Shown here: piece by piece, positions 1 through 64,000 of the stretch | Numbering within the stretch: position 1 is the first letter of the stretch | How the letters are laid out: every line of letters starts with the position of its first letter | Source of the DNA: Lingula anatina | Lineage: Eukaryota; Animalia; Brachiopoda | Reading direction: 5' to 3' | DNA length: 64,000 nucleotides | NCBI GenBank assembly: GCA_051362555.1 | Contig: CM120643.1 | Coordinates: 13,490,644-13,554,643, forward strand | The notes under the pieces: generated by a model | What the model was told of the DNA's origin: nothing | Seen by the model: only the letters and a program-made list of their open reading frames with translations | Database searches by the model: none | Program-made: the position numbers and the translations under genes

Positions 1-160
1 GAATTTCTTGTTCCCCAGCAAAATTCATTTAGGCAGACTGCCCTAAAGTCAGCTTTTTTTCTAGTAGCGGGGGCCTCGTCATATTATACAGATATTAGAG
101 GATCTGAGTACTTAAATATTGCACCTCTGCTATATATTTGTCTGTACATTGCATTTATAG

Positions 161-3100
161 GTTGGAATGCTAGAACATGTGATTACACAACCCATACAGA
201 AGACGCGGGTGTTGTATGTGACACCTCGGGCTCAGTGGGTATGGTACGCTTATCGCACGGGGAAACGACCACGACAGGACGGTTGGAAGCGCATCATGGC
301 GGGAAATGGGGTGTCGTCTGCGCAAGGTCAAACACCGTTAACGACGTTACAAACGTCGCTTGTGTCGTTTGCCGACAACTTGGACATCTAGGAGGGACTG
401 TCTTGGCGAGCAGAAGTGTGCCCTCTAACGGTGCTGTCCTCTCCGGGCTTTCATGCACGGGAAATGAAAGTGCAATAACAGACTGCACGCACGATCCCTG
501 GGGAAGTCCGTCCACAACCTGCTTTGATAGTTCTGTGAGTTTGCTTTTAAAAAGTAAAAAAAAAAAAAAAACATTTTAAGACCTGTTTCAGAAAAAATGG
601 TATCTTTCCTATTGAAAACAACATAAACTTACAATCTATCAGTGCAGATAAGAACATTATCGTGGATAATGACATCGGCATTTATAGGTCAATATTACAC
701 CCATCCGTGAAGTGAAACATTAGAATCTTTGTAAAAGGCAGCAAAATATAATTTATACATTAATCATTTTTGCTCTGTTCGATTTTCCTCTTCGTAATTT
801 TAAAAAGGGCTTCTTGTACATTAATTTTCCAGGCGATATGGATTGCGTGTGATAGAGATATCGTAACCCTGGATGGTTCCCTAAGGCTAATTGGTGGAAA
901 TACATCCAATGCTGGACGCCTAGAGATGTACTATTATGGGGATTGGCGCTCCGTAAGCAAATGACTCGCCTAATTCATTTTGCGTCACTATTAAGTGTTT
1001 CCCATGCTCTCAAGTTTAACTATCAAAATTTAATATTCATAATTTCAGATTCCGTGTTTCCAACGTTGAATAGTGGCAAATGATGCACTGATAAATCTAC
1101 GTCAAAATCTATATTTGCCAAGAAACAAAATTGAGGCAGACATATACCTTTGTTGACACAGTGTCATTTATCTGTTCTTAATTGGAAATCCCGTACTTGG
1201 TACATAATGTATAATACAATGTGATGAACATGTAATTGTATCTTATTTTAGATGTGCCGCAGCATCTGGACAAATCACAAGGCGACAAACGCCAAAGTTG
1301 CCTGCTCTCAGTTAGGGTTCGTTTTCGCGTCTAAAGAACTGACCACAGAGTTTGGACAGGGTGCAGCGATTGTTCATCTCCAAGAGGTAAGTTATAAAAT
1401 GTGCCATTTTGTTCTGCAATATATACTTCATTAAGGTCGTTTCAAAAAAGTTTTGGTAAAATTTTTCACTACTTTGTTGTGATTTTTTTTCAAAAAACTC
1501 TAAAGCACGCAAAATTTGGATGATGGACCATCATTGGTTGTATTAAGCCTTTTCTGCACTGGGTTTTCAGCTACGTTGTACTGGTTCCGAGGACAGTATA
1601 CTTGGCTGCAGTCCATCCCTGGGCCCAACACCGCCATTATCCTGTCCCCATGTCGGAATTGTTTGTGAAGGTAACTTTCACACCGTCCCACATGTTAAAC
1701 TTTTTGTGGAGTTAATGGGGAAAATAAAATAGATAAATAAAATGTGATAAAACTACCCTGCGCCTCACTCCCAAAAAGGCAACATACGCAGGCCCTCTGA
1801 ACCATTCATTTTTCTAAAATGTAATCAGGAGTCTTAATTGTAAACTGGACGTTGACGTACGGCGCGTTCCGTTTAGCGTTGTGTTCATGCATTTTACTTC
1901 GATTGCACACTATATAGGCAATATATACGTCTTTCATTGATAGCCTAGTCTGGACACATCGTGCGTTCATGGCAGTATACTGCATTTCGTTTTTGTTTTC
2001 CTTAATCTCACTACTAGCGTCATTTATTCCTGCTGAGACCTGTCAATGCTTTCCAGGTCGCCATTTTCCAAATAGCACTCGCCTGAACGACGGACAGAGA
2101 GCAGACGGCTATGAAGGGCTGTTGGAAGTTTTTGAACAGGGACGATGGTACACCGCCTGCACACAGAAGTTCACCGAGAGAATGGCGGATGTCGTCTGCA
2201 AAGAAAGGGGTTATACAAAGTTTCTCGCCTTCCACTATTTCCCTGTGATACCCTCTGCTGATACATTCGTCACCAAGGCAATTTGCACGGGTACAACAAT
2301 TGATGCTTATACCTTTGAAATAAAGTATGTCTTGGCGTACGCATTATCTCAAGCTACACGTCCTTCAAATAAACGTTCTCTACGTCACGATAATGAAGCA
2401 TCTGTTATAACTGTTCCGTCTTAAATAACATAAAATAACATAACTCATGGTCGCAAATTGCAGGCAATGAAACTCGCTTGAGCCAGTGTCCACACCACGC
2501 ATGGATTCGAATGGTAGACCATTGTGCCTCATACAAAGGCATTATATGCTACAGGCAGCCCCTGTCCCCGGAGAAAGGTACCTCGACACTAGGAGTGTCA
2601 GGCGGTGAGTATGACCAACTACGCTATCCCAAATGGATCGTTCAAAAAGAACACAAATGCTCTCCAGACATATATAATATATAGGCCATCAGGCTCACCC
2701 CTAATATTTTGAGCGTAGGTACCAATTGGGTGATCTTTGAACACCTGAGTTGATATCGCGTGAAGGTTCATTATGTCAGGATTCAGTGTTTCATCAAACC
2801 CTTTGAATATAGACAGAAATTATCATAATCCATCAATAACATTCTTGACTTACATTCTCAATATGAAAAAACTTTATTGGTTTATTTTTTGAAGAAAATA
2901 CCTCAAATTTGACCTTATGTGACCCTTGACACAATTTAACTTTACCCTATTCTCTAGAACAACCCTTAGGCTGCATAATGATTATACATTATTGCTTTAT
3001 CTTATCTTTGTTTCATATTACGGATGATATCGTTCCCAACCCAACAACCCCATATATTAGATACGGTCTTTTAAGCAACAGGGTATTAATAAGTGACCGT

Positions 3101-6100
3101 TTACATGATGAAAGCTGCTGATTTGAAACTGCTACCAAACAAAAACTGACTCCTGACCAAAACTGACTCCTGATACCAATTAGCCTCAGTTACCTAATTG
3201 GCACCAATTGGCACCCCTATACCAGATGAACTAAAACGTGCTTTGGCTGTTGAGAGAATTATCCTGTAGCAAATTTTATACACATTCATTCAGGGTATAA
3301 CATGGGGCTTTTCTTTTTTGAGACAGCTTTCGATTGGCTGCCAAGAATGACCTTGGTTTTTTTCAGGTTGCGGGGCTGGTGCCAGTACGTCAAGCGGGGA
3401 CGGCAACTCGGGCTGGCTGCAGACGCCGCTTTACCCAAACCTGTTTTATGACAACAATGTGGCCTGTATCTGGGCCATTGTTGTGCCCGTGGGATATACT
3501 ATTAATGTGCAGTTTAAAGGTAAGTGTTTACTATTGCTTTTCGCTTGATAACTATACAAGTGTCTATCATATTTTGTCCTTTTGTTAATAAATTTACATA
3601 TATTCATTTATACGTTTATTTTTCCATGTATAAAAAAGTATGATGTTCGTCGTTACTATAATTATTGTTATCATTGTACAACAATTAGTCTGCAATAGTC
3701 GGTAATAGTTCTCATCATTATTTATTTATTTATTTGTTGCTTTATTTTTGTTTCTTTTGGAATTTTGTGTTTAGGGTTATATGATGATTTGTTGTTTAAG
3801 GTGGCGATTGAATGAAAACTGTAATGCTTGTAGGGGTGGACAGATTTCAGAGTAACAGTACAATTTCTATTGATTTTTCAAAGACGGTTCGAAGACTGAA
3901 GCATCATATGATACTGTAAAGTTGTTCACAGAAGTGGAGAATTTAGCTACCCTTATCGAAACCCTCTCTGGGCCTCTGCCTAATAGTAAGTTTTGTTTTG
4001 TCTCTTACACTACCTTCATTTTAAGTATATTTGTGCTTCATTTTTCTTGTTTTTTTCATATTGTTTTAACATTTTAAAAGATGTAATTTGCGTAAAAGTG
4101 ATTTATGCGTCAGGAATATGGCATGTAACACAAAAATGAAAGTCCCCTATAGTATCTTCTTATCCGCCACAGCATCCACATGTACATCCGGCCAGTTCAT
4201 ACCTTTATTTCCAATCAGTGTGGACCAGTATTTCCATTTAGGTCATATTAAAAAAATTCGCAAACATTGTGTCCGGATTCATAAAAACATTCAGATTTAT
4301 AATATTAATATTTAATGTGAAATTCAAAGTCTCATCGCTGAAGCCTGCCTCTTCTCTAACATTTATTGTGGCCAACAGTGAATGCAATTTAAATAACAGC
4401 ATTTCAGTATTTTTGGTAGATTTGTTCTTGTTCAAGATCTTTGCCCCTCTATGTTTGTGGGAGATCATAATTTTTCATTATATCCCTATTTTAGACATTG
4501 GAACCAGTACACCATTTGAGCTAAAACTTTCTAACTACAAAATGTTCATGCCTTATTTCAAAAGCATCGTTTGACCGCATATATTAGCTGTGATTTGTTA
4601 ACTTGACCGTTTTTATAAAATAACTTCTGCTGTTTTACACAATCACTTGCAAACGTGTTAGTAAAAATACATTTAAATTGAAATATTTATATATTACTTG
4701 ATACAAGGTCGCATCCATCTTGACGCTAATGTTGCATTAGTGGAGTTTAAGAGTGATGCCTCAACGGGTGAAGTAGGATTCCGGTTGGAGTATACAGCTG
4801 TTCTACGTAAGTTCATGAGGATGAAGTAATGCTTTATCCTATGAGGGGTCATTACCAATGAAACAATCGGTCCACGTAGCTCGATCCAACTCCGCGGGGA
4901 CTCGATGAATGCCATCATATTAACGCTTTTCAGTATCCCACTCAAGGCCAAGAAAGGGCGTGTTAATGTGTGCATCTGATTGCACTCAGCGAGAGTCCCT
5001 GTGGAGTTTGATTGATCTACGTAGAACGATAGTTTCATTGGGAATGACCCCTTGGAAGTATTTTAATTGAGGTATTTATTTTTTGACTGTTTCATTTCTT
5101 TTTTATTTTCCATTGGTTGATAAAATTTAAAAACTAGCAGATGATTAATAGTTGTTATATATTTACCATTATAAATACAATCGGGAATGGCAATGCTAAT
5201 ATAATGTTTTGTTAACATTGATTGTATTGGATAATCTCCATGTACTAGTTCAAGGAAACCCTGTCAGGTTAGATATTAACAATTTTATAACAATGTATAT
5301 GCTTAGTTGCTATCAGAGTATCCTTCCTTTTTGCAGCAGATTCCAGCAATTTGTGTTTTCTTTTTTATTCACTTTCAGCGCCAAGTACACCGGCGTCCAC
5401 TTTATCAAATACGTTCAGTGTTTCTAGCCGTAATTATCAGTTTATATTTCAGTCGGTATCTTGCTTTGCTGCCTACTCGCTTGCTTTTTAAATTAGTTGA
5501 AAATTTAGCTTTTATTCTTCTGTACGTTTTTGAGTATACAGTTGTCTAAATTTTAATTCAAACGTACCTCTCGCTTTGACCACAGTTACGCCAAATTAAA
5601 GCCGGGTGACACCAGTCGAGTTTATAAAAGCACCTAGATTACCTCAGCGAAGAGAGGCGGCAATTTCGTTTGTCCCTTCTTTATACCAATAATGAAATCT
5701 GTTTACTTGTGCCACATGATACTTTTTAAAAGAATTTTAACAGTTTGAAACTAATGAAACACCTCACTGTTATTTTTATCTGCATTCATGATTAATCTCA
5801 TCTGCGCTTGACACTAGCTTTCACTTAATACCTTCTCTTTGGTACCCACTGTAGATCTGGAAAAGTGGCTCATAAATGTAAAGCAGATATACATGTATTT
5901 CTACAAGCAACATGGCAAATTTTAAATCTAAATTACAGATAAGGAGAATAGTAGGACATTTTAATTGTATAGCTTTGAAAACTTTCAACTATTTTTTCTC
6001 TTAACTATTGCGTTCTGTTAATACACAATGTCAAACAAAACACAAGCTACCATGTAATAGATATCACGAAATTAACTCATTTCCCGCATGGATATTCCAG

Positions 6101-6209
6101 CATTTAGGTAGTACCACACCTTACTTTATTAAATTAGATATATGTCACAGGGCAAGCCAGCGGGTGGCTTCTGCAATTTCAGTTGGTTATTCATAAATTT
6201 TAAAAAAAG

Positions 6210-6247
<38 letters not shown>

Positions 6248-7753
6248 AAATCCACCTGCCAGTTCTTCACAAACTTTCCAATAAAACTTTTTTCAGGCAC
6301 CACTACCGCAACTTTTCCACCCACAACAACATCACCAGGTGAAAAAGAAGGTAGGTTCAGCCGCCGTCGTTGCCTCATGGATGTTATTATCACAAAACTG
6401 TGCTTTTTCATCTACACCGTCTTTAGAAAGCTTGCCCCACATGTAGATAGACACGTTTTGGTATGATAGTTTGTTAAAAAAAATAAGAGCACCATTAATT
6501 TAACCAAAAGATTGTAATTGTTTGATTATAAATAATTACAAGTGAATTGTTTGATTATTAGTAATTATAAGTAAGATTATAAGTAATTTCTGTCTGTCAA
6601 TCTAAATTAACCATGAGCTATCCACTTTCAATTGTCGTTGAAACGATGATAGTCACATAATGTGTTTAATGTGTTTTTTTTTGGTAACTGAAGGTTCTGA
6701 GAGTGGCAAGCTGGTAGTTGCTGTAGTGGTACCGGTGGTTGTGCTGGCAGTGGCAGGAACCATAGTAGTCGGGCTGTGGCTCTTTTTGTACAAAAAGAAA
6801 GCTGCAAACAATAAGTATGTATTGCACAGGATAGGCGTCAATAATTTGAATATTAGATCACTGATATGTTATTTTACTTCCAACATATTTGTGCGTGCAG
6901 AAGAAAGTTGAGTAGGCATACAATTTATATAAATAGTGTGCAGTTACAAAGGGTACCCATGTTTTTTTTACAAATAGTTCGTAATTATCACAGTATGGGT
7001 ATTACCATCTCACTCACTCCAGTTCATTTCCAATTTCTAAGTGGTAGGTTCAGCAGTCTGCTTAATCTACGCGACAATGAAGTTAGGCCATCGTCAGCGT
7101 CCAGCACGGCTAGTCAACTATCGGTAGCCCCGCAGGAAGTGATGCCCCAAGCCTCACCTACATATAACAGTCTAACTTTAACCTCCACTGGCGACCATAT
7201 GTACACAGGCCTGGATGACGGTTATGCCCGTCTTCATAATTCAGGTCAAGGTCAAGGACATTACGCCACTTACCACCGGGATGGCAAACCTCGACTGGAG
7301 TCTGCTAACTACGATGACTTCTATGCTCAGATACCTCCAGCTGCTACAAATTTTTCATATTCCACCGATCATTCGCGTAATGTAACCGTCTCTGAAGACA
7401 AGGATGAAAGAAATAGCCATTCTGGTTCATGGGAAAATCACGCATTTCAAGTTGGTGGAGCCTCTGGAAGTCCTGGTGACATCCCTAGTCAGTTTTTGTG
7501 TCCAATCACAGGCAGTCTTATGAAAGACCCCGTTACTGCAAGTGACGGTTATACATACGACAGAGCAGCAATAACACAGTGGCTCAGCGGGAGTAGACTG
7601 TCGCCTGTTACAACCATTCCTTTGTCCAGTCAGAACTTGGTGCCAAATGATCGGTTGCGCAAAAGTATGGCAACGTGGCGGTCTAATAATCAGGGCAGTC
7701 GCATTTCACTGAACTCACGTCCTTGTACACCTATGACTGATGTAGAAGCATGA
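161..7753 (+). CDS. Multi-exon SRCR(n>=4)-CUB-S/T stalk-TM-Tyr motifs-U-box protein (scavenger-receptor-like membrane E3 ligase); 5' end lies upstream of window
   Basis: GT-AG exons in continuous phase: 161-534, 833-952, 1252-1386, 1571-1670, 2057-2290, 2464-2604, 3367-3519, 3884-3985, 4708-4806, 5379-5429 (less sure), 6297-6350, 6694-6814, 7042(or 7048)-7753. SRCR motifs: HTEDAGVVC, VRL..G...GRLE..H.GKWGVVC, LRLIGG...AGRLEMYYYGDW, CTGNE..L..C.H..W. CUB motifs: GWLQTPLYP..YDNNVACIWAI, YDTVKLF, VEFKSDAS..EVGFRLEY. TM LVVAVVVPVVVLAVAGTIVVGLWLFLY followed by KKK. U-box IPSQFLCPITGSLMKDPVTASDGYTYDRAAITQW..SPVT...L...LVPNDRLR. Confidence 0.85.
4845..5051. mobile_element. MITE with long terminal inverted repeats (family A, copy 1)
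   Basis: Starts GGGGTCATTACCAATGAAACAATCGGTCCACGTAG and ends CTACGTAGAACGATAGTTTCATTGGGAATGACCCC (imperfect TIR); related copy at 23221-23348. Confidence 0.75.
7478..7681 (+). other. U-box domain coding region (terminal exon of receptor gene)
   Basis: DIPSQFLCPITGSLMKDPVTASDGYTYDRAAITQWLSGSRLSPVTTIPLSSQNLVPNDRLRKSMATW matches the U-box consensus P..F.CPIT..LM.DPV...DG.TY.R.AI..W.....SP.T...L....L.PN..LR..I..W. Confidence 0.95.
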
Positions 7754-9310
7754 TAATTTATAACGCAATTTTTAGCCAGATTAAAATGTAAATGAATGTC
7801 ATATGGAAGTGCCGTTTAATGGCCTGGGGATAAAAACTTGGGTTTAAGGCCTATCTCGGTTTCAACATTTTCTCTTAAAATCAATTCAATCCAAGTACAC
7901 AATGTCAAATCACCAAAACATTCATTACAATGTATATATTCGTTATACACTGTACATAGTCTAGTATTCCACCTTGCCAGTTAACTGATCCAGAAGGTGG
8001 TGAATTCAACCAGTGCTTGTTGAGGTTTTGGATCTCTGTCTTGACACTCTGTCCACCATTCTGTCTTGCCAAGCAACGGAACCAGCAGGTAAATTGCGCC
8101 AATGTTTGTTGGGGTTGCGTTGCATCTTGTCTTCTATGGAAGCTCTGTTGGGTGCCGACTTCTACAGTGTTGGCAAGGTTTTGGCCCCTTCCCCGTGCTC
8201 CAGACTTCCAGTAATTTATAGGAATATCACAATTACAAATACTGATATTTGAAGTGTTTGACACCAATAAAATCTCAGAAACAATTCAATAAGCGAAGCA
8301 CGCGTGCTATTTTGGACTAATACAATTACTGATATTGGTGAGTAGTGTTTAGTCTCATAATAACACACACTGAGGAAGGTGGCTGTGTGGCCGAATGCTT
8401 TGTTTCTGCTTTTTCATTTAGTGTAGAAAATGAAACGTTTAAACCTATGATTATCGTCGAAAGACAACACAAATTTTTTTATCAGAAAATTTACTTTATT
8501 ACTGAATTACTCTCGTCGCAAATAATAGCCTCGAAACTAACGGTGATATTGCTATTAGCGCTCAGTGGCAAATTGCGATGCCTTCGAATTACGCAATAGC
8601 GACGAATCGCCATGCTTGCGCTCTGTCGCAATTTGCAATGATTTCGAGTTGTGGAGCCCCTGGTCTCGCCCCGACAGCTCATGGTCGTCTTCTCCGCCTA
8701 CTTCTCCGCCTCTGGATCAATTGTTGGATTTGGACAAGTTGATAGTTATGTTGTTGGATTGCAGCAACAATCAGACGGCGTCTTTGGGGTTCCATGCTGG
8801 ACTTAGACTGACAACGATGTCGCTTTCTGCCCGATTTATACACCAGTTTTGGTGTATGTTAAGCGGTCGTTATCCATCGCTTATTGTTTACAAATCGGAC
8901 GCAACACAAACGCTTTAGCTCGTGATGGGGAAGCTCAACATAACGGATTGCATACTTCATACATACTCTTCCAGATCGCTAGCAACCCGCAATTACCCGT
9001 GAGTTGCGGATAAGAGCCGATAACAGCGCATGTATTGCATATGAATTGCGGATATTGCGCATGACGTCCGAAACCCAAATATTATGCAGCTCAAAACCCC
9101 CTGGAACGGAAAAATTGCCTCAGCGGATAATTGCGGACGTATGCAGGTATTGGCCGACTGATTCATGTACAAGCATTTATCACGAATATTTGCGGAGGTT
9201 TAGCGAATATCAACCAATTTTGTGCGAAATTCATGCGCATTTCATCCTAAACGCCAATGGGGCCGGGCCTTTGCAAGACATAAAGAACCGTAGCTCTGGG
9301 TCGAAAAGAT

Positions 9311-9513
9311 AACTACTCAGCGGCAATCAATCAACTCGGTGAAGAGAGCAGCCAGCTGCGTGAATTATTGTGAATTGCAGAACACACCGATTGAACATCA
9401 ATATCAATCAACTCAATGAAGAGAGCAGCCAGCTGTGTGAATTATTGTGGATTGCAGAACACCCTGATTGAACATCAATATCTTCACTCTCGGGTCTACG
9501 CCTGTTTGAGGGT
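9311..9513 (+). pseudogene. 5.8S rRNA pseudogene with internal tandem duplication
   Basis: Two copies of TGAAGAGAGCAGCCAGCTG(C/T)GTGAATTATTGTG(A/G)ATTGCAGAACAC..ATTGAACATC (5.8S core). 5'-like AACT..CAGCGG and 3'-like ACGCCTGTTTGAGGGT ends. Internal deletions; no flanking 18S/28S. Confidence 0.85.
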
Positions 9514-10135
9514 AATCGATTTTAGATGCGAAATCTTGGTCCCAAGATGCACGGGGATCAGATTGTCCTGAATTTTAGATTATAAACAAGTAGATCTACA
9601 CGTATAAGCCCCATAATAAAAAAATCAAATTCAATTTTTTTTTAATTTGAAGGACTCATTATATGTCGCTTATTAAAATCTATTTTTGCTGATGACTTTG
9701 CCTTAATAGATTGAACAATATATACCACACACACATACACACACACCCCCACAGACACACAAACAAGCACACCCCCATTCAAACACACATATACTTAGTG
9801 TACACACTAACATGTGAAATTTCATAGCTTGTTATGATGAACAACTTTAATTTCACATTTAAATTCGACCAGAAACTCAACATTTACGAGAAATAAAACA
9901 AAAAACGCCCCTCTCCCTTTTTTCTGTTGCTGCTATTTTTCACTAAATTATGATAGTCCTGCATTTTACAAACTCTGGCCAAAATAGTGAGGCTAGTTAA
10001 AATGTGGCGTACATTGTGCGTCTCGACCTTCATTCCGGGTGTTATTTTGCTAAAATCTGGTATTTAGAATCATAATAACTTCTCATCAAAGTCAAGTTGC
10101 ACGTGCTCTCGAAGGGCTCACCGCTTGCAGTGCGG

Positions 10136-10207
10136 GCCGTGATCGTATAGTGGTTAGGACTTCTCGTTGTGGCCGAGACAACCCAGGTTCGAATCCTTGC
10201 CACGACA
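10136..10207 (+). tRNA. tRNA-His(GUG)-like, probably a pseudogene
   Basis: GCCGTGATCGTATAGTGGTTAGGACTTCTCGTTGTGGCCGAGACAACCCAGGTTCGAATCCTTGCCACGACA. Intact A/B boxes, perfect anticodon stem TCTCG/CGAGA with GTG anticodon, T-run ~35 nt downstream. Two acceptor-stem mismatches and one T-stem mismatch. Confidence 0.8.
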
Positions 10208-10614
10208 GAGCTGTGGAATTCTGTCTTGGCATGCAGGTCGAATTTTTTTATTTGCTTAAAACACTGTTTACCAGTGCACATATATCAAAACAATTCCGAA
10301 ACAATTCCCAAATAATGTAGGTGTTACATTTGAGCTTATTGTTTTGTAAATAGCCTCGTAACGATGGCTAATAAGATACAATAAATATTTGATGAAATAC
10401 ATTTGCAAGCAAGTTGGGCTTAGCTCATTAATCCTTGAACCCCATCACATAATTTTGAATTTTTACATTGTGTGTATGTCTTTTTGTTTTAAATGATTCC
10501 ATGCAAAATAAAGGTTAAAATCAATAAACTACTGATAATGAGATGCAAGCGATAACCATGTATGCTGAGCCTTAGAATAAAGATATTATATCCCCATTAT
10601 TAGAAACATGACAC

Positions 10615-11296
10615 TGTAATATAATGTGCCCTTGACAAACAAGATGAGTTTGTCCTCCAACCCGACAGATCTCCATCAATCTTGACCTCTAGCACATCGG
10701 TTGGTCTCGTACTTTAACACACACGCGGGTCAGCAAAATATCTCGTGAACTATTTTGTGTCTTTTCTGGGCGTTGGATTCGGCTCGAAATCCCCATTCAT
10801 GTGACTGTCCATTAACGTCGTTAAAGACTTATGATACTGTTACTCATAATACTGACAGTGTCGTCGGCAATTTATTTTTGTTTGTTTGTTTTTGTTTGTC
10901 TTGATCTGTTTACTTTGTGTTGTCTCGTCTTGGAGCGAGAGAAGCTCTCTTATGTCTCGTGGATGATTAGTGTTCAGTTGAATGATAAACGTCACCATGT
11001 AGGAGATAGCCTTTTGTCATGGTTTGGACACGCCCGTTATCGTAGGCTACATTAAGCAAATACGTGGAGGCAAAATTGTTATGTACGTACTTTTTAGTTA
11101 TTTAAAGTATGCGTTTCATTGTAAAGTCTTCATTTTATTATTTGTATTAAGTTGAAATTTTGATATTGATGTTTATTCTTTTACTTTCTTTTGTTTCATT
11201 TGTTTCACTTTCAGCTCACCGTCGTCATCTAGTCTCTAGACACGCGTGTAAATAAATGTGTTCCTCCACTGAATATTTGTGTCGTCATTTGCTACA
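10615..11296 (+). mobile_element. Possible solo LTR
   Basis: Begins TGTA, ends TACA, with AATAAA ~40 nt before the 3' end and a relatively CpG-rich interior; no TSD found. Confidence 0.3.
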
Positions 11297-12152
11297 GTAT
11301 AAAGGATCTAAGTATTGAATAATTGTGTTTTATCAAGTACCAATACCGTTTAAAGATGTTGTTACGCAAACTTGAAGATCGGTCTGTCTTACACGTGTCA
11401 CCTGAACTTTCCCGTGCTCTCAGTCAGGTGGTCAAGACGAGCCAAGACAAGCCTTTTTTTATCCAGCACAGTTACATTGTGCATTTATAAGATATTAAAA
11501 AACGCGCAAAGAACTTAGCTAGACAACTTTCCTGCTTGCAGTGCACTCACATCTATTTCATAAATTCAAAATATGAAATAGGGCCTACATAACAAACAAT
11601 TAGACAGATAATCATATTAACATTGGTATAAGATTTTGATAAGCACCAAGTGCCATGTAGCCTAATTTCTAGGCCTTTGATCACTCAACGTCAAAGTGCC
11701 ATTTAACTATTGTTTGTAACGTAAGATATCTATTGCTGAAAGTACTGGAAAATAACAAAAATTGCTTGCTGTGAATTTACTTTCACTACACCTGATAAGA
11801 CATTTTCAACATTTCTAGATATTTTTAATTGTAAAAAGAATTTTTTAAAGATTTTATATAACCTTTCTGTTAAGAAGTACATTACTAATTACATGAATCA
11901 CCACTAAAACACAAATAAATAATAAAATATTTCTGTTCTGTTTCTGCTCAGTTCCTCATTTTCTCGAAGAGACAACATATTGTATGAACATAAATGATGA
12001 AAAAAGATTTTTAAGTTATCAAATTTAATTTTAGTTCCAATGCTAGTAAACACACCATTCCAAGGAAAGTATCTATTTTAAATTATATGCGACAAACTCT
12101 GCTATGTTCATTCGATTAATTGATCTTTTCAATCTGTTAAATTGGTTTCAGT

Positions 12153-13169
12153 TCACAAAAAGGAAGTCGAGGTTCTTGCAGTGCTTTGGTTCGTTGGTCC
12201 AGAAAACCGCCGTTTGAACGCAGCCCTGAATTCTGTGGAAACAAAATTATACAGAATTGGATTTAAACATGAATTGGTGACCGGAAGCACCTGAGACAAA
12301 AAATGAAGCCAGAACCAAGCCCCTTTCGGACACACAGGATTATATACCTGTGCTATGAATAAGATATAGAAGAGGTAAAAATCTCCCCAGCATACAACGA
12401 AGAGCACTAAGACGGCGAAAACGATGGCTGTTAGTCGTCGGGTATCCGAAGGGGACATTCCGGCGGGCGCTGAATCTTCTGAGCCAAGGGCAGCTGCGAT
12501 AGCGCGTTCCTGTTGGCGGATAACCACCATGATTCCAATAGAGAAAGAACCGATTACCAAAACGGGGAAGATGAAATCCAGGCCAAATACTAACACGTAG
12601 AAGAAATGTCCATCAGCATCTGTCATGTTCTGTGACAGACCACAAGATTTCCCTTTGCTTTCCTCGAAATAAAAGAAAAGTGGAAAATTTGCTATTATCA
12701 TTCCAACCCATACTAGAGCTGCAACCTTCGTCGTGAAGCTCTTGCTGACAAAGTTTTTGCAATGCAGGGGCCATTTAACAGCCACGAACCGTAGCGCGCA
12801 TATAAAAACTAAACAATATACACTAACCCCTTGAGTGGTGTACACGAAAAAGTATGCAATTTTACACACCGGCGGCGTTAAGGAGACTCGGTATTCTGTT
12901 GCGAAGCGTAACGCTTGTACTGGGAGACAAATGATCAAGTAAAGCAAATCGGCAACGGCAAGATTTAAGAATAAAACGTTCAGTCGTGTTGACTTGCAGA
13001 TCACCGAAATCACCAAGCTGTTGCCTATCACTCCTATGACGAATATTATCGAATAAATCAATGGCAAACCGATGACTACAATATGGGACTGAATAAATTT
13101 AACTTCCCCGCGACAAAAATATGTATCATTTTCTCCCATTCCATTTATGTCATCAGTTTTGTTTTCCAT
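12153..13169 (-). CDS. Intronless class A (rhodopsin-like) GPCR, neuropeptide-receptor-like (galanin/allatostatin-A receptor-like), atypical motifs
   Basis: Seven hydrophobic helices. GNSLVI (TM1), LAVADL (TM2), conserved TM3 Cys and ECL2 Cys, TM4 W, TM5 FP, NSCLNPILY plus helix 8 (EFRAAF). N-terminal sequons NKT and NDT. Start taken at MENKT; upstream in-frame ATGs exist. Confidence 0.9.
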   Translation of the reverse strand: MENKTDDINGMGENDTYFCRGEVKFIQSHIVVIGLPLIYSIIFVIGVIGNSLVISVICKSTRLNVLFLNLAVADLLYLIICLPVQALRFATEYRVSLTPPVCKIAYFFVYTTQGVSVYCLVFICALRFVAVKWPLHCKNFVSKSFTTKVAALVWVGMIIANFPLFFYFEESKGKSCGLSQNMTDADGHFFYVLVFGLDFIFPVLVIGSFSIGIMVVIRQQERAIAAALGSEDSAPAGMSPSDTRRLTAIVFAVLVLFVVCWGDFYLFYILFIAQVYNPVCPKGAWFWLHFLSQVLPVTNSCLNPILYNFVSTEFRAAFKRRFSGPTNQSTARTSTSFL

Positions 13170-14279
13170 TTCTATTAAGATTATTGTCATTAATGTCATA
13201 AAGTTAGTGTTTTCTTTTTCGTGCTGTTGAAGCAATTTTCTCTAACACCGCTCAACAATTAGAGTTAAATTGGAAAATTTGCTGGTTTCTTTTCCAGAAC
13301 AGTTTCCATCTCTGGTCGAAGCGCTGTCCAATGCTGCCAGCTGCATTATGATGAAAAACAATTAGTCAGGACTCTGGACCATCGTGTGCAGCCATTTTCT
13401 GACTTTTTCAATAATTTCATTTTACCTCGTTGTTCCTCTCATTTCTCTCTCACAAAGCATGATATTACTAACTGTGTAGAGTTTACTTAAAATTTCAACA
13501 ACTTGTCATTTGGTCTTCGCCGCAGTGTATTCTTTCTTTGCGTGGCGCTTTAAGATTTTCCGATATAAGTCTTCTGCCTGTTTTGCAAAAATTAAGAGGC
13601 AATAATTTCTTTAATACTGACACCAGCTTAACACAAACAGTGCGAGGGTCGTTAACCACAATCGGATAGAGTTACTCAGCTCTCGATTTGAGGCCTATCA
13701 TAACTTTATTGCCGTCCTGTTTGCTTAAGAGTCGAAACCCCAATATTATAGTATTTTGTAAAAGCAAACAGACCGCGGCGATTGTCTCCATTATTTGAGC
13801 CAGTAAGTAAAACTTCATACAAATTAATTTCACGGTATCTCCGCCGAATGTTTACGGTTGCCAGGTGAGCCTCCGCTCTGCCAAAGGTCCTCAGTTCCAC
13901 TCCCGCCAGATTAGAACGAACGCTCCACTGGCATCATCTACCCCCATCGCTTGCCACGTAGCAATTATGATGGACACATGGATAGAAAGCGTCTAAATAG
14001 AGCTTGGTATAATGTCATTGATGTCAAATAGCAGCCGCTATACGCATGCGCCAGACGAGACAATGTACTGACCTATGGCAAAAATCGTATTTGCCATGAG
14101 ACTTCATGGTGGTCCTTAGAAATATATTGACTGTAAACCTGTCTGCAGACATCACGGTTCGCATGGCAATATATTAGATCAATTTATAACTAAAGACCAT
14201 GTCTGGAGCCAGCAATTTAAAGAAAGGGGGGGGTCTTTTTTATTATTACTATTTATTCACAAGGACAAGTATTAATTTT

Positions 14280-14323
<44 letters not shown>

Positions 14324-14328
14324 AAAGA

Positions 14329-14370
<42 letters not shown>

Positions 14371-15246
14371 GAGAGAGAGAGAGGGGGGTTGTCGAAAAAG
14401 TCATATCTAACAAATATTTTGATCCGTTTAAGACATCGTCCTCATAATTTGAGAAATCGTTTTTTCGACTAGGCCACAAATATGGGCGCACGGTTCGATA
14501 ATTCGTTCCCACAAATGAATGACATTTGACAATTGAGATCTTTCTGAATTAAAGGTCAATACTGAGAATGTAATACAAAGAATGGTGAGGTTGGTAAAAA
14601 GTTTTAACTTTAAAATTAGCAGTGGGTTCAGAAGTAAAACGCGTGGTGAAAGTAAATCGGCAAAATGGAGCATGCGCAATTATCCCCATAAATTCTCCGC
14701 TGTCTTCGATCCCCTCGCTTTGACACCTTTGTCATAATTTAAACTGACTGCAACAATTGTTTCACATCTGAGGGACCTTTCGTACTTTTGTATTTTAAGC
14801 GATTTGTTAAGAAAGAAGACGCTTCCACGCTTAATTAGTGCCGCGCTAATAAATTGATTATCAGTATGCTCATGGGAACGCTTCTGAGCTATGGGATCGA
14901 GGGAGTATTTTCTAATATTCTATTTTTATTACTTAATCTTTGATTAATTTTTTATATCATTACAAATCAATTCCCGTGACTGATTATCCTTGCTTTAACC
15001 GAATGTACCATATTCATACACTGTAAAAACAGTGTTTAACTTTTAATAATTTACTCAGCTTTAAGTGTTACAAATTAACATTGTTCGCTGTCTAGGCTAC
15101 TTCTAACACTACTCTATTATGCTTGCATCAAAAATATAAATAAATAAAGGGTAAAATAAAGGATAAAATATCTATCAAAGCATCAGTAACTGCGAAATAA
15201 TTTGCTAAAATTTCATTAATGCGATGGGTGCTTATTCATTGTGCTG

Positions 15247-15888
15247 TTAACTGAATATATTGCAATATTGCCTGAGGTGATTTATGATGTTGAGGAGGAT
15301 AAATAGTTTCTGATCACTCCCTGCTAATTCATAATTGTGTCTCTCTGTATTTGGGAGGGAATTGAGCATGCTTTGTCGCTCTGTTTGGTACTTGCTGCAA
15401 GTGAGGAAGAAATGTTTCTCGTCCTCTATTTCTGTTTTACAATGTGTGCAGGTTCTTTCCTCCAGAGGGATTTTCATGTTGCTGCCTTTCTCTATCGCCA
15501 CCTCATGGTCACTTATTCTCATTTTGGCATTGTATTTTTTGTCTGAGCTTGTGGCACTAATTTTTGAGTGTTTTTCAAAATCGTATGAGTTTTTTAGTAT
15601 TTTTAAATAAGTGAGCAGGTTATTGTAGTTTTCCTTGCACAAATCTTCCCAAAAGAGACCTTCAGTTTTTAGGTTTATTTCTTTTTCTAGGTCAGATGTT
15701 TCATCCCAATGTTGAATTCCCCAATTCTGTCTAAATGTCGCCACCGCTTTAATCCAAATATCTATCTTCATGAGTTTCTCTTCGTTAAATGTTTGTTTCA
15801 ATATTCTTATATTTGGAAGATTTATGGGTCTGATGTAGTATTTTTGCACGGATTTAATTATACAACATTGGTCAAAAAGGTTGTCCAA
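15247..15888 (-). mobile_element. 3' fragment of non-LTR retrotransposon (LINE) ORF2, post-RT C-terminal Cys/His region
   Basis: MRISDHEVAIEKG...PLEERTCTHCKTEIEDEKHFFLTCSKYQTER matches the typical R.S.H.L.IE.GR...R.C..C...EDE.HF...C..Y...R LINE C-terminus. Confidence 0.8.
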
Positions 15889-16207
15889 CCTCCAGTATCA
15901 TGTGCTTTCATTTATAAATGATCACATTACTGGTGAAAATTGTTATAAATAGTTGTTTTCATTCCAGATACTATAACTAACATGATTAATGGTACAGAGA
16001 ATACTAACTAACAGTGAAGATATTAATATTTAATACCATTTATTCACATTTATTACATGTGCTCCCTCAAATCCAACATTTCACTGTGATTTTCACAGAG
16101 GTAAATGAATATCGATAAAATTGAATAGACACCACCAAATTTCACACACATTTAGCATTAGGGTGTGCTCGTTAAAGATCACGTGTCCAATACCGTTTGT
16201 GTCCACC

Positions 16208-16435
16208 GCGTAGGGGAGATCTGGGTAAGTTCCCCCCCCCCCCCCCCCCCCCCCCATCAATTTATGACAAAGTAACTATGGGGTAAAAGAATTGATCACA
16301 TCATTTTGTAAAGTGACCGTATCCAATAGTGCTAAAAAGGCGTCGGCAGTGAGTCCAAATGAAATAATTTTATTAAAGATACTTGATGGGGGCCAATTTA
16401 CCCCGGGTTCCAACTAGCCCCGGTCTCCCCTACTG
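16208..16435. mobile_element. MITE (pogo/Tigger-like TIR)
   Basis: GTAGGGGAGATCTGGGTAAGTT ... AACTAGCCCCGGTCTCCCCTAC inverted termini. Confidence 0.6.
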
Positions 16436-16439
16436 TAAT

Positions 16440-16777
16440 TATCTCCTGTAGGCGACGCGGCCTGCCTTCAACAAGGGTTACAATTCTGTTTTGTGGGATA
16501 TTGCCCCATGTTTCCTAAAGAGCTTGGGGGAGTTGGTCCAGATTATTAGGAGTTTGGTTCTCCTTTGCAGTGCACACTCCAATTCATGCCACAGATGCTT
16601 AGTAGGGTTAATAACAGGACTAAAAGATGATTGCTCCATCCTCTGAACATTGGGTTTCTGCAACAAATTACTCAGTAGACGAGAGCTATGTGCAAGTGCA
16701 TTTCCACGATGATGCCTGCAGTATTCCTGAAAACATCTCTTGCAGATAGAATGACATATTTGTTGAGAATGTTTCAT
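16440..16777 (-). mobile_element. Degenerate Tc1/mariner transposase C-terminal fragment
   Basis: SPVINPTKHLWHELECALQRR resembles the Tc1 SPDLNPIEHLW.ELK motif; GNALAHSSR resembles DNA..H.SR; frameshifted. Confidence 0.75.
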
Positions 16778-16944
16778 AGAATTGGCCCATTTTGGTAGGT
16801 CGCTATTTTCCTCGAGTAAGGAAATTCACCCCGAAACCGAAGTGCTTTTTGATGTGACAGCATAATCTTATTAATGAAAAATGTCAATTTCCGCACTGTC
16901 TGAGCGGATTAAAGGAAAACAAACTAAGAGAGTTTTTTTTAATT

Positions 16945-17284
16945 CAGGGGCAGATTGAGACCGTCTTCTGGGTTTTCCGGAAGACGGTCAGATTTTAAAG
17001 TTTACATTAACGGGTATCTATTTTTTCTGTTTTAAGACCATTAAAAATGGCGGATGGATCAACAAAGATAATTTGGAATACTGTCAGAAAATATCTCTGG
17101 ATCCGCTCCTGTCAGGGGCGGATTGAGACCGTCTTCTGGATCTTCCGGAAGACGGTCAAATTTTTAAGTTTACATTGACTTGACGGTATCTATTTTTTTC
17201 TGTTGGAATACCATCGAAAATGGCGGATGGATCAACAAAGATAATTTGGAATATTGTCAGAAAATATCTCTGGATCCGCTCCTG
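16945..17284. mobile_element. Head-to-tail pair of ~170-bp MITEs (CAGGGGCGGAT...ATCCGCTCCTG)
   Basis: Copies at 16945-17111 and 17113-17284 are nearly identical with short TIRs; an internally deleted third copy is at ~48053-48161. Confidence 0.8.
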
Positions 17285-18222
17285 ATTAATGTCAGGGAGG
17301 TGTGCGTCCTTTTTTAAGTTAAAGGTTCATGCCTATAGTAATAGGGTAATAATGATAAAATTAATCGATTTTAAGTCTAAAATTATTAACTCTAAAATTA
17401 GTATTAGCCACGACGCTGGATAGCATGGATGGCATTTGGGTGATTTTCTAAACCCATGGCGTGTACCTTTAAGGTTGAATTTTTTGTAGTTACTTTTAAA
17501 AAAATAACTCACTATTTGTTATCATTAATAAAAAAATCTATTTAATGCCATTTGAGTTTATAAAAAAAAAAAACAAGTTTGATTTCATAGATATTGGGTC
17601 TCTTGTTAATAAATGTTTTTAACACATGCAAAATAATGAATGTAACGTATACTCAGCTTACACAAAGTCTTAAGAAAACGTTATCCTAACGTTCTACACT
17701 GCCACTGTCATTATCATTGATCCTAGAAACTAGTGGCTGAATACATATTGGGTTGGAGTGAGTCGGCGACTATAGAGCAATGAGGATTTTAGAGCCCTCG
17801 GGCAGTCGGTACTTACCCGAAATTATAGACATGATGAAAAGCTTTTTAAAAAAACCTGTAAAAGTAGACTTCAATTATGTTATAAGGTTTATCAAAATTA
17901 TTAAAAAGGTGTTTTCTAGTTATCCTGATAGTTGACTGGCGTTTGTGATGATTTAATGGATTGTTTTAACTTCATTTTAGAAAATTCATTCTAATAAATT
18001 CCCTACAAGGTCAGCTAACACAGGAGTAGTGAAAAGGTTTAGCAGTGACTTGTCCGAAGCAAATAAGATTAAATAGCACTCCACGGTCACGTGATTGACA
18101 AATGGGGGATTCCATTCAATTGGAGGGGTTTAGTGGAGAAAATCCACTCAATCTGAGGGATGTCAGGTGGGGCGACTCCATTCCAAATAAAGGGGTGTTA
18201 TATGGGCTAATTCCATCCCATA

Positions 18223-18708
18223 GTAGGGATGACAGGTGGGGGAGTCCATTGCATGAGAGGGGTGACAGGTGGGACCAGTCCATTGCATGAGAGGGGTGAC
18301 AGGTGGGGCGAGTCCATTGCATTAGAGGGGTGACAGGTAGGGCGAGTCCATTGCATTAGAGGGGTGACAGGTAGGGCGAGTCCATTGCATTAGAGGGGTG
18401 ACAGGTGGGACTAGTCCATTGCATGAGAGGGGTGACAGGTGGGGCGAGTCCATTGCATTAGAGGGGTGATAGGTGGGACCAGTCCATTGCATGAGAGGGG
18501 TGACAGGTGTGGCGAGTCCATTGCATTAGAGGGGTGACAGGTAGGGCGAGTCCATTGCATTAGAGGGGTGACAGGTGGGACTAGTCCATTGCATGAGAGG
18601 GGTGACAGGTGGGGCGAGTCCATTGCATTAGAGGGGTGATAGGTGGGACCAGTCCATTGTATTAGAGGGGTGACAGGTGGGGCGAGTCCATTGCATTAGA
18701 GGGGTGAC
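18223..18708. repeat. 34-bp G-rich minisatellite (~14 units) with 170-bp higher-order duplication
   Basis: Unit GAGGGGTGACAGGTGGGGCGAGTCCATTGCATTA; the variant pattern at 18371 recurs at 18541; degenerate units upstream from ~18100. Confidence 0.95.
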
Positions 18709-19439
18709 AAGTGTAATTATCCCAATTCAGTTCAAAGAACAGTAACAGAAGAAATTATGTTATACCCTCAGAAATCAAAATTTTTTGGCCAATTTCAGAT
18801 GGATCCATTAAAAAAGAAACTAACTTGATTTAAGCTTACATCAGAATCATCCCACGTTCAAATTTTTATTATTACGTTCAAATATCAAATTAAGTTTTTA
18901 TACTAAGAATAGGTGGCCAATTTAAAACAATTTCGCAATAGCAAATCCAGAACCCGTCGAAATGAGACCCTCCCTATATAAGAAAAAATTATATCCAACG
19001 AATTAGTTCCATATGCTATAGAACAAAAATTGCATGTGATTTTTTTAAAACCAGGATTGTTAACTTATATGAATTTGAACTATAAAATGTAGGTTGTTGG
19101 AAACTATTTTAGATATTTTCTTTCAGTTCACTAAAACAGCTTGGAGGGGTTATTTAGAAAATACTGGTCATTTTACTACTATTTAAAATTTAGGTACCAC
19201 AGACCACCGTCAACCACAAAAACATTGACATTATTTACAGATCAGATTGAATTTGAAAGTCCTCAAACACTAAAAAACTCGTTTTCCATTATGATTACTA
19301 CTATCCTTATCATAATAACTTCATAACAAAGTGAAAAATAAATTACCAAATTACAAGTTTTTTTTTTTTTTTTTTTTTTTTTGAGTTTTCATATAACAGA
19401 TGTTCGAAGGAGCGTGGGTTCCTGTGTGTGAAACAAAGG

Positions 19440-21041
19440 CTAGACTTCATAGGTTGCTTTCAGGCGGATGGTGTGCAGAATCTCGTTGAGCTCCTGAAAA
19501 GATAAAATAAGGTTTAAAACTTTGAACTAAACAGACAGGCTCTTTTCATTCTAATAATGAATGTAATATCACAGAGCAGAGGGCACATATAAATGGAATG
19601 GCGTTTACGTTAATGAACTAGTTTGATGTTCAGGTTCAGCTAGCGCAAAACCCAAATTATGATCTGGAATTAGTTAAATGATATAACTATTCGAGACCTC
19701 TTGTTAAAAAAGTACTATTGACAGCACAGCCCGCTTCATTTGCAGGGTGGGTGATGTTATGCTACGACCGTTAATATATTCCTCTTTATATTAAAAGTTG
19801 TAACACGTGTTGTAGTACATGTTGATGCATTTCAGAGAAAGAGATCATTTATAAATTCTCTTCGAAAATTATAACAAATATATTGCATATATATAATAAG
19901 TTTTCATACAGTGAACCGTGTAATGGATGGACAACACACGGCACAATGGAGACGACAGGCTGTGTAAAATATGTATCTGTCAATCATTGTGCAATAAGCA
20001 GTCGAAATCCTTGGATCAGAAGCTCAGAACGGTGACAAGCATCATCCAATTAATTTATTTGGGTGGTAATACTTACATTTAAACACACGCAAACTTTTTG
20101 TACCAGATTTTCGACGGGTCTTTCATGTGGTCAGGCCCTTGATAAAACGTCAAGATTCATATGAATGAGTACAGGTAACAAGGACCGAATACAGTTGGGT
20201 GGGTTCTAGTATGACTACTGAAAAACACGCTTGGTCTCTTTATTTATTTTGTCGACTGACTTATTTACCAATTAGACTGTTAACAGGGACGGATCCAGGA
20301 TTATTTGAAGGGGGGGGGGGGTCCAGAACGACAGACCTCGGATGCGAAGCCGACCATCCCCCCCTTGGTGTGGGGTTTGGGGCCTGCTCAAGGGCCCCGA
20401 AAATTTTTTGGTTTTCTGGAGAGCAAACAGTGCCCTTTGGTACGGTTAAGAACTACATCTATAATTTAGCTAATCAAAATTCTAATTTCAAATGAGGATT
20501 ATTGGTGTTTTATTTCAGAAACCGAAGGGGGGTCAGGACCCCCCTGTCCACCCCCTCTAATTCCACCACTGCATGAAATTACTGGGTGAAACTAACATAA
20601 ATAGAACTTCTTATTTTGTATTTTACATAACTTATCAATATTTACATTCAATCATTTTATTCTATTGCAAAATCAAGTTTTTTTTTATTTGGATCATAGA
20701 ACCTTAATTCGGCCTTCGGGCTGTGTAGACAGTCAAAATCTGCTGTCGATTTTTAGAATTAAGGAGAGATTTTATCTATAAATAAAATTATTGAATGTAC
20801 GTTTTAATTATTAATGTTATTACTGTATGTATCTATTTTTATATATTATATCTATTTTAATCTTGAATCAGAACTCATTTGATGGTGTCAAGAATATGTG
20901 GTCAAATACCAGCTGTAAGTGGTGTGTGTGTGCGTGTGTGTGCGTGCGCGCGCGCGTGCGAGAGTGCGTATAAACTGAAAAGCTTTTTCTTACCTTAGCC
21001 AACAGACGGCACAGTGCGCAGGTTGACCCAGTCATTGCCAT
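19440..21041 (-). CDS. Candidate two-exon 33-aa microprotein MAMTGSTCALCRLLAK/ELNEILHTIRLKATYEV*
   Basis: Exon 21041-20994 (ccATAATGG start, AAG|GTAAGA donor) joined in phase 0 to exon 19493-19440 (ttattttatcttttcag|GAG acceptor, TAG stop). GC3-rich codons in AT-rich surroundings. Confidence 0.5.
20284..20571. mobile_element. MITE of the CAGGGGCGGATCCAG type
   Basis: CAGGGACGGATCCAGG...G-run ... GGACCCCCCTGTCCACCCCCTCTAATTCCACCACTG termini. Confidence 0.55.
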
Positions 21042-22074
21042 TATGGAGGTCAGTCAAGATTATCACATTGTCTTAAATATATCGATTGCTATCTTTACTG
21101 TAATAGCGGATTACTAACCTATAACCCTGAAGTTATTACCACTTTCAAGAAACAAAATTTTGGTTTCAGTAAAGATAATTCAGCAAAAGACTGAAGAAAT
21201 TAACTTTCTGTGAGAGGAAATGATTTTCTGAAACCATATCAAGGGAATAGCACATCTAATCACAAGAATAAGATAGCAAATCCCCATTTGATTGATTAAG
21301 ATAAAATTTGCAATACCAATACTAGCAGAGAGCGTTTAGCGTATTTCCAGTCGTATGTACACTGCTTATGGGAGTCTGAGCTTGCTGAATCAGTTTATTG
21401 TTAGCCTACTCAGAGTGTTCGATGCTGCTTTTGAAATACGGTAATTGCTCGATCTTTTTAATGCGAAAAATGTCAACTTTCAGATACCTAATTTTACAGT
21501 CACGAAAATTATATTTCTGTATAGCTATTGTGGTGCTTTCACTGCATTGAATAGAGCTACATGTATAGAACTATAGACTATCCTGCTTTTTAATTTTGTT
21601 GCTACCACTCAAAATAGGAAAGTTCTAATTTAAGGAAATAATAAATTAAATAAAAACTGCGTCTGTAAAATTTATAACCCCCCTTCTGTCCTAAAATATT
21701 GGTAGGAGAATGTTTGGGTGTTTAACTCTCTGACCTGATATGACTTATTTTTGTGCCTGAGATGACATGAAAGGGCTTTCTGTTGGTCTGATATGGCATG
21801 TCACCATATCTACACCTCTTCTCATCAAATGTACCCGAAAGATGGCGCATGCAGACGGCATCTGTCAGGAGGTTTCTTTTATTTGAGTGCATTTTATCTA
21901 CAAAATCCATGACTTTATCCATACCATTATTCGTTTGAAAAAAGAACAAGAAGTTTATCTCTGCAAAAAGCAATGAATAGATGTAATTCGGTCTTTGCGA
22001 TGTCTTTGTGTTGAAACGAAACCCTTAAAACTCTTGATAGTAGTGCCATCTATTGGAATGTTGATACAAACAAG

Positions 22075-64000
<41,926 letters not shown>

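What the first reader, a model, noticed from the sequence alone, without database searches (positions are those of the whole stretch)
161..7753. Scavenger receptor fused to a cytoplasmic U-box E3 ligase (SRCR-CUB-TM-U-box): candidate receptor-ligase
Seen in sequence: 13 phase-compatible exons give SRCRx>=4 + CUB + S/T stalk + one TM helix + KKK stop-transfer. The TM exon ends in phase 2 (AA|gtatgt, 6814) and joins in frame to a terminal exon (acceptor 7042 or 7048) encoding a complete U-box. Established: SRCR/CUB ectodomains (DMBT1, CD163, sea urchin SRCRs) are pattern-recognition or adhesion modules. Animal U-box proteins (CHIP, UBE4A/B, PRP19, PPIL2, WDSUB1, UBOX5, Act1) are soluble. Single-pass membrane E3s such as RNF43/ZNRF3 use RING, not U-box. 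I know of no described SRCR-CUB-TM-U-box protein. Inference: a pattern-recognition receptor that couples extracellular ligand binding directly to ubiquitination of itself, co-receptors or phagosomal cargo, without an adaptor.
Basis: partly seen in the sequence, partly recalled or inferred. Interest (0 to 1): 0.9.

Follow-up and report, generated by a model that had tools for sequence, protein, structure and literature searches.

The report
Ancient receptor with built-in U-box ligase
This lamp-shell (Lingula) gene is predicted to encode a cell-surface receptor with a U-box ubiquitin-ligase domain on its inner tail, a design shared with stony corals and a sea anemone but never tested, and it likely tags itself or a captured membrane partner for uptake and destruction.

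Summary
The gene model holds: 13 GT-AG exons give 797 residues without a stop, with SRCRs, CUB, one TM helix and a complete U-box. The window is the 3' half of a Lingula anatina gene. RefSeq XP_013382414.1 matches 659 of 666 residues and uses the same 6814-7042 join, but shifts frame before the U-box; a paralogue keeps the U-box. The full ectodomain is MAM-SRCR-LDLa-MAM-LDLa-MAM-SRCRx4-CUB. The first nine domains recur in the same order, again with TM and U-box, in stony corals and Nematostella (35% identity over about 1050 columns). That points to a family older than the cnidarian-bilaterian split, though domain trees do not prove it. The design is not wholly unrecorded: a 2016 coral survey lists it without comment (PMC5119243), and the 2010 'orphan' Nematostella U-box (PMC3087547) is probably its tail. 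No function is published in my searches. Best reading: a receptor-type E3 driving endocytic turnover, like RNF43 or MEGF8-MGRN1. Pattern recognition is unproven. Eight RNA runs gave no reads on the junction. The scan's earlier notes held nothing on this family.

The parts
161..534 (+). Exon 1 in window: end of SRCR2 and most of SRCR3 (numbering of the full protein); earlier exons lie upstream of the window
   Evidence: (SRCR E 2e-15)
833..952 (+). Exon 2: end of SRCR3, start of SRCR4
1252..1386 (+). Exon 3: SRCR4
   Evidence: (E 0.08 alone)
1571..1670 (+). Exon 4: end of SRCR4
2057..2290 (+). Exon 5: SRCR5 first part (donor 2290, not the stronger-looking 2324)
   Evidence: (E 1e-8)
2464..2604 (+). 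Exon 6: end of SRCR5 and linker
3367..3519 (+). Exon 7: CUB first part
   Evidence: E 1e-5
3884..3985 (+). Exon 8: CUB middle
4708..4806 (+). Exon 9: CUB end
5379..5429 (+). Exon 10: Ser/Thr/Pro-rich stalk
6297..6350 (+). Exon 11: Thr-rich stalk
6694..6814 (+). Exon 12: TM helix (about 6711-6791) and KKK (6792-6800); phase-2 donor at 6814
7042..7753 (+). Exon 13: whole cytoplasmic tail, stop at 7751-7753
7154..7174 (+). Degenerate PY-like motif (SPTY, PPPY in the paralogue) running into a YxxL motif
7214..7234 (+). Acidic GYxxL tyrosine motif; candidate endocytic or SH2 signal (role recalled, untested)
7355..7359 (+). Place where the RefSeq model P0002 leaves this reading frame and stops before the U-box
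7481..7693 (+). U-box domain
   Evidence: (E 3e-19)
7691..7750 (+). C-terminal 20 residues, 18 of 20 identical in the paralogue: unexplained conserved motif
7780..7785 (+). ATTAAA, candidate polyadenylation signal; no AATAAA or ATTAAA in intron 12

Best explanation
The gene encodes a predicted single-pass surface receptor whose cytoplasmic tail ends in a U-box, and it likely works as a receptor-type ubiquitin ligase that captures a ligand or membrane partner outside, ubiquitinates itself or that partner inside, and so would send the complex into endocytosis and lysosomal decay. Shown: the exon chain, the domains, one TM helix, a complete U-box, and the same layout in a paralogue and in anthozoans. 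Inferred from family knowledge: type I topology (signal-like N-terminus in the full-length model, one TM, basic residues after it); ligand binding by MAM, LDLa, SRCR and CUB; E2 binding by the U-box. Inferred from motifs only: endocytic sorting (YxxL, FxNxxY), help from NEDD4-type ligases (PPxY) and scaffolding (C-terminal PDZ-type motif in anthozoans). Untested: ligase activity, ligand, substrate. History: probably one family present before cnidarians and bilaterians split.
For: Fusion: the paralogue P0001/P0015 runs TM to U-box and is 64% identical over all 797 residues; by segment, U-box 72%, last 20 aa 90%, linker 47%, stalk 20%, so the U-box is under constraint. Seven further database clusters (Desmophyllum, Montipora, Acropora, Orbicella, Stylophora, two Logan records) and Nematostella P0345 carry SRCR+CUB+U-box in one chain. 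P0053 is a 1906-aa frame on a 6103-base Logan contig, which I read as an assembled transcript. U-box integrity: CPI, Trp, SP and PN positions are kept; the best AlphaFold model has pLDDT 94 and matches CHIP and plant U-boxes at TM 0.9, rmsd about 1 A. Anthozoan U-boxes have Asn at the linchpin position in 19 of 19 checked, as do 76 of 77 WDSUB1-like hits checked; WDSUB1 overexpression raised USH2A ubiquitination in cells (PMC10238197, passages), and about half of RINGs lack Arg there (PMC7667886, passages). Tail motifs: two PPxY and one FxNxxY in 8 of 8 anthozoan tails; class I PDZ-type end in 13 of 19 anthozoan records. Precedent: RNF43/ZNRF3 and MEGF8-MGRN1 clear receptors this way (10.1101/2020.05.25.113944, passages). 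Common origin: nine domains in identical order with near-equal linkers, 34.5-35.3% identity over about 1050 columns with 76-90 gap columns, in 4 of 4 anthozoans aligned.
Against: No reads cover exons 12-13 in 8 of 8 RNA runs laid, although a neighbouring gene is spliced in 4 of 4 runs. The RefSeq model of this locus lacks the U-box through a frame change, so either that record is wrong or a ligase-less allele exists. The two Lingula U-boxes have Thr and Ala at the linchpin position, and Ala was much less effective than Arg in the Hrd1/Doa10 tests. The window copy has lost the PPxY consensus and has no FxNxxY or class I PDZ end. Only 1 of 5 AlphaFold models of the U-box was confident. Common origin is not proven: the U-box tree does not join Lingula and anthozoans (AU p 0.274 does not reject it), only MAM1 of three MAMs groups by position (87/85), and the window linker scores no better than shuffles against an anthozoan linker profile (186 of 500 shuffles as good; paralogue 2 of 500). 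No member was found outside Lingula and hexacorals.
Confidence: 0.57

Rival explanations
1. It is an immune pattern-recognition receptor: SRCRs bind microbial surfaces and the U-box builds signalling chains or marks phagosomal cargo.
For: SRCR and CUB domains; best PDB sequence match of the full-length model is CD163; Lingula has 113 SRCR genes and SRCR genes tend to be expressed in digestive tissue (PMC10855680, passages); anthozoan SRCR2 and SRCR4 keep several acidic cation-site residues; an acidic GYxxL motif resembles hemITAMs (recalled, no call).
Against: In the Lingula protein only SRCR2 keeps the Asp-Asp pair, and it keeps 3 of the 6 SALSA site residues by my spacing-based mapping; SRCR1, 3, 4 and 5 lack the pair. 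The domain order is stable across phyla, unlike fast-shuffling immune SRCR expansions (inference). No expression or challenge data were obtained.
Confidence: 0.2
2. The U-box is weak or inert and serves as an E2, ubiquitin or dimer docking module; NEDD4-type HECT ligases bound to the PPxY motifs do the ubiquitination, as in adaptor-type membrane proteins.
For: Thr/Ala linchpin in Lingula; conserved PPxY pairs in anthozoans and one in the paralogue; a U-box-like domain of IFT172 binds ubiquitin (PMC13290226, abstract); the RefSeq model of this locus lacks the U-box.
Against: All core E2-facing positions are kept in 21 of 21 family U-boxes for Trp and the SP loop; the window copy has lost its PPxY yet kept the U-box; non-Arg linchpins are common in active RINGs.
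Confidence: 0.17
3. The U-box exon is a separate gene or an alternative transcript, and the receptor ends with a short tail.
For: The U-box frame is open for 62 codons upstream of the acceptor, the longest such run of the 13 exons (others 0-54), and holds an ATG. No junction reads.
Against: The intron is only 227 bases with no polyadenylation signal; the RefSeq model uses the join; the paralogue aligns across it; anthozoan relatives, including transcript-sized contigs, are fused.
Confidence: 0.04
4. History rival: Lingula and anthozoans share the ectodomain but gained their U-boxes independently, or one lineage replaced its tail.
For: U-box tree leaves the two groups apart; tail linkers barely align; coral tails appear to have an intron shortly before the U-box (exon-like fragments) while Lingula has one tail exon; Lingula lacks WSC and has one CUB, not two.
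Against: AU test does not reject a single clade (p 0.274); 73 columns cannot resolve such a tree; two gains of the same rare domain on the same ectodomain need more steps than one (inference); the paralogue's linker, with PPPY, beats 498 of 500 shuffles.
Confidence: 0.15

Closest known systems
Acropora 'SRCR + CUB' proteins with UBOX (A. digitifera CUB2, A. millepora CUB1; Neubauer et al. 2016, PMC5119243)
   Same: Same listed architecture: MAM-LDL-MAM-SRCR-CUB-TM-UBOX; my Acropora hits are the same kind.
   Different: Named there only as DMBT-like, in one sentence and two table rows; no function, no mention of a ligase role or of non-cnidarian members in the passages I saw. Corals add WSC and a second CUB.
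Nv_UBOXa, the 'lineage-specific' Nematostella U-box (Marin 2010, PMC3087547)
   Same: P0279 (XP_001634418.1, 223 aa) is 222 of 223 identical to the end of the 1876-aa receptor P0345. The paper cites XM_001634368.1; that these are the mRNA and protein of one record rests on my recall of the numbering, not on a call.
   Different: The paper saw a protein with no similarity outside the U-box and counted seven main animal U-box genes; here it is the tail of a receptor with a bilaterian counterpart.
RNF43/ZNRF3 transmembrane E3 ligases
   Same: One chain: ectodomain, single TM, cytoplasmic RING-superfamily ligase domain; they clear Frizzled and are ligand-regulated.
   Different: PA ectodomain and zinc RING next to the membrane (recalled); here a large multi-domain ectodomain and a U-box about 160-235 residues from the membrane.
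MEGF8-MGRN1 and ATRN-MGRN1 receptor-like E3 complexes
   Same: Large single-pass ectodomain protein tied to a ligase that ubiquitinates a membrane partner.
   Different: There the RING ligase is a separate protein bound through a tail motif; here the ligase domain is fused, and is a U-box.
WDSUB1
   Same: The commonest annotated animal U-box among the best hits (about 50% identity); same Asn at the linchpin position as the anthozoan members.
   Different: Soluble WD40-SAM-U-box protein; the tree does not place the receptor U-boxes inside WDSUB1.
DMBT1/SALSA and CD163 scavenger receptors
   Same: Tandem SRCRs, CUB in DMBT1; databases name the coral proteins 'DMBT1-like'.
   Different: No ZP domain found; MAM and LDLa present; long tail with a U-box; cation site largely lost in Lingula.

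Membership tests
U-box E3 ligases | U-box domain above the Pfam cut-off, full length | tested here: met
   69.2 bits against cut-off 21.4, model 1-72 of 73
U-box E3 ligases | U-box fold | tested here: met
   best model pLDDT 94 (1 of 5 models confident); TM 0.91-0.94 to CHIP and GmPUB13 U-boxes
U-box E3 ligases | E2-facing Ile, Trp and Pro | tested here: met
   kept and aligned with OsPUB12/CIE1 from an E2 complex; which residues face the E2 is recalled
U-box E3 ligases | Hydrogen-bonding linchpin residue (Arg canonical) | tested here: inconclusive
   Thr in window, Ala in paralogue, Asn in anthozoans and WDSUB1; non-Arg is common; the position in U-boxes (Pro+3) is recalled
U-box E3 ligases | E2-dependent ubiquitin transfer | not testable with these tools
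   needs an in vitro assay
Receptor-type transmembrane E3 ligases (RNF43/ZNRF3 kind) | Signal peptide, ectodomain, one TM, cytoplasmic ligase domain in one chain | tested here: met
   signal region judged by hydropathy on the RefSeq model only
RNF43/ZNRF3 (PA-TM-RING family) | PA ectodomain and zinc-binding RING | tested here: not met
   no PA or RING family above cut-off
Receptor-type transmembrane E3 ligases (RNF43/ZNRF3 kind) | Ubiquitinates a surface substrate and lowers its level | not testable with these tools
   no substrate known
DMBT1/SALSA | SRCR array plus CUB plus C-terminal ZP domain | tested here: not met
   no ZP hit; definition from PMC5119243
SRCR pattern-recognition receptors | Acidic dual cation-binding site in the SRCR | tested here: inconclusive
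   3 of 6 site residues in SRCR2, Asp-Asp pair absent in the other four Lingula SRCRs
WDSUB1 | WD40 and SAM domains before the U-box | tested here: not met
   absent
Anthozoan MAM-LDLa-SRCR-WSC-CUB-TM-U-box proteins | Same domain order from MAM1 to SRCR4, then CUB, TM, U-box | tested here: met
   Lingula has a fifth SRCR where anthozoans have WSC, and one CUB instead of two
Anthozoan MAM-LDLa-SRCR-WSC-CUB-TM-U-box proteins | One clade in domain trees | tested here: inconclusive
   MAM1 groups (87/85), MAM2 and MAM3 do not; U-box unresolved, AU p 0.274

The most novel reading that the evidence does not exclude
Animals have an overlooked, ancient U-box family: a receptor-ligase present in the cnidarian-bilaterian ancestor, kept in hexacorals and brachiopods and lost or missed in model animals, in which binding of an outside ligand (microbial, symbiont or endogenous) directly switches ubiquitination at the membrane. 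It would be the first characterised animal transmembrane U-box E3, and Nematostella makes it testable by knockout.
Probability: 0.35. Interest if true: 0.85.

Novelty: new variant of a known kind. Interest (0 to 1): 0.66.

Why it matters
Fused receptor-ligases are few and control strong signals (RNF43/ZNRF3 in Wnt, MEGF8-MGRN1 in Hedgehog). A U-box version with a large scavenger-type ectodomain would add a new kind to that short list and revise the count of ancient animal U-box genes, turning a 2010 orphan into a family. Presence in corals and Nematostella gives a tractable system and a candidate link between surface recognition and ubiquitin sorting in symbiosis or gut uptake. Databases hide it under names such as 'DMBT1-like', 'neurotrypsin' or 'MAM and LDL-receptor class A protein', and the RefSeq model of this very locus drops the U-box.

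Tried and rejected
No genome was held for the window, so no paralogue search in the assembly and no 5' exons. No RNA holder listed; 8 of the 9 same-label runs were laid and none covered exons 12-13, so neither splicing nor expression could be judged. My first exon set (donor 2324, no exon 6) broke frame; 2324-2483 is also open but the RefSeq model supports 2290-2464. A region-limited homologue search with the paralogue U-box returned only itself, 1 of 13 candidates. The profile search of 1.84 billion representatives was swamped by proteins with tandem U-boxes: of the best 150, only P0001 had an ectodomain hit with my local profiles; it added Nematostella and two unnamed tail fragments. In one search only the best 120 of 1908 hits were shown. 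So absence from other phyla is not shown. ESM Atlas: no usable hit for P0015; only generic CUB clusters below 0.9 for the Acropora tail. Single-sequence folding of the whole last exon failed (pLDDT 31) and says nothing. No complex was predicted: no eukaryotic E2 was available as a partner. The SRCR score matrix did not sort domains by position except SRCR2. Literature searches: SRCR + U-box + transmembrane gave 1 paper, ubox + SRCR the same paper, six phrases such as 'transmembrane U-box' gave 0, searches gave nothing further, and none of the 15 listed of 120 papers mentioned Lingula. Two papers I recalled (a Lingula immune survey and one on LRAD3 and NEDD4) are not held; the first could mention this protein. 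The supplement of PMC10855680 was held as 43 characters only and could list the architecture. Earlier scan notes held nothing on this family.
Full report
1. Observation. Reading bases 1-9000 and joining candidate exons in a script gave one clean model: 13 exons from 161 to 7753, all GT-AG, 797 residues, no internal stop. Single exons score as SRCR (E 2e-15, 1e-8), CUB (E 1e-5) and U-box (E 3e-19, whole domain) in Pfam. One helix stands out by hydropathy and is followed by KKK. The TM exon ends in phase 2 at 6814; intron 12 is 227 bases; acceptors 7042 and 7048 both enter the U-box frame. An ATTAAA lies 27 bases after the stop and none lies in intron 12.

2. What the gene is. A search with the last exon found two Lingula anatina proteins. 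P0002 (XP_013382414.1) matches my model at 659 of 666 residues with no gap, so it is the same locus or a very close copy and uses the same joins, including 6814-7042. It leaves the frame near 7355-7359 and stops before the U-box; whether that is an assembly error or a real allele cannot be told here. P0001/P0015 (LOC106153451) is a paralogue, 64% identical over all 797 residues, that runs from TM to U-box. Identity by segment is 74% in the SRCRs, 20% in the stalk, 47% in the tail linker, 72% in the U-box and 90% in the last 20 residues. The full-length model adds a signal-like N-terminus and gives the order MAM-SRCR-LDLa-MAM-LDLa-MAM-SRCR-SRCR-SRCR-SRCR-CUB-TM. The window holds the 3' half only.

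3. RNA. No RNA holder was listed; nine runs with the same species label were offered and eight were laid. None covered exons 12-13; one run had about one read's depth near exon 5. A neighbouring gene at 22-25 kb showed GT-AG joints in all four runs, so the runs are of a related population and the gene is either silent there or too divergent. The junction is therefore untested by reads.

4. Relatives. The same design turned up in Desmophyllum, Montipora, Acropora, Orbicella, Stylophora and two Logan records, and in Nematostella (P0345, LOC5514231, 1876 aa). Their order is MAM-SRCR-LDLa-MAM-LDLa-MAM-SRCR-SRCR-SRCR-WSC-CUB-CUB-TM-U-box in 6 of 6 corals parsed and in Nematostella. P0053 is a 1906-residue frame on a 6103-base contig, which I take as an assembled transcript and thus indirect proof of the fusion in a coral-like source. 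The first nine domains align end to end with Lingula at 34.5-35.3% identity over about 1050 columns, linkers included. Trees are weaker: MAM1 groups by position (87/85) but MAM2 and MAM3 do not; the U-box tree of 53 hand-picked rows (of 326 available; 73 columns, bootstrap not settled) keeps Lingula and anthozoans apart without support, and an AU test does not reject their union (p 0.274). One origin before the cnidarian-bilaterian split is the simplest reading, at roughly 80-85%. No member was found in other phyla, but my searches were crowded by WDSUB1 and tandem U-box proteins, so this is not evidence of absence.

5. The U-box and the tail. The U-box keeps CPI, Trp, SP and PN; the best of five models has pLDDT 94, the other four under 50, and it matches CHIP, Ufd2 and plant U-boxes. 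At the linchpin position (taken as Pro+3, recalled) anthozoans have Asn in 19 of 19 records, like 76 of 77 WDSUB1-like hits, while the Lingula copies have Thr and Ala. About half of RINGs lack Arg there, but Ala was weak in Hrd1/Doa10 tests (PMC7667886). Anthozoan tails carry two PPxY motifs and FxNxxY in 8 of 8 checked, and 13 of 19 records end in a class I PDZ-type motif (the records are not independent). The paralogue keeps PPPY; the window copy has SPTY there, plus five YxxPhi motifs. The roles of these motifs (NEDD4 binding, endocytosis, scaffolding) are recalled family knowledge.

6. The ectodomain. SALSA binds ligands through D1019, D1020, D1058, D1059, N1081 and E1086 (PMC7043408). Mapping by spacing, Lingula SRCR2 keeps three of the six; the other four SRCRs lack the Asp-Asp pair. 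Anthozoan SRCR2 and SRCR4 keep more acidic residues. Microbial binding is possible but not indicated for most of the array.

7. Mechanism. I commit to a receptor-type E3: the ectodomain holds a ligand or membrane partner, the U-box recruits an E2 and ubiquitinates the receptor or partner, and tail motifs route the complex to endosomes and lysosomes. This is how RNF43/ZNRF3 and MEGF8-MGRN1 act (10.1101/2020.05.25.113944). Layout and domain integrity are shown; every functional step is inferred. Confidence 0.57. Rivals: immune pattern receptor with direct signalling (0.2); inert U-box with NEDD4-type ligases doing the work (0.17); separate U-box gene (0.04).

8. What is known. Neubauer et al. 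[quoted passage not shown] Marin 2010 counted seven main animal U-box genes and one Nematostella orphan, Nv_UBOXa, XM_001634368.1 (PMC3087547). P0279, XP_001634418.1, is 222 of 223 identical to the end of the receptor P0345; equating the two accession numbers rests on recall. Searches found no study of function and no mention outside cnidarians; subscription journals are mostly not held. What I saw of each paper: PMC5119243 passages and part 2 of supplementary file 2, not Figure 2; PMC3087547 passages, not Figure 9; PMC10855680 passages, supplement effectively unseen; 10.1101/2020.05.25.113944, PMC7043408, PMC7667886 and PMC10238197 passages; PMC13290226 abstract and outline; all others search listings only.

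9. Verdict. Real gene, real fusion with high likelihood, already sitting in databases and in one table, but unnamed and untested. New here: the brachiopod member, the colinear link to anthozoans, the probable identity of the Nematostella orphan, and the tail motifs. New variant of a known kind (transmembrane E3 ligases); interest 0.66.

Noticed in passing
window 7355-7359; P0002: The RefSeq model of this locus changes frame here and ends before the U-box: assembly error, or a natural ligase-less allele that could act as a decoy.
   Followed up: partly
window 7691-7750: The 20 residues after the U-box are 18 of 20 identical between the two Lingula paralogues and absent from anthozoans, which end in a PDZ-type motif; role unknown.
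   Followed up: no
P0216 (unnamed JGI record, 983 aa): Cadherin-like domain, one TM helix, then two U-boxes: an apparently separate membrane U-box design.
   Followed up: partly
window 12153-13241, minus strand: Single-exon rhodopsin-family GPCR (7tm_1, E 2e-36); essentially no reads.
   Followed up: no
window 22135-25878 and 55773-63017, plus strand: Spliced gene (four GT-AG joints in 4 of 4 runs) with a Pro-rich and Arg/Asp-rich exon; it reminds me of virilizer/VIRMA (recalled; Pfam found nothing on five single exons).
   Followed up: partly
window 40788-41651, minus strand: 287-codon frame with a hydrophobic start, a second hydrophobic helix and an acidic tail; no Pfam family above cut-off; may be nested in an intron of the gene above.
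   Followed up: no
window 15247-15897 (minus), 16740-17394, 4976-5053: A reverse-transcriptase-like remnant (weak zf-RVT) and short repeats that collect many partly matching RNA reads.
   Followed up: no
P0014 (Lingula, 351 aa): A 'neurotrypsin-like' partial model on another scaffold falls in the paralogue's 90% cluster: a third copy or an allele fragment.
   Followed up: no

Follow-up and report, generated by a model that had tools for sequence, protein, structure and literature searches.

The locus considered here, within a stretch of 64,000 nucleotides of the Lingula anatina genome (contig CM120643.1; hereafter, the window), raises the question of what a predicted membrane protein might do with a cytoplasmic tail that carries a cluster of short tyrosine motifs between its transmembrane (TM) helix and a U-box. 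The preliminary description of this DNA had pointed out a hemITAM-like motif in the tail and proposed that the receptor may combine phosphotyrosine (Src/Syk/SH2) signalling with its own E3 ligase, placing the ITAM-then-Cbl logic in one chain, and had mentioned that YxxPhi motifs also serve as AP-2 endocytic signals. A 13-exon GT-AG model on the plus strand, from 163 to 7753, reads through 797 residues to a stop codon without interruption, and differs at only seven of 666 aligned residues (99% identity) from the Lingula anatina protein P0002 (XP_013382414.1). The possibility that the tail motifs are a wrong-frame or intronic artefact is ruled out by this in-frame model, the features of which are as follows:

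163..6350, plus strand: 11 ectodomain and stalk exons, in an in-frame GT-AG model matching P0002
6694..6814, plus strand: transmembrane exon, spliced as in P0002
7042..7753, plus strand: last exon, which encodes the U-box and the bulk of the 153-aa cytoplasmic tail and holds the stop codon
7154..7174, plus strand: motif 1, SPT-YNSL, its Tyr being the 49th cytoplasmic residue
7163..7213, plus strand: ITAM-spaced pair YNSL-x9-YTGL (YSSL-x9-YTDL in the paralogue)
7214..7234, plus strand: motif 3, DDG-YARL, the site called hemITAM-like (DNG-YVIL in the paralogue), which aligns with the coral-type NxxYAxL
7262..7273, plus strand: YATY, which is no YxxPhi motif and is missing from the paralogue P0001
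7310..7333, plus strand: YDDF-YAQI (motif 4), shared by the window and P0002 but missing from P0001
about 7481..7693, plus strand: U-box, WDSUB1/plant-PUB-like (Pfam E 5e-19), with Thr at the linchpin (7613-7615)

The exons from 163 to 6350 encode the end of one SRCR domain, three further SRCR domains, a CUB domain and a Ser/Thr/Pro stalk, and the 5' portion, with the signal peptide and the MAM, SRCR and LDLa domains, lies upstream of the window start, given that P0002 has three MAM, two LDLa, five SRCR and one CUB domain and that its first ~790 residues precede the window. The TM helix (~6714-6791) is followed by a KKK stop-transfer stretch, and the receptor gene as a whole is intact and single-pass, in the order MAM/LDLa/SRCR/CUB, TM, tail and U-box. 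The P0002 model has no U-box, the RefSeq frame being shifted directly after motif 4 (window 7355-7360) and then ending in a stop, a difference that may reflect an allele, a recent duplicate or an assembly error. The paralogue P0001 (XP_013382844.1), with 58% identity to the window gene across the last exon, also has an ectodomain, a TM, a tail and a U-box. The claim that a motif-rich tail and a U-box share one chain is thus borne out by both the window model and P0001, each of which joins an ectodomain, one TM and a cytosolic ligase domain in the manner of a receptor-like transmembrane E3.

The U-box is recognizable by both sequence and predicted fold: the core columns, invariant across 23 rows, have their residues intact in the window, and the structural model lies within an rmsd of 1.0-1.4 A of the CHIP and plant U-boxes, with pLDDT values of 90-97. 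The linchpin residue, which is usually R, K or N (PMC4822130), is Thr in the window and Ala in P0001, at a position assigned by pattern; N, K or R was found there in 118 of the 125 U-boxes scored, and Gly in five. Judged by its residues, any ligase activity may be weak or dependent on a partner.

RNA support for this receptor copy is scant. At 90% likeness, four RNA runs, of each of which 6-30% was covered, gave a depth of zero on the TM and last exons and about one read's worth on one ectodomain exon. At 80% likeness, the depth in the last-exon bin was zero in runs X2 and X5 and at most 0.5 in X8 and X9. As X9 was used at both thresholds and its last-exon depth appeared only at 80%, its reads must be 80-90% alike, and their source may be a paralogue or a population that has diverged. 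When reads were sought for window positions 1-8000, no listed RNA run had a match. The expression control was the neighbouring Virilizer/VIRMA gene (about 22000-63000, plus strand; Pfam VIR_N), with spliced joints in all four runs at 80% likeness. Elsewhere in the window are a single-exon rhodopsin-family GPCR (12153-13241, minus strand; Pfam 7tm_1, E 1.7e-36) with almost no RNA depth in the four runs, a 287-aa open frame antisense within the virilizer gene (40788-41651, minus strand), with a TM-like stretch, an acidic tail and no Pfam match, and a region of strong minus-strand RNA depth in X2 only (18100-20100), in which no open reading frame of at least 100 aa is listed.

All five strings reported from the tail lie in the plus-strand frame of the last exon, with their tyrosines at 7163 (YNSL), 7202 (YTGL), 7223 (DDGYARL), 7262 and 7271 (HYATY), and 7310 and 7322 (NYDDFYAQI). 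Four of the eight tyrosines between the TM and the U-box form YxxL/I motifs, at tail residues 49, 62, 69 and 102, where 20,000 shuffles gave 0.56 on average (P 0.0006) and the background in the proteins collected was 147 of 1178 tyrosines (binomial P 0.011); YxxPhi occurs at five sites, one of them GYxxPhi (shuffle P 0.0024), and all of these P values are flattering, given that the stretch was chosen for its YxxL motifs. The reported cluster is therefore real, except that HYATY, which is neither YxxL/I nor YxxPhi, does not belong to it. The surroundings had also been called low-complexity S/T/G sequence, a description that fails on both counts: the motif stretch has an entropy of 3.79 bits against 3.87 +/- 0.14 in 58-aa ectodomain windows, and an S+T+G content of 29% against 27%. 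The tail is probably disordered, with AlphaFold2 pLDDT values of 34-54 against the 90-97 of the U-box, although low tail confidence was expected either way, as the alignment offered a single relative that could be matched to the tail. Motifs 3 and 4 (7214-7234 and 7313-7333) have DD-x-YA-x-[LI] in common and are alike in their DNA, as if one were a local duplicate of the other. Just before the U-box, WENHAF (7430-7447), which resembles an NxxY/F recycling signal, is similar to the FVNEAY kept in the coral-type sequences L001 and L003 and has no counterpart in P0001.

The conservation of these motifs can be followed in P0001, the tail of which is identical to that of the window at 71 of 145 residues (~49%). 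The Tyr and Leu of motifs 1-3 are kept (YNSL/YSSL, YTGL/YTDL and YARL/YVIL in window and paralogue, respectively), i.e., six of six anchors, compared with nine of the remaining 27 residues of the core (P 0.0045 by Fisher's test, the core having been chosen afterwards), with two of the six inner positions kept. When all four motifs and the whole tail are taken, the anchors are kept in 6/8 cases against 65/137 of the other residues, which is not significant (P 0.12). P0001 is without five of the eight window tyrosines, namely that of motif 4 and four non-motif tyrosines, and each of the three tyrosines that it does have is a YxxL (shuffle P 0.0003). The expected Tyr/Leu conservation thus stands for motifs 1-3 and fails for the distal tyrosines, where the loss that would speak against it was found. 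P0001 also has PPPYSSL, a canonical PY motif ([LP]PxY) overlapping YxxL, the window counterpart of which is SPTY.

Three protein word-index searches returned relatives sharing the tail in Lingula only: P0001 and P0002 among 16 matches in the first, P0001 itself among three in the second, and none among the 120 of 521 matches listed in the third, where 15 of the matches examined shared the U-box only. The protein searches (one with 120 of its 521 matches listed) yielded no sequence of this receptor from other brachiopods. A metagenome scan with both Lingula tails gave no match, and the ESM Atlas gave generic U-box or CUB clusters only, below 0.9.

More distant relatives may be found in corals. 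Supplement 2 of PMC5119243 tabulates Acropora SRCR and CUB proteins with a U-box (A. digitifera aug_v2a.03894.t2 and A. millepora c000424), giving the domain order MAM-(SRCR-MAM)-LDL-MAM-SRCR-CUB-TM-UBOX without a function. An Acropora digitifera fragment labelled WDSUB1-like (P0041, XP_015765328.1), which presumably represents this tabulated protein, retrieved six loci; its label is probably wrong, given that its relatives L001, L003 and L006 show it to be the end of a TM-tail-U-box protein. Once spliced, L001 encodes a TM, KKKKK, a 218-aa tail and a U-box, and L003 and L006 have the same in exons, the coral-type tail being split across several exons as against the single exon of Lingula. A HMMER search of representative sequences with L001 returned coral-type tail fragments and no full-length receptor among the best 150 of 15,708 matches, none of the 20 longer matches scanned in Pfam had SRCR, MAM or CUB domains, and the upstream sequence of L003 and L006 showed no exon for CUB or SRCR. 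As no coral-type sequence obtained reaches the ectodomain, the presumed orthology between Lingula and corals rests on the published architecture table. In a U-box tree of 28 rows (34 chosen, six dropped as missed by the extraction pattern), Lingula was not resolved against Acropora, WDSUB1 or protists. Two further proteins, P0190 and P0285, have a TM helix shortly before the U-box, one of which combines two U-boxes with a cadherin-like domain, and TM-U-box fusions therefore occur more than once.

The coral-type set comprises seven sequences, i.e., L001, L003, L006 and four motif-region fragments from the HMMER search, the organisms being presumed from similarity; L001 and L006 are nearly identical, other pairs are 32-73% identical, and L002 and L004, which lack this exon, and L005, which is 96% identical to L001 here, are excluded. 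YAxL and PPxY occur in all seven, NxxYAxL in six, GYAxL in four and NPxYAxL in three, the tails carrying two PPxY, and neither an acid pair nor an ITAM pair occurs in any of the seven. A multiple alignment places PPPY over Lingula motif 1 and YAxL over motif 3, and the order of P-x-Y followed by GYxxL 20-28 residues on is found in 4/4 full tails (shuffle frequency at most 0.0004, for a pattern set afterwards). Alignments of Lingula with coral-type tails were no better than those of shuffles in four of four comparisons (P 0.10-0.69), and YAxL arises by chance in 4% of shuffles of the window tail. After the second PPxY, the coral-type tails (L001 1-1011; L003 4581-4808) have a TTTGIGSVTSLR-like Ser/Thr stretch that is kept more than its flanks and has no counterpart in Lingula.

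As YAxL and PPxY are the most widely shared of these motifs and known sorting-type signals, we read the protein, tentatively and with a chance somewhat short of even, as a receptor-like E3 whose tail would carry endocytic and endolysosomal sorting signals. The (G)YxxPhi and NPxY motifs bind clathrin adaptors and PY motifs recruit NEDD4 for endolysosomal sorting, LRP1 relying on a YATL beside NPVY (PMC5297682), and membrane-anchored receptor-like E3s remove membrane proteins through ubiquitination and uptake (bioRxiv 2020.05.25.113944). Beyond the anatomy, we infer a series of steps in which the ectodomain would bind a ligand or else a membrane protein nearby, ubiquitination by the U-box would fall on this partner or on juxtamembrane lysines of the receptor itself, and adaptors of the AP-2/AP-3 type would be engaged by the YxxL motifs, especially at the YARL site. 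The PY motif, canonical in P0001 and the coral-type sequences and apparently decayed to SPTY here, would recruit WW proteins of the NEDD4 family, and the adaptors and NEDD4 together would send the complex to lysosomes. In the least supported step, phosphorylation of the acid-preceded tyrosines may switch the tail from adaptor to SH2 binding. The five YxxPhi sites, one of them GYxxPhi, lie in a tail predicted to be accessible, and the earlier remark on AP-2 signals fits the coral-type relatives better than the Syk idea does. Against sorting, the window copy has no canonical PY motif, NPxY is absent from both Lingula tails, and P0001 has YVIL rather than YAxL; furthermore, one signal suffices for sorting, and four acid-preceded, ITAM-spaced YxxL/I motifs look more like SH2 docking.

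It is on this point that a tail acting chiefly as a phosphotyrosine array has to be weighed, in which a Src-family kinase would act on YNSL-x9-YTGL, Syk/Shark would dock by its tandem SH2 domains, and ubiquitination by the U-box would follow, either of that kinase or of the receptor, i.e., the logic of the preliminary description transferred to a tyrosine pair that it had overlooked. The invertebrate ITAM consensus Yxx[I/L]x(6-9)Yxx[L/I], as applied to the Hydractinia Alr receptors (bioRxiv 2022.03.04.482883), is matched by this pair and by YSSL-x9-YTDL in P0001 (shuffle P 0.006 and 0.0008, respectively), with spacers of equal length. Acids precede motifs 2-4. Oyster Syk is reported to act downstream of ITAM receptors (introduction of PMC13344425), and invertebrate Syk accompanies CARD-CC/Bcl10 (PMC5978004). 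The first tyrosine, however, has no acid in its five preceding residues, and the pair, kept in the one paralogue, is found in none of the coral-type sequences, whose orthology we infer. The spacer of the strict vertebrate ITAM, x6-8, has no match in the tail, and in paralogue tails sharing ~49% of their residues an unchanged x9 is weak evidence. This array is the main rival to sorting, though a rather doubtful account of the tail as a whole. Sorting and ITAM signalling are not mutually exclusive, and the latter may be a later gain of brachiopods. Neither ITIM nor ITSM ([SIVL]xYxx[IVL] or TxYxx[VI]) has a match in the window or P0001. Very unlikely is a working hemITAM at DDGYARL that, like those of CLEC-2 and Dectin-1, would bring Syk to a receptor dimer. 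The YARL is indeed a cytosolic YxxL, DD-G-YxxL is improbable by shuffling (P 0.0008), and Botryllus motifs with the first acid replaced have been termed hemITAM-like (PMC12582321), but the CLEC-2-type motif has acids at -2, -3 and -4, which are required for phosphorylation (PMC3576117), and here they stand at -2 and -3 only, with Leu at -4. The triacid pattern is absent from the window (LDDGY), P0001 (LDNGY), L001 and L003, and instead of a single YxxL in a dimer-signalling C-type lectin receptor there are four YxxL/I in a type I SRCR/MAM/CUB receptor. The hemITAM label is thus not upheld, and the resemblance alone carries little weight.

It is also possible that no more than one or two of the motifs matter, the others being products of local turnover in a disordered tail that evolves fast, and that short-motif convergence explains the match to the coral-type tails. 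The tyrosines missing from P0001, motif 4 included, the tails that cannot be aligned across phyla, the frequency of YAxL in shuffles and the P0002 model, with no U-box altogether, are all consistent with this, while the exclusively YxxL tyrosines of P0001, around inner positions that were mostly not kept, and the P-x-Y then GYxxL order of the full tails argue against it, leaving such turnover improbable. In an equally speculative and improbable scenario, the receptor-E3 family would descend from the cnidarian-bilaterian ancestor and a brachiopod ITAM would stand beside an old endocytic YAxL/PY cassette, with one chain capturing the ligand, recruiting Syk/Shark and ubiquitinating it via its own U-box; P0002, modelled with all of the tyrosine motifs and no U-box, would then be a natural brake-free variant.

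Returning to the receptor-like E3 with a sorting tail, the receptor-U-box family is a more interesting object than the motif cluster. The single-chain receptor-E3 ligases of animals are known mainly as RING proteins, and a scavenger-type receptor that itself carries a U-box, apparently common to corals and brachiopods, would widen this class and provide a defined object for studying how the capture of a ligand by invertebrate pattern-recognition receptors is linked to ubiquitin and uptake. Were the x9 pair a working ITAM, activation and shut-off would lie in one polypeptide. As far as the literature search reaches, the family is in print for corals without a function: the prior mentions found were a term in a figure legend, a single sentence and two rows of a supplement, no functional study was found, no paper on a U-box in Lingula came up, and none of the other papers listed dealt with such a receptor, going by the title or the start of the abstract.

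Compared with known systems, the D-D-G-YxxL string recalls CLEC-2, Dectin-1 and CLEC9A, but the Lingula protein has no third acid or lectin domain, is type I with several YxxL, and does not share the string with its relatives. The Hydractinia Alr receptors, Drosophila Draper and the oyster ITAM receptors have a similar YxxL-x9-YxxL in a single-pass tail, with a different ectodomain and no ligase domain described in the parts of those sources drawn on here. The LRP1 tail, in which NPVY and YATL overlap, likewise belongs to a type I receptor that captures ligands, and it combines a YAxL signal for endocytosis with an NxxY element next to it; unlike the Lingula protein, LRP1 has no ligase domain, and both Lingula copies have no Asn at -3. 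RNF43/ZNRF3 and MEGF8-MGRN1 likewise join an ectodomain through one TM to a ligase in the cytosol, which in their case is of the RING type and clears membrane proteins, whereas Lingula has a U-box in place of the RING, a large scavenger-type ectodomain, a tyrosine-motif array and a ligase function that is predicted. WDSUB1 and the plant PUBs provide the best U-box matches among those listed (~45-55% identity over the domain), in proteins that are, by contrast, soluble, with WD40/SAM, ARM or kinase domains and an N or K linchpin. Finally, the Acropora SRCR and CUB proteins differ in their two PPxY, NxxYAxL, multi-exon tail and lack of an ITAM pair, and they resemble the Lingula receptor in the tabulated domain order and, through the relatives of P0041, in the succession of a TM, a basic stretch, a tail with tyrosine motifs and a C-terminal U-box.
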